Under the pieces are notes generated by a model. That model made no database searches, was not told where the DNA came from, and was given only the letters and a program-made list of their open reading frames with translations. Positions 1 through 64,000 of a stretch of DNA of 64,000 nt are shown here, in pieces; the stretch's first letter is position 1, and each line of letters begins with the position of its first letter. Origin of the DNA: an uncultured Alphaproteobacteria bacterium (lineage in GTDB: Bacteria; Pseudomonadota; Alphaproteobacteria; Sphingomonadales; Sphingomonadaceae); contig CAVSFG010000006.1 of NCBI GenBank assembly GCA_963727345.1, forward strand, positions 651,142 through 715,141, read 5' to 3'. The position numbers were made by a program, and so were the translations under genes.

Positions 1-371
1 TGGCGATTCTCACCGCCCGCGATGCCGCCGATCTGTTCGAACCGCATTTCGCCGACGCCGCCGGCGAACGGCTGGTGACCGCATATCTCGCCGCCGACGG
101 CCGGCTGCTGGCGCTCGATTCGCTGGATGAGGAGGGCAGCGCGGTGACCTTGCCGATGCGCGCCCTCGTCGCGCGGGCGCTGGCGCTCGACGCGGCGGGA
201 CTGGTGATCGCCCACAATCATCCGAGCGGCGACCCCAGTCCAAGCGCCGAGGACGTCAAGCTCACCCGCCGCTTCGCCATGGCGTGCGACGCGCTCGGCC
301 TCGCCCTCCACGATCATCTTATCTTCGCCGGCGGCCAGTGCGAAAGCTTCCGCCGCCTTGGCTTGCTCTGA
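1..371 (+). CDS. RadC-like JAB domain protein (start codon probably cut by window edge)
   Basis: HNHPSGDPSPS and DHLI JAMM motifs; frame is open back to the window start. Confidence 0.85.
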   Translation, partial: AILTARDAADLFEPHFADAAGERLVTAYLAADGRLLALDSLDEEGSAVTLPMRALVARALALDAAGLVIAHNHPSGDPSPSAEDVKLTRRFAMACDALGLALHDHLIFAGGQCESFRRLGLL

Positions 372-377
372 GCGAGG

Positions 378-1068
378 CTAAAGCGCGCAGGCCCTGATGT
401 CGCGCGGCTCCGGCCGCGGCCCGCGCGGCTCGAACGAGGCGAAATAGGATTCGCTGTCCGCCAGCCGCTCGAAGCGGGTCAGCTCATAGCCGACCGCGTT
501 GAACTCGCAGACCAGCAGCCGCGGCGGCGTGCCATGCCGGTCGGTCGTGCGGTCGGCATCGACGACCACGACGCGCCCCTCGCGCGCCAGATCGCCGCGC
601 AGATGCCAGAGGAACTCGTAGGGCTGCGCGATCTCGTGATACATGTGGATCATCAGGATGCGATCGAACGAGCGCGTCCGGCAGCTGCGGATCGTTGGGC
701 TGGCCGAGGCGAAGCGCGACATTGTCGAGCCGCTCGCGCTGGACGCGCTGGCCGAGCGCGCGGATCGTCTCGGGCACGATGTCCTCGGCCAGGATGCGGC
801 CTTCGCGGCCGATCATCGGCGACAGGCGGACGGTATAATAGCCCTGGCCGGCGCCGATGTCGGCGATCGACATGCCGGCGCCGATCTCGGCGAGGCGGAT
901 GACCGACTGGAACTCGCCGACGCTGTCGCGCGCATCCTCGTCGCGATAGGCGGAGGAGACGATCGGCGCGACCGGCCGCTGCGGCGCCGCGAAGGTCGAC
1001 TGGTTCGCCTCCTCCTGTTCGCGGCACGCGCCAAGCAGCGCGAGCGCGACGAGAACAGCGGCGCGCAT
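378..1068 (-). CDS. Class I SAM-dependent methyltransferase, putative lipoprotein (one frameshift near 670)
   Basis: [12 protein letters not shown] motif; LLGAC lipobox; C-terminal half ([12 protein letters not shown]) continues in ORF 378..722. Confidence 0.75.
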
Positions 1069-1069
1069 C

Positions 1070-2199
1070 TTAGTCGACATCCTCGACAACCACCTTCTCG
1101 CCGGTCACCCGCTGCGACAGCGCCGCGGCCATGAAGCGGTCGAGATCGCCGTCGAGCACGTCGGACGGGCGAGGTCGAGGTCACGCCGGTGCGCAGATCC
1201 TTCACCAGCTGATAGGGCTGCAGGACGTAGGAGCGGATCTGGTGGCCCCAGCCGATCTCGGTCTTGGCCGCATAGCCCTCGCTCGCCTCCGCCTCGCGCC
1301 TCTGCAGCTCGGCCTCGTAGAGCCGCGCCTTCAGCTGCTTCAGCGCCTCGGCGCGGTTCTTGTGCTGGCTGCGCTGGTTCTGGCAGGCGACGATGATCCC
1401 GGTCGGCAGATGGGTGATGCGCACCGCCGAATCGGTGGTGTTGACATGCTGCCCGCCCGCGCCCGAGGCGCGATAGGTGTCGATCTTGAGGTCGCTTTCG
1501 TTGACCTCGATGTCGATGTCCTCGTCGACCTCGGGATAGACCCAGACGCTGGCGAAGCTGGTATGGCGGCGCGCCGAGCTGTCATAGGGGCTGATCCGCA
1601 CCAGCCGGTGCACGCCGCTCTCCGTCTTGGCGTAGCCATAAGCGTTCTCGCCCTTGATCAGGAGGGTGGCCGATTTGATCCCGGCCTGCTCGCCGCCATG
1701 ATAGTCGACCAGCTCGACCTTCATGCCGTGCCGCTCGCCCCAGCGGACGTACATGCGCTGCAGCATCTCGGCCCAGTCCTGGCTTTCGGTGCCGCCGGCG
1801 CCGGCGTTGATCTCGACATAGGTGTTGTTGGCGTCCGCCTCGCCGGCGAGCAGGGCGGCGACCTTGTCGCGCTCGGCCCGCTCGGCAAGCTCGACAAGCG
1901 ACGTGACAGCGTCGTCGACCAGCCCGGAATCGCCCTCGGCCTCCGCCATCTCCATCAGCTCGACAGTGTCGGCCAGCTCCTTCTCGATCGCCCGGGTCGC
2001 GCCGATCGCCTGGTCGAGCCGCTGCCGCTCGCGCATCACTTCCTGCGCCGCCTTGGGGTCGTCCCAGAGCGTCGAATCCTCGACCTTCGCGTTCAGCTCC
2101 TCAAGCCGCCTCAGCGCCCGGTCCCAATCGAGGAACCGGCGCAACAGAGGCGAGCGCGGCATAGATCTGGTCGCTGGCGGCTTGCGCTTCGGCGCGCAT
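1070..2199 (-). CDS. prfB: Peptide chain release factor 2 (frameshifts near 2150 and 1165)
   Basis: GAGGQHVN (GGQ), RISPYD and WGHQIRSY motifs; N-terminus MRAEAQ in an adjacent frame. Confidence 0.95.
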
Positions 2200-2249
2200 A
2201 TTCTGGGCTTCTCCGTGGCCGAGACACGGCCTGCTGTTTGGCAGTAGGC

Positions 2250-4837
2250 CTAGTAAATCCCGCCCTGGCTTTGCAAGAAATCGCTGTCGCGGCGGTCGGC
2301 GCGGGCGGTGGCGGCGCGGCGGGTGGTCTGACGCGGCGCCTGGGCGATTTCTTCCTCGGTCGTCACCCGCCGCGGCTCGCTTTCCGGCCGGAACGCTTCC
2401 CAGATCACCGCCGCGCGCGGGTCGAGGCCGGGCCAGACCGCCGCCCGCCGCCCGGTGCGCCGATCGATCGGGACCATCCTGATCCCGGCCGGGGCGCGGA
2501 ACGGCAGCACCGGCATTCCGACGAAGGCGGTCTGCGCGAACTGGCGGAAGATCGGCGCCGCGACCCGGCCGCCCTGCGCCCAGCCGCCCATCGGCCGCGG
2601 CCGATCGTAGCCAAGATAGACGCCGGCGACGATCTGGGCCGAGCCGCCGACGAACCAGACATTGGTCGGGCCAGTGGTCGTTCCGGTCTTGCCGAAGATC
2701 GGCCGATTGAGGTCGCGGAGCAGTGTGGCGGTACCGCGCTGGACGACGCCCTCCAGCATATGGACGACCTGATAGGCGGTCATCGGGTCCATCACTTGGC
2801 GGGTGCGCAGCGGCGGGCGCGGCATCGGCCGGCCGTCCCAGTCGGCCGCGTTGCAGCCGTCGCAGGGCCTGGTGTCGGCGCGGAACAGCACTCGTCCGCG
2901 CCGGTCCTGGACGAGATCGATCACCGTCGGAGGATTGCGCCCGGCCATTATTGGCCATGATCGCGTAAGCATTGGTGATCCGCTGCGCGGTCGTGTCGGC
3001 GGCGCCGAGCGCCACCGGCAGCACGTTGGGATAATTCTCGCCCAACCCCATCAGCCGGGCGGTGCGGTTGACCCGCTCCATGCCGACGAAATTGGCGGCC
3101 CGGATCGTCATCAAATTGCGCGACTGCTCGAGGCCCCAACGCATCGTCTGCGGCCCGGCATAGCCGCCCGAGAAATTGCGGAAGCAATATTGATTCGATC
3201 GGCCGGGGTTCACGCAGAACGGACCGTCGAGGATGATCGACGCCGGCGTCCAGCCCGCATCCAGCGCCGCCGCGTAGACGAACGGCTTGAACGAGGAGCC
3301 GGGCTGGCGCTGCGCCTGGGTGGCGCGGTTGAAGTCGGAGAGCCGATAGTCGAAGCCGCCCTGCATCGCCCGCACCCGTCCCGTGCCGACCTCCTCGGCG
3401 ATGATCGCGCCCGAGATTTCCGGGATCGAGCGCAGCGCATAAGTGTCGCCGCGTCTCGCCCTGCCGCTCGACCGCGATCACAGTGCCGGGTCGCAGCGCC
3501 GCGAACGCCGGGCCGCCGGTTCCCCGGCGCGGCATCGACGCATTGGCGGAGGGCAATCGCCCGCGCGTCCCATCGACGAAGCCGAGCTGCGCCTCGCCGC
3601 CGCCGATCGCCAGCACCACGGCCTCGCGCCAGGCCGGATAACCGGCCCCGAACGGCGCCGCCGCGAGCCGCGAGCGCCAGTCGCCGTTGACGTCGATCGT
3701 CAGCCCCGGAATCGCGCCAGCCGCGTCCGCCCTCGAAGCGCACCAGCCCGTCGCGCAGCGCCGTCTCGGCGGCGCGCTGCATCGCCGGGATCATAGGAGG
3801 TCCGCACCCACAGCCCGCCGGCATAGACGCTGTTCGGATGCTCGGGATCGGCATTCTCGCCGAAGCGGGTGACCAGCTCGCGCCGCACCTCCTCCATGAA
3901 ATAGCCGTTGACGTTGCGGACCTGCTCCTCGGTGCCGCCCTGGATCGTCGCCAGCGGGGTCGCGGATCGCCGCGTCGGCGCGCGCCTGGGTGACGAAGCC
4001 GTTGCGCGCCATCTCGCCGAGCACCCAGTTGCGCCGCTCCAGCGCCCGGTCGCGATGGCGGACCGGATCGTAATTGCTCGGCGCCTTGGGCAGGATGGCG
4101 AGATAGGCGAATTCGGCCAGGCTCAGCTCGCGCACGTCGCGGTTGAAATAGGCCCGCGCCGCCGCCTGCACGCCATAGGCGTTTCGGCCGAGGAAGATCT
4201 GATTGAGGTAGATTTCCAGGATCTGCTCCTTGGACAGCACCGATTCGATGCGCCGGGCGAGGAACAGTTCGCGGATCTTGCGGGTGTAGCTGACCTCGTT
4301 GGTCAGGAACATGTTCTTGGCGACCTGCTGGGTGATCGTCGAGGCGCCGACCGGCCGGCCGGGGTTGGTGAAGTTCGACCACATCGCCGAGAAGATGCCG
4401 GGCAGATCGATGCCGCCATGGGTGAAGAAGGTGCGGTCCTCGGCGGCGAGGAAGGCGTTGATCAGGTCGCGCGGGAATTCCTCATAAGCGAGCTGGACGC
4501 GCCGCTCGCGGGCGAAGGTCTGCACCGGCTCGCCGTTGATGTCGCGGACATAGGTCGGCAGCGCCGGCTCGTAGGTGAGCAACGTCTCCGCCGAGGGCAG
4601 GCCGCGCGCGAAGATCATCCACAGGATGAAATAGCCGATGAAGGGGAGGGCGGCGAGGAACAGCAACGCCTTCCCCCACCACCGCCGCCACAGCCAGATG
4701 ATCGGCAGCAGGATGAGGCGGACGAAGCCCCAGATCGCGCCCAGAAAGCCTGTGAAAGCCGCCCACGCCCGCCCGAACGCCCCCGGCTCGCGGCGCAAGG
4801 TGATCTTCTCGGTCTGCGCGTCCTCGGCGGCGGTCAT
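2250..4837 (-). CDS. mrcA: Penicillin-binding protein 1A (several frameshifts)
   Basis: Transglycosylase motifs AEDRTF and GASTITQQVAKN; transpeptidase motifs GSSFK, SRN and KTG, spread over ORFs 3791..4837, 2101..3375 and 2250..2972. Confidence 0.9.
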
Positions 4838-4953
4838 AGCGTGGCTCTAGCGCAGGCAGGGCCGGGGAGGGAAGGCGGAAGCGGCGAAACGCTGACGCTG
4901 GAAATCCCCGCAACCCGCGCCTATCTTCGTTGCCGAACCGCAAGGACCCGCTG

Positions 4954-5668
4954 ATGGCGCTCGGCCTTCTGGCCTATCTCGATTCGGTGAAGGCGCGCGA
5001 CCCGGCGCCGCGTTCGCGCTGGGAGGTCTTGCTCTATCCCGGCGTCTGGGCGCTCGGTTTCCATCGCGTCGCCCACTGGCTGTTCGTCGGCCGGCTTTAC
5101 TTCCTCGCCCGGCTTCGTCAACCATATCTCGCGGATGCTGACCGCGATCGACATTCACCCGGGCGCGACGATCGGCCGCAACTTCTTCATCGATCATGGC
5201 TTCACGGTGATCGGCGAGACTGCCGAGATCGGCGACGACGTCACCATCTACCAGAACGCCACCCTGGGCGGCACCAACCCGACCAATGGCGTTTCCGGCA
5301 AGCGCCACCCGACTTTGTGCGACGGCGTCATCATCAGCTCCGGCGCCCAGGTGCTGGGACCGATCACGGTCGGCGCGCGGGCGCGGGTCGGCGCCAATTC
5401 GGTGGTCACCAGGGACGTGCCACCGGGCGCGACGATGGTCGGCATCCCGGCCCGCTCCACTCTGGTCAACGCGGAGGAGAGCAGCGCAAGCTTCCTGCCT
5501 TACGGCACGCCCTGCTCCGAGGCTTTCGATCCCGCCACGCAGAAGCTGGAGCTGCTCCAGTGCGAGATCGAGCAGCTGCGCAAGCGGCTCGCCGAGCTGA
5601 TCGAGGAGCGCGAAGTCGCGCAGCGTGCGGCGGGAGATCGCGACCTCAAGGGCCGGGGCCGCGCCTGA
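4954..5668 (+). CDS. cysE: Serine O-acetyltransferase (frameshift near 5115)
   Basis: RDPA..LYPG N-terminus; IDIHPGA, FFIDHG, KRHPT and hexapeptide repeats. Confidence 0.9.
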
Positions 5669-6009
5669 TGGGGACGGTCCTCGCCTTTCCGGGACCGTCA
5701 AATCAGAAACAGGTGACGTTCGAGCGGTTGGAGCTCAACCGCATCGTCGATCTTTACGGCCGTATGGTCGCCGCCGGCCTGTGGAGGGATTATGCGATCG
5801 AGTTCCGCTCCGATGCGGCGAGCTTCCGCGCCTTCCGCCGCGCCGCCGAGCGGCCCGAATACCGGATCGAGAAGCGCCTCGCTCAGCGCGCCGCCGGCGG
5901 GCTCTGGGTCCTGATCGGCGAGGCCGGCCAGGTGCTGCGACGCGGGCCCGAGCTCGGCCCGGTCCTCGCGCCGCTCGAGCGCCGGCTCATGAAGCTGGTC
6001 GGGAACTGA
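5668..6009 (+). CDS. DUF2794-like protein
   Basis: [16 protein letters not shown]...[14 protein letters not shown] pattern; start overlaps the cysE stop. Confidence 0.75.
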
Positions 6010-6054
6010 GGGACCGAACAGGCGCGCCGGCCGCTTCTGTGCTAGAACGGGCAC

Positions 6055-6450
6055 ATGAAGTGCGCGGCCTTCGGATTGCTGCTTCTGCTGGCCGGCTGCC
6101 AGAGCCCGATGGCGCGCGACTATCCGGCCCCGTGGACCCGGCTGAGCCCGGAGGGGCTCGCGGCGCTCAACGCGCTTGCTTATGGCGGCGTCGGTGCCTG
6201 CGTCGAGCGGCGCCATGCGACCATTCCGAACCAGTATCTGCTCGCCTGCTCCTACGATCACTATCGCTGGGTCGGCCTCGTCGTCGCTACCGGCCGGCGC
6301 GAACCGGTCGGCAGCTATGATCATGACGACATCGTCGCCCTCGGCCTGCCGCCGGACGAGCTGCTACCGGCCCGCTCGCACTCGCAGATGCAGTCGGAGG
6401 CCGAGATAAATCGCATCAACACGCAGCGGACAGCTGAGGGCGAACGATAG
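6055..6450 (+). CDS. Hypothetical lipoprotein
   Basis: LLAGC lipobox after a hydrophobic stretch. Confidence 0.6.
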   Translation: MKCAAFGLLLLLAGCQSPMARDYPAPWTRLSPEGLAALNALAYGGVGACVERRHATIPNQYLLACSYDHYRWVGLVVATGRREPVGSYDHDDIVALGLPPDELLPARSHSQMQSEAEINRINTQRTAEGER

Positions 6451-6459
6451 GCCAGTCTT

Positions 6460-7568
6460 CTAGGCCGCCGCCACGGCCGGCCGATCCAGCACCGGCAGCC
6501 GGTCGCGTAAGCCCGTCCGGCAGCGGCGCCACCACCAGCCGCCGCGCATTGCTCCAGAAGGCCGAGAGCAGCAGCAGCGCCGAACCGATGACGAGCGCGG
6601 TGAGCGCGAAGCTCAATTCCACCGCGCCATAGGTCTGGAACAGGCTGTTGATCGCGTAGAGCACATAAGCGAGCGCCGAGACGAGCAATGCCCGCCGGTC
6701 GACCGCCAAAGCGGTGATGCCGAGCACGACGTAGAGCAGGACCACGGTGACCCCGCCCATCACCGTCACCGCGCCCTCGGTGAGGCCGAGCAGGGTGAAG
6801 ATCGGATGGACGATCAGGGGCGCGGCGAGCAGATGCAGCCAGAAGGCGACGTCCGAGCGGCGGGTTTCGCGCCGGCGGTCCGAGCCGTCCCACCACATCG
6901 CGAACAGGAACACGCCGATTCCGAGCGCGAGCGCCACACCATGCATCGCGTTGAACAGCGCCTGCTCCTCTGCATCGCTCATCGCGTTGCCGACCAGCGT
7001 CGTGGCGATGAGCGCCAGCACGAGCCCGACCGCCGCCGCGGCGCCGGCCGCGATCGTGATCGGCACCTTGAAGCGCCGCCAGTGCAGCCAGGCCGCGCCG
7101 ACCGCGACCGCCGCCGCGACCGCGAGGACGACACCGACCGCTTGCTGGTTCCGCTCAAAGAAGTCGTCGCCCAAGCCGGTCGCGATCGCCGCTCCGACGG
7201 CGGCGAACGTCCCGCCGACGAAGGCGAGCAGGAAGAGGATGCTGGGCAGCGCCATCCGCCGCTGCCGGGTGAAGAATTCGGCGAGGCCCCAGGCCGCCAC
7301 CGCGACGAACAGGCCCATGAAGGGGGAGGGACCGTCGCTCGTCGATGTTCGGCGGAATCGCATGGCCGATCCAGCCCACCGCGAACAACAGGATCGCGCC
7401 GGCGATCGCGACGAAGATGTCGTTGAAGCCGGTCAGCAGCCGGAAATGCTCCTCGTCCACCACCGGCGTCTGCCGCCGCGCGGCGATGAAGGCGCGCAGC
7501 TTCTCGGCCTGATCGGCGCTCAGCGCGCCCGCCGTGACGGCAGCGTCGAGATCGCTTTCGCTGTACAT
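6460..7568 (-). CDS. Multi-pass membrane protein of unknown function (frameshifted)
   Basis: MYSESDLDAAV...EEHFRLLTGFNDIF N-terminus plus many hydrophobic helices in ORF 6416..7363. Confidence 0.7.
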
Positions 7569-7626
7569 GGCTATGTCCCTCCTGTGCGGAGCCGCATAGC
7601 ATTTGTGTGTTAGTGTATCAATACAC

Positions 7627-8520
7627 TCATGCACCTTGAAGCCGCTGCATGATCGTCATCGCCTGCTCGGCGCCGGCCTGGGGCACGATCTCGCCGGTCC
7701 GGTCGGTGATCGCCGCCCATTGCGCGGCGACCGCCTCGGGCGTCGGCTCGGACAGCACCGCGCCTTTGGTGAGCGTGACATAAGCGGCCTGGACGACGCC
7801 GGCTCCGGCGCCGAGGATCGTGTTGGTCGGCGCTTCCTCGCTGACCAGGAACAGGGCGGCCGGCGCGACCAGCTCCGGCCGGAAGCGCTCGAGCAATTCG
7901 GGCGGGAACAGATCCTCGGTCATCCGCGTCGCCGCGGTCGGGGCGATCGTGTTGACCCGGACATTGTATTTCGCGCCTTCCAGCGCGAGCGTCTTGGCCA
8001 GGCCGGCGAGGCCGAGCTTCGCGGCGCCGTAATTGGCCTGGCCGAAATTGCCGTAGAGGCCGGTCGAGCTCGCGGTCATCAGGATGCGGCCATAAGCCTG
8101 CTCGCGCATCGTCTCCCAGACCGCCTTGGTGCAGACCGCCGAGCCGATCAGGTGCACGTCGATGACGGCGCGAAAGTCGTCGACGCTCATCTTGGCGAAG
8201 CTCTTGTCGCGCAGGATGCCGGCATTGTTGATCAGGATATGGACGCCGCCCCAGGCCTCCGTCGCGCGGGCAACCATCGCCGTCATCTGCGCCTCGTCGG
8301 TCACGTTGCCGCCGTCCGCCATCGCGGCGCCGCCGGCGGCCTCGATCTCGGCCACCACCCGGCCGGCGGCGTCGCTGTGACCGGCGCCATCGCGGCTGCC
8401 GCCCAGATCGTTGACCACGACCTTCGCGCCGCGCCGGGCAAGCTCCAGCGCGTAGGCGCGGCCCAGGCCGCCGCCCGCGCCGGTAACGATCGCGACCCGG
8501 CCCTCGAACGAAATCGTCAT
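7627..8520 (-). CDS. SDR family oxidoreductase (MFE-2-like 3-hydroxyacyl-CoA dehydrogenase type)
   Basis: TGAGGGLG, NNAGILRD and YGAAK motifs. Confidence 0.9.
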   Translation of the reverse strand: MTISFEGRVAIVTGAGGGLGRAYALELARRGAKVVVNDLGGSRDGAGHSDAAGRVVAEIEAAGGAAMADGGNVTDEAQMTAMVARATEAWGGVHILINNAGILRDKSFAKMSVDDFRAVIDVHLIGSAVCTKAVWETMREQAYGRILMTASSTGLYGNFGQANYGAAKLGLAGLAKTLALEGAKYNVRVNTIAPTAATRMTEDLFPPELLERFRPELVAPAALFLVSEEAPTNTILGAGAGVVQAAYVTLTKGAVLSEPTPEAVAAQWAAITDRTGEIVPQAGAEQAMTIMQRLQGA

Positions 8521-8521
8521 G

Positions 8522-8566
8522 AAAAATCCCCCGCTCCGCGCCAACCGGAGCGCGGAGTAGGGGATT
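8522..8566 (-). terminator. Hairpin with T-tract between the secreted protein gene and the SDR gene
   Basis: Minus strand AATCCCCtACTCCGCGC...GCGCGGAGCgGGGGATTTTT immediately before the SDR ATG. Confidence 0.5.
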
Positions 8567-8588
8567 CAGTCTTGGCCGCAAAGTGCCG

Positions 8589-9029
8589 TTATTGCGGGCT
8601 GCGGCCGCGTTCGTAGGTCTGCACGCAATTGTCGGTCACCGTGCGCGAGCAGGGCGGATGCGCCGTGTCGGTGCTGTTCACCGCCTCGCCGGTCGCCGGA
8701 TCGACGATCGGGCCGCCGACGCCGGTGGTTGCGGGCGTGCCGTTATAGCCGGACGGCACGATCGCGGCGTCCGAGATGACGGCGATGCCACGCGCGTCAC
8801 GCTCCGGATTGGTGTTCCCGGGGGCCTGGACCTGGCCCGTCGACGGCATCGCGCTGGGCGCCGGGGCCGGGGTCATGGCTGGCGGCGGGGCGGGAGTCAG
8901 GGACTGGTCCGGAGCCGGCATCGGCTCGGTCGCGACCGGCACGTCCGGCGTTGGCGCGGTTTCCTGTTCGGTCTGGGCGATGGCGGCGACGCTGGTGGTC
9001 AGCGCGATCGCCAGAAGGAGCCTTTTCAT
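8589..9029 (-). CDS. Secreted Pro/Thr-rich protein with C-terminal CSRTVTDNC motif (paralog 1)
   Basis: Signal peptide MKRLLLAIA...AIA|Q; RBS aggaga; low-complexity body. Confidence 0.75.
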   Translation of the reverse strand: MKRLLLAIALTTSVAAIAQTEQETAPTPDVPVATEPMPAPDQSLTPAPPPAMTPAPAPSAMPSTGQVQAPGNTNPERDARGIAVISDAAIVPSGYNGTPATTGVGGPIVDPATGEAVNSTDTAHPPCSRTVTDNCVQTYERGRSPQ

Positions 9030-9094
9030 GGAATGTCTCCTGATGCTTGGGGGCGAACGCTAAACGCGCGATGGACGGCTTTTCTCCCTGATGA

Positions 9095-9448
9095 TCAGCG
9101 CGGGCTGCCGCGTTCCCGCTGCACGCAATTGTCAGTCACGGTGCGCGAGCAGCGCGGATAATTCTGCGTCGCGGGCTGCGGGGTGGGCCGCGCGTCGGCT
9201 GGAACTCCGGTGCCGCCCATCTGTGGTGGCTGGTTGAAGCCCGCCGGCGCCTGTGCGGGATTCGAGATCACGGGCGTCCCGGCATTGTCGGGCTGCGGCG
9301 CGGAATTGTCAGGGGGAATCGTCGTCGGACCGGACGGCGGCGCTGGTTCAGGCTGAGCGGCCTCCGGCGCTGGGGTGGGTTGCGTCGTGTCTTGAGCCAT
9401 GGCCGTCCCGCCAAAGGCGATTGCGGCGGCGAGTAGCGCCATTTTCAT
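9095..9448 (-). CDS. Secreted Pro/Gln-rich protein with C-terminal CSRTVTDNC motif (paralog 2)
   Basis: Signal peptide MKMALLAAA...AMA|Q; RBS ggagg; same C-terminal motif as 8589..9029. Confidence 0.75.
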   Translation of the reverse strand: MKMALLAAAIAFGGTAMAQDTTQPTPAPEAAQPEPAPPSGPTTIPPDNSAPQPDNAGTPVISNPAQAPAGFNQPPQMGGTGVPADARPTPQPATQNYPRCSRTVTDNCVQRERGSPR

Positions 9449-9558
9449 CAAATCATCCTCCATGGTGGCCGCAGTTGAACGACGCGCATGCGCAGCGTTC
9501 CCCCGCGATGGCCCAACAACGCGGTAAGGGAGATCAGGTTCTTCGGTTCGGCCCGCGC

Positions 9559-10260
9559 TTAGCCCGCCGCGTCGGCATCCAGCGCATAACCAGCCGAGCG
9601 CACGGTCCGGATCAGGTCGGCGCCCGCCAGTCACATTGATCGCCTTGCGCAGACGGCGAATATGAACGTCAACGGTCCTGAGCTCGATTTCGCTGTCGCG
9701 GCCCCAGACGGCGTCGAGCAGCCGTTCGCGGGAGAAAACGCGGCCCGGATGTTCGAGGAAATGGCGCAGCAACCGGAACTCGGTCGGCCCGATCGAGATC
9801 GGCGTACCGCCGCGCCGCAGTCGGTGGCTCACCAGGTCCATCTCGATATCGGCATAAGCGCAGCTTCTCGCCCGCCAGCGCCGGCCGCATCCGGCGCAGC
9901 ACCGCCGAGACCCGCGCGACCAGTTCCTTCGGCGAGAACGGCTTGGTGATATAATCGTCCGCGCCGGTCTCGAGGCCGCGCACCCGGTCGGCCTCCTCGA
10001 TCCGCGCGGTCAGCATGATGATCGGCACGTTGGCCGTCTCGGGCAGCCGCCGCAGCCGCCGGCACACCTCGATCCCCGAGACGCCCTCGATCATCCAGTC
10101 GAGGATCACCAGGTCCGGCGGGCTTTCCCGCGCCATCAGCAACGCATCCTCGCCGTCGGCGGTCGCCTCGACGGTGAACTCCTCCCGCCGCAGATTGAAG
10201 GTCAGGAGCTCGACGAGGGCGCTGATCGTCCTCGACGAGCAGGATGCGGCCCTTGCTCAC
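9559..10260 (-). CDS. phoB: Phosphate regulon response regulator PhoB (frameshifted)
   Basis: ILLVEDD, LDWM, GADDYITKPFS and RTVDVHIRRLRK; follows phoU. Confidence 0.9.
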
Positions 10261-10975
10261 GCCTTGTCGCCGATCTGGCCGGCGTTGATCTCGGTCGTGT
10301 CCGCGCCCTTCGCCCGATCGCCGAGATGCCGGCCGGTCGAGGCGAAATAGACCATCTCGGCGACATTGGTCGCATGATCGCCGATCCGCTCGAGATTCTT
10401 GGCGACGAACAGCAGGTGCGTCGCCGGCGTGATGTTGTGCGGATTTTCCATCATATGGGTGAGCAGGGCGCGGAAGATCGAGTTGTAGAAATCGTCCACC
10501 GCCGCGTCGCGCTCGCATACCGCCTGCGCCTTGGCGGCGTCGCGCTGGACGAAGGCGTCGAGCACGTTGTGCACCATCTCGCCGGCGATCCGCGCCATTT
10601 CGGGCAGCAGCGACAGCGGCCTGATCTTGCTGTCCTCGACGCTTGCGACCCGCTTGGCGATGTTCTTGGCATAATCGCCGATCCGCTCGACCACGCCGGC
10701 GATCTTCAGCGCCGCGACCACTTCGCGCAGATCGTCGGCCATCGGCGCGCGCAGCGCGATGATCTGGACGGCGCGGCGCTCGACCTCGGCCTCCAGCGCA
10801 TCGATCCGCGCGTCGCGCTCGATGACCCGAGCGGCGGCGTCGGCGTCGCGCTTGACGAGCGCCTCCATCGCCTCGGCGGATCGCCGCTTCGGCGAGGCCG
10901 CCCATCTCCGCGATGGTGGCGCGCAGCGCGTTCGAGTTCCTCGTCGAACGCCTTGATCGTGTGGCCTGTCGCCAT
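10257..10975 (-). CDS. phoU: Phosphate signalling protein PhoU (frameshifted near N-terminus)
   Basis: HTIKAFDEEL; ERIGDYAKNI and ERIGDHATN repeats. Confidence 0.92.
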
Positions 10976-10985
10976 ATCGCTCTCC

Positions 10986-11732
10986 TCAGCCGTAGCGGCC
11001 GGTGATGTAGTCCTTGGTCCGCGTCTCGCGCGGATTGGTGAAGATCTCCGAGGTCTCGCCATATTCGACGAGATCGCCGAGGTGGAAGAAGGCGGTCCGC
11101 TGCGAGACGCGCGCCGCCTGCTGCATATTGTGGGTGACGATGACGATCGCGTAGCGGCCGCGCAGCTCGTGGATCAGCTCCTCGATCTTGGCGGTGGCGA
11201 TCGGATCGAGCGCCGAGCAGGGCTCGTCCATCAGGATCACCTCGGGATCGACCGCGATCGCGCGGGCGATGCAGAGCCGCTGCTGCTGGCCGCCCGACAG
11301 AGCCGTGCCGCTTTCCTGCAGCCGGTCCTTCACCTCTTCCCACAGGCCGGCCCGCCGCAGCGAGCGCTCGACGATCACGTCCATCTCGCTCTTGTTCGCG
11401 GCGAGGCCGTGGATGCGGGGGCCGTAGGCGACATTTTCGTAGATCGACTTGGGGAAGGGGTTCGGCTTCTGGAACACCATGCCGACCCGGGCGCGCAGCT
11501 GCACGACGTCCATGTCGGTGCCGTAGATATCCTCGCCGTCGAGCTCGATCCGCCCTTCGACGCGCGCCGACGCGATCGTGTCGTTCATCCGGTTGAGGGC
11601 GCGCAGGAAGGTCGATTTGCCGCAGCCGGACGGCCCGATGAAGGCGGTCACATTCTCCTGGCGGACCTCGATCGATACGTTATCGATCGCCTTCTTCTCC
11701 CCATAGAAGACGCTGACATTTCGTGCCGCCAT
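10986..11732 (-). CDS. pstB: Phosphate ABC transporter ATPase
   Basis: [26 protein letters not shown] and DYITGRYG. Confidence 0.95.
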
Positions 11733-11759
11733 CTTGGGGCCGGTAGGGTTCAGTGTCGG

Positions 11760-13040
11760 TCACCAGCGCCTCTCGAAACGGTTGCGGAGATAGATGGCCA
11801 AGCCGTTCATCGCGAGCAGGAACAGCAGCAGGACGATGATCGCGGCGCTGGTCTTTTCGACGAAGCCGCGGCTGACCTCGTCGGACCAGAGGAAGATCTG
11901 GACCGGCAGCGCGGTCGCGGGATCGGAGATGCCGCCGGGCGGCGAGGCAATGAAGGCGCGCATGCCGATCATCAGCAGCGGCGCGGTCTCGCCCAGCGCG
12001 CGCGCCATGCCGATGATCGTGCCGGTGAGGATGCCGGGCAGCGCCAGCGGCAGGACATGGTGGAAGACGACCTGCACCCGGCTCGCGCCGATCCCCAGCG
12101 CGGCGTCGCGGATCGAGGGCGGCACCGACTTGATCGCGTTGCGCCCGGCGATGACGATCACCGGCATCGTCATCAGCGCCAGCGTCAAGCCGCCGACGAT
12201 CGGCGCCGAGCGGGGCAGGTGCATGAAATTGAGGAACACCGCCAGCCCCAGCAATCCGAAAATGATCGACGGCACCGCGGCGAGATTGTTGATCGAGACC
12301 TCGATGATGTCGGTCCAGCGGTTTCGCGGCGCATATTCCTCGAGATAGACCGCCGAAAGCACGCCGATCGGGAAGGCGAGGATCAAGGTGACGATCATCG
12401 TCAGCAGCGAACCCTTGAACGCGCCCCAGATGCCGACGAGGGTCGGATCGGTGGAATCTGAGCCGGTCAGGAAAGCCCAGTTGAAGCCGGTGCGGATCGC
12501 TCCCGCGGCGTTCAGCTGCTCATATGAGCGTTCGGCATCGGCAGTCCCGTCGCTCTTGGCGGCGATATCGATCGCGGTCGCGGCGGGCAGCCACAGAGTG
12601 GCGCGGCCGGCAAGGATGTCCGGATCGGCGCGCACCGCGTCGCGCAGGCGAAGCCGGGCGCCGCCGGAGAAGAGCGCTGCTCCCTGCGGACCATATTGCG
12701 CCGTCGCCGCTTCGGTCACCACACGCTCGAAATCTGCATTGGCGAGCGCCTGATCGGCGCCGAAGCCGCGCAACGCAGCGGGATCGAGGAACAGCGACGA
12801 GCGCGGAAAATCAACTTCCAGCCGCACCTCGGACTGGGTGAAACCGCGGGCGCCGTTGCCGATCATCGTGACGAGGAGGAAGATCAGGAAGCCGACCGAG
12901 ATCAGGATGGCGGCGAGGCCGAGCAGCTTGAACCGCCGCTCGGCGGCGTAGCGGCTGCGGATGCGCGCGCGCATCATTTCGCCGCCCCAGTCGGTCGGCG
13001 TCGGATCGATCGAGTCGGCGCGGAGCGAGGCGTCACTCAT
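11760..13040 (-). CDS. pstA: Phosphate ABC transporter permease PstA
   Basis: YLEEYA, NLAAVPSII and ARALGETAPL. Confidence 0.93.
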   Translation of the reverse strand: MSDASLRADSIDPTPTDWGGEMMRARIRSRYAAERRFKLLGLAAILISVGFLIFLLVTMIGNGARGFTQSEVRLEVDFPRSSLFLDPAALRGFGADQALANADFERVVTEAATAQYGPQGAALFSGGARLRLRDAVRADPDILAGRATLWLPAATAIDIAAKSDGTADAERSYEQLNAAGAIRTGFNWAFLTGSDSTDPTLVGIWGAFKGSLLTMIVTLILAFPIGVLSAVYLEEYAPRNRWTDIIEVSINNLAAVPSIIFGLLGLAVFLNFMHLPRSAPIVGGLTLALMTMPVIVIAGRNAIKSVPPSIRDAALGIGASRVQVVFHHVLPLALPGILTGTIIGMARALGETAPLLMIGMRAFIASPPGGISDPATALPVQIFLWSDEVSRGFVEKTSAAIIVLLLFLLAMNGLAIYLRNRFERRW

Positions 13041-14425
13041 AGGCTTCGCGATATTTCTTCACGACGCGCAGGGCGACGATGTTGAGCGCCAGAGTGACTA
13101 GGAACAGCACGAAGCCAAGCGCGAAGGCCGCCAATGTCTTGGGCGAATCGAACTCCTGATCGCCGGTGAGCAATTGGACGATCTGGGTGGTGACGGTGGT
13201 CACGCTGGCGAAGGGGTTGGCGGTCATGTTGGCGGCAAGGCCCGCGGCCATCACCACGATCATCGTCTCACCGATCGCCCGGCTGACCGCCAGCAGGACG
13301 CCGCCGACGACGCCCGGCAGGGCGGCGGGGACGAGCACCTTCTTGATCGTTTCGCTGGTCGTCGCGCCCATCGCCAGGCTGCCGTCGCGCATCGCCTGTG
13401 GCACCGCGGCGATGCTGTCGTCGGCCATCGACGAGACGAAGGGGATGATCATGATCCCCATCACCAGCCCTGCGGCGAGCGCGCTCTCGGTGGAAGCGGG
13501 AATGCCGAGCGAAAGGCCGAGATCGCGGATCGCCGGCGCCACGGTAAGCGCGGCAAAATAGCCGTAGACGACGGTCGGCACGCCGGCGAGGATTTCGAGG
13601 ATCGGCTTTAGCCAAGCCCGAACCCGGGGCTTGGCATATTGGGTGAGGTAGATCGCGCTCATCAGGCCCAAGCGGAATCGCGACGATCATGGCGATAATC
13701 GCGCCGATGAAGATCGTGCCCCAGAAGAGCGGAATTGCGCCGAACGCACCCGACGACCCGGCCTGATCGGCGCGGATCGCCATTTGCGGGCTCCAGGTCA
13801 GACCGAACAGGAACTCGATCGGCGAGACCATCGAGAAGAAGCGCAGCGATTCGAACAATAGCGAAAGGACGATGCCGAGCGTGGTCAGGACCGCGATCAG
13901 CGAGGCGAGCAGCAGCACCGCCATCATCACCCGCTCGACCCGGGTGCGGGCGCGGAATTGCGGGGAGAGGCGGCTGAACGCCCAGGCGCCGCCGGCGAAG
14001 GCGACCAGCATCGCGACCGCGAAGCCGATCCAGTGGTAGAAGGCGAGGGCGCGGGCATAGACCGGCGCCAGCGCGAACGCCTCGCGGTTGAACGCGGTCG
14101 TCGAGGCGCCGGTCGCGAGCGCATGGGCTTCGTTGAGGATCGTCGAGCGCTGCATCCCGAAGCCGGGCAGGTTCGCCGCCTCCGGGCTGGCCAGCACCTG
14201 CGCATAGACGAGGTTGCCGGAAACATTCTGCCAGACGACCAAGAAGAGCGCCGCCGGCACGACGGTCCACAAGGCGACATACCAGCCATGCTGGCCGGGC
14301 CGCGAATGGGGCCGTTCCTTGGTGGCGCCGCCGATACCGGCGAAGGCCGCCGCGCGCGCCCGTCCCGAGAGCCAGGCAACCAGCCCCAGCCCCGCGACGA
14401 GCAACGCGATGACGGCGATCGACAT
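13033..14425 (-). CDS. pstC: Phosphate ABC transporter permease PstC (frameshift near 13670)
   Basis: ILAGVPTVVYG and SRAIGETMIV; N-terminal part in ORF 13268..14425. Confidence 0.92.
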
Positions 14426-15496
14426 TTACCGCGGTTGGAGATCGCGCACGGTGATCGGCCGCGGGCTGCGCACCGCCTGCTCGGCGGCCTGCCGCTCATT
14501 GTCCGGCAGCGCGATCATCCCGCGCTGGGTGAGATAGCCGCCCGGCCCCCAGCCTTGGGTCCAGGCGGTGAGGAACTCGCGCAGGCCCGGAATGGCGTTC
14601 AGATGCTCGCCCTTCACGTAGATGTAGAGCCGGCGCGCGCCCGGATAGGTGAAATTGGTGATCGTCGCCGAGGTCGGCGCGACGCCGCCGATCGGGATGC
14701 CGCGTACCCGCTCGCCATTCTCCTCGAGGAAGGAATAGCCGAGGATGCCGATCGCGCCCTGGTTTTCGGACACGCGCTGGACGAGCAGATTGTCGTTCTC
14801 GCCCGCCTCGATATAGGCGCCGTCCTCGCGCAACTGGGTGCAGATTGTGCGATGGCGGTCGCTGTCGCTGGCCTTCAGCCGCTCCATCGCCGGATCGCTG
14901 TCGCAGCCGCGCTCCAGGATCAGCTCGGCGAAGCTGTCGCGCGTGCCGGAGGTCGGCGGCGGGCCGTAGACCCGGATCGGGACCGCGGGCAGCGCCGGAT
15001 TGACGTCGCGCCAGGTCTGCGCGGTCTGCGGCCGGCCGAAGGGATTGGCGGCGAGCGCGGCGTAGATATCGCGCGCGGTCAGCTGGAAGCCGGTCGACCG
15101 CGTCGCCGATTCGATCAGCGCCAGGCCGTCAATGCCGACCGGCACCTCGATGATCTGGTTGACGCCGTTGCGGTTGCACTGCTCGATCTCGGTCGCCTTG
15201 ATCCGCCGCGAGGCGTTGGCGACGTCCGGATGCTGCGGACCGACGCCGCCGCAGAACAGGTTGAGACCGCCACCGGTGCCGGTCGATTCGACGATCGGCG
15301 ATTGGAAGCTTGGATTGGCCTGGGCGAAACGCTCGGCAACCGCAACCGCGAAGGGGTAGACGGTCGAGGAGCCGACGACGCGGATCTGGTTGCGGGAGCC
15401 GCCTTCGGCGCTGCCGGTCGGGCCCGAGCCGCAGCCGGCCAGCAACAGGCCGGCCGCCATCAATGCCATGAGTGTCTTGCGCACGTGCCCCTCCAT
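14426..15496 (-). CDS. pstS: Phosphate-binding lipoprotein PstS
   Basis: LLAGC lipobox; GSSTV, STGTGGG and SGTRD motifs. Confidence 0.92.
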   Translation of the reverse strand: MEGHVRKTLMALMAAGLLLAGCGSGPTGSAEGGSRNQIRVVGSSTVYPFAVAVAERFAQANPSFQSPIVESTGTGGGLNLFCGGVGPQHPDVANASRRIKATEIEQCNRNGVNQIIEVPVGIDGLALIESATRSTGFQLTARDIYAALAANPFGRPQTAQTWRDVNPALPAVPIRVYGPPPTSGTRDSFAELILERGCDSDPAMERLKASDSDRHRTICTQLREDGAYIEAGENDNLLVQRVSENQGAIGILGYSFLEENGERVRGIPIGGVAPTSATITNFTYPGARRLYIYVKGEHLNAIPGLREFLTAWTQGWGPGGYLTQRGMIALPDNERQAAEQAVRSPRPITVRDLQPR

Positions 15497-15550
15497 GAGT
15501 CGCGATAAGGTTGGTAAGCTGCGAAACTAGGTCGCTCCAGAGAGTCCCCT

Positions 15551-15579
15551 GTGACGCTTCGATGACAGGTTGATGACAG
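15551..15579 (-). promoter_or_regulatory. Pho box upstream of pstS
   Basis: Minus strand CTGTCAT-caac-CTGTCAT-cgaa-GCGTCAC with 11-bp periodicity, matching the PhoB consensus. Confidence 0.9.
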
Positions 15580-15592
15580 CACCACCGATCGC

Positions 15593-16793
15593 TCAGAAAT
15601 CGAGCTGGGCGCGCACGCCGATAACATCGACGCCATAGTCCCGCCGTCCGCCCGCGGCCGGGATCGCGGCATCGTCATAAGACAGACGGGCATAATTGAT
15701 GAGGAAGCGGACATAGTCGGTCGGGATCCAGGTCAGGCCGAGCTGGAGACCGTTCTGGACGCCGCCGATGATCCCCTGCGAATTGAGATCGAGATGGTCG
15801 TAGCGCAAGTTGAGCTGGACCGCGCCGAAGCCGCCTTCCTCGATCGCGCGCCGGACGCGAGTCCGGTCCCAGCGGGCGCCGCGATAGCCGCGCGTCTCGC
15901 CGGTCAGGAACCAGCCGACCTCGACATAGCCGCCGAAGAAGCTTGGATCGGCGCCGGTGACCGCGGTCGGCGTTCAGCCAATGCGCCTCGGCGGCGAAAT
16001 GGAACGGGCCGCGGATCGCCGCCGCCTCGAGGCCGAAGCTCGTCTCGCTGTCGACATCGAGCGCGGGCGTCGCGAGGAAGCGCGCGTCGGTGGCGTGGAT
16101 CAGCGGCCGCTGCCGGTAGCGGGTCGTGGTGCCGCGCGCGACGAGATCGCCATTGTCGCGCCAATGCGCCGACGCGGCGAGGTGAAGTTGGGTGTCGCCG
16201 AGCCGCGGCGCATAGACGATCCGGCCATCGACGCTCAGCATGTCGTCGCCTTCGTCGACATCGAGCAGATTGTCGTGGAAGATGCCGAGCTGCGCGGTCA
16301 CCGGGCCGCTGGTCAGTGTTCGCCGAGAGCGCCGAGCCGGCGCTCGAAATCGAAGGCGTCGGTGAAAGCGGCCCGCTCGATGAACGAGATGAAGCGCGAC
16401 GCTGGTCAGCTCGTCGAGCGACTGGAAATTGTTGTGCTGGCCGGCGGTCATGGTCAGCCGGTCCGAGGCGCGCCAGGAAATCGCCGCGTCGGTGATCTCG
16501 TCGACCGCTTCGGAAAGCTCGACCTCGAAGACGATAGGAGAAGCCGCCGCGGCGCGGTGCCTTCGACGCCCAGCCGGGCCCGGCGGAATTCGTCGACCGA
16601 GCCGAGGCCGGCGGCGGCGACGCCGTCCGGCGCCGAAACATCGCCAACATCATATTGAAGGCGGCCGCGCGGCTTCAGCGACCAGCCCGAGGTCGAGCCA
16701 ATGCGCGGCGCGCCGGCGAAGCGGGACGACGAATCCTGGGCGAAGGCCGGGGGCGGCGAGGCCGAGCAATGTCGCGAACCAGAGCAGCCTCAC
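15593..16793 (-). CDS. Phosphate-selective porin, OprO/OprP family (several frameshifts)
   Basis: GTG start after gggaga; signal peptide; RYRQRP segment; C-terminal RAQLDF beta-barrel signature; lies inside the pst module. Confidence 0.8.
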
Positions 16794-16839
16794 CGGATTC
16801 TCCCGAACAGAATCATGACGGAATGGCTACGTCTTTGAT

Positions 16840-18070
16840 TCAGTTTCGTGACTCTTCCGTGACAGTCGCGAGCGGCAACAGAACACGGGCGATCGTTCCT
16901 TCGCCGACGGTGCTGGCGATCTCGAGCCGGCCGCGATGGCGCTGGACGATATGCTTGACGATCGCGAGGCCGAGCCCGGTGCCGCCCACCTGCCGGCTGC
17001 GGCTGGCGTCGACGCGATAGAAACGCTCGGTGAGGCGGGGCAGGTGCTCGGCCGCGATTCCCTCGCCTTCGTCGATCACCGCGACCGACAGCATGTCGCC
17101 TTCCGCCGGCGAGAGCCGCACCCGGATCGGCCGCCCGGCGCGGCCATATTTGATCGCATTGCCGACGAGGTTGGCGAGCATCTGGACGAGCTGGGCGCGA
17201 TCGCCCTGAACGACCGCCCGCGGCGCGTCGTTTTCGATGACCAGAGTCGCATCTTGTGCGGCGATCGTTTGCGCAAGCGCGTCGCGCACCTCATTGATGA
17301 CGTCCTCTAGGTCGACCGGCGCGCGGGGCGCGCGCGAATCGCTCCGCTTCGATCCGCGACAGCGACATGAGATCGTCGACCAGGTCGCGCATCCGGGTCG
17401 CTTCGCCCGACATGATGCGAAGGAAGCGCGAACGCGTCTCGGGATCGCTCGCCGCCGCCTCGTCCTCCAGCGTCTCGAGGAAGCCAAGCAGGGTCGCGAG
17501 CGGAGTGCGCAGCTCGTGGCTGGCGTTTGCGACGAAGTCGACGCGCATCTGCTCTGCCGCCCGCGATCCACCCTGATCGATCAGGCGAACGAGCTGGCCG
17601 CCGTCCGGCAGCAGCCGCAAGCGCATCAGCCACGGGCGGCCGGCCTCGCCGAGGCCGACGATCTCGATGTCTTCTGTGCCTCGCTCGCTGGACTCGCCGG
17701 TGAGGCGCTCGGCCGCGGCGGGGTGGCGGATGGCCAGACGCACGTCGACGCCGTCGATATGGGCGCCCAGCAGTTCCTTGGCGGCCGCGTTGGCGCGCAG
17801 CACCCGCCGGTCGCGGACGAGCAGGACCGGTTCGTCAAGCGCCTCGATGAGATCATCCAGCCGCAGCGCGACGGGCGCGGGCCCGTCGTCGGCCGTCACG
17901 GCGGGGGCCGTCGCGCTCCGGCCCGGCCAGGCGATGGCGCCGACGACGAGCGCGGCGGTCAGCGCGGCGAGGCTCGCGACCGGCGGTGCGCCCAGCCACC
18001 AGGCCAGCCCGCTGCCGCCGACCGCGGCCAGCGCGGCGAAGAGCGCCCGTGTCAGCTGGTCACCTGTCAT
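16840..18070 (-). CDS. phoR: Phosphate regulon sensor histidine kinase (frameshift near 17330)
   Basis: H-box FVANASHELRTPL, N-box NLVGNAIKY, G-boxes DEGEGI and GGTGLGL; two N-terminal TM helices. Confidence 0.88.
16848..16865 (-). promoter_or_regulatory. Pho box upstream of the porin, embedded in the 3' end of phoR
   Basis: Minus strand CTGTCAC-ggaa-GAGTCAC with 11-bp spacing, about 55 bp before the porin start. Confidence 0.65.
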
Positions 18071-18164
18071 CCCGATCCGTCCCGATGCGGCACGGACCCA
18101 TGGTCCCGCTCGCCTTCGCCGCGCTTTACCCTTAATAAATCGTGCGAGTGTATCGGAATTTCCC

Positions 18165-18566
18165 ATGAGCGGCGCTGACGAGCCAAAGCCTGACGATGCG
18201 TTTCAGCCGAGCCGGCGCAGCTTCCTCTATTTGGGAGCCGCGGCGGCCTCGACGGTCGTCACCATCCGCCCCGCCCTCGCCCAGACGGCGGGCTCGGTGC
18301 TGAGCTGCGAAATCCCGGTGCCCGGACCGCATGCCGCCGGCAATTATATCGCGCCCGACGGGACGACGGTCGCGCCGGGCACGGCGGGCGCCTCGCCGCC
18401 GCTGACGCGGCCGTTGCGCGGCGAGGAGGCCCGGATGCTGCTGCGCGGTTCGACGCCGCCCGGCGTCAATCCCGGCTCGTCCCAGGCCTACGCCAATTAT
18501 ATCCGGCGGCTGCAGACGGGGATGAGCGGCTTCACCTGCTACGCCTCGCTGCAGATGCCGCGTTAA
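18165..18566 (+). CDS. Twin-arginine signal hypothetical protein, candidate substrate of the downstream modification cassette
   Basis: SRRSFL Tat motif, hydrophobic stretch and PALA|Q cleavage site; two Cys (VLSC, FTCYAS); 133 aa. Confidence 0.7.
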   Translation: MSGADEPKPDDAFQPSRRSFLYLGAAAASTVVTIRPALAQTAGSVLSCEIPVPGPHAAGNYIAPDGTTVAPGTAGASPPLTRPLRGEEARMLLRGSTPPGVNPGSSQAYANYIRRLQTGMSGFTCYASLQMPR

Positions 18567-18582
18567 GTTAAGACGCCCGGCC

Positions 18583-18859
18583 ATGGCCGGTCCCCGCTAC
18601 ATCGCCGACCTCAGCCGAGGATGTGCGGATCGTCGCGCTCGACGGCCTGTCGGTGCTCTATCACGCGCCCTCCGGCATGACCCACATCGTCGCGCCGCCC
18701 GCGCCCGAGATTCTCGAAGCGCTTCAGCCCGGGGCCGCCGACATCGCCGAGCTGATCATGCGGCTGCGCTCCCGCTACGAGCTGGAAGGGGATGCCGATG
18801 ATATCGTCGCGCTGCGCCTTGCCGAGCTCGAGCAGGCGGGCTTGGTGCGCCGCGCATGA
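18583..18859 (+). CDS. PqqD-family / RiPP recognition element chaperone (HPr-rel-A type; frameshift near 18610)
   Basis: About 90 aa; LYHAPSGMTHIV...EILEAL...LAELEQAGLV is the PqqD three-strand/three-helix pattern. Confidence 0.8.
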
Positions 18860-19722
18860 GACACAGCCTCGCCTTGCGGATCGGGCCGGTCGGTTTCCGG
18901 GTCGGCTCGGCCTGGGCCGGGCCGATCCGGACACTCGCCGCGCTCTATGACGGCTATCCCGAACCCGAGGACGGCATTTGCGATTTCACCGTCCGGCTGG
19001 AGCCGCAACGGCCGTGGCGGCGCTGGCTGCGCCCGTCGGTGGCGATCCGGGGCGATTATATCCTCCCCGACGCCGCGCCGCTGCCGCTCGCCATGGGTCT
19101 GCTCGCCGCCGAAATGGGGATGAACCTGCAGATGGCGCTGGGGCAGAAGCGCTATCTGCTCCTCCACGCCTCGAGCGCCGAGAAGGATGGCCGCGCCCTG
19201 ATCATGACCGGTGAATCCGGCGCCGGGAAATCGACCTTGTCGGCACTGCTTGGCGAACGCGGCTGGCGGCTGATGGGCGACGAGTTCGCCTTGCTCGATC
19301 TCGCCGACGGCGGCCTTCATCCCTTTCCGCGCGCGATCAGCCTGAAGAACGGCGCAATCCGAGTGATGGAGAACGAGGTCGCGGCGGACCGGTTCGGCCC
19401 CCGACTGGAAGACACGCCGAAGGGCGTGATCCGCCATCTTCGCCCCAACGCCGCGGCGATCGCCGGCATGGGCGAGAAGCGCGAAGCCGGCTCTGATCCT
19501 TTTCCCGCGCTTCGGCCGGCCGGCGGAAGCGCGCCCCGTCGGTCAGGCCGAAGTCTTCATGCGGCTGACCCAGGCCTCGACCAATTATGTCACGCTCGGC
19601 GCGGCCGGGTTCGAGGCGCTGACCGGTCTGGTCCAGAACTGTCCGGCCGCGGCGATCGACTATCCGGACACCGACGAGCGGCATCGGATCTGGTCGAAGA
19701 GCTTTGGCAGGCGGCGGCATGA
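18856..19722 (+). CDS. HprK-related kinase A (two compensating frameshifts near 19480 and 19680)
   Basis: LLLHAS, Walker A GESGAGKS, LMGDEF and PFPRAISLKN. Confidence 0.85.
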   Translation: MRHSLALRIGPVGFRVGSAWAGPIRTLAALYDGYPEPEDGICDFTVRLEPQRPWRRWLRPSVAIRGDYILPDAAPLPLAMGLLAAEMGMNLQMALGQKRYLLLHASSAEKDGRALIMTGESGAGKSTLSALLGERGWRLMGDEFALLDLADGGLHPFPRAISLKNGAIRVMENEVAADRFGPRLEDTPKGVIRHLRPNAAAIAGMGEKREAGSDPFPALRPAGGSAPRRSGRSLHAADPGLDQLCHARRGRVRGADRSGPELSGRGDRLSGHRRAASDLVEELWQAAA

Positions 19723-20771
19723 GCGCCGGCGCGGCTCCTCGTACGCGCGCTGCGCGATCCGGCGTCGGCCAAGGGCTGCGACTGGCCGGCGCTGATCGCC
19801 GCGGCGCGGGCGGAGCGATTGCTGGGCAGTCTCGCCTACCGGCTGGAAGGGCAGGACGTGCCGGCGCCGGTCGCGCGCATCCTCGAGGACGCACGGCGCG
19901 ATGCGGCGCAGGCGCGCACCCAGGCGCTCTGGGAAGCGGAGATGGCGCGCCGCGCGACCGCGCATCTCGGCGTCCCGGTCGTCCTGCTCAAGGGCACCGC
20001 CTTCCACGCCGCCGATCTCGACGCCGCGCGAGGGCCGCTCGGTCGGCGATCTCGATATTCTCGTGACCCGCGAGTCGATCGAGCTGGTCGAGAAGGCGCT
20101 CGTCATTGCCGGCTGGGAACGGCTCAAGGAGGAGGGCGGCTATGACGACATCTATTATCGCCGCTGGATGCACGAGCTGCCGCCCTTGATCCATCGCGAG
20201 CGCGACCGGATGATCGACGTCCATCACACGATCCTGCCGCCGACCGCTCGCCCGACGCCCGACGCCGCCGCGCTGATCGCGGACAGCGTCGCGCTGCCGA
20301 ATGGCCTGCGCATCCTCTCGCCGGCCGACATCATCGTTCACGCCGCCGCGCACCTGTTCGCCGACGGCGATCTCGCCGGCGGGCTTCAGGAACCTGTGGG
20401 ACATCGACCGGCTGCTGCGCCAGTTCGCCGCCGATCCCGCCTTCTGGCCGGCGCTCGCGGCCCGCGCCGCGCATCACCAGCTCCGCCCGCATGTCGCCCG
20501 CGCCCTGCGTCTTTCGGCGCGGCTCTACGGCACGCCGGTCGACGCCGCGCTCGCCGGGCGGGCGCGCTTGAGCGACCGCCTGTTCGAGGCGCGGCTGCTG
20601 GCCCGCAACGGCTGGGGGCAGGAGACCCGCAAGGCGCTCCGCTTCGCTTTCTACGTCCGCTCGCACTGGCTCAGGATGCCGCCGCTGATGCTGGCGCGGC
20701 ATCTCTGGACCAAGGCGCGGCCGGGGACTGGCATATCGCGCCGGTCCATGCCATCCGCGAGCCGTGTCTAG
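19719..20771 (+). CDS. Nucleotidyltransferase family protein (NTP_transf_5-like; frameshifted)
   Basis: VVLLKG, RSVGDLDILV and IDVHH motifs; ATGA overlap with the kinase. Confidence 0.8.
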
Positions 20772-20780
20772 GGAAGTCGA

Positions 20781-22139
20781 ATGACCGCAAGGCCGCTGGC
20801 CGCCGTGATCCTCGCCGCCGGCAAGGGCACGCGGATGAAGTCCGATCTGCACAAGGTGCTGCACCCGATCGCCGGGCGCGCGATGCTCGATCACCTCATG
20901 GGCGTGCTCGAGACGCTGGCGCCGAAGCGCAAGATCGTCGTCGTCGGCGCGGGTCGCGAGCAGGTCCAGAGCCTGGTCGAGGCACGCGGCGGCGAGCTCG
21001 TCGTGCAGCAGCAGCAGCTCGGCACCGCTCATGCGGTGCGGATGGCCGAGGAGAAGCTCGCCGGATTCGCCGGTGACGTGCTCGTTCTCTACGGCGATAC
21101 GCCTCTGATCGAGGCCGAAACCATGGCGCACATGCTTGATCGCCTCCGCGCGCCCGATGCGCCAGCGATCGTCGTGGTCGGCTTTCGGCCGGCCGATCCA
21201 CTCCAATATGGCCGGATCGTCGCCGAGCCGGACGGGACGATCGTCAAGATGGTCGAATATAAGGACGCGAACGAGGCCGAGCGCGCGATCGATCTTTGCA
21301 ATTCCGGGCTGATGGCGGCGCGTGCCGCCGACCTCTTCGCGTTGCTCGCCCGCGTCGACAACGACAATGCGGCGGGCGAATATTATCTCCCGGATGTGGT
21401 TAAGCTCGCCGCCATGGACGGGCGCAGATCGGCGGTGATCGAGGCTGAACCCTGGGAAATGGCGGGGGTCAACAGTCGCGCCGAGCTCGCTTTGGTCGAG
21501 GCCGAATGGCAGCGCCGCCGCCGCCGGGAAGCCATGGCCGACGGCGTCACGCTCGTTGCGCCCGACACGGTCTGGTTCGCGCACGACACCGTGGTGGGCC
21601 GCGACACGTTGATCGAGCCCAATGTCGTGTTCGGCCCCGGCGTCACGATCGGTGAGCGGGTGATCGTCAAGGCGTTCAGCCATATCGAGGGCGCGACGAT
21701 CGCGGCCGGCGCGCAGGTCGGCCCCTATGCGCGGCTTCGTCCCGGCGCGGAGATCGGCGAGGACGCCCGGATCGGCAATTTCGTCGAGGTGAAGAAGGCC
21801 CGGATCGGCAAGGGCGCGAAGGCCAGTCACCTGACCTATCTCGGCGACGCCGATATCGGTGCGGGCGCGAACATCGGCGCCGGCACGATCACCTGCAATT
21901 ATGACGGCTTCCTGAAATATCGCACGGTGATCGGGGAGGGGGCGTTCATCGGCTCGAACAGCGCCCTGGTCGCGCCCGTGACGATCGGTGCCGGCGCAAT
22001 CGTCGGCGCGGGCTCGGTCGTCACCCGCGATGTCGCCGCGGATGCGATTGCGCTTGGCCGCGGCGAGCAGGTCGAGAAGCCGGGTCGCGCCAAGCGATTC
22101 CGGAAAGTGATGGCGGCGAAGAAGAAGGCGCAGACCTAG
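20781..22139 (+). CDS. glmU: Bifunctional GlcNAc-1-P uridyltransferase/acetyltransferase
   Basis: LAAGKGTRMKS, GEYYLPD, GNFVEVK and GAGTITCNYDG. Confidence 0.97.
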   Translation: MTARPLAAVILAAGKGTRMKSDLHKVLHPIAGRAMLDHLMGVLETLAPKRKIVVVGAGREQVQSLVEARGGELVVQQQQLGTAHAVRMAEEKLAGFAGDVLVLYGDTPLIEAETMAHMLDRLRAPDAPAIVVVGFRPADPLQYGRIVAEPDGTIVKMVEYKDANEAERAIDLCNSGLMAARAADLFALLARVDNDNAAGEYYLPDVVKLAAMDGRRSAVIEAEPWEMAGVNSRAELALVEAEWQRRRRREAMADGVTLVAPDTVWFAHDTVVGRDTLIEPNVVFGPGVTIGERVIVKAFSHIEGATIAAGAQVGPYARLRPGAEIGEDARIGNFVEVKKARIGKGAKASHLTYLGDADIGAGANIGAGTITCNYDGFLKYRTVIGEGAFIGSNSALVAPVTIGAGAIVGAGSVVTRDVAADAIALGRGEQVEKPGRAKRFRKVMAAKKKAQT

Positions 22140-22140
22140 T

Positions 22141-23964
22141 ATGTGCGGAATTATCGGGATCGTCGGTACCAGTCAGGCCGCGCCGCGGCTCATGGATGGC
22201 CTCAGACGGCTCGAATATCGCGGTTATGACAGCGCCGGCCTCTGCACCATCGTCGATGGCCGCCTCGAGCGGCGCCGGGCCGAGGGCAAGCTCGACAATC
22301 TCCAGCGCGAGCTCGACACGTCCCCGCTTCCCGGCAATGTCGGCATCGCCCACACCCGCTGGGCGACGCATGGCGCGCCGACTGTCGGCAACGCCCATCC
22401 CCACGTCGTCGGCGCGGTCGCCGTCGTCCACAACGGCATCATCGAGAATTTCCGCGAGTTGCGCGAGGAAATGCAGGCCAAGGGCCGCACGTTCACCAGC
22501 CAGACCGACAGCGAAACCGTCGCTCATCTCGTCGACGACCGGCTCCAGCAGGGCGACGATCCGGAAGCCGCCGTCGCCGCCGTCCTGCCGCGCCTGCACG
22601 GCGCCTTCGCCCTCGCCATCCTGTTCCGCGACCATCCCGGCCTGATCATCGGCGCCCGGCTCGGCGCGCCGCTCACCGTCGGCTACGGCGAGGGTGAGAA
22701 TTATCTCGGCTCGGACGCGCTGGCGCTCGCCGCGCTCACTCGTCGCATCGCCTATCTGGACGAAGGCGACTGGACGGTAATCACCCATAATCAGGTGAAG
22801 GTGTTCGATCGCAACAACCAGGCCGTCGAGCGGCCGATCGTCGATTCCGGCGCCAGCGCGGCGCGGATCGAGAAGGGCAATCACCGCCACTTCATGCAGA
22901 AGGAGATTTTCGAGCAACCGATGGTCGTGGCGCAGACGCTCGGCGCCTATGTCCGTCAGCTCGAGCAGGAAATCGCTCTGCCCCATGCCGATTTCGATTT
23001 CGCGTCGGTGCCGCGGATCGAGATCGTCGCCTGCGGCACCTCTTATTATGCCGGCATGGTCGCGAAATACTGGCTGGAACGCTTCGCCCGGGTGCCGGTC
23101 GAGCTCGATATCGCCAGCGAGTTCCGGTACCGCGATCCGGTGCTCGAGCCGGGCGGCATGGCCCTGTTTGTCAGCCAGTCGGGCGAGACCGCCGACACGC
23201 TCGCCGCGCTTCGCCATGCGCGGGAGAAGGGCCAGAAGATCGCCGTCGTCGTCAACGTGCCGACCAGCTCGATGGCGCGCGAGGCCGACCTGCTGCTGCC
23301 CACCCATGCCGGCCCGGAGATTGGCGTCGCCTCGACCAAGGCTTTCACCTGCCAACTCGCTGTGCTCGCCGCGCTCGCCGCCAAGGTGGCGCGTGACAAG
23401 GACGTGATCAGCGCGGCGGAAGAGCGGGAGATCGTCAAGCATTTGACCGAGGCACCGGCGGCGATGAACGCCGCGCTCGCCCATGACGAGGACATCCAGG
23501 CGCTCGCGCCTGTTATCGCCCAAGCCCGCGACGTCCTCTATCTCGGCCGCGGCCAGGATTATCCGCTGGCGCTGGAAGGGGCATTGAAACTCAAGGAAAT
23601 CAGCTACATCCACGCCGAAGGCTATGCGGCGGGCGAGATGAAGCATGGCCCGATCGCGCTGATCGACGAGAATGTCCCGATCATCGTGATCGCGCCCTCG
23701 GGCCCGCTGTTCGAGAAGACCGTCTCCAACATGCAGGAGGTCCAGGCGCGCGGCGGCAAGGTCGTGCTGATCTCCGACGCGGACGGCATCGCGGCCGCCG
23801 GCGAGGGCGCGATCGCAACCTTGGAAATGCCCAAGGTTCACCCGCTGATCGCGCCGCTCGTCTATGCGGTGCCGGTGCAGTTGCTCGCTTACCATGTCGC
23901 GGTGGCGAAGGGCACGGACGTAGATCAGCCGCGCAATCTGGCGAAGAGCGTGACGGTGGAGTGA
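22141..23964 (+). CDS. glmS: Glutamine--fructose-6-phosphate aminotransferase
   Basis: MCGI N-terminus, HTRWATHG and C-terminal PRNLAKSVTVE. Confidence 0.98.
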   Translation: MCGIIGIVGTSQAAPRLMDGLRRLEYRGYDSAGLCTIVDGRLERRRAEGKLDNLQRELDTSPLPGNVGIAHTRWATHGAPTVGNAHPHVVGAVAVVHNGIIENFRELREEMQAKGRTFTSQTDSETVAHLVDDRLQQGDDPEAAVAAVLPRLHGAFALAILFRDHPGLIIGARLGAPLTVGYGEGENYLGSDALALAALTRRIAYLDEGDWTVITHNQVKVFDRNNQAVERPIVDSGASAARIEKGNHRHFMQKEIFEQPMVVAQTLGAYVRQLEQEIALPHADFDFASVPRIEIVACGTSYYAGMVAKYWLERFARVPVELDIASEFRYRDPVLEPGGMALFVSQSGETADTLAALRHAREKGQKIAVVVNVPTSSMAREADLLLPTHAGPEIGVASTKAFTCQLAVLAALAAKVARDKDVISAAEEREIVKHLTEAPAAMNAALAHDEDIQALAPVIAQARDVLYLGRGQDYPLALEGALKLKEISYIHAEGYAAGEMKHGPIALIDENVPIIVIAPSGPLFEKTVSNMQEVQARGGKVVLISDADGIAAAGEGAIATLEMPKVHPLIAPLVYAVPVQLLAYHVAVAKGTDVDQPRNLAKSVTVE

Positions 23965-24158
23965 TGCTGCTCAATATGATCTTGGGCGGCGCGATCATCG
24001 GTCTTATTGCGCTTGTCGCCGCAGTGCTCATCAGCTCGCGCGCTGACGGACCGAAAGCTGCAAGCAAACGCGAGGGCGGCGGCGATGCCGGAACCGCGGG
24101 ATATGCTGGTGATGCTGGTTGTGACGGTGGAAGCGATGGTGGCGGCGGCTGCGATTAG
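23961..24158 (+). CDS. Small membrane protein with Gly/Asp-rich, Cys-containing tail
   Basis: One TM helix then [16 protein letters not shown]; start overlaps the glmS stop. Confidence 0.5.
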   Translation: MMLLNMILGGAIIGLIALVAAVLISSRADGPKAASKREGGGDAGTAGYAGDAGCDGGSDGGGGCD

Positions 24159-25387
24159 TTGGGCGCGAGATCTTTGAGCGCGACGATCGGATCGGCCAGC
24201 ATTGCCTTGTCTGGGCTCGCATTCGCCAGGATCAGCTTCCGCCCCTGCACATAGTCCTTAACCGCATTGACGCAGTCGAGCGCGATCACCCGGCCGTTGC
24301 GCAGGTAGATCGTCGAGAAGGTACGCGCCGCCGGATCGCCGCGCACGACGATCTCGTCATAGCCTGCCGAGAGGCCGACGGTTTGCAGCTTGAGATCATA
24401 TTGGTTCGACCAGAACCAGGGCACGGCCGAATAGGCTTGCGGACGCCCGAGGATCGCCAGCGCGGCGCAGGTCGCCTGATCGCTGGCGTTCTGAACCGAT
24501 TCCAGCCGCACTCGCATCCCGCCCGCAAAGCCATTCTCATGCGCCGCGCAATCGCCGATCGCATAGATGTCGAGCAGGCTGGTCCGGCAATAGTCATCGA
24601 TATGAACGTCGTTGACGCCGACCGCGCCGGCCGCGAGCAAGGGCGCGACGGACGGATCGATGCCGATCCCGACGATGATCGCGTCGGCGGCGATGCTGTC
24701 GCCATTGGCGAGCCTGACCCCGGTCGCGGCGCCGTTCGCGCCGAGCACTTCCGCCACCGGAGAGGCGAGCCGGACATCCACGCCCTTCGCGCGATGCTCG
24801 GCGGCATAGAAATCGGAGATCGGCGGCCCGGCGACGCGATTGAGCAGCCCGTCGAGCGCCTCGATGACGGTGACGTGCTTGTCCAATGTCCGCAGCACCG
24901 CCGCCGCTTCGAGGCCGATATAACCGCCGCCGACGATCGCGACCCGTTCGATGCCGTCCAGACCGGCGCGAATCCGGTCCACGTCGGCGCGGCGGCGGAT
25001 GACATGAACGCCGCCCAGATCGGCGCCGGGACAGGTCAGCCGGCGCGGCTGGCCGCCCGCCGCCCAGATGAGGGCTCCATAGCCGATCGCCGTGCCGTTC
25101 GCGGTCGTCACTGTCTTCGCGGCCGGATCGAGCGCGACGACCTGCTCGCCGAGCAGCAACTCGATCTGCCGCTCCGCCCAGAATGTCTCCGGCCGGATCA
25201 GCAGCCGCTCGAATTCCTTCTCGCCGGCGAGATATTCCTTGGAGAGCGGCGGCCGCTCGTAGGGCGGATGCGGCTCGTCGGTCAGGATCGCGACACTGCC
25301 GGCGAAGCCATGCTGGCGCAGCGCGATCGCCGCCTGCGCGCCGCCATGGCCGCCGCCGACGATCAGCACATCGAAGCGCCGGCTCAT
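24155..25387 (-). CDS. FAD/NAD(P)-dependent ferredoxin reductase-type oxidoreductase
   Basis: [30 protein letters not shown] and PWFWSNQY. Confidence 0.92.
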
Positions 25388-25410
25388 ATCGCCTCCCGGA
25401 AGACCGCCGC

Positions 25411-25487
25411 TGGCGCACCCAAGAGGATTCGAACCTCTGGCCTCTGCCTTCGGAGGGCAGCGCTCTATCCAGCTGAGCTATGGGTGC
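25411..25487 (-). tRNA. tRNA-Arg (CCG)
   Basis: Cloverleaf gcacccatagctcag...ctgcc-CT-CCG-AA-ggcag...ggttcgaatcc...gcgCCA. Confidence 0.96.
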
Positions 25488-25543
25488 ATTCAAGCCGGCG
25501 AGCGGCGCGCTTAGCAAAGGGGGGCGGACCTCGCCAGTCCCGA

Positions 25544-26188
25544 TTATCCGGCCGGCGGCGGCGTCTTCGGCTTGTAGCGGCAAAGATCGGCGACGACGCA
25601 GCGCCAGCATTCGGGCTTGCGGGCCTTGCACACATAACGGCCGTGCAGGATCAGCAGGTGGTGGGCGCTGCGCCGGAAGGGCTGCGGCGTCACCTTGTCG
25701 AGCTTGGCCTCGACCACGTTGACGTCCTTGCCCGGTGCGAGGCCGGTGCGGTTGGCGACGCGGAAGACGTGGGTGTCGACCGCGAAGGTCTCTTCACCGA
25801 AGGCGACATTCATCACCACGTTCGCGGTCTTGCGGCCGACGCCGGGCAGCTTCTGCAGCGCATCGCGATCGGCGGGGACCTCGCCGCCATGGTCGGCGAT
25901 CAGCGCACGGGAGAGGGCGATGACGTTCTTCGCCTTCATATTGAACAGGCCGATCGTCCTGATGTGCCGTTTCAACCCTTCCTCGCCGAGCGCGACCATC
26001 TTCTGAGGCGTGTCGACGGTCTTGAAGAGGTCGCGGGTCGCGACATTCACGCCGGCGTCGGTCGCCTGCGCCGAGAGTACGACCGCGACGAGCAACGTGT
26101 AATCGTTGACGTAATTCAGCTCGGTCTGGGGGTCGGGCGTCCGCTCCGCCAGCCGGCGGTAGAATTCGACGATCTCGTCCTTTTTCAT
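25544..26188 (-). CDS. nth: Endonuclease III
   Basis: LSAQATD, LPGVGRKTANV and the C-x6-C-x2-C-x5-C 4Fe-4S motif. Confidence 0.96.
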   Translation of the reverse strand: MKKDEIVEFYRRLAERTPDPQTELNYVNDYTLLVAVVLSAQATDAGVNVATRDLFKTVDTPQKMVALGEEGLKRHIRTIGLFNMKAKNVIALSRALIADHGGEVPADRDALQKLPGVGRKTANVVMNVAFGEETFAVDTHVFRVANRTGLAPGKDVNVVEAKLDKVTPQPFRRSAHHLLILHGRYVCKARKPECWRCVVADLCRYKPKTPPPAG

Positions 26189-27257
26189 CGCAGCGAGTCC
26201 AGCGCCGCCCCGAGTTGTTCCAGCCCCGCTTCGACGACCTCGGTCGGCTGACCGACGCCGATGCGGAAATGGTCGGAAGCGCCGAAGAAACGCCCGGGGA
26301 CGATCGAGGTATCATAGCGTTCCCGCAGCAGCCGGTTGAGCGCATCGACGTCGCTGCCGATCAGCCGGGGAAAGGCGGTGATGCCGCCGATCATCGGCGC
26401 GCAGTCCAGCTCGTCGCGGCCGGCGAAGAAGGAATTGGCGAGCGCGCGATTTCGGTCGAGCAAGGCGGGTAAAGGCGCGGCGATCTCGTCGAGCCTTTCT
26501 AGTGCGAGCAGCGACAGCCGCTCGGTGGGGTGGGCCTGGGCGACGCCGAACAGTTCGTTCAGCCGCCACATCCGCTCGGCCAGCTCCGGCGCGGCGAGGA
26601 TCCAGCCGCAGCGGAGGCCACTGAGGCCGAAGCATTTGGTCAGACTGGAAGTGACGACGAAACGCTCGCCGAGATGCGCCGCGCTCCGCTGCCCCGGGAC
26701 GGCGGCGTCGAGATAGACCTCGTCGATCAGGACGAAAGCGCCGACCCGCTCGGCAATCGCGCCGATTTCGCGCAGCGTGGCTTCGCTGGCGAGATTGCCG
26801 GTTGGATTGTGCAAATTGGTGAGCAGGATGACGCGCGTTTGCGGCGTCACCGCCGTCGCGACCGCCGCCGGATCGATCGCGAAATCCGGCGCGACGCGGG
26901 CGAACGACCGGATCGTCGCGCCGCAATGGGACGCGGTCGCGACCATCGGCTCATAAGCGGGCGTCTCGGCGACCACCTCATCGCCGGGCGCAATCAGGGC
27001 CGAGAGCGCGAGCATGTTCGCCATCGACGTACCGTCCGCCATCACTACCCGGTCCGGCGTCACATCATGCTTGCGAGCAATCGCTTCGCGCAGCGGCGGG
27101 TAGCGATAGCGGCTCGCGCCATCGAGCTCGAGATCGGCGAAGTCGATCGGAAAGCTGATCGAGCGGAGAAATGCGGCACTTCGGACGAGCCGAGCGCATA
27201 GCGGACCGGCGTCTGGGTCTTCGCCCAGTACATATACTCGGACTGCATCGCCCGCAT
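26185..27257 (-). CDS. PLP-dependent aminotransferase class I/II (frameshifts near N-terminus)
   Basis: NLHNPTG, DEVY and SLTKCFGLSGLRCGW. Confidence 0.87.
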
Positions 27258-28570
27258 CAGGCCGCCTCGCGCCGCTTCAGCCAGAACAGGCAGACGGGAA
27301 TGCCCGCGGCGAGGATCGCGAAGCCGATCGCGCTGTTCGTCGGGTGGGCGGCGACGGTGCCGATCACGGTGATCGCGCAAGCGAGGATGAAGAACCAGGT
27401 CGTGAAGGGATGGCCGGGGGCCTGGAAACTGGCCCGTTCATGATCCCGTGCCCGGAAGACGAGCAGCGCCGCGCCGGTCAGCGCGAACCAGATGAAATCG
27501 ACCGACACGACATAGCTCAAGATTTGCCCATAGGTGCCGGTGAGTGCGATCAGGCAGGCGACCGCGCCCTGCAACAGGATCGCGAGGACCGGGGCATGGG
27601 TGCGTGGGGATACGCTGGCCAGCGCGGGGAAGAACATCCGGTCCTCCGCCATTGCGAAATAGACCCGCGGCGTGGTCAGCATGCCTTGGCTCAGGAACCC
27701 AAGCGCCGAGATCGCCACCCCGAGCGCGATCAGGTTCGCGCCGGTCTCGCCGAGCGCGAGCCGCATCACCGCGCTCGCCGGCGCGCGCGTTTCGGCGAGT
27801 CCCGCCGGCCCAAGCACGGCGACGCAGGTGAAGGCGACGGCGGTGTAGAGGATGACGACGCCGATCACGCCCATCAGCAGGCCGCGCGCCAGATCGCGGC
27901 GCGGGTCGCGCATCTCGGCGGCGACGAAGCTCGCCGTCTGCCAGCCGCCATAAGCGAACATCACCGGCGTCAGCGCCATCAGCAGGCCAGCGGGCTCGAT
28001 CGCGTTCGCCGACGCGGCCGCCGCCGGGAACCAGGGCGCGAGCAGCAGGCCGCACAACACCAAAGCGACGATCGCGCCGATCTTCAGCACCATCAGCACG
28101 CTCTGCACCGTTCCCCCGGCGCGCACGCCGAGGCAGTTGATCGCGGTCAGCAGCGCCAAGGCCGCGACCGCCACCGCCGCGTCGGGCACGCCGAGCGCGG
28201 TCACCTCCAGGAAATAGCGCGCGAAGGTGATCGCCACCGCCGCCATCCCGCCCGACTGGATCACCAGCAGCAGCGACCAGCCATAGAGGAAGGCGGGAAG
28301 CGGCCCGAAGGCGTCGCGCAGATAGGCATATTGGCCGCCCACCTCGGGCCGCCGCGCCGCAAGTTCGGCATAGACGAACGCTCCGGCAATCGCGATCGCG
28401 CCGCCGATCAGCCAGACCCCGACGATCCAGCCTGGGCTCGACACCGCTCGCGCCACCTCGGCCGGGTTGAGGAAGATGCCGGAACCGATGATCCCGCCCA
28501 TGACCAGCATGGTGGCGTCGAACAGGCCGAGCCGGCGGACGAGCTTCCCTTGCGCGGCGGCCTCGCTCAC
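27257..28570 (-). CDS. APC-family amino acid permease
   Basis: GGIIGSGIF and FAYGGW; about 12 TM helices. Confidence 0.9.
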   Translation of the reverse strand: MSEAAAQGKLVRRLGLFDATMLVMGGIIGSGIFLNPAEVARAVSSPGWIVGVWLIGGAIAIAGAFVYAELAARRPEVGGQYAYLRDAFGPLPAFLYGWSLLLVIQSGGMAAVAITFARYFLEVTALGVPDAAVAVAALALLTAINCLGVRAGGTVQSVLMVLKIGAIVALVLCGLLLAPWFPAAAASANAIEPAGLLMALTPVMFAYGGWQTASFVAAEMRDPRRDLARGLLMGVIGVVILYTAVAFTCVAVLGPAGLAETRAPASAVMRLALGETGANLIALGVAISALGFLSQGMLTTPRVYFAMAEDRMFFPALASVSPRTHAPVLAILLQGAVACLIALTGTYGQILSYVVSVDFIWFALTGAALLVFRARDHERASFQAPGHPFTTWFFILACAITVIGTVAAHPTNSAIGFAILAAGIPVCLFWLKRREAA

Positions 28571-29301
28571 AGCCCGAGCACGTCGCCGATCGAATAGCGC
28601 CCCGCGGGCCTGCCGGCGAGCCAGAGCGCCGCCCTCACCGCGCCGGCGGCGAAGATCGCGCGGCTCTCGGCGCGGTGGCCGAGCTCGATCCGCTCGCCCT
28701 CGCTCGCGAGGATGACCTGATGATCGCCCGCCACCGAGCCGCAGCGCAGGCTGGCAAACCCGATCGTGCCATCACCGCGTGCGCCGGTGATGCCGTCGCG
28801 GCCGCGTTCGCTCGCCTCGTCCAGGTTTACGCCGCGTCCCTCCGCCGCGGCCCGGCCGAGCAGCAAAGCCGTGCCGGACGGCGCGTCGACCTTCTGCCGG
28901 TGATGCATCTCGACAATCTCGATGTCCCAGTCCGGCCCTAGCCGTGCCGCCGCCTCGCGGACGAGGTGGGCAAGCAAATTGACGCCGAGCGACATGTTGG
29001 CCGCCTGCAGCACCGGGATGGCCTTCGCGGCCGCGGCGAGCGCCGCTTCATGGTCGGGCCCCAGGCCGGTCGTGCCTATCACTACGCCGATCCCTGCCGC
29101 CCGCGCCGCGTCGAGATGGGCGGCGAGCGCGGCCGGCGCGGAAAAATCGATCAGGACGTCGCTGTCGCGCGCCGCCGCCGTGATATCATCGCCTTGGTCG
29201 GCCTGACCGCCGACGACCGCGTCGTGCCCCGCCGAAATCGCCTCGGCGACCGCCTGGCCCATCCGGCCCGCCGCGCCGAGGATTCCGATCCGTGTCGCCA
29301 T
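28567..29301 (-). CDS. dapB: 4-hydroxy-tetrahydrodipicolinate reductase
   Basis: GAAGRMG, GTTG and EMHHRQKVDAPSGTA. Confidence 0.95.
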   Translation of the reverse strand: MATRIGILGAAGRMGQAVAEAISAGHDAVVGGQADQGDDITAAARDSDVLIDFSAPAALAAHLDAARAAGIGVVIGTTGLGPDHEAALAAAAKAIPVLQAANMSLGVNLLAHLVREAAARLGPDWDIEIVEMHHRQKVDAPSGTALLLGRAAAEGRGVNLDEASERGRDGITGARGDGTIGFASLRCGSVAGDHQVILASEGERIELGHRAESRAIFAAGAVRAALWLAGRPAGRYSIGDVLGL

Positions 29302-29344
29302 CGCCGCTTCATGGGCGACGGCAGCGGCGTCCGCAAGGCTCGGG

Positions 29345-29369
29345 GGAACAGCCATGCGCGCGGGGCGTT
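29345..29369 (+). promoter_or_regulatory. Sigma-EcfG (general stress response) type promoter
   Basis: GGAAC-N16-CGTT, ending 33 bp upstream of ORF 29403. Confidence 0.7.
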
Positions 29370-29402
29370 GCGCCCCGGTAACATTCAGTAGGGAGAGCTG
29401 AA

Positions 29403-29597
29403 ATGGCCGATGAGAAAGAAGTGATCGTCACCAACGACGGTGGCGGCAGCGGCGCCGGCATGATCATCGCGGTCGTGCTGTTGATCGCGGTGCTGGCGGG
29501 CCTGTTCCTGCTCTATCAGAACGGCACGTTCAGCAGCGCCGCGCCGACCGACGTGAAGGCGGACATCAACATCAATCCGCCGGCCAAGACCAACTAG
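29403..29597 (+). CDS. Small single-TM protein
   Basis: 64 aa; RBS gggaga; Gly-rich linker followed by a hydrophobic helix. Confidence 0.7.
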   Translation: MADEKEVIVTNDGGGSGAGMIIAVVLLIAVLAGLFLLYQNGTFSSAAPTDVKADININPPAKTN

Positions 29598-31604
29598 TTT
29601 TCGGCGCCGCCCGCCAGGAGGCGCAGCCACCGCTGCCGCGCCCATTCCTGGATGAGCGCGTCGGCGGTGCGCCGCTCTGCGCCCCCCGCCGGCAGGTCCG
29701 CATAGCGCGTCCAGCGCCGGCTCGCGCTCGACCAGACCAGTTCCTCGTTCACGTTAAACAATAAGCGCCGCCCCTCCGCGCCGACCCAGCCGATCATCCC
29801 CGGCCGGTCGAGAGTGCCCAGATATTGGAACACCGGCCCGTGCCGCCGCGGCGGTGTCGCGCCGAGCTGGCCGAGAATGATCGCGCGCATGTCGTCGAGA
29901 CCGAGCGCGGCCGGCATCGGCACGTCGGCATCGCTCAGCACGAACGGGATCCGCGTCTGCTGATCGTTGAGGGCATGGCCGTGGCCGAGGAAGCCGTCGT
30001 CGAACAGCGACTCGCCATGATCCGCGGTGACGACGATCAACGTGTCGTCGAGCACGCCAAGCCTCCGCAGCCGCTCCCGGATCGCGCCGATGAGAGCGTC
30101 ATTATAGGCCTGCGCATTCCAGTAGGTCCGCATCATCCAGTCGCGATTGGCGGGCGAAATCTGCCCCCGCGGGATCGGCTCGCCGGCGAAGCTGCGCGGC
30201 ATGCCGGGCCAGGAATAAGGGAAATGGGCCGACTGGAGATTGAAATAGAGGAAGGTCGGCTGCCGCCACTGCTCCGGCCGGCCGAGCCTTCGGTCGAACT
30301 CGCGCAGCTGTACCCGGCCGTCGATCGCCAGCGAGCCCTGCGCGGCGAAGCTGAAGGCGCGCTCCTCGCGGTTCGTCGTCGCGTCGACGAAGAATTCGCC
30401 CAGCCGCATGCCGGTGAGCGCCGCGGTGTCGCCGAAATCCTCGGCCTGGCCGGAAATCACCCCGACCCGATAGCCGTTGGCGAGGAAATCGCGGATCAGC
30501 GACTGGCGGCTCGTCGGCGGGCGCGAGCTGGCCGCTGAACAGGCTCTGCAGCGAGAAGGTGGTGAAGCCGACATGGCTATAAGCGGCGCCGGCGCTGCTT
30601 CCGACACGCGCCATCGCCTCGATATTGGGCGCGACCGGGCGGCCATCGACGCGCATCCCCAGCGCGTCGGCGCGGGTGCTCTCCAGCACGATCAGCACGA
30701 CATGCCTGCGCCGGTTCGCCGGGATCGCCACCGGCGGTCCCGTTTCCGCATCGCCGGAGAAGGCGAAATCGCCGCCGAACCCGTCCTGGTCGATGCCATC
30801 GCCCGGCACGTCGAGGGCATAAGGATGGAGCGTCCCGTCGAACGGCGCCCGGTCTACGGGTGAGGAGAACAGGCTCCAGCCGTCCCGGTCGAAGTCGGTC
30901 GCCTCCTGCAGCAACGTCCCGATCGCGATCGCCGCGTTGAAGCGGCCGACCGCCGAGCGCGCATCGTCGATCCGGTTGACGCCGAACAGGATCGCGGGCG
31001 TCGCGACCAGCACCAGCGCCCATTGCCAACGGCTCGGGTGGTAGTGGTCCGGCAGCGGCGCGGCGTCGCGCCAGCGCTTCCGGAGCAGCCACAACAGACC
31101 GAGATAGAAGATTGCCGCGCCGCCCAAGGCGATGGCCGCCAGCCCCAATTCGCTCAACGAGAAGAGCAAGGCGTCAGTCAGGCTCCCGCCGCCCAGATTG
31201 CGGACGATCTGGAAGCTCATCGCATCGCTGAAATAAGCCAGCGCCTGATATTTGCCGACCGCCGCGCCAAGCATCCCGCCGCCGACGAGGATAAGGAAGT
31301 TGAGGTGGAAGAGCGGGCTGTCGCTCCGGCGCCCATGCAGCCGCCGGATCAGCCGGTAGAGCAGGGTGAGCAGCAAGGTCTGGCAGGCGAGCAGCCCGAT
31401 CAGGAACGCCGCGATTTCACCCGGCGTGTCGAGCACCTGCGACGCCCCGAACCCGCCGCCTAAAAACGCATATTTCCGCTCCGCCAGCGCCAGCTCGAAG
31501 AGCAGGGTGACGAGGATCGTGGCGGGCAAGGTGAGCCGCGCCAACGCGCGCCACGACGGGCGCACGCGCGGGAAGCGCGAGGCGGGAGCGGCCTGGGTCG
31601 CCAT
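29594..31604 (-). CDS. Membrane-anchored sulfatase/alkaline-phosphatase-fold protein, LtaS-like (frameshift near 30510)
   Basis: N-terminal TM helices; VLIVLESTRAD, SAHFPY, TADHGE and GHG motifs. Confidence 0.78.
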
Positions 31605-31673
31605 GGGACGGATTTACGACAGCGGGATTAAGATGACGTTTGCTGGAGACGATCGCTTTCGACCGTTGCGGAC

Positions 31674-31886
31674 GTGAAGCAGTTGTCTCAAACCGGTTGG
31701 ATGCGTGAGCCGACCAAGCGACGACTGGATATTGCCGGCTATGGATGCATGGCCGTGTTCTTCGGCTGCTTCCTTTACCTTGGCTATGTGGATCGTCATT
31801 CTCTGTGGGTCAGTGCCCTCGCCGCCGCTGCATTGGTCGGCGCGGGGGTGCTAGGATTTGTGCGTTTCGGACCGTGGCGTTCGTAG
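31674..31886 (+). CDS. Small two-TM hypothetical protein
   Basis: Two hydrophobic segments; fills the gap before cobB. Confidence 0.4.
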   Translation: MKQLSQTGWMREPTKRRLDIAGYGCMAVFFGCFLYLGYVDRHSLWVSALAAAALVGAGVLGFVRFGPWRS

Positions 31887-31894
31887 CAGCGGAA

Positions 31895-32599
31895 ATGCCC
31901 GACCACCCCAACATCGTCATCCTCACCGGCGCCGGCGTCTCGGCCGAGTCAGGGCTCGCCACCTTTCGCGGGCCAGGCGGGCTGTGGGAGGGGCATCGGG
32001 TGGAGGATGTCTGCACGCCCGAGGCGCTGGCGCGGGACGAGGCTTTGGTGCAGCGTTTCTATGACGAAAGGCGCGCAGCGCTCGGCCGGGTCGAGCCCAA
32101 CGCCGCCCATCGCGCGCTCGCCCGGCTGGACGCCGAATGGCCGGGCGAACTGCTCCTCGTCACCCAGAATGTCGACGATCTGCACGAGCGCGCCGGCGCG
32201 AAACGCCTGATCCACATGCATGGCGAATTGCGATCGGCCCTCTGCCGCGCCTGCGGCGGCCGCTCGCCGTTCGACGGCGCGGACATGGGCGCCGGCCCGG
32301 CCTGCCCGGACTGCGGGAAGGCGGGCCGGCTCCGCCCCGACATCGTCTTCTTCGGCGAGATGCCCTATTCGATGGAGGCGATCGACCGGGCGCTGATGGA
32401 GGCCGATCTGTTCGTCTCGATCGGCACCTCGGGCAACGTCTATCCCGCCGCCGGCTTCGTCCAGACCGCCCGCACTTGCGGCGCCCGGACGCTGGAGATG
32501 AACCTGGAGCCCAGCCTCGGCGCCAGCTATTTTCATGAAAGCCGGGTCGGACCGGCGGGCGTATTGGTGCCGGCCTGGGTGGAGGAGATGCTGGGATGA
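31895..32599 (+). CDS. cobB: NAD-dependent protein deacylase (sirtuin)
   Basis: TGAGVSAESG, TQNVDDLHE, two CxxC, RPDIVFFGE and GTSGNVYPAAG. Confidence 0.93.
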   Translation: MPDHPNIVILTGAGVSAESGLATFRGPGGLWEGHRVEDVCTPEALARDEALVQRFYDERRAALGRVEPNAAHRALARLDAEWPGELLLVTQNVDDLHERAGAKRLIHMHGELRSALCRACGGRSPFDGADMGAGPACPDCGKAGRLRPDIVFFGEMPYSMEAIDRALMEADLFVSIGTSGNVYPAAGFVQTARTCGARTLEMNLEPSLGASYFHESRVGPAGVLVPAWVEEMLG

Positions 32600-32937
32600 T
32601 CGAGGGAAGCTGCCATTGCGGCGCGGTGCGCCTGACCTTGCCCGTGCCGCCGGAGGATCTCGGCAGCTGCAATTGCTCGATCTGCCGCCGGACCGGCGGC
32701 CTGTGGGGCTATTATCGGCCGGCCGAGGTCGAGGTTTTCGATCCCGACGGCGCGCTTGTCGGCTATGTCCAAGGCGATGCGATGCTGACCACCTGGCATT
32801 GCGGGCGCTGCGGTTGCACGAGCCACTGGTCGCCGCGCGATCCGGCCTACGAACGGATGGGCGTCAACCTGCGGATGTTCGATCCTGACGTGTGGGAGCC
32901 GCTGCCGCGCCGGCTGATCGACGGGGCGAGCTGGTAG
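32596..32937 (+). CDS. GFA (glutathione-dependent formaldehyde-activating) family Zn protein
   Basis: GSCHCG, CNCSIC and CGRCG motifs. Confidence 0.88.
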   Translation: MIEGSCHCGAVRLTLPVPPEDLGSCNCSICRRTGGLWGYYRPAEVEVFDPDGALVGYVQGDAMLTTWHCGRCGCTSHWSPRDPAYERMGVNLRMFDPDVWEPLPRRLIDGASW

Positions 32938-33005
32938 TCCGGCCCAGTCTTCACGGGCAGGAGACGCATCCCCGCAGTTAAACCCTTGCATGTTCCTTTT
33001 GATGA

Positions 33006-33020
33006 GAACAAAATAGGAAC
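33006..33020 (+). promoter_or_regulatory. Alphaproteobacterial LexA box
   Basis: GAAC-aaaatag-GAAC (GAAC-N7-GAAC) abutting the imuA ATG. Confidence 0.88.
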
Positions 33021-33728
33021 ATGCGACTCGCGCCTCCACGCCTTGAACCTGTGCGCCCGCCATCGGCGGATGCATTGACGCAAGCTGGCCTCGCGTCCGC
33101 CACCCTGCACGAAATCTATGCCGCCTCCGCTGGCGACGGGGCCAGCGCTTTGGGCTTCGCCGCTTTGGCCATGCTGCGCTTCACGGCGGAGCGGCCCTTG
33201 CTCTGGTTCCGCCGCCTGAGCACCCCCGATACGCCTTATGGCCCCGGCCTCGCCGAGCTGGGCCTCGACCCCGGCCGTATCCTGTTCGTCGCCGCGCCGG
33301 ACGAGCGCGCTCTGCTGCGCGCCGGAGCGGACGCGGCGCAATGCGCGGGGGTCGGCGCGATCCTGATCGAGGCGCATGGGAAATTGCCGCTCTACGATCT
33401 TACCGCCAGCCGCCGGCTGCGGCTCGCCGCCGCGCGTTCGGGAGTGACGATCCTCATGGTCCGGACCGGCGCCGCGCCGATCCCGAGCGCGGCCGAGACC
33501 CGCTGGGAGGTGGCTGCCGCGCCCTCGCCGGAGATCGAGGTGGAAGCGCCCGGCCCGCCCGCTTTCGCGGTGCGCCTGCTGCGTCGGCGCGGCGGGCCGG
33601 CGGGGATGGAAATGAGATTGGAGTGGAATCGTGACCAAGCCTGTTTCCGGGAAACGGCGCTTTCTGGCGCTCTGGTTTCCTTTTCTGCCGGCCGATCGGC
33701 GGCGGATCGCGCGGCGGTTAACGCCTGA
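33021..33728 (+). CDS. imuA: ImuA, RecA-like mutagenesis accessory protein
   Basis: LHEI, YGPGLAELGLDP, LTASRRLRLAA and SAAETRW; first gene of the cassette. Confidence 0.85.
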   Translation: MRLAPPRLEPVRPPSADALTQAGLASATLHEIYAASAGDGASALGFAALAMLRFTAERPLLWFRRLSTPDTPYGPGLAELGLDPGRILFVAAPDERALLRAGADAAQCAGVGAILIEAHGKLPLYDLTASRRLRLAAARSGVTILMVRTGAAPIPSAAETRWEVAAAPSPEIEVEAPGPPAFAVRLLRRRGGPAGMEMRLEWNRDQACFRETALSGALVSFSAGRSAADRAAVNA

Positions 33729-35190
33729 GACCGAGGAGCGCCCGCTGGCCTTCCTCGTCAAGGCGAAGGGCGCGCTGCGCATCGCCGCGGTCGACCAGCG
33801 CGCGCGCTCTCTCGGCCTGCGCCCCGGCCTCGCCTTCGCCGACGCGCGGGCGCGGGTGCCGGATCTCGCCAGCGAGGCGCTCGACGAAGCCGCCGACGCG
33901 GCGTGGCTGACCCGGCTGGCGGAAGGTTGCGACCGTTACACGCCGATGGTCGCGCTCGACCCGCCGGATGGGCTGATCCTCGACGTCACCGGCTGCGCCC
34001 ATCTCCATGGCGGCGAGGCGGGTCTGGCGGACGACATAAGGATGCGCCTCGCCCGGCTCGGCATGAGCAACCGCATGGCCTTCGCCGGCACGCCCGACGC
34101 CGCTCACGCCCTCGCCCGCTACGGGAGCGGGGAAGGAGAGGATGTGCGCCCGCTTCCCGTCGAAGCGCTGGAGCTGGAGGCGGAGCCGACTGTCGCGCTT
34201 CGCCGCGCCGGCCTGACCATGATCGGCGATCTCGCGATCCGGCCGATGGCCGGCTTCGCCGCGCGCTTCGGCATAAAGGCGGCGACCACCTTGCGTCGGC
34301 TGCTTGGCGACGAGACCCGGCCGATCGATCCCCGCCGCGAACCGCCGCCGGTCGTCGTCGAGCGCCGCTTCGCCGAGCCGATCGCGCGGACCGAGGACGC
34401 GCTTCAGATCGTCGGCGAGCTGGTCGGTGAAGCGGCGCTCGAGCTGGAAGCGCGCGGGGAGGGCGGCCGCGCCTTCGCCGCCACCCTCTACCGCTGCGAC
34501 GGCCTCGCGCCCTGTCTGACGATCGAGACCGGCCGGCCGAGCCGCGATCCGGGACTGATCGTCCGCCTGCTGCGCGAGCGGATCGACACGCTCGCCGATC
34601 CGCTCGATCCCGGCTTCGGCTATGACATGATCCGCCTCTTCGTGCTGCGGACCGAGACGCTCGCCGCGACCCAGATCGCGCTGGATGGCGGGACCAGACC
34701 GGAGGCGGATTTCGCCGCCTTGATCGACCGGCTCGCGGTCCGCCTGGGCGCGGACAAGGTGATCCGCCTCAAGCCCCATGACAGCCACATCCCCGAGCGC
34801 GCCCAGATCGGTGTGGGCCAGATCGGTGCGGGACTGTCGGACTTGTCAGGTTCATGGCCCGCGCCCCCGGACGATGAACCGCCGGCCCGTCCACTCTTGC
34901 TGCTCGATCCGCCCGAGCGGGTTCAGGTTCTCGCCGAGGTCCCGGACGGACCGCCGCGCCGCTTCCAGTGCCGCGGCGCCTGGCACGACGTGCGCCGGGC
35001 GGAAGGGCCGGAGCGGATCGCCGCCGAATGGTGGCGGCGTAAGCATGGCCACCGCTCCGGGCAGGGCGGTCTCACCCGCGATTATTACCGGATCGAGGAC
35101 AAGGAAGGCCGCCGCTTCTGGCTGTTCCGCCACGGCCTCTATGACGAGAAACCAGATCCGGCCTGGTATCTTCACGGCCTGTTCGCATGA
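33631..35190 (+). CDS. imuB: ImuB, inactive Y-family polymerase
   Basis: RYTPMVALD, GPERIAAEWW, RDYYR and WYLHGLFA. Confidence 0.9.
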   Translation: MTKPVSGKRRFLALWFPFLPADRRRIARRLTPETEERPLAFLVKAKGALRIAAVDQRARSLGLRPGLAFADARARVPDLASEALDEAADAAWLTRLAEGCDRYTPMVALDPPDGLILDVTGCAHLHGGEAGLADDIRMRLARLGMSNRMAFAGTPDAAHALARYGSGEGEDVRPLPVEALELEAEPTVALRRAGLTMIGDLAIRPMAGFAARFGIKAATTLRRLLGDETRPIDPRREPPPVVVERRFAEPIARTEDALQIVGELVGEAALELEARGEGGRAFAATLYRCDGLAPCLTIETGRPSRDPGLIVRLLRERIDTLADPLDPGFGYDMIRLFVLRTETLAATQIALDGGTRPEADFAALIDRLAVRLGADKVIRLKPHDSHIPERAQIGVGQIGAGLSDLSGSWPAPPDDEPPARPLLLLDPPERVQVLAEVPDGPPRRFQCRGAWHDVRRAEGPERIAAEWWRRKHGHRSGQGGLTRDYYRIEDKEGRRFWLFRHGLYDEKPDPAWYLHGLFA

Positions 35191-38100
35191 CTCAGCCCTT
35201 CGCCGAGCTCGTCGCCGCGACCAATTTCAGCTTCCTGCGCGGCGCTTCGCAGCCGAGCGATATGGTCGCGCGCGCGATCCAGCTCGGCATGACCGGCATC
35301 GGCATCGCCGACCGCAACACAGTCGCGGGTGTGGTCCGCGCCTGGGTCGCGTTGCGCGAAGCTGAGGCCGGCCTGAAGCGAGCGTTTTTTTCGCCCAGGG
35401 AAGCTGAAACTTATGAAACTTCCAGCGATCCCGGGCAGGAATCTCCGCAACTCGATTTCCGCCTGATCGTCGGTGCCCGACTGGTGTTCGTCGACGGTAC
35501 GCCGGACATCATTGCTTATCCCGAGACGCGGCGCGGCTGGGGCCGGCTCACGCGGCTGCTGACCAAAGGCAATCTGCGGGCGGTGAAGGGCGATTGCATC
35601 CTCAAGTTCCAGGATCTGCTCGATCATCTCGAAGATCTCGCGCTCATCGTCCTGCCGGAAAGCAGCGGCGAGGAGCAGGAAGCGCACCGCAAGCCCGTTC
35701 CCTATCCCGCCGACGCGCCGGCGCCCCGATTGCGGTTGGTCGAGCCCGCGGAAACAAAGCCGCTGGAGGAAGTGCTGCGCCGGCTTCGGGCCAGGGCGCC
35801 GGAGCGCGTCTGGCTGGGTTTGAGCCTGAGGCATGGCGGCAAGGATGGCCCCGATCTCGCCCGGTTCAGGCGGATCGCCGCGGCCGCTCATGTGCCGCTG
35901 CTCGCCACCAACGACGCGCTTTATGCCGAGCCCGAGCAGCGCCCTTTGCACGATGTCCTGAGCTGCATCCGGCTCGGCACGACGATCGCCGAGGCCGGCC
36001 GCGCGCTCGAGGCGAACGCCGAGCGGCATCTGAAAGCGCCCACGGAAATGGCGCGCCTGTTCCACCGTTATCCCGAGGCGCTCGCCGAAACGCAGCGCCT
36101 GCTTTCCCGCATCCGCTTCACGCTCGACGACCTGCGCTACGAATATCCGCACGAGCCGGTACCGCCGGGCTGGCGGCCGCTCGCTTATCTCCATCATCTC
36201 GTGAAGACGGCGGCGCAAAAGCGCTACGGGAAGAAGCTGCCCGCCAGGGTCCGCACGCTACTGGCCGAGGAATTCTGGCTGATCCGCAAGCGCAAATACG
36301 CTTATTACTTCCTCACCGTCTACGATCTGGTCCGCTACGCCCGAACCTGTAAGCCCCCGATCCTGTGCCAAGGCCGCGGCTCGGCGGCCAATTCCATTGT
36401 CTGTTTCCTGCTCGGCGTGACATCGGTCGATCCGCTGGAGCATGACCTGCTCTTCTCGCGCTTCGTCTCCGAGGACCGCAACGAGCCGCCCGACATCGAC
36501 GTCGATTTCGAGCACGAGCGGCGCGAGGAGGTGATGCAATATGTCTACGAGCGTTACGGCCGCCACCGCGCTGGGATCGCCGCGACCGTCATCCATTACC
36601 GCCAGCGCAGCGCGATCCGGGAGGTCGGCAAGGTACTTGGGCTGACGGACGATGTCACAGCGCGCTTGTCAGGAACAGTGTGGGGGGGATGGGGCGGCAA
36701 GGATCTCCCCGAAAAGCGTCTTGCCGAAGCGGGTCTCGATCCTGGTGATCCACGAATTGAACAACTGAAAGAACTGATCGACCAACTGCTGAACTTCCCC
36801 CGCCATCTCTCGCAGCATGTCGGCGGCTTCGTGCTGACCGAGGACCGGCTCGACGAGACGGTGCCGATCCACCACGGCGGGATGGCGGATCGCAGCTTCA
36901 TCGAATGGGACAAGGACGACATCGACGCGCTCGGCCTGATGAAGGTCGATGTGCTCGCGCTCGGCATGCTCACCTGCATCCGCAAGAGTTTCGAGCTGAT
37001 GCGCCGGCACGGGCTGGGCGAGCATGATCTGGAGCTCGACATCAAGGCCGACGACGAGGCGGTCTACGACATGCTGTGCAAGGGCGACAGCATCGGCGTC
37101 TTCCAGGTCGAAAGCCGCGCCCAGATCAACATGCTGCCGCGCCTGCGGCCAAGGACGCTTTACGATCTCACCATCCAAGTCGCGATCGTCCGCCCCGGCC
37201 CGATCGAAGGAGACATGGTCCATCCCTATCTGCGCCGGCGGAACAAAGAGGAGGCGGTCCATTTCCCCTCGCCGGCGCCGGAACACGGACCGTGGAATGA
37301 GCTCCACGACGTCCTCGGCAAAACGCTCGGCGTGCCCCTCTTCCAGGAACAGGCGATGCGGCTCGCCATCGTCGCGGCCAAATTCTCCAATGCCGATGCG
37401 AACCGGCTTCGCCGCGCGATGGCGACCTTCCGCAATCTCGGCACGATCGACACGTTCCGCGACAAGATGATCGAGGGAATGGTGCGGCGCGGCTACGAGC
37501 GCGACTTCGCGGAACGCTGCTTCAAGCAGATCGAGGGCTTCGGCAGCTACGGCTTTCCGGAAAGCCATGCGCTTTCCTTCGCCCGTTTGGTCTACGTCTC
37601 GTCCTGGATCAAATGCCATCATCCCGCGGTGTTCACCTGCGCGCTGCTGAACTCGCAGCCGATGGGTTTCTACGCGCCGGCCCAGCTCGTCCGCGATGCG
37701 CGCGATCATGGCGTGAAGTTGATGCCGACGGATGTCGGGATCAGCGATTGGTATTCCACGCTGGAAGACGATCCACTCGCGCTTCGGCTTGGCCTGCATC
37801 GAATCGATGGTTTCAAGGAGGAGTGGGCCGAAAAGATCGTCGCGGCGCGCGCCAAGGCATCTTTCGAGACGATCGAGGATCTTGCTCGCCGCGCGACCCT
37901 GCCGTCACGGGCGCTGCGCCTGCTCGCCGACGCCGATGCTTTCGGTTCGCTGGGCGCCGTGCGCCGCGACGCCTTGTGGGAAGTGCGCCGCACGCCGCCG
38001 GACCAGTTGCCGCTCTTTGCTGCCGCCGGCGCGGGCGAGCTGGCCGGGGAAGAGGATGCGCGCCTTCCGCCGATGCCGCGCTCGGAAGAGGTGATCGCCG

Positions 38101-38594
38101 ATTATCAGACGATCCGGCTCTCGCTCAAAGGCCATCCGATGCAATTCCTGCGCGACCATTTTCGCGCGCGCGGTGCGCTCAGCTGCGCCGAGCTTAACCA
38201 GGTGAAGGACGGCCGCCGCGCCCGCGCCGCCGGCGTCGTCCTGATTCGCCAGCGGCCGGGCAAGGGCAATGCGATCTTCATTACCCTGGAGGACGAGACC
38301 GGGATCGTGAACGTCCTGCTCTGGGCGCGCGAGCTGGAGAAGCAGCGCTTGGCGGTGATGGCCTCGCGGCTGATGATGGTCGACGGCGTCGTGCAGAAGA
38401 GCAAGGAAGGTGTGCTTCATCTGATGGCGTCGCGGATCATCGACGCCACCGATGTGCTCGATCGCTTGTCCGACACCCGCCAGGCCCGGCCAGAGCTCAG
38501 CCGCGCCGACGCCGTCAAGCAACCCGAATATCGCGCCTCCGGCGGCCACCCGCGCAAGGTCCGCATCCTGCCGCGCTCGCGCGACTTCCACTGA
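35187..38594 (+). CDS. dnaE2: Error-prone DNA polymerase DnaE2 (ImuC)
   Basis: NFSFLRGAS PHP start, GRGSAANS, PPDIDVDFE and C-terminal RSRDFH. Confidence 0.96.
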   Translation: MTQPFAELVAATNFSFLRGASQPSDMVARAIQLGMTGIGIADRNTVAGVVRAWVALREAEAGLKRAFFSPREAETYETSSDPGQESPQLDFRLIVGARLVFVDGTPDIIAYPETRRGWGRLTRLLTKGNLRAVKGDCILKFQDLLDHLEDLALIVLPESSGEEQEAHRKPVPYPADAPAPRLRLVEPAETKPLEEVLRRLRARAPERVWLGLSLRHGGKDGPDLARFRRIAAAAHVPLLATNDALYAEPEQRPLHDVLSCIRLGTTIAEAGRALEANAERHLKAPTEMARLFHRYPEALAETQRLLSRIRFTLDDLRYEYPHEPVPPGWRPLAYLHHLVKTAAQKRYGKKLPARVRTLLAEEFWLIRKRKYAYYFLTVYDLVRYARTCKPPILCQGRGSAANSIVCFLLGVTSVDPLEHDLLFSRFVSEDRNEPPDIDVDFEHERREEVMQYVYERYGRHRAGIAATVIHYRQRSAIREVGKVLGLTDDVTARLSGTVWGGWGGKDLPEKRLAEAGLDPGDPRIEQLKELIDQLLNFPRHLSQHVGGFVLTEDRLDETVPIHHGGMADRSFIEWDKDDIDALGLMKVDVLALGMLTCIRKSFELMRRHGLGEHDLELDIKADDEAVYDMLCKGDSIGVFQVESRAQINMLPRLRPRTLYDLTIQVAIVRPGPIEGDMVHPYLRRRNKEEAVHFPSPAPEHGPWNELHDVLGKTLGVPLFQEQAMRLAIVAAKFSNADANRLRRAMATFRNLGTIDTFRDKMIEGMVRRGYERDFAERCFKQIEGFGSYGFPESHALSFARLVYVSSWIKCHHPAVFTCALLNSQPMGFYAPAQLVRDARDHGVKLMPTDVGISDWYSTLEDDPLALRLGLHRIDGFKEEWAEKIVAARAKASFETIEDLARRATLPSRALRLLADADAFGSLGAVRRDALWEVRRTPPDQLPLFAAAGAGELAGEEDARLPPMPRSEEVIADYQTIRLSLKGHPMQFLRDHFRARGALSCAELNQVKDGRRARAAGVVLIRQRPGKGNAIFITLEDETGIVNVLLWARELEKQRLAVMASRLMMVDGVVQKSKEGVLHLMASRIIDATDVLDRLSDTRQARPELSRADAVKQPEYRASGGHPRKVRILPRSRDFH

Positions 38595-38708
38595 AGGACG
38601 CCGCCTCGGTTCGCGCTGCGTTTATGAAAGGTTCTTTTCGATCTACTCTTGACAGTTCCGCGCGTGCACCGCAGTCGGTTTGGACCTTCGGAGAGGGGGC
38701 TCAACCCG

Positions 38709-39251
38709 ATGGCGAGAAGCACTGTGCCGGCGCTGACCGAATATGAAAGTCACGTGCTGGCGATCATCGCGCGCGATGGACCGGCGACTGCCTATAAGGT
38801 CCGCAAGATCCTCGCGGAATCGCCATCAGCCGGGATCTCGAGCAGTGCCGGAGCGGTCTATCCAGCAGTGGCCCGGCTGAAGGCCCGAAAGTTCATCTCG
38901 AGCGCGGCGGTCGATACCGACGGCCGAAACACTGAATTATTGACGGCTACCGAGGGTGGCCGCGCCGCTATCCGCCGCTGGATAGAACAGGTGACGCCCG
39001 AGCAGCTGTTGCCCGTCGATCCGCTTCGGACGAGAGTTGCCCACGCCCAGATGTTGTCGTCGCAAGAGCGGTTCGCCTGGCTGAAGAAGATGAAGGATTC
39101 TCTCGAGGAGAAACTCGCCGAGATCGAGGCCTATTCCGGCCGACATTCGGAAGGCGCAATCGACTATGCCCACCGGCATGCGAAGCGCATCACGATCGCC
39201 CGGATCGCGTGGATCGAGGAAATACTCGCGCTCGAGAATCATCGCTCCTGA
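38709..39251 (+). CDS. PadR-like transcriptional regulator
   Basis: wHTH pattern TAYKV...SAGAVYPAVARL...TEGGR with a C-terminal helical domain. Confidence 0.7.
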   Translation: MARSTVPALTEYESHVLAIIARDGPATAYKVRKILAESPSAGISSSAGAVYPAVARLKARKFISSAAVDTDGRNTELLTATEGGRAAIRRWIEQVTPEQLLPVDPLRTRVAHAQMLSSQERFAWLKKMKDSLEEKLAEIEAYSGRHSEGAIDYAHRHAKRITIARIAWIEEILALENHRS

Positions 39252-39447
39252 GCACATTTTGTGTCTGAGGTGAGTTGCACAGGCCAGCTGTCTGCCTGCC
39301 GGCGCGTGCGACGACGGCTGGAGTCTCTCCGTCACCACCAGAAATTTTCGCGAAGGAGCACGCCATATCGAAAACGCGGCCGACTGCTGGATTGACAGCG
39401 GCAGCACCATCGATTTAGTACGAAACGGGCTAAACTGGTGCAGCGCG

Positions 39448-39942
39448 ATGAAACCTGGTCAGACGCCCAATCCCCGATGCAAGCTTCGCCGTCCCGGCGG
39501 CGTTCTCCCGTCGCTGATTGCCGCAACCTTGCGCACGCCTCTGCTCACCAATCTGGCGCCCCGCGAGCAGGAAGTGGCGACCATCGTCTATCTCAATGCC
39601 AACATTACGGCGAGCGAGCTGGAGTCGGCGTTGTCCAGCCAGGTCAGCAACGCAGCGATCCGCAGCATGCTGAACCGGCTTGTCGCCAAAGGCGTGTTGC
39701 AGCGGTGGAAGGCTGAGGGAAAATCTTATTTCGTTTACTCGCCGGCCGTTCTCCTGCCAGAGATACAGGAGCGAGCGCTTGAGCGGGCCGTCGGAGACTA
39801 TTTTGGCGGGTCCTTGTCCGAAGTGTCTCGTTGTTTGGTGAGACTGATGGAAAAGAGAGATCCTGAAGCCTTGTCGGCCCTGTCGCGGCAGATCGGCGCC
39901 GCATCCTGGGGGAAGATGAACTCGTTGGCGGCCGTGGGGTAG
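39448..39942 (+). CDS. BlaI/MecI/CopY family repressor (start uncertain)
   Basis: LAPREQEV...IRSMLNRLVAKG...YSP...YFGGS. Confidence 0.75.
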   Translation: MKPGQTPNPRCKLRRPGGVLPSLIAATLRTPLLTNLAPREQEVATIVYLNANITASELESALSSQVSNAAIRSMLNRLVAKGVLQRWKAEGKSYFVYSPAVLLPEIQERALERAVGDYFGGSLSEVSRCLVRLMEKRDPEALSALSRQIGAASWGKMNSLAAVG

Positions 39943-39946
39943 CAAC

Positions 39947-40486
39947 GTGCGCGGCTCTCCCGGCGTCAAGCTCACGTCCCGACGGCTGTCTTTTGAAGCA
40001 CCCCAGGAATCGGACGCGCGGGAGATTGCCGCAGCAATGACCGCCGATGTGTCCCGCTGGCTTGCCACCTGGCCATTTCCGCTCACCGAGGAGGCTGCTC
40101 TCGAAAAAATTCGGGGTTTAAGAGAGCAGGTTTCGTCGGGGGACGCATTCCATTTCGTCCTTCGCCCCATTGAGGGACGAGCCTTCGTCGGGTGTACCAG
40201 CGTCTGGCAGACGGAGGCGAAGGACGAGTGGCAGCTCGGTTTCTGGATGAGTGAGGCGTGGCAGGGTCAAGGCTATGGTTCTGAAGCCGCCTCGACAGTG
40301 TCGAACCATCTCGTTCGTTCGGAGAGGCCGCGATCCCTGTCCGCGATCGTCCTTCCCGATAACGCGCGCTCGATTTCCATCCTGAGAAAGCTCGGAATGA
40401 GCCGGACGAGCGAAACGCATCGGGTGGTCACGCCTAACGGCCGGGAACAGCTTTTTCTCGTCTTCAGGCGCATGCTCGAATCTTAG
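39947..40486 (+). CDS. RimJ/RimL-type GNAT acetyltransferase
   Basis: LGFW, WQGQGYGSEA and NARSISILRKLG. Confidence 0.82.
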   Translation: MRGSPGVKLTSRRLSFEAPQESDAREIAAAMTADVSRWLATWPFPLTEEAALEKIRGLREQVSSGDAFHFVLRPIEGRAFVGCTSVWQTEAKDEWQLGFWMSEAWQGQGYGSEAASTVSNHLVRSERPRSLSAIVLPDNARSISILRKLGMSRTSETHRVVTPNGREQLFLVFRRMLES

Positions 40487-40763
40487 GCGGGCCGACCTTC
40501 ACCGCAAGAGAACCGACGCTTTCCTGCGAAATATCCGTGCTGCGCGAACGCACGGACTGGGCTGCAACAACGGCCTTCATTGGCAGCTAATCCCTCTGAA
40601 ATCTGGGCGAGATTCCGCTGTGGCCGCGAGGCAACACCCGAAGAAAAAGTCCGTTTCGTACTTCGTGTGAGTTGTAAATTCAGGCAGCGGCCATATTCGT
40701 CCTAGTCGTACTAATTGTCGCTCTGCCGTGGCAACGACGTCTTGACGAAGGGGGAATTTGGAA

Positions 40764-43700
40764 ATGAGGAAGTCCGGACTGCTCAGCACGAGCGCCATCG
40801 GTTCCGCAGCGGTTTTGAGTTTGTCGTTTGGCTACGCCGCGCCGGCTTTTGCCCAGGATGCCGTAACCGACGTCGCTGCCGCTGCCGCGGCGCAGGGTGA
40901 CGCCGCCGCGGACCAGTCCTCCGAGGCGGCGATCACCGTCACGGGCTCTCGCATTCGCCGGCCGAATCTCGAATCGACCGTGCCGATCACGTCGATCAGC
41001 GGCGAACAGTTCTTCCAGCAGGGCGACACAAATATCGGCGATACGCTGAACGAGCTGCCGCAATTGCGCAGCACATATGCGCAGCAGAATCCCGGCACTG
41101 GCATCGGCATCGCAGGCCTTAACCTCCTCGATCTCCGCGGCCTCGGCACCCTGCGCACCCTGGTGCTGGTCAACGGCCGCCGGCATGTCGCGGCGGATAT
41201 CCTGAACAATGCCGTCTCGCCGGACATCAACACGATCCCGAACGACCTTATCGAGCGCGTCGATATCGTCACGGGCGGCAACTCGGCCATTTACGGGTCG
41301 GATGCGATCGCCGGCGTCGTGAACTTCGTCCTGCGCCGCGATTATGACGGTATCCAGGTGCGTGGGCAGACCGGCTTGTCGCCGCGAGGCTTCGGCGCCA
41401 ACCAATATATTTCCGCGATGGTCGGCCGCAACTTCGACGAAGGGCGCGGCAACGTGACCCTGCACGCCGAATTCGCCAATCAGGATCGCTATTTTGCGTC
41501 CAGCCTTCCCTGGCTCAATCGGTTTAGCAGCTTTGCAACCATCGATCAGGATCCGGGCGGCCTGCCGAATGGCAGCGACGGCTTCCCGGACGCGGTCTTC
41601 CTGCGCGATCAGCGGCAGACCAATGTCAGCTATGTCGGCCTGATCCCGATTACCCAGCCGCGCGACAACCCGGCTAACGCCGGCGAACGAAGCGCTTTGC
41701 GGGATAGGCATCGGCCCCAACATCGGCGCCACGTCCTCCGTCGGCGGCGTTCCTTACAATTGCACCTACCTGTTCGACGCAGGCAACAACCTCGTCGCGC
41801 AGACCGGCGCGCGCTACAATGCGGGTATTATCGGTGGCATCCTCGGCGGGAACGGCACTACGGGGCGCGAGGGCCGTCTGGTCTCGATTCAGCCAGACGT
41901 GCAGCGCTACAACGTCAATTTGCTCGCGCGGTACGAGTTTAGTCGCGCATTCGAGGTTTTTGCGGAAGCGAAATGGAACCGGGTCGACGTGGTCGGCAAC
42001 AACGCCGGCCCGTTCGGCGTCCAGGGCACGTTCGGCACATTTGACTTCCGCGAGCGCTTCCGCGTGGACAATCCGTTCCTGACCCCGACGCAGCGTAACC
42101 AGATCGCCAATCTGATCCTGACCTCGGGCTGCAACACCAGCCTGACTGCGGCCTGCGCCACAGCCGCGGGCGGTGCTGGCGGCCCGGACGACGACCGCCG
42201 GGCAGGGCACCGGCGGTCCGCTTAACGCAGCGGATATTGCGGCGATCAATGCCGGCACCTACCGTTTTGTCGTCGCTCGCTCGCTTGCCGACATCGGCAG
42301 CCGCGACGAGGTTTTCCAGCGCGATACCATCAGGGTCGTCGGCGGCCTGCGCGGCACCTTCAACGAGGACTGGAATTACGAAGTCTCGCTCAACTACGGC
42401 CGGTTCGATCAGACCGTCGACACCAATGGTTTTGTCGATCGCCAACGCTTCATGCTGTCGCTCGACGCCGGCCGCAATCCTGTCACCGGCGCCGATCCAG
42501 TGCCGCTCGCAATTCGATCCGGCGGCGGCGGTCGGATATGATCTGGGCGCCTATCAAACCGGCAGCCTTTCTCGCGCGAACCCCACTCAGGCCGGCAAGG
42601 CTAGCCGCAGATATCGCCGCCTGCGTCCCCTACAACCCGTTCGGCGTCAATAATAACAATGCAGCGGTGGCCTATTTCACGCGCAGCAACCATACCGAAG
42701 CGTCCCTGAGCCAGTTCGTGGCGAGCGGTTTCGTTTCCGGTGATCTCAGTCAGCTGTTCGAGCTTCCCGGTGGGCCGATCCGGTTTGCGCTGGGCGCGGA
42801 ATATCGGCGCGAGCGCGCCGAATATCTCGATGATCCGTTCGTCACCGCCGGCGATCCCCTCCTTGGGACTCAGAGCAATACCAACACGGTGGTCATCGGC
42901 AATTTCGTTCCGCCCGCATTCCGGGTGAAGGAGGCTTTTGGCGAGCTTCAGCTTCCGATTCTGCGCGATACGCCTTTCTTCGAGGAGCTGACCGTCAGCG
43001 GTGCGGCTCGAGTTGCGGATTACAGCGGCGGAGCCTCCGCGACCGGTACGGTCTGGGCCTACAATGTCGGCGTCGACTGGGCCCCGATTCGGGATTTGCG
43101 GCTGCGCGGCAATTACAGCCGTTCGGTACGCGCGCCCAATCTGTCGGAGCTCTATTTCCCGCCGGTCGCGAACTTCGCGCCGGGGTTTGTCGACCCATGC
43201 TCTCCTGCTCAGCTCGGCAACAATCCCAATCGGCCGGCAAATTGCCTGGCGCAAATGGGTGGCAATGCGGCGATCCTCGCCGGCATTCCCAATGTCACCC
43301 AGTCGCTGCCGGTCATCAACGGCAGCAACCCGAACCTGGAGGCCGAGCGGTCGAGATCCTGGACGTTCGGTGTCGTGGCGCAGCCACGGTTTATTCCGGG
43401 ACTCGTGCTCAGTGTCGACTATTACAATATCCGGGTCAGCAATGTGATCGTCGCGCTCACCGCACAGCAGGTGGCCAACAATTGCGTTGATCAGCCTGAC
43501 ACCAACAACGTGTTCTGCACCCTGTTCCAGCGCTATCTTGGATCCACGCCGGGGCCGCTGGGTGAAGTCCAGGGTCAGATCCGCGGCAACACGCTGCAAC
43601 AGACCGGCGTCAATTTCGCGGCGCGAGTCCGGCGCGGTATCGACGTCAACCTCGCTTATCGCACGGACATCACGAGTGACCTTCGGCTGTCGACCAATGT

Positions 43701-44190
43701 GATCTACACGCACAACTTGACGTCCAGCAATTTCGAGAATCCCGCGCTGCCGGACTTCGAGAATCGCGTTCTCAGCGAGCTGGGCGACCCGTCGGACGAG
43801 TTCCGTTGGGATGTCGACCTGACCTATCGTGATTTCACCCTTGGCTACCGGATGCGCTACATCGGCCCGATGTTCACCAGCGCCTATGAGAACTTCAGCC
43901 AGCTGCAGGGGGCCTGCACCGTCGCCGGTTGTCCGCCGCTCAATCTCGATGCGATTGAGCCTCAGCAGTATCCGGAAGTCTTCTACCATGACCTCCGGCT
44001 TGAGTGGAATGTGAACCAGCGGTTCCAATTCTATGTCGGCGCCGAAAACCTGCTTGATACCCATCCGCCCTACGGGATTTCGGGGACCGGATCGAACGTC
44101 GCGGATGCCGCCAGCCGCGCGAATGCCACGGCCGCGATCTACGATGCATTCGGCCGACGGGTCTATGCGGGCTTCCGGGCGCGGTTCTAA
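40764..44190 (+). CDS. TonB-dependent receptor (frameshifts near 41690, 42170, 42490 and 42595)
   Basis: Signal peptide; TonB box ITVTGSRI; plug LVLVNGRR and IERVDI..GGNSAIYGSDA; C-terminal GFRARF. Confidence 0.92.
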
Positions 44191-44214
44191 ACCAGGCAAA
44201 GCCGAAGACAATTG

Positions 44215-44247
44215 GGGGTCGGAACAGCGTTCCGGCCCCTTTTTCTT
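44215..44247 (+). terminator. Rho-independent terminator after the TonB receptor
   Basis: GGGGTCGGAAC-agc-GTTCCGGCCCC followed by TTTTTCTT. Confidence 0.8.
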
Positions 44248-44273
44248 GGATTTGACTACGCGGGAGACCTGGG

Positions 44274-44347
44274 TGGAGGCCCGAGCCGGAATCGAACCGG
44301 CGTGCAAGGATTTGCAGTCCTCTGCGTAACCACTCCGCCATCGGGCC
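44274..44347 (-). tRNA. tRNA-Cys (GCA)
   Basis: ggcccgatggcggagtgg...gagga-CT-GCA-AA-tcctt...ggttcgattcc...tCCA; 74 nt. Confidence 0.96.
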
Positions 44348-44431
44348 GCCGGGCGCGAAATGGGCGGCTTTCATGGGGCTGTCAACCGCGCCGCTTGCGA
44401 CGATCGCGGCTTCGCGGCAGTCTTTGGACCC

Positions 44432-45178
44432 ATGGAGGCAGCCGCCCAATTCGCGCGCATCGTCGGCCGACGAATGCTCAATTTCGCGCTGCCGCCACGC
44501 TGCCCAGCCTGCGGCCTGATCGTCGAGGCGCCGCACCGCTTCTGTTTCCCGTGCTGGTCGAAACTTGTCTTTCTCGGCGAGCCCTGTTGCGCCGTCTGTG
44601 CGCTGCCGTTCGACTATCGCGAGGCGGCCGAGCGCATCTGCGCCGGTTGCGCCGCGCATCCGCCGCGCTTCGACCGGATGCGCGCCGCGGTCGCTTATGG
44701 CGACATTCCGCGGCAGGTGGCGCTGAAGCTCAAATATGGTGGCCGGCCGGGCGTCGCCGAGACGATGGCGCGGTTCATGGCCCGCCATCTGGACGGGGAG
44801 GGTGAGCCCTTGCTCGCGCCTGTTCCGCTCCATCGCTGGCGGATCTGGCGGCGCGGCTACAATCAGTCGGCTCTCGTTGCGACCGCGCTTGGCAAGGCGG
44901 CGGGGCTTGCGACGCGGCTCGATCTCATCCGTCGGGTGAAGGCGACGCCGCCGCTCAAGGCGATGTCGCCCAAGGCGCGGCGCGATGCGCTGCGTGGTGC
45001 GTTCCGGGTCGAGCCCGACCGCAAGGCCGAGGCGAAGGGGCGGCGGATCATCCTGATCGACGACGTCTACACCAGCGGTGCGACCGCCAATGGCTGCGCG
45101 CGCGCGCTGAAACGGGCCGGCGCCACGCGCGTTGACGTTTTGTGCTGGGCGCGCGTGGTGCGCGGCGTGGACGATTGA
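44432..45178 (+). CDS. comF: ComF family protein (Zn-ribbon plus PRTase domain)
   Basis: Four CxxC, PVPLH, RGYNQS and LIDDVYTSGAT. Confidence 0.9.
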   Translation: MEAAAQFARIVGRRMLNFALPPRCPACGLIVEAPHRFCFPCWSKLVFLGEPCCAVCALPFDYREAAERICAGCAAHPPRFDRMRAAVAYGDIPRQVALKLKYGGRPGVAETMARFMARHLDGEGEPLLAPVPLHRWRIWRRGYNQSALVATALGKAAGLATRLDLIRRVKATPPLKAMSPKARRDALRGAFRVEPDRKAEAKGRRIILIDDVYTSGATANGCARALKRAGATRVDVLCWARVVRGVDD

Positions 45179-45224
45179 CAAGCCGCGAGCCGGCCCACAG
45201 TTCGAATGCCAAGAGGGTTCGCGA

Positions 45225-45485
45225 ATGGCTCAGGTCGAAATCTACACCAAGGCGTTCTGCTCGTTCTGCACGCGGGCGAAGCATTTGTTTGCCGCCAAGG
45301 GCGTGCCGGTCGAGGAATATGACATCACCATGGGCGGCCCGGACCGGGCGACGATGATCCAGCGCGCCGGCGGACGCACCACCGTGCCGCAGATCTTCAT
45401 CGATGGCCGCCATGTCGGCGGTTGCGACGACCTGTATGCGCTGGATGCGCGCGGGCAGCTCGACCTGCTGATCGAGGGTCGATGA
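45225..45485 (+). CDS. grxC: Glutaredoxin 3
   Basis: CSFC, TVPQIFI and GGCDDL. Confidence 0.9.
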   Translation: MAQVEIYTKAFCSFCTRAKHLFAAKGVPVEEYDITMGGPDRATMIQRAGGRTTVPQIFIDGRHVGGCDDLYALDARGQLDLLIEGR

Positions 45486-46315
45486 AGATCGCCCTCTACC
45501 AGGCGCGGACCGGGATCGATCCCGCCGCCAATGCCGCCGATCTGGTCGCGGCTGTTGGCGAAGCGGCCGCCGGCGGCGCGGCGATGCTGTTCACGCCGGA
45601 GATGAGCGGCCTGCTCGACCGGGATCGCAGTCGGGCGATGAAGCACCTCCATTTCGAGAGCGACGATCCGGTGCTCGCCGCGGTTCGGGAGGCGGCCCGG
45701 CAGGCTGGCCTCTGGGTCCATCTCGGCTCGCTCGCCTTGCTCGACACGGACGGCGACCGGCTGGTCAATCGCGGCTTCGTGATCGACGATGCGGGCGAAA
45801 TCCGCGCCCGCTACGACAAGATCCACCTCTTCGACGTCGATCTGCCGAGCGGCGAGAGCTGGCGCGAATCCGCCGCTTATCGTCCGGGGAGCGGCGCGGC
45901 GGTGGTGGAGACGCCGGTCGGGATGCTCGGCCTCTCGATCTGCTACGATCTGCGCTTTGCCGATCTCTACACCGCGCTTGGCAATCATGGCGCGACCGCC
46001 TTCGCGATTCCCGCCGCCTTCACCGTGCCGACCGGTGAAGCGCACTGGCATGTCATGATGCGGGCGCGGGCGATCGAATCCGCCGCCTTCGTGATCGCCG
46101 CCGCCCAGTGCGGCGCGCATGAGGACGGCCGGTTGACCTATGGCCATTCGCTGGTCGTCGATCCCTGGGGCAAGGTGGTGCTCGACATGGGCGGCGAGAC
46201 GACGGGCATCGGCTTCGCCGAGATCGATCTCGGCCAGGTGGCGGCGGTGCGCACCCGGCTGCCGGCGATCTGGCACCGGCGCCCGATCCCGCAGCCGGAG
46301 GTTGTACGCGCGTGA
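45482..46315 (+). CDS. Carbon-nitrogen hydrolase (Nit1-like)
   Basis: TPE, YDKIHLFD and ICYDLRF catalytic triad motifs. Confidence 0.92.
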   Translation: MKIALYQARTGIDPAANAADLVAAVGEAAAGGAAMLFTPEMSGLLDRDRSRAMKHLHFESDDPVLAAVREAARQAGLWVHLGSLALLDTDGDRLVNRGFVIDDAGEIRARYDKIHLFDVDLPSGESWRESAAYRPGSGAAVVETPVGMLGLSICYDLRFADLYTALGNHGATAFAIPAAFTVPTGEAHWHVMMRARAIESAAFVIAAAQCGAHEDGRLTYGHSLVVDPWGKVVLDMGGETTGIGFAEIDLGQVAAVRTRLPAIWHRRPIPQPEVVRA

Positions 46316-46734
46316 TCGTCTTCGATCTCGTCTGCGAAAGGCAGGGCCATGTCTTCGAGGCGTGGTTCGGTTCGTCATCGGATTATGACGCGCAGAAGGA
46401 GCGAGGGCTGGTGACCTGTCCGCTCTGCGACGCGCCCGCGGCCAAGGCGCCGATGGCGCCCCGCGTCGGCGCGAAGGGCAATGCCGCGCCCTCGCCCGCC
46501 GAGGTGAAGGCGATGATGACCAGGCTCGCCGCGATGCAGAAGGAGGTGCTGACGACCAGCGAGCATGTCGGCGACCGCTTCCCGACCGAGGCGCGCGCCA
46601 TCCATCTCGGTGAGACGGAGGCGCGGGCGATCCACGGCCGCGCCACCCCGGCCGAAGCGAAGAGCCTGGCGGAGGATGGCGTGCCGGTCTCGCCACTGCC
46701 ATTTCCGGTGCCTGAGCCCGGCAGCGAGAATTGA
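46312..46734 (+). CDS. DUF1178-like protein
   Basis: FDLVC..GHVFEAWF, CPLC, KAPMAP and VGDRF..EARAIH. Confidence 0.8.
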   Translation: MIVFDLVCERQGHVFEAWFGSSSDYDAQKERGLVTCPLCDAPAAKAPMAPRVGAKGNAAPSPAEVKAMMTRLAAMQKEVLTTSEHVGDRFPTEARAIHLGETEARAIHGRATPAEAKSLAEDGVPVSPLPFPVPEPGSEN

Positions 46735-46774
46735 CCGCTCCGCCGCCGGGCGCGTAAGCGCGGCCCAAGAAAAC

Positions 46775-46851
46775 GGCCCCGTAGCTCAGCAGGATAGAGC
46801 GACTGATTCCTAATCAGTAGGCCACAGGTTCGAATCCTGTCGGGGTCACCA
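46775..46851 (+). tRNA. tRNA-Arg (CCT)
   Basis: ggccccgtagctcag...actga-TT-CCT-AA-tcagt...ggttcgaatcc...aCCA. Confidence 0.95.
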
Positions 46852-46870
46852 AAGTTGCGAAGGATCGAGC

Positions 46871-47491
46871 ATGGCGCCCCACGGTTGCGACCCCGAAGAT
46901 GGCGATCTCGTCCGCGAGCCGGCCAAGATCGCCGTGCCGAAAGAGGTGCAGGACGCGGTGCGCACGCTCATTCGCTGGGCCGGTGATGATCCCGGGCGCG
47001 AAGGGCTGCTCGACACGCCGAAGCGGGTCGCGCGGGCTTGGAAGGAATATGCGCGAGGCTACGCGGAAGATCCCGCCGTCCACCTCCACCGCACCTTCCA
47101 GGAGGTCGGCGGCTATGACGAGATCGTGCTGCTGAAGGATATCCCGTTCCAGTCCCATTGCGAGCATCATCTCGCGCCGATCATCGGCAAGGCGGCGATC
47201 GCCTATCTGCCGAACGAGCGGGTGGTCGGGATCTCCAAGCTCGCCCGCGTCCTGCACGGCTATGCGCGCCGGCTGCAGGTGCAGGAGCGGCTGACCGCCC
47301 AGGTGGCGGACGCGATCTGCGAGCATCTGAAGCCGCAGGGCGTCGCGGTGGTGATCGAGGCGACCCATGCCTGCATGACCGCGCGCGGCGTCTCGACGCC
47401 CGATGTGATGATGACCACCAGCCGGATGATGGGCGTGTTCCGCGAGGACGAGCGCAGCCGGCGCGAGGTGCTGGCGCTGATGGGGTATTGA
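46871..47491 (+). CDS. folE: GTP cyclohydrolase I
   Basis: REGLLDTP, CEHH, GISKLAR, RLQVQE and HACM. Confidence 0.96.
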   Translation: MAPHGCDPEDGDLVREPAKIAVPKEVQDAVRTLIRWAGDDPGREGLLDTPKRVARAWKEYARGYAEDPAVHLHRTFQEVGGYDEIVLLKDIPFQSHCEHHLAPIIGKAAIAYLPNERVVGISKLARVLHGYARRLQVQERLTAQVADAICEHLKPQGVAVVIEATHACMTARGVSTPDVMMTTSRMMGVFREDERSRREVLALMGY

Positions 47492-47940
47492 TGCGCGTCA
47501 TTGCGTTGCTTGCCGCGCTTTGCCTGGCTGCCGGCTGCGGGAGTGAGCGTGATGCGGCATTGAACAGCGAGCAGCTGGAGCGGATCGCGTTCGAGCAGAA
47601 CAGGTTCGAGGATGTCGGCCGGACGGCGCGGTTGCAGCCGCTCGGCGCGTTCGCGCCGCCGGCGGACTATCGCGGCCCGGTATGCCGCTTCACGCGCGGT
47701 GCGGACATCCTGGTCTACGCCTTCGGAAACGCGGCGGCGGCGCGGATCGACGGCCGGCTCCGGACCTTGCGCGCGCAGGCGCCGATCGGCCCATCGGGCG
47801 GCTTCTATCGCGACGACGAGCTCGCCCTCAGCATCGGTGTCGAGCCCGGCGCGCCGGCCCGCGCGCGCGTCACCAACCGCCTGACCGAGACGCGCGAGGA
47901 CGCGACGGGCGCGTGGACCTGTCAGGCGCCGGCCGGCTAG
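47491..47940 (+). CDS. Hypothetical lipoprotein
   Basis: LAAGC lipobox; start overlaps the folE stop. Confidence 0.65.
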   Translation: MRVIALLAALCLAAGCGSERDAALNSEQLERIAFEQNRFEDVGRTARLQPLGAFAPPADYRGPVCRFTRGADILVYAFGNAAAARIDGRLRTLRAQAPIGPSGGFYRDDELALSIGVEPGAPARARVTNRLTETREDATGAWTCQAPAG

Positions 47941-47945
47941 GAAAG

Positions 47946-49724
47946 ATGTCCACCCAATCGTTCCAGATGACGTTCTCGGCGGCCGAGCAGGCGTTCGTGG
48001 GCGGCCGGCTCGAGGAGGCGCGCGGTCATTTGCTGCGCCTCGAGCAGGTCGGGCATCCCGCAATCCACCATTTGCGCGCCCTCGTCGAGCACCGGCTCGG
48101 CAACGCGGCCATCGCCGCCACGCATTATGAACAGGCGGCGCGCCTTGCCCCCAATGACCCCCAGATCGCGAACAATCACGGCAATCTGCTGCGCCAACTC
48201 GGCCACTTCGAGGAGGCGTTGCGCTCCTACGACCGCGCGCTCACGCTTGCACCAGCGATGGTCGACCCGATGCTCAACCGGGCGCTGCTGCTCGAGGATA
48301 TGGGCCGGGTACGGGAAGCACGGGCCGGTTTCGAGGCAATGGCGCGAAGCCATCCTGGTGACGTGCGCGCCTGGGCCGGGCTTGGCGCACTGGAAAAGGC
48401 GGCCGGCAATCTCGTCGCGGCCGCTACGGCCTATGATCGCGCCCTCGCGGTACAGCCGGACAGTCCGCTCGCGGCCATGGGCCGGGCGCGCGTGGCGATG
48501 GAACGCGCCGAGCCGGATATGCTGGTTCGCTATCGGCACGCCATCCGGCTGGCGCCCGGGGAACGAGCCCTGCTGGTCGACGAGGCCGAGATCGGCGCGG
48601 TCCAGAGCGAGCCGGACGCGCTTGCGCGGCTGACCGAAGCGGTCGGCGCCGATCCGCATTGGACCGAGGGCCAGATCGCGCTGGCGCGGCTGCGCTGGGA
48701 ATGGGGCCGGAAGGACAACTTCCGCGAGGGGATCGAGGCGGCATTGACGGCCGATCCGCGCGATGCGCCGCTCTGGACCGCCTACGTCGCGTTGTTGGCC
48801 GACTGCCATCTGGATGCCGCGGCGGCGGAGGTTGCGGGCAGGGCGCGCGGGGCCCTGGGCGACGACCCCGGCCTGATCCTCACCGAGGCGACCCATGCCG
48901 GTCGCGCCGGCGACCTGGATCGGGCCGAGGCTTTGTTCGGCCTGATCCCGGACTCGACCCCGGGCCGGGCCATTCACGAGAGCGTGCACTGGCTGCGTCG
49001 CGGCCAATATGATCGCGCCCTCGCGTTGGCCGAGACGGCTCTCGAGCAGGATCGGTGGAGCATCGCTTATTGGGGTGTGATCGAGCTGCTGTGGCGAAAG
49101 CTGGACGATCCGCGCGCCGAATGGCTGTCGGGTCAACCGGGACTGATCGAATCTTTCGACACCCCATGGGATGCGGACCTGGCGGCCGCCGACGAATTGC
49201 TGGCCCGCCTGCACCGCGATAATGTGGAATGCGCGGGTCAAAGCGTGCGCGACGGCTCGCAGACGCGCTGGAATCTGTTCGACCGTCCGGAACCGCAACT
49301 GGCGCCGCTTCACGCGCGACTCGAAGGCCTCGTCAGGGGATACATGGAAAGGCTGCCCGCGAAGGACGAGGCGCATCCGCTGCTCCGCCACCGGGACGCC
49401 GAGATGCGGATCACCACCAGCTGGTCCGTCCGACTGACCGGCGCCGGCCGCCATGTCAGCCATTTCCATCCCAAGGGGCTGGTCAGCTCCGCTTTCTATC
49501 TGCGTGTCCCGCCCGGCGATCCGGAGAAGCGCGAAGGCTGGCTCGAGCTCGGCCTGCCGCCCGACGATTTCCTGATCGACCTGGCGCCGATCGCCTCGGT
49601 CCAGCCGCAGCCCGGGCGGCTCGCACTGTTTCCCAGCTATCTCCTCCATGGGACGCGCCGCTTCCCGGCCGGCGAGCGGATGACCGTCGCCTTCGACGTG
49701 GCGAAAGCGGAAGGCCTGACATGA
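47946..49724 (+). CDS. TPR-repeat protein with C-terminal putative 2OG-Fe(II) oxygenase domain
   Basis: Multiple TPRs; QSVRDGSQT, SWSVRL, HFH, SSAFY, LFPSYLLHGT and R-x-T-VAFD. Confidence 0.82.
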   Translation: MSTQSFQMTFSAAEQAFVGGRLEEARGHLLRLEQVGHPAIHHLRALVEHRLGNAAIAATHYEQAARLAPNDPQIANNHGNLLRQLGHFEEALRSYDRALTLAPAMVDPMLNRALLLEDMGRVREARAGFEAMARSHPGDVRAWAGLGALEKAAGNLVAAATAYDRALAVQPDSPLAAMGRARVAMERAEPDMLVRYRHAIRLAPGERALLVDEAEIGAVQSEPDALARLTEAVGADPHWTEGQIALARLRWEWGRKDNFREGIEAALTADPRDAPLWTAYVALLADCHLDAAAAEVAGRARGALGDDPGLILTEATHAGRAGDLDRAEALFGLIPDSTPGRAIHESVHWLRRGQYDRALALAETALEQDRWSIAYWGVIELLWRKLDDPRAEWLSGQPGLIESFDTPWDADLAAADELLARLHRDNVECAGQSVRDGSQTRWNLFDRPEPQLAPLHARLEGLVRGYMERLPAKDEAHPLLRHRDAEMRITTSWSVRLTGAGRHVSHFHPKGLVSSAFYLRVPPGDPEKREGWLELGLPPDDFLIDLAPIASVQPQPGRLALFPSYLLHGTRRFPAGERMTVAFDVAKAEGLT

Positions 49725-51016
49725 GCGACCCTCGGGCAACGACGCCGCTGCGGCGCGTGGTGGCGGCGAGCATGATCGGCACCACGATCGAATGGTATGA
49801 TTTCTTCCTCTACAATTCGGCCGCGGCTTTGGTCTTCAACCGGCTGTTCTTCCCGCAATTCGATCCGCTGACCGGAACCCTGCTGGCGTTCGCGACCTAT
49901 GCGCTCGGCTTCGTCGCCCGGCCGCTCGGCGGCATCGTGTTCGGCCATTATGGCGACCGGATCGGCCGCAAGCGGCTGCTCATGCTCAGCCTCGTCCTGA
50001 TGGGCGTGGCGACCGTGCTGATCGGATTGCTCCCGACCTACGACGCGATCGGCATCTGGGCGCCGATCGCGCTGATCGTCCTGCGATTGGCACAGGGCTT
50101 CGCGGTCGGCGGTGAATGGGGCGGGGCGGTGCTGATGGCGGCCGAGCATGGCGACGCGGCGCGGCGCGGCTTCTGGGCGAGCTGGCCGCAGGCGGGAGTC
50201 GCGGCCGGCTTCCTGCTCTCCGCCGGCATGCTGGCGACGATCAACGGGCTGCAGAGCGAGGCGGATTTTCTCGCCTGGGGCTGGCGGGTGCCGTTCCTCG
50301 CCTCAATCGTGCTGGTCGTTGTCGGCTGGTACATCCGCAACCGGGTCGCCGAGAGCCGGCTGTTCGAGGAGGAGGTCGCTCAGGCGGAGGCGCCGCCCAA
50401 GCTGCCCGCGCTCGAAGTGTTCCGCGAGCGGCCCGTTGCGGTGCTGCTGGGCTCCGGACTCAGGGTCGGCGAGAACATCTCTTACTACATCCTCACCGCT
50501 TTCTCACTTACCTTCCTGGTCGAGATTTCGGCGGAGAGCCGGGCGCTGGCGCTCAATGCGCTTCTGGTCGGCGCGGCGGTGCAATTCTTCGCGATTCCGC
50601 TCTTCGCGTCGCTGTCGGACCGGATCGGGCGGCGATGGGTCTATGCCTTTGGCGGCTTCGGCCTCGCGGCGTGGAGCTTCGTCTTGTTTCCTTTGCTGGC
50701 CAGCGGCAACGCCGCCTCGATCATCCTAGCGCTCGTTGTTGGCCTGACGCTGCACGGGGCGATGTACGGGCCGCAGGCGGCGATGATCGCGGAGCTGTTC
50801 CCGACCCGCATCCGCTATTCCGGGGCGTCGATCGCTTACCAGCTGACCGCGATCTTCGGTGGCTCGCTGGCGCCGATCATCGCGGTCTGGCTCTACCGCG
50901 AGTACGGTTCAGCGACGCCGGTGGCGATCTATGTCGCGATCGGCTGCGCGATCAGCGGCGTCTCGGCGCTGCTGGCGCGCGAGACGAAAGGGATCGAGCT
51001 GGCCGATATTCGCTGA
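49721..51016 (+). CDS. MFS metabolite:H+ symporter (MHS, ShiA-like)
   Basis: GTTIEWYDF, GDRIGRK and GGEWGGA. Confidence 0.92.
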   Translation: MSDPRATTPLRRVVAASMIGTTIEWYDFFLYNSAAALVFNRLFFPQFDPLTGTLLAFATYALGFVARPLGGIVFGHYGDRIGRKRLLMLSLVLMGVATVLIGLLPTYDAIGIWAPIALIVLRLAQGFAVGGEWGGAVLMAAEHGDAARRGFWASWPQAGVAAGFLLSAGMLATINGLQSEADFLAWGWRVPFLASIVLVVVGWYIRNRVAESRLFEEEVAQAEAPPKLPALEVFRERPVAVLLGSGLRVGENISYYILTAFSLTFLVEISAESRALALNALLVGAAVQFFAIPLFASLSDRIGRRWVYAFGGFGLAAWSFVLFPLLASGNAASIILALVVGLTLHGAMYGPQAAMIAELFPTRIRYSGASIAYQLTAIFGGSLAPIIAVWLYREYGSATPVAIYVAIGCAISGVSALLARETKGIELADIR

Positions 51017-51056
51017 CAAAAAAGGCCGCCAGCTGATTGAGCGGGCGGCCTTTTTG
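51017..51056. terminator. Bidirectional terminator between the MFS gene and rplI
   Basis: AAAAAAGGCCGCC...GGCGGCCTTTTT between convergent genes. Confidence 0.85.
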
Positions 51057-51072
51057 TTGGTTGCGGAGAAGC

Positions 51073-51702
51073 TCAGGCCTCGGCCGGCTTCTCTTCCTCG
51101 GCCGGAGCGGCTTCCGCCTCGGCGGCCGGGGCCTCCGGCTCGGCGATCACCTCGCCGGGCTCCAGGCCCGCCGGGCGCTCCTCGACGAAGCCCGACACGT
51201 CCTTCTCGAACATCTCGGCCATCACGTCCTTGCCGGCCGCCTGAAGCTCGGCCTCTTCGGGCGAGCGGGCGATGTTGACGCTGATCGTCACCGACACTTC
51301 GGGGTGGAGCGCGATCTTCACGTCCTGGATGCCGATCGCCTTGATCGGCCGATCGAGCACGATCTGGTTCTTGGCGATCTTGTGGCCCTCGGCGTCCAGC
51401 GCTTCGGCGAGGTCGCGGGCGGACACCGAACCGTAGAGCTGGCCGGTGTTCGACGCCTGACGGATGAGCAGCAGCTTCAACCCGTCGACCGTCTTGGCGT
51501 CCTTCTCGGCCTCGGTGCGGCGCTCGGCGTTGGTCGCCTCGATCTTCTCGCGATTGGCTTCGAAGACCTTGCGGTTCGACTCATTGGCTCGGAGCGCCTT
51601 GCCGCGGGGAAGGAGGAAGTTGCGGGCATAGCCGTTCTTCACCTTCACCACGTCGCCGATCGCGCCGAGCTTCTCGATCCTTTCGAGCAGGATGACGTCC
51701 AT
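51073..51702 (-). CDS. rplI: 50S ribosomal protein L9
   Basis: MDVILLE, GYARNFLLP and LYGSV. Confidence 0.97.
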   Translation of the reverse strand: MDVILLERIEKLGAIGDVVKVKNGYARNFLLPRGKALRANESNRKVFEANREKIEATNAERRTEAEKDAKTVDGLKLLLIRQASNTGQLYGSVSARDLAEALDAEGHKIAKNQIVLDRPIKAIGIQDVKIALHPEVSVTISVNIARSPEEAELQAAGKDVMAEMFEKDVSGFVEERPAGLEPGEVIAEPEAPAAEAEAAPAEEEKPAEA

Positions 51703-51714
51703 CTTCCTCGCTCC

Positions 51715-51939
51715 TTATCTTACGACATAGGGGAGCAGGCCGAGATGGCGGGCGCGCTTGATCGCCTGGGCCAGCTCACGCTGCTTCTTGGTGCTGACCG
51801 CGGTGATGCGGCTGGGGACGATCTTGCCCCGCTCGGACACGAAGCCCTGGAGCAGACGAACGTCCTTGTAATCGATGCGCGGCGCATCCTTGCCGGAGAA
51901 GGGGCAGGACTTGCGGCGGCGGAAAAATGGGCGAGCCAT
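51715..51939 (-). CDS. rpsR: 30S ribosomal protein S18
   Basis: [14 protein letters not shown] and AIKRAR.LGLLPY. Confidence 0.97.
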
Positions 51940-51951
51940 GTCCAGACCTCC

Positions 51952-52365
51952 TTAAGAGTCGAAATCGTCGCGGGTACGGCGCGGGCGATCCTCACGATCG
52001 CCGCGGTCACCACGGTCGTCGTCGCGGCCGCGCTTGTCGCGATCGCCACGGCGCATCATCGCCGAGGGGCCGGTCTCATGCTCATCGACCTTGATGGTCA
52101 TGTAGCGGATCACGTCCTCGTTGATCTGCGTCTGGCGCTCGAGCTCGGCGACGACCGGCGGCGGCGCGTCGAAATCGAGCGCGACATAATGCGCCTTGCG
52201 GTTCTTCGCGATGCGATAGGCAAGGTTACGAAGGCCCCAGGTCTCCGTCCGGACGACCTTGCCGCCATTGTCCTCGATGATCTTGGTGGCGTTTTCCGCC
52301 AGCGCGTCGACCTGAGCCTGAGCCAGATCCTGACGCGCGAGAAACACATGCTCATAGAGCGGCAT
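51952..52365 (-). CDS. rpsF: 30S ribosomal protein S6
   Basis: MPLYEH and [10 protein letters not shown]. Confidence 0.97.
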
Positions 52366-52773
52366 GTTCGCGCATTCCTTCTATTGGCCGATCGCTGACG
52401 CCGCCCGCTGCGGACGCCCCTCCGGCTGTCGTCATGTACTTTTCGGTCGCGATTTCCGAGCCGGCGGCTTCGCCGCCTCGCAATCGCTCCAAAATTGAAC
52501 CGGGGCGAAAAGGCACGAGCCTTCGCCCCGGACCGGGGGCCAATGGCGTAAGAAGGCTTGAAAATCAAGTGCGGCGCAAAGTTCACGACTTGTCTACGGA
52601 ATCGCGGTGGCCGTCACCTTTCGGACCGCGGGCGACCATGACCGATACGCGCCGTCCGGGGAAGCTGACGAACCTGGCGTCGCTGCCAGAAACGCAGGCC
52701 CTCCGTCCACGCCGTTCGACAAGCAATTGAAAACCTTGTCCGGCTAGGTTGTCTTTATGAGAGGGGAAAGACC

Positions 52774-54303
52774 GTGCCGCCATCGAAAAGCGGGTTGGCT
52801 GCGTGCGCTTTGGTCGTGCTATGTGCCTGCGCCTCAGGCCGAGGCGGAGGCTGTTCGACCAAGGCGAGCGGCGACGCAGTGAGGGCCACTGCGCCGCCGC
52901 GCGCCGCGCCGCCAGGACTGTCTCCGGAGCAAGCCTCCGCCCTCTATCAACGGGCGCAGCAAGCCGGGGCGGACGCGGCCGCGGATGCCGTCGCCGCCGC
53001 TAATCGTGGCGAGTTCGGCATGATCCTCACCGGAAACCGCAGCGCCCGGCCTATCGGGCTCACCTGTTTCACGCCTTATGGCCGCCCGCCCCGCATTCTC
53101 GCCGAATTGCCGCATGGCGACGTCATCGACGAGGCAGTGACGCGCTGGACCGGTTATGCCCGCACTTATAATCGCACCCTTGTCGATCATCCCGCTTACC
53201 CCGATCCGGACCTCTGTCGCGCGGTGACCGACGAAGAGGCGCGCAGCGGCTTCGAGGCGAAGCCCGACCGCGACGCGCGCGCCGTGACCTCGCCGGTCCG
53301 CACCCTTCACCAGGCCGCCCGCCGCGGCAGCCGGCAGGAGGTCGAGCGGCTGCTTGCATCCGCCGACGTGAACGCGGCCGACAATCTCGGCATGACGCCG
53401 CTGGCATGGGCGGCGGCGCGCGGCAACGGCCCGGCGCTCGATGCCTTGCTCGCCGCCGGCGCCGATCCCTGGCTCGGCGATGCGGCCCAGCGCACCGGCG
53501 CCATCTATTGGGCCGCGGCGCTCGGCCGCCGCGAGCTGTTCGAACGGCTCGCTCGGATCGGGGGCCGGCCGTTCGAGCGCTGGCCGTCGCTTTATCTGGG
53601 CGCCGCCGTCTCTTCCGGCGAGGTCGGAATCGTCGAGCATATGGTCGCCGAGCCGCACGAGCCGCTTCGGCTCGAGACCGTCCATGCCCGCCCGCTCCCG
53701 GCCGCATCGGCCTTCGTGCCGGTGCTGCGCGGCGACCGCGCTTTGGCCGACCGACTGCTGGCCCGCGCCGCCGACCACGATCGGCGCGTCGATCTCGTCC
53801 GCGTCGCGCTCGAACATGGCGCCGATCCCAACGCCGTCGGCGCCTACGAAACCGCGCTCGGCCTCGCCGCCAAGGGGATCGGCGAGGAAAGCGTCGAGAT
53901 CGTCGATCTGCTGCTCCGCGCTGGCGCGGACCCCAATCGCGTCTCGCACCGCACCCGCCCGATCTGGTACGCGGTCACCTCGATGCGGATCGACCGCGAG
54001 CGCGGCGAATGGACCGCCCGCGCCCGCGCCATCTTCCAGCGCCTCGTGGCGGCGGGCGCCCGCCTTGATCTGCCGGACGACGAAGGCCGCCCGCCAATCT
54101 CTTTCGTGCTTTTCCCCGGCCGCGGGCGCCATTGGGAGCTCGACAGCGGCGTCCCTCCCGAGCTGCTCGAGCTGATCGCCGCGCACGGCGTCGACGTCAA
54201 CGCCACCTGGGAGGGAAGACGGGTCCTCTCCGCAGTAGAGGAACAGGCAGGCCGCAATTCGCCGCTCGCCGGTACCCTGCGCCGCCTCGGCGCCCGCCGC
54301 TGA
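52774..54303 (+). CDS. Ankyrin-repeat protein, putative lipoprotein
   Basis: LCAC lipobox-like signal; repeats LHQAA, TPLAWAA, GADP, ETALGLAA and GVDVN. Confidence 0.75.
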   Translation: MPPSKSGLAACALVVLCACASGRGGGCSTKASGDAVRATAPPRAAPPGLSPEQASALYQRAQQAGADAAADAVAAANRGEFGMILTGNRSARPIGLTCFTPYGRPPRILAELPHGDVIDEAVTRWTGYARTYNRTLVDHPAYPDPDLCRAVTDEEARSGFEAKPDRDARAVTSPVRTLHQAARRGSRQEVERLLASADVNAADNLGMTPLAWAAARGNGPALDALLAAGADPWLGDAAQRTGAIYWAAALGRRELFERLARIGGRPFERWPSLYLGAAVSSGEVGIVEHMVAEPHEPLRLETVHARPLPAASAFVPVLRGDRALADRLLARAADHDRRVDLVRVALEHGADPNAVGAYETALGLAAKGIGEESVEIVDLLLRAGADPNRVSHRTRPIWYAVTSMRIDRERGEWTARARAIFQRLVAAGARLDLPDDEGRPPISFVLFPGRGRHWELDSGVPPELLELIAAHGVDVNATWEGRRVLSAVEEQAGRNSPLAGTLRRLGARR

Positions 54304-54388
54304 ACAGAATCCGTTCCCCCTTGGGAAGGCAGGTGGCGATTGCGCCATTCGCCGCCCGGCACTTGGCAGAATGACAGATGCGCGCGAT

Positions 54389-54781
54389 CTACTCTTCGAA
54401 GCGAGTGCTGGAGTCACGATCGCGCTCATATCGTCTCGCGAGCGCGAACGGCGGCAACCAGGATTCGCGACGGATGGTCCAGAGTTCGTAGGTGGGCTTG
54501 AGTTGGTCCGGAGCGTCTAGGGCTCCCAGGCTCACTTCGATTTCGTCGGTGCTGCGCGCGAAAACCGAAGCGCCGCAGCGGGGACAGAAGGACCGCCCTT
54601 CATAGTCGCGTGTCTCGCCCTCGATCGTCACCGCATCCTGGGGGAAGATCGCGAACGCCTGAAATAGCGCGCCATGGTGCTTGCGGCAGTCGAGACAATG
54701 GCAGAGGCCGACGCGGTAGGGGCGCCCGGACGCCACGAGCTTCACCTCGCCACACAGGCAGCCGCCGGTGAATCGGTCCAT
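54389..54781 (-). CDS. GFA family protein
   Basis: GGCLCG, CHCLDCRK and FCPRCG. Confidence 0.88.
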   Translation of the reverse strand: MDRFTGGCLCGEVKLVASGRPYRVGLCHCLDCRKHHGALFQAFAIFPQDAVTIEGETRDYEGRSFCPRCGASVFARSTDEIEVSLGALDAPDQLKPTYELWTIRRESWLPPFALARRYERDRDSSTRFEE

Positions 54782-54848
54782 GCCGTGCCTCCTCTCGATC
54801 AAGCGGTCGCTCTTTAAGGCCGGCGTCCGCGATCCTCCAGCCATCGGG

Positions 54849-55685
54849 TCAGGCGGGATAGATCACCAGAGCGCGCGTCTCGATGCTCTCGCGCTCCGGC
54901 GCGTCGGGTGGGCTGTCCGGGTCGTCGAAGGCGCCGTGCGGGGTGAATCGGGCCACGTCTTCCGCCGAATCATAGCCCTTCAGCAGGATCGCTTCGTCTG
55001 GCGTCAGGCGGGGGAAGTGGTACCAGCGCTGGGCGTCGTTGTGGCGCAGCGCATAGGTCTCGCCGACCCGGTCGCGATAGACGAGGTCGGTCGCGATCAG
55101 GTCTTCGCGGGCGATCGTACGCGCGTCGCACAGCGCCAGCGGCGATTTGAGCACCGGCCGGCCGATCGGCCGCCACAGATTGACGATGGCGAAGCGGCGG
55201 CGAAGCAGCGCCTCCGCGTCAAGCCCACGCTGCTCAAGCTCGCGGCGCGCGCGATCGGGGCCGGAGCGCAGGGTGAAGTCGTTATGGGTGCGCGGGACCG
55301 GCTCTCTGATCGCTGCCTCGCCGTTCGCGGCGCGGGCGGCGTTGCGGACATTGTGATCGAAGTTGATCACCAGCGCCGCGCCGGTCGCGGCGGCGATCAG
55401 CCGCTCGACCGCGGGATAATAAGTGGCGCGAATGGCGGCCTCGTCGTCGAAGGCGGTGAAATCCGGCGCGTCGACGAGCGCGAAGCCCTCGACATCGAGC
55501 GAGAGCGCCGGCGCGATCGGCCGCGCGTTGCGGATCGTGATGGGATGCGGATCGTATTCGCCCGTCCGCTTCGGGATACCCGGCGGCGGATCATATTGAT
55601 AGGAGACCGGCCGCCCGTCCATCGGCCGCAGGAAATAGAGCGGCGCTTGCGTCGCGGCGGCTTCAATGCGGCTGATCGCGGTCAT
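54849..55685 (-). CDS. CmcJ/NvfI/AsaB-like Fe(II)-dependent oxygenase
   Basis: FDHNVR, HND, NLWRPI, PLALCD, PHGAF and RESIETR. Confidence 0.8.
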   Translation of the reverse strand: MTAISRIEAAATQAPLYFLRPMDGRPVSYQYDPPPGIPKRTGEYDPHPITIRNARPIAPALSLDVEGFALVDAPDFTAFDDEAAIRATYYPAVERLIAAATGAALVINFDHNVRNAARAANGEAAIREPVPRTHNDFTLRSGPDRARRELEQRGLDAEALLRRRFAIVNLWRPIGRPVLKSPLALCDARTIAREDLIATDLVYRDRVGETYALRHNDAQRWYHFPRLTPDEAILLKGYDSAEDVARFTPHGAFDDPDSPPDAPERESIETRALVIYPA

Positions 55686-55844
55686 CCGATGCTCCTCGCG
55701 CTCGTTTCGTGCCCCTTGGGTGCGCGCATGGAGCCGCGCCCGCCAATCAAAGGTCCCGGTGCTTTGATAAGGTGACGCTATGATCGCACTCGCTTGCGCT
55801 CGATCACAGCGCTGCCTACCAGCGCCGCGCTTGAGGAGAGGATC

Positions 55845-56768
55845 ATGCGCGCGTTCATTTTTCCGGGGCAGGGCAGCCAGGCGGTCGGCATGGGCAAGTT
55901 GCTGGGCGAAGCGAGCGAGGCGGCGCGCGACGTGCTCGCCGAGGTCGATGAGGCGCTCGGCCAGCATCTGTCGCGGCTGATGGCCGAAGGCCCGGCCGAG
56001 GAACTAACCCTGACCGAGAACGCCCAGCCGGCGATCATGGCCAACGCCATCGCGACGTTGCGCGCTTCCGGCATCGATCTGGGCGCGAAGGCGGATTTCG
56101 TCGCCGGCCACAGCTTGGGCGAATATTCCGCGCTTTGCGCCGCCGGCGCGTTCGATCTCTCGACCACGGCGCGGCTGCTCAAGCGGCGCGGGCAGGCGAT
56201 GCAGGCCGCGGTGCCGGTGGGCGTGGGCGCGATGGCGGCGCTGCTCGGCGCCGATCTCGAGCTGGCCGAGGCGGTGGCGGAAGAAGCGGCCCAGGGAGAG
56301 GTTTGCACCGTCGCCAACGACAATGATCCGTCGCAGGTCGTGATCTCCGGCCATAAGGCGGCGATCGAGCGGGCGCTGGACATTGCCAAGGCCATGGGCG
56401 CGAAGCGGGCCATCCTGCTGCCGGTCTCGGCGCCGTTCCACTGCCCGCTGATGCAGCCCGCCGCCGACGCGATGGCGCAGGCGCTGGCCGAGGCGGCGAT
56501 GGAGCCGCCGGTCGTGTCGCTCTACGCCAACGTCACCGCCGCGCCGGTCGACAGCCCCGAGGACATTCGTGAGCTATTGTTCGAGCAGATCACCGGCATG
56601 GTCCGCTGGCGCGAGAGCGTCGAGGCGATGGCCTCGGCCGGAGTCAGTCATTTCGTCGAATTCGGCGGCAAGGTGCTCTCGCCTATGGTCAAGCGCATCG
56701 CGCCGGATGCGCGGACGACGAGCGTCGTCACGCCAGAGGATATCGACGCTCTGGTCGGCGAGATCTAG
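55845..56768 (+). CDS. fabD: Malonyl-CoA:ACP transacylase
   Basis: FPGQGSQ, GHSLGEY and SAPFH. Confidence 0.96.
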   Translation: MRAFIFPGQGSQAVGMGKLLGEASEAARDVLAEVDEALGQHLSRLMAEGPAEELTLTENAQPAIMANAIATLRASGIDLGAKADFVAGHSLGEYSALCAAGAFDLSTTARLLKRRGQAMQAAVPVGVGAMAALLGADLELAEAVAEEAAQGEVCTVANDNDPSQVVISGHKAAIERALDIAKAMGAKRAILLPVSAPFHCPLMQPAADAMAQALAEAAMEPPVVSLYANVTAAPVDSPEDIRELLFEQITGMVRWRESVEAMASAGVSHFVEFGGKVLSPMVKRIAPDARTTSVVTPEDIDALVGEI

Positions 56769-57755
56769 CCGCTCAGCCGCGACTGCAGCCGGCGGCGAGG
56801 GCCCGACAAGTAAATCGGCCGGTCGATCGAGCCCTGGCTCCAGGGCGATTGCCGCCGCCGGGTGGCGCGGAGCACTTCGCCCGTGGTCAGCGAGACGATG
56901 TCGTCCAGGCTCATCGGCCGACGGATGAAGCGGGCCAGCGCCTCGGCGAACGGGCCGTTGCGGCTGCCGCTGACGCCGTCGAAGGCGACGTTGGCGGGAT
57001 CGGTGGAAAAGATCGATTCTGATCCCGCTGCCCTGGAGCGTGAAGGGACGGATGCGGCCGGCCGCGCCGCCGGCGCGCGCGCGCAATTCCTCGATATTCG
57101 CGGTCTGCAGGCGGACGCCGTCGCGGGTGCTGCCGATCGAGCGCGCCACCTGCGCCTGCTCGGGCGGCGGACCGGCAAGGGGGTTGTTGCGGCAGGCGTC
57201 GAGGAACAGCACCGCGATCCCGGCCCGCTCGCGCAGCGCCTGGACCAGGGCCTGCAGGCTGAGGAAATCGGTCCCGCCCTCCAGCATCAGCAAATTCTCG
57301 CCGCCGATCTCGAGCCCATGGCCGGCGACATAGACCATCGCGATCGTGTTCTCGTCGATGGTGCGCAAATAACTGGCGATGCCGGCCATGGTCTGCGCCG
57401 GATCGGCGTCGACCAAAGCCGAGACCGCGTCGAGGTTGAGCTGCTGGAAGCTGCGCGCGATCAGCGCCGCGTCGCGCGTCGTGTTGGCGAGCGTATAGGC
57501 CGGCGTGCTCCGGTAGCTCTGGCTGACGACGAAGGCGCGGATCCGCGGCGGCTGGGGCTGGAGCGGCACGTCGATCGATTGCTGCGGCAGGTAACCGCCG
57601 CGCGGATCGTTGGCGCGGTCGCCGATCCGGTCCTGGCCGGCGGGGCCGCCAGGATTGCCGCCTTGGCCGCCCGGACCTCCGCCGCCTTGCCCGTGCGCGG
57701 CGGGCGCGATCAGGCCGGCAAGTCCGCCCAGCAGTAGGTGACGCCGTTCGATCAT
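56765..57755 (-). CDS. Caspase-family (peptidase C14) protein with twin-arginine-like signal (frameshift near 57015)
   Basis: YVAGHG and LDACRNNP dyad; C-terminal NGPFAEAL...QSPW in ORF 56765..57178; N-terminal RRHLLLG. Confidence 0.8.
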
Positions 57756-57860
57756 GTCCCGATCCTATCAGCGCGGCGGTCAGGATCAATGTGGGGGCGA
57801 AAGTGGCTGGCGCCGCGGCGCGCGCGGTGGCAACGCTCCGGCCGCGAGAAGGAGAAGGGC

Positions 57861-58598
57861 ATGTTCGACCTTTCGGGAATGACGGCGCTGGTCACCGGCG
57901 CGAGCGGCGGGATCGGCTCGGCGATTGCGCGCGGGCTGGCCGGGCAGGGGGCGCGGCTGGCGGTGTCCGGCTCGAACGCGGAGAAGCTCGACGCCTTCCG
58001 CGCCGAGCTGGGCGGCGATCATGTCGCCTTGGCCTGCAACCTCTCCGACGGGGCGGCGGTTGATGCGCTGGTGCCGCGGGCCGTCGAGGCGCTCGGCCAG
58101 CTCGACATCCTGGTCAACAATGCCGGAATCACCCGCGACAACCTCGCGATGCGGATGAAGGACGAGGAATGGGACACGGTGATCCGGGTGAACCTGGAGG
58201 CCGCCTTCCGCCTCGCGAGGGCCGCCGCTCGGCCGATGATGAAGGCGCGCTTCGGCCGGATCGTCTCGATCACCAGCGTGGTCGGCGCGACCGGCAATCC
58301 GGGGCAGGCGAACTATGCCGCGTCCAAGGCGGGCCTGGTCGGCATGTCCAAGGCGCTTGCCGCCGAGCTGGCGAGCCGCGGCATCACGGTCAATTGCGTC
58401 GCACCGGGCTTCATCCGCTCGGCGATGACCGAGGTGCTACCCGAGGCACAGAAAGAGGCGCTGCTCCGCCGCATCCCGGCCGGCGATCTCGGCGCGGGCG
58501 AGGATGTGGCGGCGGCGGTCGTCTATCTCGCCAGCCGCGAGGCCGGCTACGTCACCGGCCAGACGTTGCATGTGAACGGCGGGATGGCGATGTTGTGA
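57861..58598 (+). CDS. fabG: 3-oxoacyl-ACP reductase
   Basis: [21 protein letters not shown] and VNGGM. Confidence 0.95.
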
Positions 58599-58680
58599 GG
58601 CCTTCGCGCCCCTTGCGTTCCGCCGCGCCGTGCGGCTAGTGCGATTGCAACGATACACACCGTCTAGGGAAAGGTGGCAT

Positions 58681-58917
58681 ATGAGCGAGACCGCGGATCG
58701 GGTGAAGCGCATCGTCGTCGAGCATCTCGGCGTCGAGGCGGACAAGGTCACCGAGGAAGCGAGCTTCATCGACGATCTCGGCGCGGACAGCCTCGACATC
58801 GTCGAGCTGGTCATGGCGTTCGAGGAGGAGTTCGGGGTCGAAATCCCGGACGACGCCGCCGAGAAGATCTCGACCGTCAAGGACGCGATCGACTATATCG
58901 ACCAGAACAAGGCCTGA
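58681..58917 (+). CDS. acpP: Acyl carrier protein
   Basis: [14 protein letters not shown]. Confidence 0.97.
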
Positions 58918-58957
58918 CCCGCCTTGGCTGGGCGGTAAACGAGCCGCTTTGCTTGAA

Positions 58958-58994
58958 AAAACGGCTCCCCGTCCCAGGTCGGGGGGCCGTTTTC
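58958..58994 (+). terminator. Hairpin between acpP and fabF (partial terminator or stabiliser)
   Basis: AAAACGGCTCCCC...GGGGGGCCGTTTT. Confidence 0.6.
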
Positions 58995-59018
58995 GTCTGA
59001 ACCTCGGGAGTTGTTCTG

Positions 59019-60275
59019 ATGCGCCGTGTTGTCGTCACCGGATTGGGCCTCGTTACGCCGCTGGGCGGAGACGTGGAGACCAGCTGGAAGAACCTGATCG
59101 CCGGCAAGAGCGGCGCTGGAACGATCACCCGGTTCGACGCCAGCGACCAGAAATGCACGATCGCCTGCGAGGTGAAGCCGGCCGATCATGAATATGGCTT
59201 CGATCCCGGCAAGCGCGTCGATCACAAGATCCAGCGGCAGGTCGATCCCTTCATCATCTACGGCCTCGATGCGGCCGGACAGGCGCTGGAGGATGCGGGT
59301 CTGACCGAGATGGACGAGGCGATGCGGCTGCGCGCCGGCTGCTCGATCGGCTCGGGCATCGGCGGCCTTCCCGGAATCGAGAGCGAGAGCCTGGTGCTGG
59401 CCGAGAAGGGGCCGGGGCGGGTCAGCCCACACTTTGTCCATGGCCGCCTGATCAACCTGATCTCGGGCCAGGTGAGCATCAAATACGGCCTGATGGGGCC
59501 CAACCATGCGGTCGTCACCGCCTGCTCGACCGGCGCCCACTCGATCGGCGACGCGGCGCGGATGATCCGCGACGATGATGCCGACATCATGCTGGCCGGC
59601 GGCGCGGAAGCGACCATTTGCCCGATCGGCATCGCCGGCTTCGCGCAGGCCCGGGCGCTCAATATGACCTATAACGATCGGCCGGAGCAGGCGAGCCGCC
59701 CCTATGACAAGGATCGCGACGGCTTCGTCATGGGCGAGGGTGCGGGCGTCGTCGTGCTCGAGGAATATGAGCACGCCAAGGCGCGCGGCGCGAAAATCTA
59801 CGCCGAGGTCGTGGGTTATGGCCTGTCGGGCGACGCGCACCACGTCACCGCGCCGCATCCGGAGGGCTCCGGCGCCTACCGATCGATGGAGATGGCGCTC
59901 AAGAAAGCGGGCATGACGCCGTCCGACATCGATTACATCAACGCCCACGGCACCTCGACGATGGCCGACACGATTGAGCTCGGCTCGGTGAAGCGGCTGT
60001 TCGGCAATGCGATCGGCAAGGTGTCGATGAGCTCGACCAAGTCGGCGATCGGCCATTTGCTCGGTGGGGCGGGCGCGGTCGAAGCGATCTTCTGTATCCT
60101 CGCGATCCGCGACCAGATCGTGCCGCCGACGCTCAATCTCGACAATCCGGACGAGGGCACCGAAGGCGTCGACCTGGTGCCGCACAAGGCGAAGCAGCGC
60201 GAGGTGAAGGCGGTGCTGAACAACAGCTTCGGCTTCGGCGGCACCAATGCAAGCCTGGTGATGAAGGCGCTCTAG
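59019..60275 (+). CDS. fabF: 3-oxoacyl-ACP synthase II
   Basis: TACSTG, NAHGTST, GHLLG and NSFGFGG. Confidence 0.96.
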   Translation: MRRVVVTGLGLVTPLGGDVETSWKNLIAGKSGAGTITRFDASDQKCTIACEVKPADHEYGFDPGKRVDHKIQRQVDPFIIYGLDAAGQALEDAGLTEMDEAMRLRAGCSIGSGIGGLPGIESESLVLAEKGPGRVSPHFVHGRLINLISGQVSIKYGLMGPNHAVVTACSTGAHSIGDAARMIRDDDADIMLAGGAEATICPIGIAGFAQARALNMTYNDRPEQASRPYDKDRDGFVMGEGAGVVVLEEYEHAKARGAKIYAEVVGYGLSGDAHHVTAPHPEGSGAYRSMEMALKKAGMTPSDIDYINAHGTSTMADTIELGSVKRLFGNAIGKVSMSSTKSAIGHLLGGAGAVEAIFCILAIRDQIVPPTLNLDNPDEGTEGVDLVPHKAKQREVKAVLNNSFGFGGTNASLVMKAL

Positions 60276-60277
60276 GC

Positions 60278-61294
60278 TTGGCACGGCGCAGGCGACGACG
60301 CACGCGCGGGGCCCGGCTGCGGCGCGGCGTCCTTGCGCTCTTCGTCGTTTTTGCGCTGCTGATCGTCGCCGCGGGGACGTCCTTCTGGCTGTTTTGGGCT
60401 GGGGCAGGGCCGGCGAGCCAGCCGACCACCTTCATCGTTGCCCAGGGTTCGGGCACGGCGCGGGTCGCCGCCCAGCTTGAACAGGCCGGCGTCATCAACG
60501 GCAACGCGGTCACCTTCCGCGTTTTCGCCCGCCTGTTCGGCAGCCACGCGGCGCTGCAGCAAGGCGAGTTCCTGATCCAACCAGGGATGAGTTCGTCGGC
60601 GATCCTCTACATGCTGCAGTTCGGCCAGCCCGTGCGGCGGATGGTGACGATTCCCGAAGGCATGCCCTCGGTGCTGGTCCGCGACCGGCTGATGGCGCTG
60701 CAATATCTGACCGGCGACATCCCGGTGCCGCCGGAAGGCTCGGTTCTGCCCAGCACCTATGATTACCGGCGCGGCGAGACGCGCGCGGCGGTGCTGGCGC
60801 GGATGCAGCGGGCGATGACCCAGACGCTCGCACAGCTCTGGGCGCGGCGGCGGCCGGGGAGCGTCGTGCAAAGCCCGCAGGCGGCGATCATCCTCGCTTC
60901 GATCGTCGAGAAGGAGACGGGCCGGGAATCCGAACGGCGAATGATCGCGGGAGTCTATTCGAACCGGGTGCGGCGCAACATCCCGCTCCAGGCCGATCCG
61001 ACCGTGATCTATCCGATTACGCAGGGGCGGCCGCTCGGCCGGCGCATCCTGCGCTCCGAGCTGAATGCGCGCAACGGCTACAACACCTATGTGCTGGCCG
61101 GCCTGCCGATCGGCCCGATCGCCAATCCCGGCCGCGCCTCGATCGCCGCCGTGCTCGATCCGCAGGAGACGCAGGCTTTGTTCTTCGTCGCCGACGGCAG
61201 CGGCGGGCATGTGTTCGCCAACACGCTCGCCGAGCATAATGCGAACGTACAGCGCTGGTATCAAATCCGCCGCGCCCGCGGCGAAATGCCCTAA
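60278..61294 (+). CDS. mltG: Endolytic transglycosylase MltG (YceG)
   Basis: TIPEG, ASIVEKE, LQADPT, YNTY and GPIANPG. Confidence 0.93.
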   Translation: MARRRRRRTRGARLRRGVLALFVVFALLIVAAGTSFWLFWAGAGPASQPTTFIVAQGSGTARVAAQLEQAGVINGNAVTFRVFARLFGSHAALQQGEFLIQPGMSSSAILYMLQFGQPVRRMVTIPEGMPSVLVRDRLMALQYLTGDIPVPPEGSVLPSTYDYRRGETRAAVLARMQRAMTQTLAQLWARRRPGSVVQSPQAAIILASIVEKETGRESERRMIAGVYSNRVRRNIPLQADPTVIYPITQGRPLGRRILRSELNARNGYNTYVLAGLPIGPIANPGRASIAAVLDPQETQALFFVADGSGGHVFANTLAEHNANVQRWYQIRRARGEMP

Positions 61295-61725
61295 CGCAGC
61301 CAGCCCCGCGCCGCGGCCAGATTCGCCACCCAGACGAGCAGGATCGCGACGGCGACGATGATCGCCGGCATGATGAAGACCGTCGGGCCGATCCCCGCGA
61401 TGGCGTCCGTCGCGAGCAGCCAGCCGCCGAACTGAAGGACGACCGCGACCAGCGACAGGATCAGCAGCAGCCGCGCCCAGCTCTGGCGCAGCAGCAGGCC
61501 GAGCGCGCCGAGCGCACCGCCGAAGACCCCGACTGCGAACAAGCCGGTCACCCACATCGGCGAGCTGTTCATCAGCGAGCGCTCCGCCGCGCTCATCTCC
61601 ATGTTGTTCGGCAGCGCGCCGACATGCATCAGATATTGCGCCACGCCGAACCCTTCCCAGAGCAAAGCGAGCACCGCCACGATCCAGAACCAGGCCGGTG
61701 GCCGGCCGCCGGTCATATCGCTCAT
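61291..61725 (-). CDS. Four-TM hypothetical membrane protein
   Basis: PPAWFWIVAVLALLW start; RBS aaggaggg; four hydrophobic helices. Confidence 0.7.
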   Translation of the reverse strand: MSDMTGGRPPAWFWIVAVLALLWEGFGVAQYLMHVGALPNNMEMSAAERSLMNSSPMWVTGLFAVGVFGGALGALGLLLRQSWARLLLILSLVAVVLQFGGWLLATDAIAGIGPTVFIMPAIIVAVAILLVWVANLAAARGWLR

Positions 61726-61787
61726 CTTCCCCTCCTTGCGATCAGGCTGGAGAGTGATCCTTTCGCCGCCGAAATGCAAACCGCCGC

Positions 61788-62676
61788 CTAGAGAGGGAGG
61801 CGGCGCAGCTTCACCTTGAACAGGGAGATGGGCTCCACCGTTACCTTGCCGGCGGCGCGGCTGGCGTGGATCATCATCAGATCGTCGATCATCAGCCCGG
61901 CGACGTCGTCGGCGAGAACCAGGTCGGCACGCCGGGCGGGTCCTTCGGCGGCCTCGCCCAGCTTCACCCAGCAGATCGACGAAGCGCGGCGCGTCCACGC
62001 CGCACAGACCGAGCGCGATCTGGATCAGGCCGCCGGCGTCGATACCGTGCTCGCTTCGTCCGCCATCGCGCCACGGCGCGCCGAGCAGCCGCTCGGCGAC
62101 GATCACCGGATCGGTGTCCTGCTCGGCGATCGGGCGGAGGTGGGCGAGCGAGACGCAGCCATATTCGGTGACGAGGCACGGGCCGCATTCGGCACCGTGC
62201 AGCAAGGCCGCCATCGGCAGGCTCGCGATCAGCGGGGCGTTCACCTGGGAATCCGGAGTCACCGGCGCGTGCGCCTCGCAGACGATATGGGTTGGCGCGA
62301 TCGGATCGGCGAGGGCGATGGCTTCGACATAGCCGACCACATGATCGCCCAGACGGTAACCCCAAGCCCAGCCGCCTGCATATTCGAGGACCGCGAAATC
62401 CTCGCCAGGGAGCAGTTCGGTGACCGGATCGCCCTCGTCGCGCGGCGTGGCCCGCAGCGTAGCGGCGCGCGACCCGCAACCCCGCACCAGGGGCCGTGCG
62501 TAATGTGGCGCGAGGACGCGCGAGGACAGAGCGATGTCCGCGAGGTCGTCGCGAAAGGCGTTGATCCGCGGATCGAGCTTCGCCGACGCGCCGGCGAGGC
62601 GGAAATGCCTAGCCGTGCTGGAGGATGAGGCCTCGGTCGCCCGCCGCCCGAACCGACCCGCCGCCGCGTTCGCCAT
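61788..62676 (-). CDS. SH3 + NlpC/P60 (C40) family protein lacking catalytic residues (frameshift near 61970)
   Basis: LDPRINAFRDDLAD, TELLPGE..WAWG..VGYV, LLGAPWRDGGR..GID and IHA. Confidence 0.72.
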
Positions 62677-63016
62677 TCCCGTCGAGGTTGCGTCCGAAGC
62701 GTTCAAGGAAATCCTGACCCGTGGTGGTTTTGGCGACGAATACGTTGCGGCGATCCGCATCGTCGCGCACGCGGCGCAGATAGCCGAGCGCCCCCAGGGT
62801 ATTCAAGGCGCGCGTGATCACCGGCTTGGACACGCCGAGTCGCTCGGCGAGGCCGCGCACGGTGTGCGGCCCCTGGGTCAGATAGACGAGCATCATCAAC
62901 GCCATCTGGCGGTTGGTGAGGTCAGGCTGGCCGGAACGCACATAGGCGATCAGGGTCTGCATCCAGCGGCTCAGTGATTGCTCGGGCACTTCTTCGCTCC
63001 GGCGAATGGCTGTCAT
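62609..63016 (-). CDS. MarR-family transcriptional regulator
   Basis: DLTNRQMA, TVRGLA..VSKPVITRAL and DRR. Confidence 0.85.
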   Translation of the reverse strand: MTAIRRSEEVPEQSLSRWMQTLIAYVRSGQPDLTNRQMALMMLVYLTQGPHTVRGLAERLGVSKPVITRALNTLGALGYLRRVRDDADRRNVFVAKTTTGQDFLERFGRNLDGNGERGGGSVRAAGDRGLILQHG

Positions 63017-63082
63017 TGTCGCGTCGTATAACCAGCCACATCGCAAATCGTTGCGGAACAGATCGGAAATGCTTGATCCGGG

Positions 63083-64000
<918 letters not shown>

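What the first reader, a model, noticed from the sequence alone, without database searches (positions are those of the whole stretch)
18165..20771. Candidate protein-modification system: Tat substrate + PqqD/RRE + HprK-like kinase + nucleotidyltransferase
Seen: four tightly packed co-directional genes (a 16-bp gap, then ATGA overlaps) encoding a 133-aa orphan, a PqqD-like domain, a P-loop kinase (GESGAGKS, GDEF) and a nucleotidyltransferase (LKG, DLD, DVHH). Established: PqqD/RRE domains bind leader peptides and deliver substrates to RiPP enzymes. HprK-like kinases phosphorylate lasso precursors such as paeninodin, and some of those clusters also carry nucleotidyltransferases. The PqqD plus HprK-related kinase A pairing is a recognised family association, but to my knowledge its substrate is not established. 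No lasso cyclase, radical SAM enzyme, peptidase or ABC exporter is present here. Inference: this is a non-classical RiPP-like pathway. The RRE would grip the upstream protein's leader, the kinase would phosphorylate Ser/Thr, the transferase would add an NMP or sugar-phosphate, and the folded product would leave via Tat.
Basis: partly seen in the sequence, partly recalled or inferred. Interest (0 to 1): 0.88.

Follow-up and report, generated by a model that had tools for sequence, protein, structure and literature searches.

The report
Tat-exported protein with its modification cassette
A small exported protein sits in front of three genes (a peptide-docking protein, a serine-kinase-like enzyme and a nucleotidyltransferase) that most likely decorate it before export; the set is widespread but unstudied, and in this assembly the three enzyme genes carry frame-breaking insertions.

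Summary
At 18165-20771 four co-directional genes encode:
- a 133-aa twin-arginine protein;
- a PqqD-family RRE (TIGR04353);
- HprK-related kinase A (TIGR04352);
- a PF14907 nucleotidyltransferase.

As assembled, the last three carry six frame-breaking insertions.

- A Tat-signal ORF lies upstream of the RRE gene in 73 of 73 Sphingomonadales loci with enough upstream DNA, and in most loci from other Proteobacteria.
- It was found in 0 of 10 kinase-negative relatives and in 5 of 5 kinase-positive ones.
- Across 67 diverse copies only Cys48, Cys125 and Ser128 are invariant. A Ser always lies within 4 residues before Cys48.

Best reading (about 0.6): the RRE holds the Tat leader, the kinase phosphorylates a conserved Ser, the nucleotidyltransferase extends the phosphate, and the folded product leaves by Tat. 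None of this biochemistry is tested.

The closest studied systems are the linear polyphosphorylated peptides of Bacillota and phosphorylated lasso peptides. This cassette lacks their peptidase, exporter and YxxP leader.

This scan has already noted the same cassette on other DNA, in over 450 genomes. I rate it a new variant of a known kind, interest about 0.6.

The parts
18079..18093 (.). Conserved palindrome in the phoR / Tat-ORF divergent intergenic region. Relatives read GTCCCG-N3-4-CGGGAC; the window reads GTCCCGATGCGGCAC. Candidate operator.
   Evidence: Alignment of the 140 nt upstream of the Tat ORF in 20 genomes. The phoR start codon (CAT on the + strand) is at 18068-18070.
18124..18162 (+). 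Conserved upstream element: CTTTACCCTTA(A/T)TAAA, about 8 nt, then GTGTATCGGA(A/T)TTTC, ending 2 nt before the ATG. Candidate promoter or regulator site for the cassette.
   Evidence: Nearly identical in the closest relatives. The sigma-70 consensus scan called no site here.
18165..18566 (+). Putative substrate: a 133-aa precursor.
- Acidic N-region, then the twin-arginine signal SRRSFL.
- h-region ...VVTIRP, then the ALA|Q cleavage site.
- S44-x3-C48, then a folded core (about residues 55-118).
- C-terminal tail with C125-x-x-S128.
   Evidence: The frame is intact. In 67 sequences C48, C125 and S128 are invariant and R17, R18 and L21 nearly so. The AF2 model has pLDDT 90-95 over residues 61-110. 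There are 2979 homologues, all named hypothetical and none with a Pfam domain.
18583..18859 (+). PqqD-family RRE (TIGR04353). The ATG at 18583 is in frame 1 and the body, from about 18616, is in frame 2, because of one extra base near 18615. A GTG at 18623 would give a 78-aa product that lacks the first strand.
   Evidence: The profile's best solved relative is the lasso RRE TfuB1, 6jx3 (E 4e-4).
18856..19722 (+). HprK-related kinase A (TIGR04352), with P-loop GESGAGKS and GDEF. It carries an extra base near 19478 and two extra near 19675, so about 66 codons, including the conserved RLTQASTNYV block, are out of frame.
   Evidence: Intact relatives score 228-262 bits against a cut-off of 200. 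The invariant H104, S121, G122, G124, K125, S126, D142 and E143 match the HprK/P active-site layout. The best solved relatives are HprK/P 1ko7 and 1jb1.
19719..20771 (+). PF14907 (NTP_transf_5) nucleotidyltransferase. Single extra bases near 19728, 20028 and 20381 split it over three frames; its start and stop codons share one frame.
   Evidence: The intact orthologue L047:2901-3902 scores E 6e-50 on PF14907. Its AF2 model has pLDDT 94. The fold matches MenT1, JHP933 and ANT(2'')-Ia.
20781..23964 (+). glmU-glmS. This is context, not shown to be part of the system. glmU starts 9 bp after the cassette, with no terminator-like site between them.
   Evidence: Other Sphingomonadales have 0.7-2.2 kb of unrelated genes (a HAD hydrolase and hypothetical proteins) between the cassette and glmU.

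Best explanation
This is a four-gene operon for modifying one small exported protein. It is a proteobacterial, Tat-coupled relative of the kinase/RRE/nucleotidyltransferase sets that tailor phosphorylated lasso peptides and linear polyphosphorylated peptides.

Proposed course:
1. The 133-aa precursor is made in the cytoplasm.
2. The PqqD-like RRE binds its N-terminal leader. That leader is the twin-arginine signal itself, whose h-region keeps an unusual fixed motif, [VIL][VILM][TS][LIF]x[SGP].
3. The RRE presents the precursor to HprK-related kinase A, which phosphorylates a conserved Ser. The candidates are Ser128 in the invariant C-x-x-S tail and the Ser 2-4 residues before Cys48, just past the signal-peptidase site.
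4. The PF14907 enzyme, which has a Pol-beta nucleotidyltransferase fold, then adds a nucleotide-derived or sugar-containing group to that phosphate.
5. The folded, decorated protein is released to the Tat translocon, general signal peptidase I removes the leader, and the two Cys probably form a disulfide that ties the two tails together.

What is shown: gene identities, operon structure, co-conservation, the invariant residues, a confidently predicted folded core, and the presence of TatC.

What is inferred: binding, the phosphorylation site, the chemistry of the second step, export and the disulfide.

In this assembly the three enzyme genes are frame-broken, most likely through assembly errors.
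For: Family matches: TIGR04353, TIGR04352 and PF14907.

Operon structure: a 16-bp gap and two ATGA overlaps.

The Tat-signal ORF is linked to the cassette:
- It sits upstream of the RRE gene in every informative Sphingomonadales locus, 73 of 73 (details).
- It is also there in other Alphaproteobacteria and in 12 of 12 loci from the wider phylum.
- The nucleotidyltransferase follows the kinase in 124 of 128 loci.
- Phyletic profile: the ORF was found in 0 of 10 kinase-negative Sphingomonadales genomes that are 90-100% complete, and in 5 of 5 kinase-positive ones, where the only strong match is always at the cassette.

Conservation pattern of the precursor:
- Identity falls to 17-30% between families, yet C48, C125 and S128 are invariant in 67 sequences.
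- All 67 have a Ser within 4 residues before Cys1, against a chance expectation of about 0.26 per sequence.
- All 67 have C-x-x-S in the last 40 residues, and the RR-to-Cys1 spacing stays within 28-37 residues.

Other support:
- One genome has two precursor paralogues flanking the RRE gene.
- Several Sphingobium genomes have a GT4 glycosyltransferase inserted between the precursor and the RRE gene. This fits a glycan-bearing product.
- The precursor core is predicted with pLDDT 90-95, which suits Tat export rather than Sec.
- TatC is present in this genome.
- The RRE profile is nearest to the lasso B1 proteins TfuB1 and TbiB1.
- The kinase keeps the HprK/P P-loop and acidic pair.
- The transferase has a true nucleotidyltransferase fold.

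Precedent from papers:
- LppK polyphosphorylates Ser3 of the core, just after the leader cleavage site, in a cluster with an RRE and an NTP transferase (PMC13381572).
- PadeK phosphorylates a C-terminal Ser, and PsmN adds hexose to that phosphate (PMC8498205).
Against: - No experiment on any member of this cassette was found in the held library.
- The leader has no [YW]xxP motif, the one that known lasso and LPP RREs bind: 1 of 67 sequences. The mode of recognition therefore has no precedent.
- About a third of the non-Sphingomonadales precursors form a longer 'type B' without the C-terminal C-x-x-S. Ser128 therefore cannot be the universal site.
- In the LPP study, deleting the NTP transferase changed nothing detectable (PMC13381572). 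The second step is unproven even in the nearest studied system.
- In this window PqqD, the kinase and the transferase carry six frame-breaking insertions in 2.2 kb, while the precursor, glmU and glmS carry none. The pathway may be dead in this organism.
Confidence: 0.6

Rival explanations
1. The cassette is real in the lineage but is decaying in this genome. PqqD, the kinase and the nucleotidyltransferase would be pseudogenes, and the Tat protein, still intact, would be made unmodified or be on its way to loss.
For: - There are six frame-breaking insertions in 2.2 kb of the three enzyme genes. There are none in the 0.4-kb precursor, the 3.2-kb glmU-glmS or the 1.07-kb pstS.
- Two genomes of the same genus lack the whole cassette, so loss does happen in this genus.
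Against: - Frameshifts are common elsewhere in the window. pstC has +1 at 13665, phoR is split, and genes at 9586-11065 show 3-5 frame switches in 1.5 kb.
- The genome is only 85% complete by marker genes despite having just 6 contigs, as expected from consensus errors.
- All six events are 1-2 base insertions, with no substitution-derived stop codons. Between breaks the protein stays about 66-80% identical to an intact relative. That argues against long neutral decay.
- In genomes that lost the kinase, the precursor is gone too.
Confidence: 0.15
2. The Tat protein is a conserved working partner, for example a periplasmic component of the same envelope process, and not the substrate. The RRE, kinase and transferase would act on another protein or peptide encoded elsewhere, or on a non-protein acceptor such as a glycan or lipid precursor.
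For: - The substrate relation rests only on gene neighbourhood and conservation.
- In Sphingomonadales the locus sits between the pst/phoR phosphate genes and glmU-glmS, which supply UDP-GlcNAc.
- Type B upstream proteins lack the C-x-x-S tail.
Against: - PqqD/RRE domains are peptide-binding modules, and this one is closest to lasso leader-binding B1 proteins.
- The operon has no other ORF and no intergenic space for a hidden peptide: the gaps are 16 bp, -4 bp and -4 bp.
- The parts of the upstream protein that stay fixed are a leader and Ser/Cys motifs in flexible tails. That is the pattern of a modified substrate.
- The glmU-glmS link is not tight outside this window.
Confidence: 0.15
3. It is a remnant or satellite of a classical lasso-peptide or LPP cluster. 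The core enzymes and a short precursor would lie elsewhere in the genome.
For: [quoted passage not shown]
Against: - No PF13471 lasso peptidase was found in this genome, which is 85% complete.
- The four-gene unit is fixed at one syntenic site across the order, without lasso or LPP genes.
- The leader lacks YxxP.
- The lower-scoring HprK-like genes of other genomes, which may be the lasso type, have neither this RRE nor the Tat ORF next to them.
Confidence: 0.03

Closest known systems
Linear polyphosphorylated peptide (LPP) clusters of Bacillota: LppA, LppK, LppB, LppS, LppD, LppN (Popov et al., Nat Commun 2026, PMC13381572)
   Same: [quoted passage not shown]
- The precursor can be protein-sized (35-200 aa).
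- The leader is removed by a signal-peptidase-type cut.
- The phosphorylated Ser lies just after that cut (Ser3), and here a Ser always lies 2-8 residues after the AxA site.
   Different: - This operon has no SipW-like peptidase and no MsbA-like exporter. Export and cleavage would be taken over by Tat and the general signal peptidase.
- The leader is a twin-arginine signal without the YxxP motif (1 of 67 sequences).
- The product has a confidently folded core and two invariant Cys.
- It is chromosomal and syntenic across an order, rather than patchy.
- The paper describes LPPs as restricted to Bacillota.
Phosphorylated and phosphoglycosylated lasso peptides: paeninodin (PadeK) and pseudomycoidin (PsmK, PsmN) (reviewed in PMC8498205)
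   Same: An HPr-kinase homologue phosphorylates a Ser at or near the C-terminus of a linear precursor, and a nucleotidyltransferase then adds sugar to the phosphate. The RRE of this cassette is closest by sequence to lasso B1 proteins.
   Different: There is no lasso cyclase or B2 peptidase. The substrate is a 95-aa folded domain and not a peptide of about 20 aa. The candidate Ser is 5 residues from the C-terminus, not terminal.
NCBIfam 'HPr-rel-A system' (TIGR04352 HprK-related kinase A plus TIGR04353 PqqD family peptide chaperone)
   Same: This locus is a member. Both models match and the genes are adjacent.
   Different: The family names record only the kinase-chaperone pairing. No substrate or nucleotidyltransferase partner shows in the names returned here. 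The Tat-signal precursor family has no Pfam or NCBIfam model.
Tat proofreading chaperones (REMPs such as TorD, DmsD, NapD); from my own knowledge, not tested here
   Same: A small cytoplasmic protein binds the twin-arginine signal of one cognate substrate and holds it until cytoplasmic maturation is finished. This is a resemblance in how it works only.
   Different: REMPs have unrelated folds and serve cofactor insertion, not covalent tailoring. Binding of this RRE to the signal is not shown.

Membership tests
HPr-rel-A system (NCBIfam) | Kinase matches TIGR04352 above its 200-bit cut-off | tested here: met
   As assembled, the window gives 178.9 bits over model positions 1-204 plus 48.9 bits over 200-275 in another frame. 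The split comes from two insertions. Intact orthologues in the same genus score 235-262 bits.
HPr-rel-A system (NCBIfam) | Adjacent PqqD-family protein matches TIGR04353 above its 35-bit cut-off | tested here: met
   58 bits, E 1.3e-15, model positions 2-74 of 74. Its stop overlaps the kinase start.
LPP biosynthetic cluster (PMC13381572) | Discrete RRE plus HprK-like kinase plus NTP transferase next to a precursor gene | tested here: met
   gene order.
LPP biosynthetic cluster (PMC13381572) | SipW-like (archaeal-type) signal peptidase I and an MsbA-like exporter in the cluster | tested here: not met
   The operon has exactly four genes, bounded by phoR and glmU. No such gene lies in the syntenic block of the 20 relatives examined.
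LPP biosynthetic cluster (PMC13381572) | Leader with the YxxPxVLxHQ-type RRE-binding motif | tested here: not met
   [YW]xxP occurs before Cys1 in 1 of 67 precursors. The window leader has none.
Lasso peptide cluster (paeninodin-like) | B2 transglutaminase-like leader peptidase (PF13471) | tested here: not met
   No match in the whole genome. Caveat: the genome is 85% complete.
Lasso peptide cluster (paeninodin-like) | Asparagine-synthetase-like macrolactam cyclase next to the RRE | tested here: not met
   There is no such gene in the operon or its flanks, which are phoR and pstS upstream and glmU and glmS downstream. A genome-wide search was not done.
Twin-arginine (Tat) substrate | S/T-R-R-x-F-L-K-type motif, an h-region and an AxA cleavage site | tested here: met
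   The window reads SRRSFLYLGAAAASTVVTIRPALA|Q. RR is nearly invariant in 67 sequences. The TIGR01409 score is 16.5 bits against a 16.7 cut-off, so the HMM alone is borderline.
Twin-arginine (Tat) substrate | The host has a Tat translocon, and export depends on it | tested here: inconclusive
   TatC is present in this genome at 244 bits. Tat-dependent export cannot be tested with these tools.
Pol-beta-fold nucleotidyltransferases (PF14907 NTP_transf_5) | Family HMM match, G[ST]...DxD catalytic core, and the nucleotidyltransferase fold | tested here: met
   - PF14907 matches the window in three pieces and the intact orthologue at E 6e-50.
- K91, G92, D110, D112 and D166 are invariant in 35 sequences.
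- Foldseek matches MenT1 8an5 at E 2.4e-4 and ANT(2'')-Ia at E 2.8e-3.

The most novel reading that the evidence does not exclude
The twin-arginine signal may do two jobs: export signal and RRE-binding leader. The RRE would then act as a Tat 'proofreading' chaperone that couples release to completed tailoring.

The quasi-symmetric S-x(2,3)-C ... C-x-x-S pairs may be the sites of a chemistry not yet described for proteins. Two possibilities:
- a phosphodiester-linked glycan or nucleotide on Ser next to a Cys staple;
- a thioether formed after elimination of the phosphate.

That would define a new class of RRE-guided, Tat-exported modified proteins, nearly universal in Sphingomonadales and found in about one in seven genomes of a 401-genome Pseudomonadota sample.
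Probability: 0.2. Interest if true: 0.85.

Novelty: new variant of a known kind. Interest (0 to 1): 0.6.

Why it matters
- **An orphan system gains a candidate substrate.** The kinase-chaperone pair has carried a database name for years without a known substrate. Here, and in earlier windows of this scan, a specific substrate emerges with named candidate residues (Ser44, Cys48, Cys125, Ser128 in the window protein). The function becomes testable with one co-expression and mass-spectrometry experiment.
- **It would extend RRE-guided tailoring.** If the model holds, RRE-guided tailoring, so far a hallmark of peptide natural products, extends to a folded housekeeping protein. It would also link that tailoring to Tat export, where the export signal would serve as the leader.
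- **It is widespread.** The kinase exceeds its family cut-off in 61 of 401 sampled Pseudomonadota genomes and in 29 of 41 sampled Sphingomonadales genomes, own genome included. The product is therefore likely to matter for envelope or surface biology.
- **For this window alone** the value is lower, because the enzymes are frame-broken in the assembly.

Tried and rejected
- **Complex prediction.** I ran the intact RRE of a relative (L047) with residues 1-62 of its precursor. The result was 'no answer' (score 0.08, mark 0.32). It is not used as evidence either way.
- **The look-up of sequencing runs.** For 18100-20800 no run was listed and no RNA holder was listed. The frameshifts could therefore not be checked against reads, and expression could not be assessed.
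- **Fold searches with the precursor model.**
  - Foldseek against the PDB gave nothing at E <= 0.001.
  - VIA-align wide gave a best Z of 2.9.
  - The ESM Atlas returned only unnamed clusters of hypothetical proteins from Pseudomonadota, probably the protein's own family.
  - No known fold was recognised. This does not prove the fold is new.
- **Sigma-70 and terminator scan.** It found no convincing site in front of the cassette or between it and glmU.
- **Lipoprotein reading of Cys48.** I rejected it. In most relatives the residue before the Cys is Asn (SVLNC), which my recollection of the lipobox rule (Ala/Gly/Ser at -1) excludes, and a clean AxA site lies 8-9 residues upstream.
- **glmU-glmS as part of the operon.** I rejected a functional link. 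The tight junction is specific to this window, and relatives have unrelated genes in between.
- **Literature.** Searches for TIGR04352, TIGR04353, PF14907, 'HprK-related kinase', and twin-arginine with RRE found no study of this cassette. The one PF14907 mention, in a phosphonate paper, was uninformative. The library lacks most subscription journals.
Full report
**1. What is in the window**

The window is high-GC DNA (about 69% G+C). It comes from a 2.83-Mb, 6-contig genome that scores only 85% complete on marker genes. Its relatives are Sphingosinicella and Allosphingosinicella of the Sphingomonadales.

At 18165-20771 four co-directional genes lie head to tail. There is a 16-bp gap after the first gene and then two ATGA overlaps.

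| Gene | Coordinates | Identity | Evidence |
|---|---|---|---|
| 1 | 18165-18566 | 133-aa protein with the signal SRRSFLYLGAAAASTVVTIRPALA\|Q |; TAT_signal_seq 16.5 bits against a 16.7 cut-off |
| 2 | 18583-18859 | TIGR04353, 'HPr-rel-A system PqqD family peptide chaperone' | 58 bits, E 1.3e-15 |
| 3 | 18856-19722 | TIGR04352, 'HprK-related kinase A' | E 1.1e-52 |
| 4 | 19719-20771 | PF14907 nucleotidyltransferase, spread over three frames | |

The flanks are phoR-pstS-pstC, divergent on the upstream side, and glmU-glmS downstream.

**2. The frameshifts**

I aligned the window to three intact relatives. The window carries these extra bases (frames confirmed):
- +1 near 18615, in PqqD;
- +1 near 19478 and +2 near 19675, in the kinase;
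- +1 near 19728, 20028 and 20381, in the transferase.

In both enzymes the insertions sum to three, so the start and stop codons share a frame. The precursor, glmU, glmS and pstS have none.

Other genes in the window are also broken. pstC has +1 at 13665, phoR is split, and genes at 9586-11065 show 3-5 frame switches.

I therefore favour consensus errors in the assembly. The local density, six events in 2.2 kb, is high, so I keep 'decaying in this genome' as a rival at 0.15. No sequencing run could be listed to settle it.

**3.

*Sphingomonadales.*
- The kinase exceeds its curated cut-off in 29 of 41 sampled genomes, covering 15 of 17 genera.
- In 20 loci fetched with wide flanks, the order pstS-phoR <> [ORF, PqqD, kinase, transferase] ... 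glmU-glmS is syntenic.
- Every one of those loci has an ORF of about 120-240 aa directly upstream of the PqqD gene. It carries an RR signal, an AxA site and a Cys soon after it.
- Among 80 further species, the ORF is present in all loci that have enough upstream DNA. That makes 73 of 73 informative loci.
- The transferase follows the kinase in 124 of 128 loci.

*Other orders and classes.*
- In other alphaproteobacterial orders, the family profile detects the ORF in 10 of 13 loci. Two more carry a divergent RR-signal ORF in the same place.
- In a phylum-wide sample the kinase is over its cut-off in 61 of 401 genomes. All 12 loci I inspected have an RR-signal ORF in front of the PqqD gene.

*Phyletic profile.* The precursor profile finds nothing in 10 kinase-negative Sphingomonadales genomes that are 90-100% complete. 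It finds exactly one strong hit, always at the cassette, in 5 of 5 kinase-positive genomes. These genomes are related, so this is not a statistical proof, but co-presence and co-absence are complete in the sample.

**4. Anatomy of the precursor family**

- It has 2979 homologues, all named hypothetical and none with a Pfam domain.
- Identity falls to 17-30% between families. In 67 sequences only C48, C125 and S128 are invariant, and R17, R18 and L21 are nearly so.
- All 67 have a Ser within four residues before Cys1, where chance would give about 0.26 per sequence.
- All 67 have C-x-x-S in the last 40 residues, and RR-to-Cys1 spans 28-37 residues. The conserved layout is RR signal, AxA, S-x(2,3)-C, a variable core, then C-x-x-S and a short tail.
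- In the other Proteobacteria sampled from the phylum, the tail reads SCW[ST]SF, which keeps C-x-x-S.
- A minority 'type B' is longer and lacks that tail.
- The h-region keeps a fixed [VIL][VILM][TS][LIF]x[SGP] pattern. This is unusual for a generic signal peptide, and it is my candidate for the RRE contact.
- AlphaFold2 with the 67-sequence alignment gives pLDDT 90-95 for residues 61-110 and about 50-65 for the leader and both Cys-bearing tails.
- The core matches no solved fold. In the ESM Atlas it matches only unnamed hypothetical clusters from Pseudomonadota, probably its own family.

The substrate is therefore a small folded protein with flexible, conserved tails, which suits export by Tat. 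TatC is present in this genome.

**5. The enzymes**

- The RRE profile is closest to the lasso leader-binding proteins TfuB1 (6jx3, E 4e-4) and TbiB1.
- The kinase keeps the HprK/P P-loop, the preceding His and the acidic pair. Its best solved relatives are HprK/P structures.
- The intact transferase of a relative matches PF14907 end to end (E 6e-50) and folds with pLDDT 94.
- That model resembles MenT1, JHP933 and ANT(2'')-Ia. These enzymes pass an NMP from an NTP to a hydroxyl acceptor.
- In several Sphingobium genomes a GT4 glycosyltransferase (PF00534, E 4e-29) is inserted co-directionally between the precursor and the RRE gene. That hints that the final product carries sugar.

**6. Comparison with what is known**

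- In paeninodin-type lasso clusters an HPr-kinase homologue phosphorylates the C-terminal Ser of the linear precursor. In pseudomycoidin a nucleotidyltransferase then adds hexose to that phosphate (PMC8498205).
- In 2026 Popov et al. described linear polyphosphorylated peptides in Bacillota. Their clusters hold a precursor of 35-200 aa, an RRE, an HprK-like kinase that polyphosphorylates Ser3 just after the leader cut, a SipW-like leader peptidase, an exporter, and an NTP transferase whose deletion had no visible effect. They describe the family as restricted to Bacillota (PMC13381572).
- The present cassette shares the RRE, kinase and transferase core and a Ser just past a signal-peptidase site.
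- It has no dedicated peptidase or exporter and no YxxP leader motif. It has no lasso peptidase in the genome. It uses a twin-arginine signal instead.
- It is a member of the NCBIfam 'HPr-rel-A system'. It is not a member of the LPP or lasso families, though it most likely works like them.
- I found no paper on this cassette in the held library.

**7. Earlier notes of this scan**

The same cassette, with a Tat-signal protein in front, has been noted on other DNA in more than 450 genomes. Several follow-up notes reached the same reading. Those are unverified AI notes and I do not count them as evidence. One of them gave me the lead to the Popov paper, which I then read.

**8. Verdict**

- The biochemistry is untested.
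- The locus in this assembly is frame-broken.
- I rate it a new variant of a known kind, interest 0.6.

Noticed in passing
window 18079-18093 and 18124-18162: The 95-nt region between the likely phoR start (18070) and the precursor ATG (18165) holds three conserved elements: a palindrome GTCCCG-N3-4-CGGGAC, a block CTTTACCCTTA(A/T)TAAA, and GTGTATCGGA(A/T)TTTC. They are probably regulatory sites shared by the divergent phoR and cassette promoters.
   Followed up: partly
L069:3476-4660, L100:3475-4653 (also L091, L102, L120): In several Sphingobium genomes a GT4-family glycosyltransferase of about 393 aa is inserted, co-directionally, between the Tat-signal precursor gene and the PqqD gene.
   Followed up: partly
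L026:4504-4965 and L026:5334-5912: One Sphingomonadales genome has two diverged precursor paralogues (153 and 192 aa) flanking the PqqD gene. The second has an Asn/Gly-rich insert.
   Followed up: no
L148, L151, L152, L167, L168, L169, L172: A second, longer kind of Tat-signal protein (about 180-260 aa, no C-terminal C-x-x-S) occupies the precursor position in some Proteobacteria. The cassette therefore seems to serve at least two substrate families.
   Followed up: partly
window 9586-11065 and 13665: Frame switches cluster in other genes too: 3-5 in about 1.5 kb at 9.6-11 kb, and +1 in pstC. In the kinase (+1, +2) and the transferase (+1, +1, +1) the insertions sum to three, so the first and last frames agree. 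The reason is unknown.
   Followed up: partly
L031:4928-5647: One precursor homologue carries a long Asp-rich, His/Gly-repeat insert (DDDDDD...RHRNQTGRGHDEHG, repeated twice) between the two Cys motifs. The core is therefore highly tolerant of insertions.
   Followed up: no

Follow-up and report, generated by a model that had tools for sequence, protein, structure and literature searches.

The window analyzed here, the whole stretch of 64,000 nucleotides, carries on one strand the precursor gene P0001, followed by genes encoding a PqqD-family protein (TIGR04353), an HprK-related kinase A (TIGR04352) and an NTP_transf_5 nucleotidyltransferase, and then by glmU and glmS. On the opposite strand upstream of P0001 lie phoR, a phosphate porin gene and pstSCA. 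Pfam and NCBIfam scans of the window found no peptidase, ABC exporter, lasso cyclase or B2 protease near P0001. The features are listed below, with a slash marking a predicted cleavage position.

18079..18160, + strand: conserved DNA in the gap between phoR and the precursor gene, from an alignment of 10 upstream regions
18165..18566, + strand: precursor gene P0001 (133 amino acids plus stop), supported by its translation, homologue clusters, a genus survey and alignment A4; its translation divides into a predicted Tat-type leader and a 94-residue mature domain
18165..18209, + strand: acidic N-region of P0001, residues 1-15, MSGADEPKPDDAFQP, read directly
18210..18227, + strand: twin-arginine motif S-R-R-S-F-L, residues 16-21, read directly
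18228..18281, + strand: h-region YLGAAAASTVVTI and c-region RPALA, residues 22-39, read directly
within 18228..18281, + strand: predicted signal-peptidase I site A37-L-A39/Q40, from the leader anatomy and the alignment of relatives
18282..18563, + strand: mature domain, residues 40-133, from alignment A4 and the AF2 model
18294-18296, + strand: conserved S44, alignment A4
18306-18308, + strand: conserved C48, alignment A4
18537-18539, + strand: conserved C125, alignment A4
18546-18548, + strand: conserved S128, alignment A4
18583..18859, + strand: PqqD-family peptide chaperone of the HPr-rel-A system (RRE), TIGR04353 at 58 bits (cut-off 35)
18856..19690 (end approximate), + strand: HprK-related kinase A with the P-loop GESGAGKS, TIGR04352
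19618..20771 (start approximate), + strand: NTP_transf_5 nucleotidyltransferase, PF14907 at 72 bits (cut-off 31.2)

In the translation of P0001, the acidic N-region runs from M1 to D11, and the segment Y22-I34 after the twin-arginine motif forms a weakly hydrophobic, uncharged h-region, giving 16 uncharged residues after RR. It is followed by a basic c-region, R35-P-A-L-A39/Q40. The mature part reads QTAGSVLSC48...SGFTC125YAS128LQMPR and contains exactly two cysteines, C48 and C125. This anatomy had been described by the first-pass annotation (acidic N-region, SRRSFL, hydrophobic stretch, PALA/Q and two Cys) and is borne out by the translation; the PALA/Q site also stands, but the mature part would then start at Q40 rather than at T41. 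Upstream of the gene, three conserved blocks were found in an alignment of 10 regions from the genus, a sister genus and Sphingopyxis, namely a near-palindrome GTCCCGATGCGGCAC (18079-18093), GCTTTACCCTTAATAAA (18123-18139) and GTGTATCGGAATT (18148-18160). No obvious Pho box was seen by eye in the intergenic region between phoR and the precursor gene.

The stop of the PqqD gene overlaps the start of the kinase gene, and the three enzyme-side genes are frame-broken as assembled. The PqqD gene probably carries a frameshift near 18610, with an intact frame from a GTG at 18623; unlike in its relatives, the N-terminus MAGPRYIAD sits in a different frame. The kinase gene is split by a frameshift near 19490, and matches TIGR04352 (cut-off 200 bits) with 178.9 bits over model positions 1-204 and, in the other frame, with 48.9 bits over positions 200-275. 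The NTP_transf_5 gene is spread over three frames, with shifts near 20033 and 20385, across which it shares 60-82% identity with the intact gene of locus L069. One frameshift, near 17330, also affects phoR. Compared with intact relatives, no break is seen in the precursor gene, glmU or glmS. As the breaks lie at or beside short homopolymer runs, in a genome of 6 contigs that is 84.8% “complete”, the frameshifts are probably long-read assembly errors; if they were real, the cassette would be dead in this genome. Sequence search against the PDB gave no significant match for the PqqD gene and weak matches of the kinase profile to HprK structures.

P0001 is a real, full-length conserved gene and not a chance open reading frame. 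Besides its full-length conservation, it is the only match of the cassette-leader HMM among the 40,932 six-frame ORFs of the genome, at a score (43.9 bits) to be read with its membership of the HMM training set in mind; the next-best ORF, generic Tat signals included, reaches at most 10.3 bits. Its homologues form 2,979 clusters at 90% identity, the named ones belonging to Sphingosinicella or Allosphingosinicella. Within the genus, 33 of 36 genomes carry it, at 63-94% identity, whereas a sample of 24 genomes from other families of the order contains no copy. The label “orphan” that the gene had first been given is thus not borne out.

Against curated models the leader of P0001 is borderline, with 16.5 bits for TIGR01409 (cut-off 16.7) and 19 bits for PF10399 (cut-off 24; E = 9.5e-4). 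Read directly, S16-R-R-S-F-L21 corresponds to the S/T-R-R-x-F-L-K-type motif, and the h-region and small-x-small cleavage site of Tat signals are both present. The host genome encodes TatC (223.8 bits). The motif, the borderline HMM matches and the TatC gene together identify the leader, as far as its sequence can tell, as a Tat-type signal with complete motif anatomy.

Within the genus, the order precursor-PqqD-HprK is kept in all 20 loci examined, and P0001 is more conserved than the PqqD gene (45-72% identity). Because synteny among close relatives is weak evidence, the comparison was widened to 301 alphaproteobacterial genomes across families, searched with TIGR04352, among which 16 exceed or, like the present genome, nearly reach the cut-off. 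An RR-leader ORF was recognized by eye directly upstream of PqqD at 11 of the 13 loci with enough upstream DNA. These small ORFs combine an acidic N-region with RR(R)x(F/L/I)L and a strongly conserved AAPVxxTLxSxPxxA block. With a broader leader HMM, all 14 evaluable loci have a leader ORF, and the two apparent exceptions are resolved: at L029 the leader lies upstream, and at L033 it is convergent, just after the transferase gene.

In addition, 80 named loci were recruited via the kinase alone and not via the leader, from Sphingomonadales, Burkholderiales, many Gammaproteobacteria, one Acidobacteriota MAG and one Gemmatimonadota MAG; related genomes among such samples are non-independent. A single leader-HMM match of at least 11 bits was found in 70 of these loci, every other ORF staying below 10.5 bits. 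The matches are always on the kinase strand and nearly always end 300-500 nt before the kinase. Two further loci, L123 and L126, hold a leader ORF with weaker scores, found on inspection, and four are cut off upstream, hence outside the 76 evaluable loci. Four Sphingopyxis-type loci have no local leader gene, a MarR gene preceding PqqD instead; each of these genomes carries exactly one strong leader copy elsewhere (32-36 bits), a P0001-family gene still divergent from phoR. Altogether, one leader protein accompanies HprK_rel_A in 76 of 76 evaluable named loci, 72 adjacent and 4 unlinked. The PqqD gene abuts HprK in 77 and NTP_transf_5 adjoins it in 79 of the 80 loci, among which no further gene is conserved and no dedicated peptidase or exporter was found. 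The same leader stands beside the cassette in Alpha-, Beta- and Gammaproteobacteria, Acidobacteriota and Gemmatimonadota. Moreover, the three genomes of the genus without P0001 (87-96% complete) also lack HprK_rel_A, indicating co-loss. Adjacency of the cassette to glmU-glmS is confined to Sphingomonadales among the 80 loci, and a functional tie to these genes was rejected on that ground. One locus, L025 (genome G300, unpublished), provides one row in A1 and A5 and one class-sample locus, and no conclusion hinges on it.

The association also holds in the reverse direction. A 49-sequence leader profile run against the same 301 alphaproteobacterial genomes gave 10 matches of at least 35 bits, all 10 abutting an HprK_rel_A gene; after a clear gap, the other matches, at 25.7 bits or less, fall on large ordinary Tat proteins. 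In this profile search the leader subtype was absent from the 285 cassette-free genomes. Leader patterns alone retrieved nine metagenome loci, and the seven with room for neighbours all carry HprK_rel_A (120-395 bits, on partly truncated contigs). A search of 1.84 billion representative proteins with the leader profile yielded at least 2,786 clusters (50% identity) at E ≤ 1e-3, nearly all of them 52-290 residues long and carrying the leader N-terminally. Cassette-adjacent sequences served to train the leader HMMs, so that training members receive inflated scores; the 301-genome and metagenome reverse tests and the Sphingopyxis genomes involve sequences outside the training set. These profile results define the P0001-type leader as a distinct Tat-signal subtype, apparently exclusive to the HprK_rel_A cassette.

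Chance adjacency was rejected on the reverse test, the co-loss and the unlinked copies. A subtler reading is that P0001 encodes an ordinary Tat-exported periplasmic protein that stands beside the cassette through inherited gene order only. Part of the local order is indeed plain synteny, since in Sphingomonadales phoR remains the divergent neighbour of the gene also at loci where the enzyme genes now lie elsewhere. Inherited order, however, would hardly produce a leader subtype restricted to cassette-bearing genomes across phyla and placed on unrelated cargo, nor a precursor that is lost together with the cassette and retained as a leader-gene copy when unlinked, and we regard this reading as very improbable.

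Across the related precursors, the leader combines export features with features of its own. RR is present in 70 of 70 precursors; across families R18 never varies, and the conservation of R17 is 90% or more. At the median, N-regions are 27 residues long and contain 5 acidic and 2 basic ones, and the uncharged run after RR has a median of 15 residues. An h/c-region consensus specific to the cassette, AAPVxxTLxSxPxxA, recurs across families, and position -1 is A or G in 71 of 71 precursors in an HMM-anchored alignment. One may therefore ask whether the leader is an RRE recognition sequence merely resembling a Tat signal, in which case the product would be modified without being a Tat substrate, and would stay inside the cell or leave it by other means, another protease cutting off the leader. 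The long acidic N-region and the conserved PVxxTLxS block, both beyond the Tat consensus, would suit such a leader, as would the curated Tat models at or below threshold; known RRE leaders are moreover no export signals (PMC13381572). Nevertheless, the 70 precursors display the full anatomy of a cleavable Tat signal, with RR, at least 12 uncharged residues, A or G at -1 and a small residue at -3; the c-region, too, often contains a basic residue. The 80 loci share no other exporter or peptidase, and the signal-peptidase-I-type leader peptidase of the Bacillota relatives fits the AxA site found here. A leader serving RRE recognition alone is accordingly judged unlikely, and we retain the Tat-type reading.

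The mature parts behind this shared leader are, by sequence comparison, unrelated families. Family 1, that of P0001 in Sphingomonadales, is a 94-residue domain conserved over its whole length. In a 37-sequence alignment C125, S128, G119, G122 and Y112 are invariant, and S44, C48, I50, V52, P53 and T124 are at least 90% conserved. The first-pass annotation had expected the Cys and Ser residues at the two ends to be conserved, which these figures confirm; its further idea that conservation would be limited to the leader and the Cys-bearing ends fails within the family and applies between families. The AF2 model of family 1 (mean pLDDT 60.6) shows a hairpin and two helices at residues ~57-119 (pLDDT 75-84), with low confidence for the leader and both Cys-bearing ends. 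Family 2, from Beta- and Gammaproteobacteria and some Alphaproteobacteria, is a domain of ~180 residues with the motif C-x3-S-x3-S-G-N-x-S ... C-x-G-x-S-P-G-Y-W ... H-x-V-A-A-L-L-N-A, and its model is confident (pLDDT 75, pTM 0.69). The third group has Ser/Thr-rich cores of 10-35 residues, often Cys-free, such as ...SRPAWG/NSGTTNDSALTTSNFQSPST.

Neither family 1 nor family 2 has a Pfam, NCBIfam or PDB fold match, and for P0001 and 20 other precursors Pfam and NCBIfam give nothing beyond the borderline Tat-signal matches. The family 1 model found nothing above E = 1 or Z = 2.9 (Foldseek-PDB, VIA-wide), and the ESM Atlas returned unnamed clusters only. Weak ESM Atlas leads (0.88) pointed to other Tat-exported small subunits and are probably driven by the signal peptide.

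The residues just after the predicted cleavage site differ in composition from the remainder. A Cys lies 3-9 residues past the site in 69 of 71 precursors, and the first 12 residues after it contain 23% Ser/Thr against 16% elsewhere and 8.2% Cys against 2.0% elsewhere (71 precursors). As both cysteines of family 1 are conserved, a C48-C125 disulfide is plausible in this family. The proposed closure of the mature protein by its Cys pair would apply to family 1 only and does not extend to the system as a whole, since short-core relatives occur without any Cys. A C-terminal Ser target was rejected: the last residue of P0001 (...QMPR) is Arg, and Ser is C-terminal in only 5 of 70 precursors.

The nature of the cargo bears on whether P0001-type proteins are substrates at all. 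They might instead be partners of the cassette, with PqqD timing their export or with the proteins working as periplasmic effectors, the enzymes acting on polysaccharide or lipid. Two families have large, conserved and folded mature domains, the Sphingomonadales cassette adjoins glmU-glmS, and the related Bacillota clusters for linear polyphosphorylated peptides (LPP) lie in polysaccharide loci, their nucleotidyltransferase LppN being inactive on peptide (PMC13381572), all of which would agree with such a partnership. However, only the leader and the Ser/Cys-rich junction are common to all precursors, and a common non-substrate role is hard to explain for cargo that ranges from 10-residue peptides to 200-residue domains. 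Where homologous kinases have been assayed, they phosphorylate the very peptide that bears the leader, and the glmU-glmS adjacency is Sphingomonadales-only synteny. A partner that is never modified thus seems a rather poor prospect.

We consider that P0001 is probably the substrate precursor of a four-gene cassette that it forms with the PqqD recognition protein, the HprK-related kinase A and NTP_transf_5, because its predicted Tat-type leader is found only beside this gene set. The role of putative substrate assigned at first pass gains support from the co-occurrence of cassette and leader, their co-loss and the persistence of the leader gene when unlinked.

Counting against the substrate reading, the mature part of P0001 is a conserved, partly folded 94-residue domain, unlike a classical hypervariable RiPP core. 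It also departs from the C-terminal Ser rule of the lasso kinases, the curated Tat models are borderline, and the enzyme genes in the window are frame-broken.

For P0001 as substrate, we propose the following pathway. In the cytoplasm, PqqD would bind the cassette-specific part of the leader, comprising RR and the AAPVxxTLxSxPxxA-type h/c-region. If the PqqD-type RRE reads the leader in this way, one would expect what is seen, a leader that is exclusive to the cassette, carries many unrelated cargoes and comes with no peptidase or pump. PqqD would then present the precursor to the kinase, which would phosphorylate Ser/Thr near the junction of leader and mature part; in P0001 the likeliest acceptors would be T41 and S44, just after ALA/Q, with S128 less likely. 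The nucleotidyltransferase may extend the phosphate with a sugar or nucleotide-derived group, a role left uncertain by LppN, which showed no activity in the only published test (PMC13381572). We infer the chemistry of these two steps from the studied relatives LppK, the lasso kinases and PsmN. Finally, the same leader would act as a twin-arginine signal, TatABC exporting the decorated, partly folded protein and ordinary signal peptidase I removing the leader at ALA/Q. Tat and signal peptidase I would thereby do the jobs for which the cassette has no dedicated exporter or peptidase.

The first-pass annotation had suggested that the Tat signal doubles as the RRE-binding leader and so explains the missing peptidase and exporter. 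A cassette-exclusive leader on unrelated cargo supports the former idea, and the latter fits the 80 loci, none of these functions being conserved there. In its strongest form, the proposal is that the Tat signal itself is the RRE recognition sequence and that PqqD is a Tat “proofreading” chaperone, withholding the precursor from TatABC until the kinase and nucleotidyltransferase have attached a (poly)phosphate or phosphoglycosyl group beside the cleavage site. We put this forward tentatively, as a real possibility. If true, it would be a general Gram-negative export route for phospho-decorated peptides and whole folded proteins, with thousands of precursor families and without a dedicated protease or pump, and RiPPs would be less sharply set apart from secreted proteins with post-translational modifications.

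The HPr-rel-A cassette has so far been named in genome annotation without a substrate. Through its cassette-exclusive leader, every HPr-rel-A locus gains a candidate substrate, and orphan enzymes become a pathway that can be tested directly. Should the mechanism prove correct, a Tat signal would for the first time be seen to act as a RiPP-type leader, and polyphosphorylated-peptide chemistry would extend from Bacillota to Gram-negatives and to folded proteins. Periplasmic or secreted proteins with phospho- or phosphoglyco-decorations would then constitute a new class, which might play a part in the envelope or in biofilms.

Among known systems, the PqqD gene downstream of P0001 belongs to the HPr-rel-A system of NCBIfam (TIGR04353), as does probably the split kinase gene with its two partial TIGR04352 matches. 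NCBIfam names the enzymes only, and the precursor families are without an NCBIfam or Pfam model; no description of the cassette or its accessions was found in the literature searched. In concept, a PqqD that holds a Tat signal until cytoplasmic maturation is complete resembles the Tat proofreading chaperones (REMPs: TorD, DmsD and NapD), small cytoplasmic proteins that hold the Tat signal until the cargo matures. REMPs serve cofactor insertion into redox enzymes and have no PqqD/RRE folds. Regarding RiPP precursors in general, the conserved leader with a variable core is seen here as one leader on at least three unrelated cargo families, presumably recognized by the RRE. The peptide-sized core is found in relatives (10-35 residues) and not in P0001, with its 94 residues.

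The phosphorylated and phosphoglycosylated lasso peptides, paeninodin (PadeK) and pseudomycoidin (PsmK/PsmN), share with the cassette an HprK-type kinase, a PF14907-type nucleotidyltransferase and a leader-bearing ribosomal peptide. In lasso clusters, HprK homologues phosphorylate the precursor Ser, acting on the linear precursor, and PsmN adds hexoses to the phosphate (PMC8498205). In contrast, no lasso cyclase (C) or B2 protease is present in the 80 loci or the window, on which ground a degenerate lasso cluster was rejected, and the C-terminal residues given above exclude a lasso-style Ser acceptor. The bufferins, or DUF2282 precursors (MNIO with a DUF2063 RRE), are a precedent for RiPP-like precursors in which a general export signal takes the place of the classical leader. 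They are described as having Sec signal peptides and no dedicated peptidase or exporter (PMC11626156, PMC12710340), and their RRE is thought not to read the signal peptide (PMC12710340). Their Sec signal and MNIO chemistry set them apart from the present system, in which nothing but the signal-like leader is conserved.

The closest known system is LPP of Bacillota, which comprises the precursor LppA, the RRE LppB, the HprK-like kinase LppK, the NTP-transferase LppN, the SpI-like peptidase LppS and the MsbA-like exporter LppD (Popov et al., Nat Commun 2026, PMC13381572). Its precursors have 35-200 residues, with a conserved N-terminus bearing the leader motif YxxPxVLxHQxIxFETxxS and a variable C-terminus. 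LppK puts several phosphates on core Ser3, and the signal-peptidase-I-like enzyme, aided by the RRE, removes the leader and cleaves unphosphorylated precursor poorly (PMC13381572). LPPs are described as restricted to Bacillota, and the words “Tat”, “twin-arginine”, “Proteobacteria” and “Pseudomonadota” are absent from the paper (PMC13381572). [quoted passage not shown] Here, however, the leader is of the predicted Tat type (RRxFLK, h-region, AxA) and lacks the LPP leader motif, and the 80 loci share no SpI-like (SipW-type) peptidase or MsbA-like exporter. The cassette occurs in Gram-negative phyla, and the cargo of P0001 is a conserved 94-residue domain; polyphosphorylation of the LPP kind would be a putative modification here. 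As the leader motif, dedicated peptidase and exporter of LPP have no counterpart here, the cassette is classified from its gene content not as an LPP, but as an LPP-like, Gram-negative variant with a Tat-type leader.

A Pho-regulon block stands directly upstream of the precursor gene and is transcribed divergently from it, and its porin gene appears fragmented:
Window 9800-18112, minus strand: pstS, pstC, pstA, phosphate-selective porin O/P and phoR

The pairing of the precursor with phoR is maintained across Sphingomonadales, which raises the question of whether this putatively phosphorylated exported protein is subject to phosphate regulation. The intergenic DNA between the two genes contains conserved blocks, which are common to the genus and a sister genus and partly also to Sphingopyxis:
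Within window 18079-18160: palindrome of the type GTCCCG-N4-CGGGAC
Within window 18079-18160: GCTTTACCCTTA(T/A)TAAA
Within window 18079-18160: GTGTATCGGAATT

These blocks look like promoter or operator elements, and inspection of the same intergenic region by eye revealed no obvious Pho box.

Comparison with intact relatives showed that four genes in window 16840-20771 are frame-broken:
~17330: frameshift in phoR
~18610: frameshift in the PqqD gene
~19490: frameshift in the HprK_rel_A kinase gene
~20033 and ~20385: two frameshifts in the nucleotidyltransferase gene

Such breaks may reflect genuine decay of the cassette. Short homopolymers are located at or close to the break points, the reading frames of the precursor gene, glmU and glmS in the same region are unbroken relative to their relatives, and the source assembly comprises six contigs with a completeness score of 84.8%. 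The frame breaks are probably assembly indels.

Substrate and enzymes are naturally unlinked in Sphingopyxis-type genomes (L067, L068, L070, L072, L132-L135), in which a MarR-family regulator gene precedes the PqqD, kinase and transferase genes, and the gene of the P0001-type precursor lies at a separate site, divergent from phoR as elsewhere. Moreover, a few loci carry the leader-bearing gene after the transferase gene rather than before PqqD, in convergent orientation in one of them (L033), indicating that the gene order of the cassette is not absolutely fixed:
L087, 6433-7104: leader-bearing gene
L097, 7990-8856: leader-bearing gene
L144, 3426-3695: leader-bearing gene
L033, 3484-3732, minus strand: leader-bearing gene

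The cargo behind the leader also varies in size. Many leader-bearing relatives have Ser/Thr-rich cores of only 10-35 residues without Cys (e.g., P0139, P0154, P0184, P0185, P0204, P0214 and P0241; loci L136-L139 and L143), several of which share a 'PQP' motif, and on metagenome contigs their genes adjoin HprK_rel_A. These proteins are true peptide-sized forms of the same cassette system. The best match of the leader profile, the 2,981-residue protein P0124 with 26 matching stretches, is probably an artefact of repeats or low complexity.

In addition, a second, larger cargo family of ~180 residues is found at L085-L131 (e.g., L101:4951-5631), L021, L025 and L026, with the motif C-x3-S-x3-SGNxS...C-x-G-x-SPGYW...HxVAALLNA...W...I..YL. 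Searches of Pfam and NCBIfam and a fold comparison against the PDB returned zero matches for this family, the structure model of which is confident, with a pLDDT of 75 and a pTM of 0.69.
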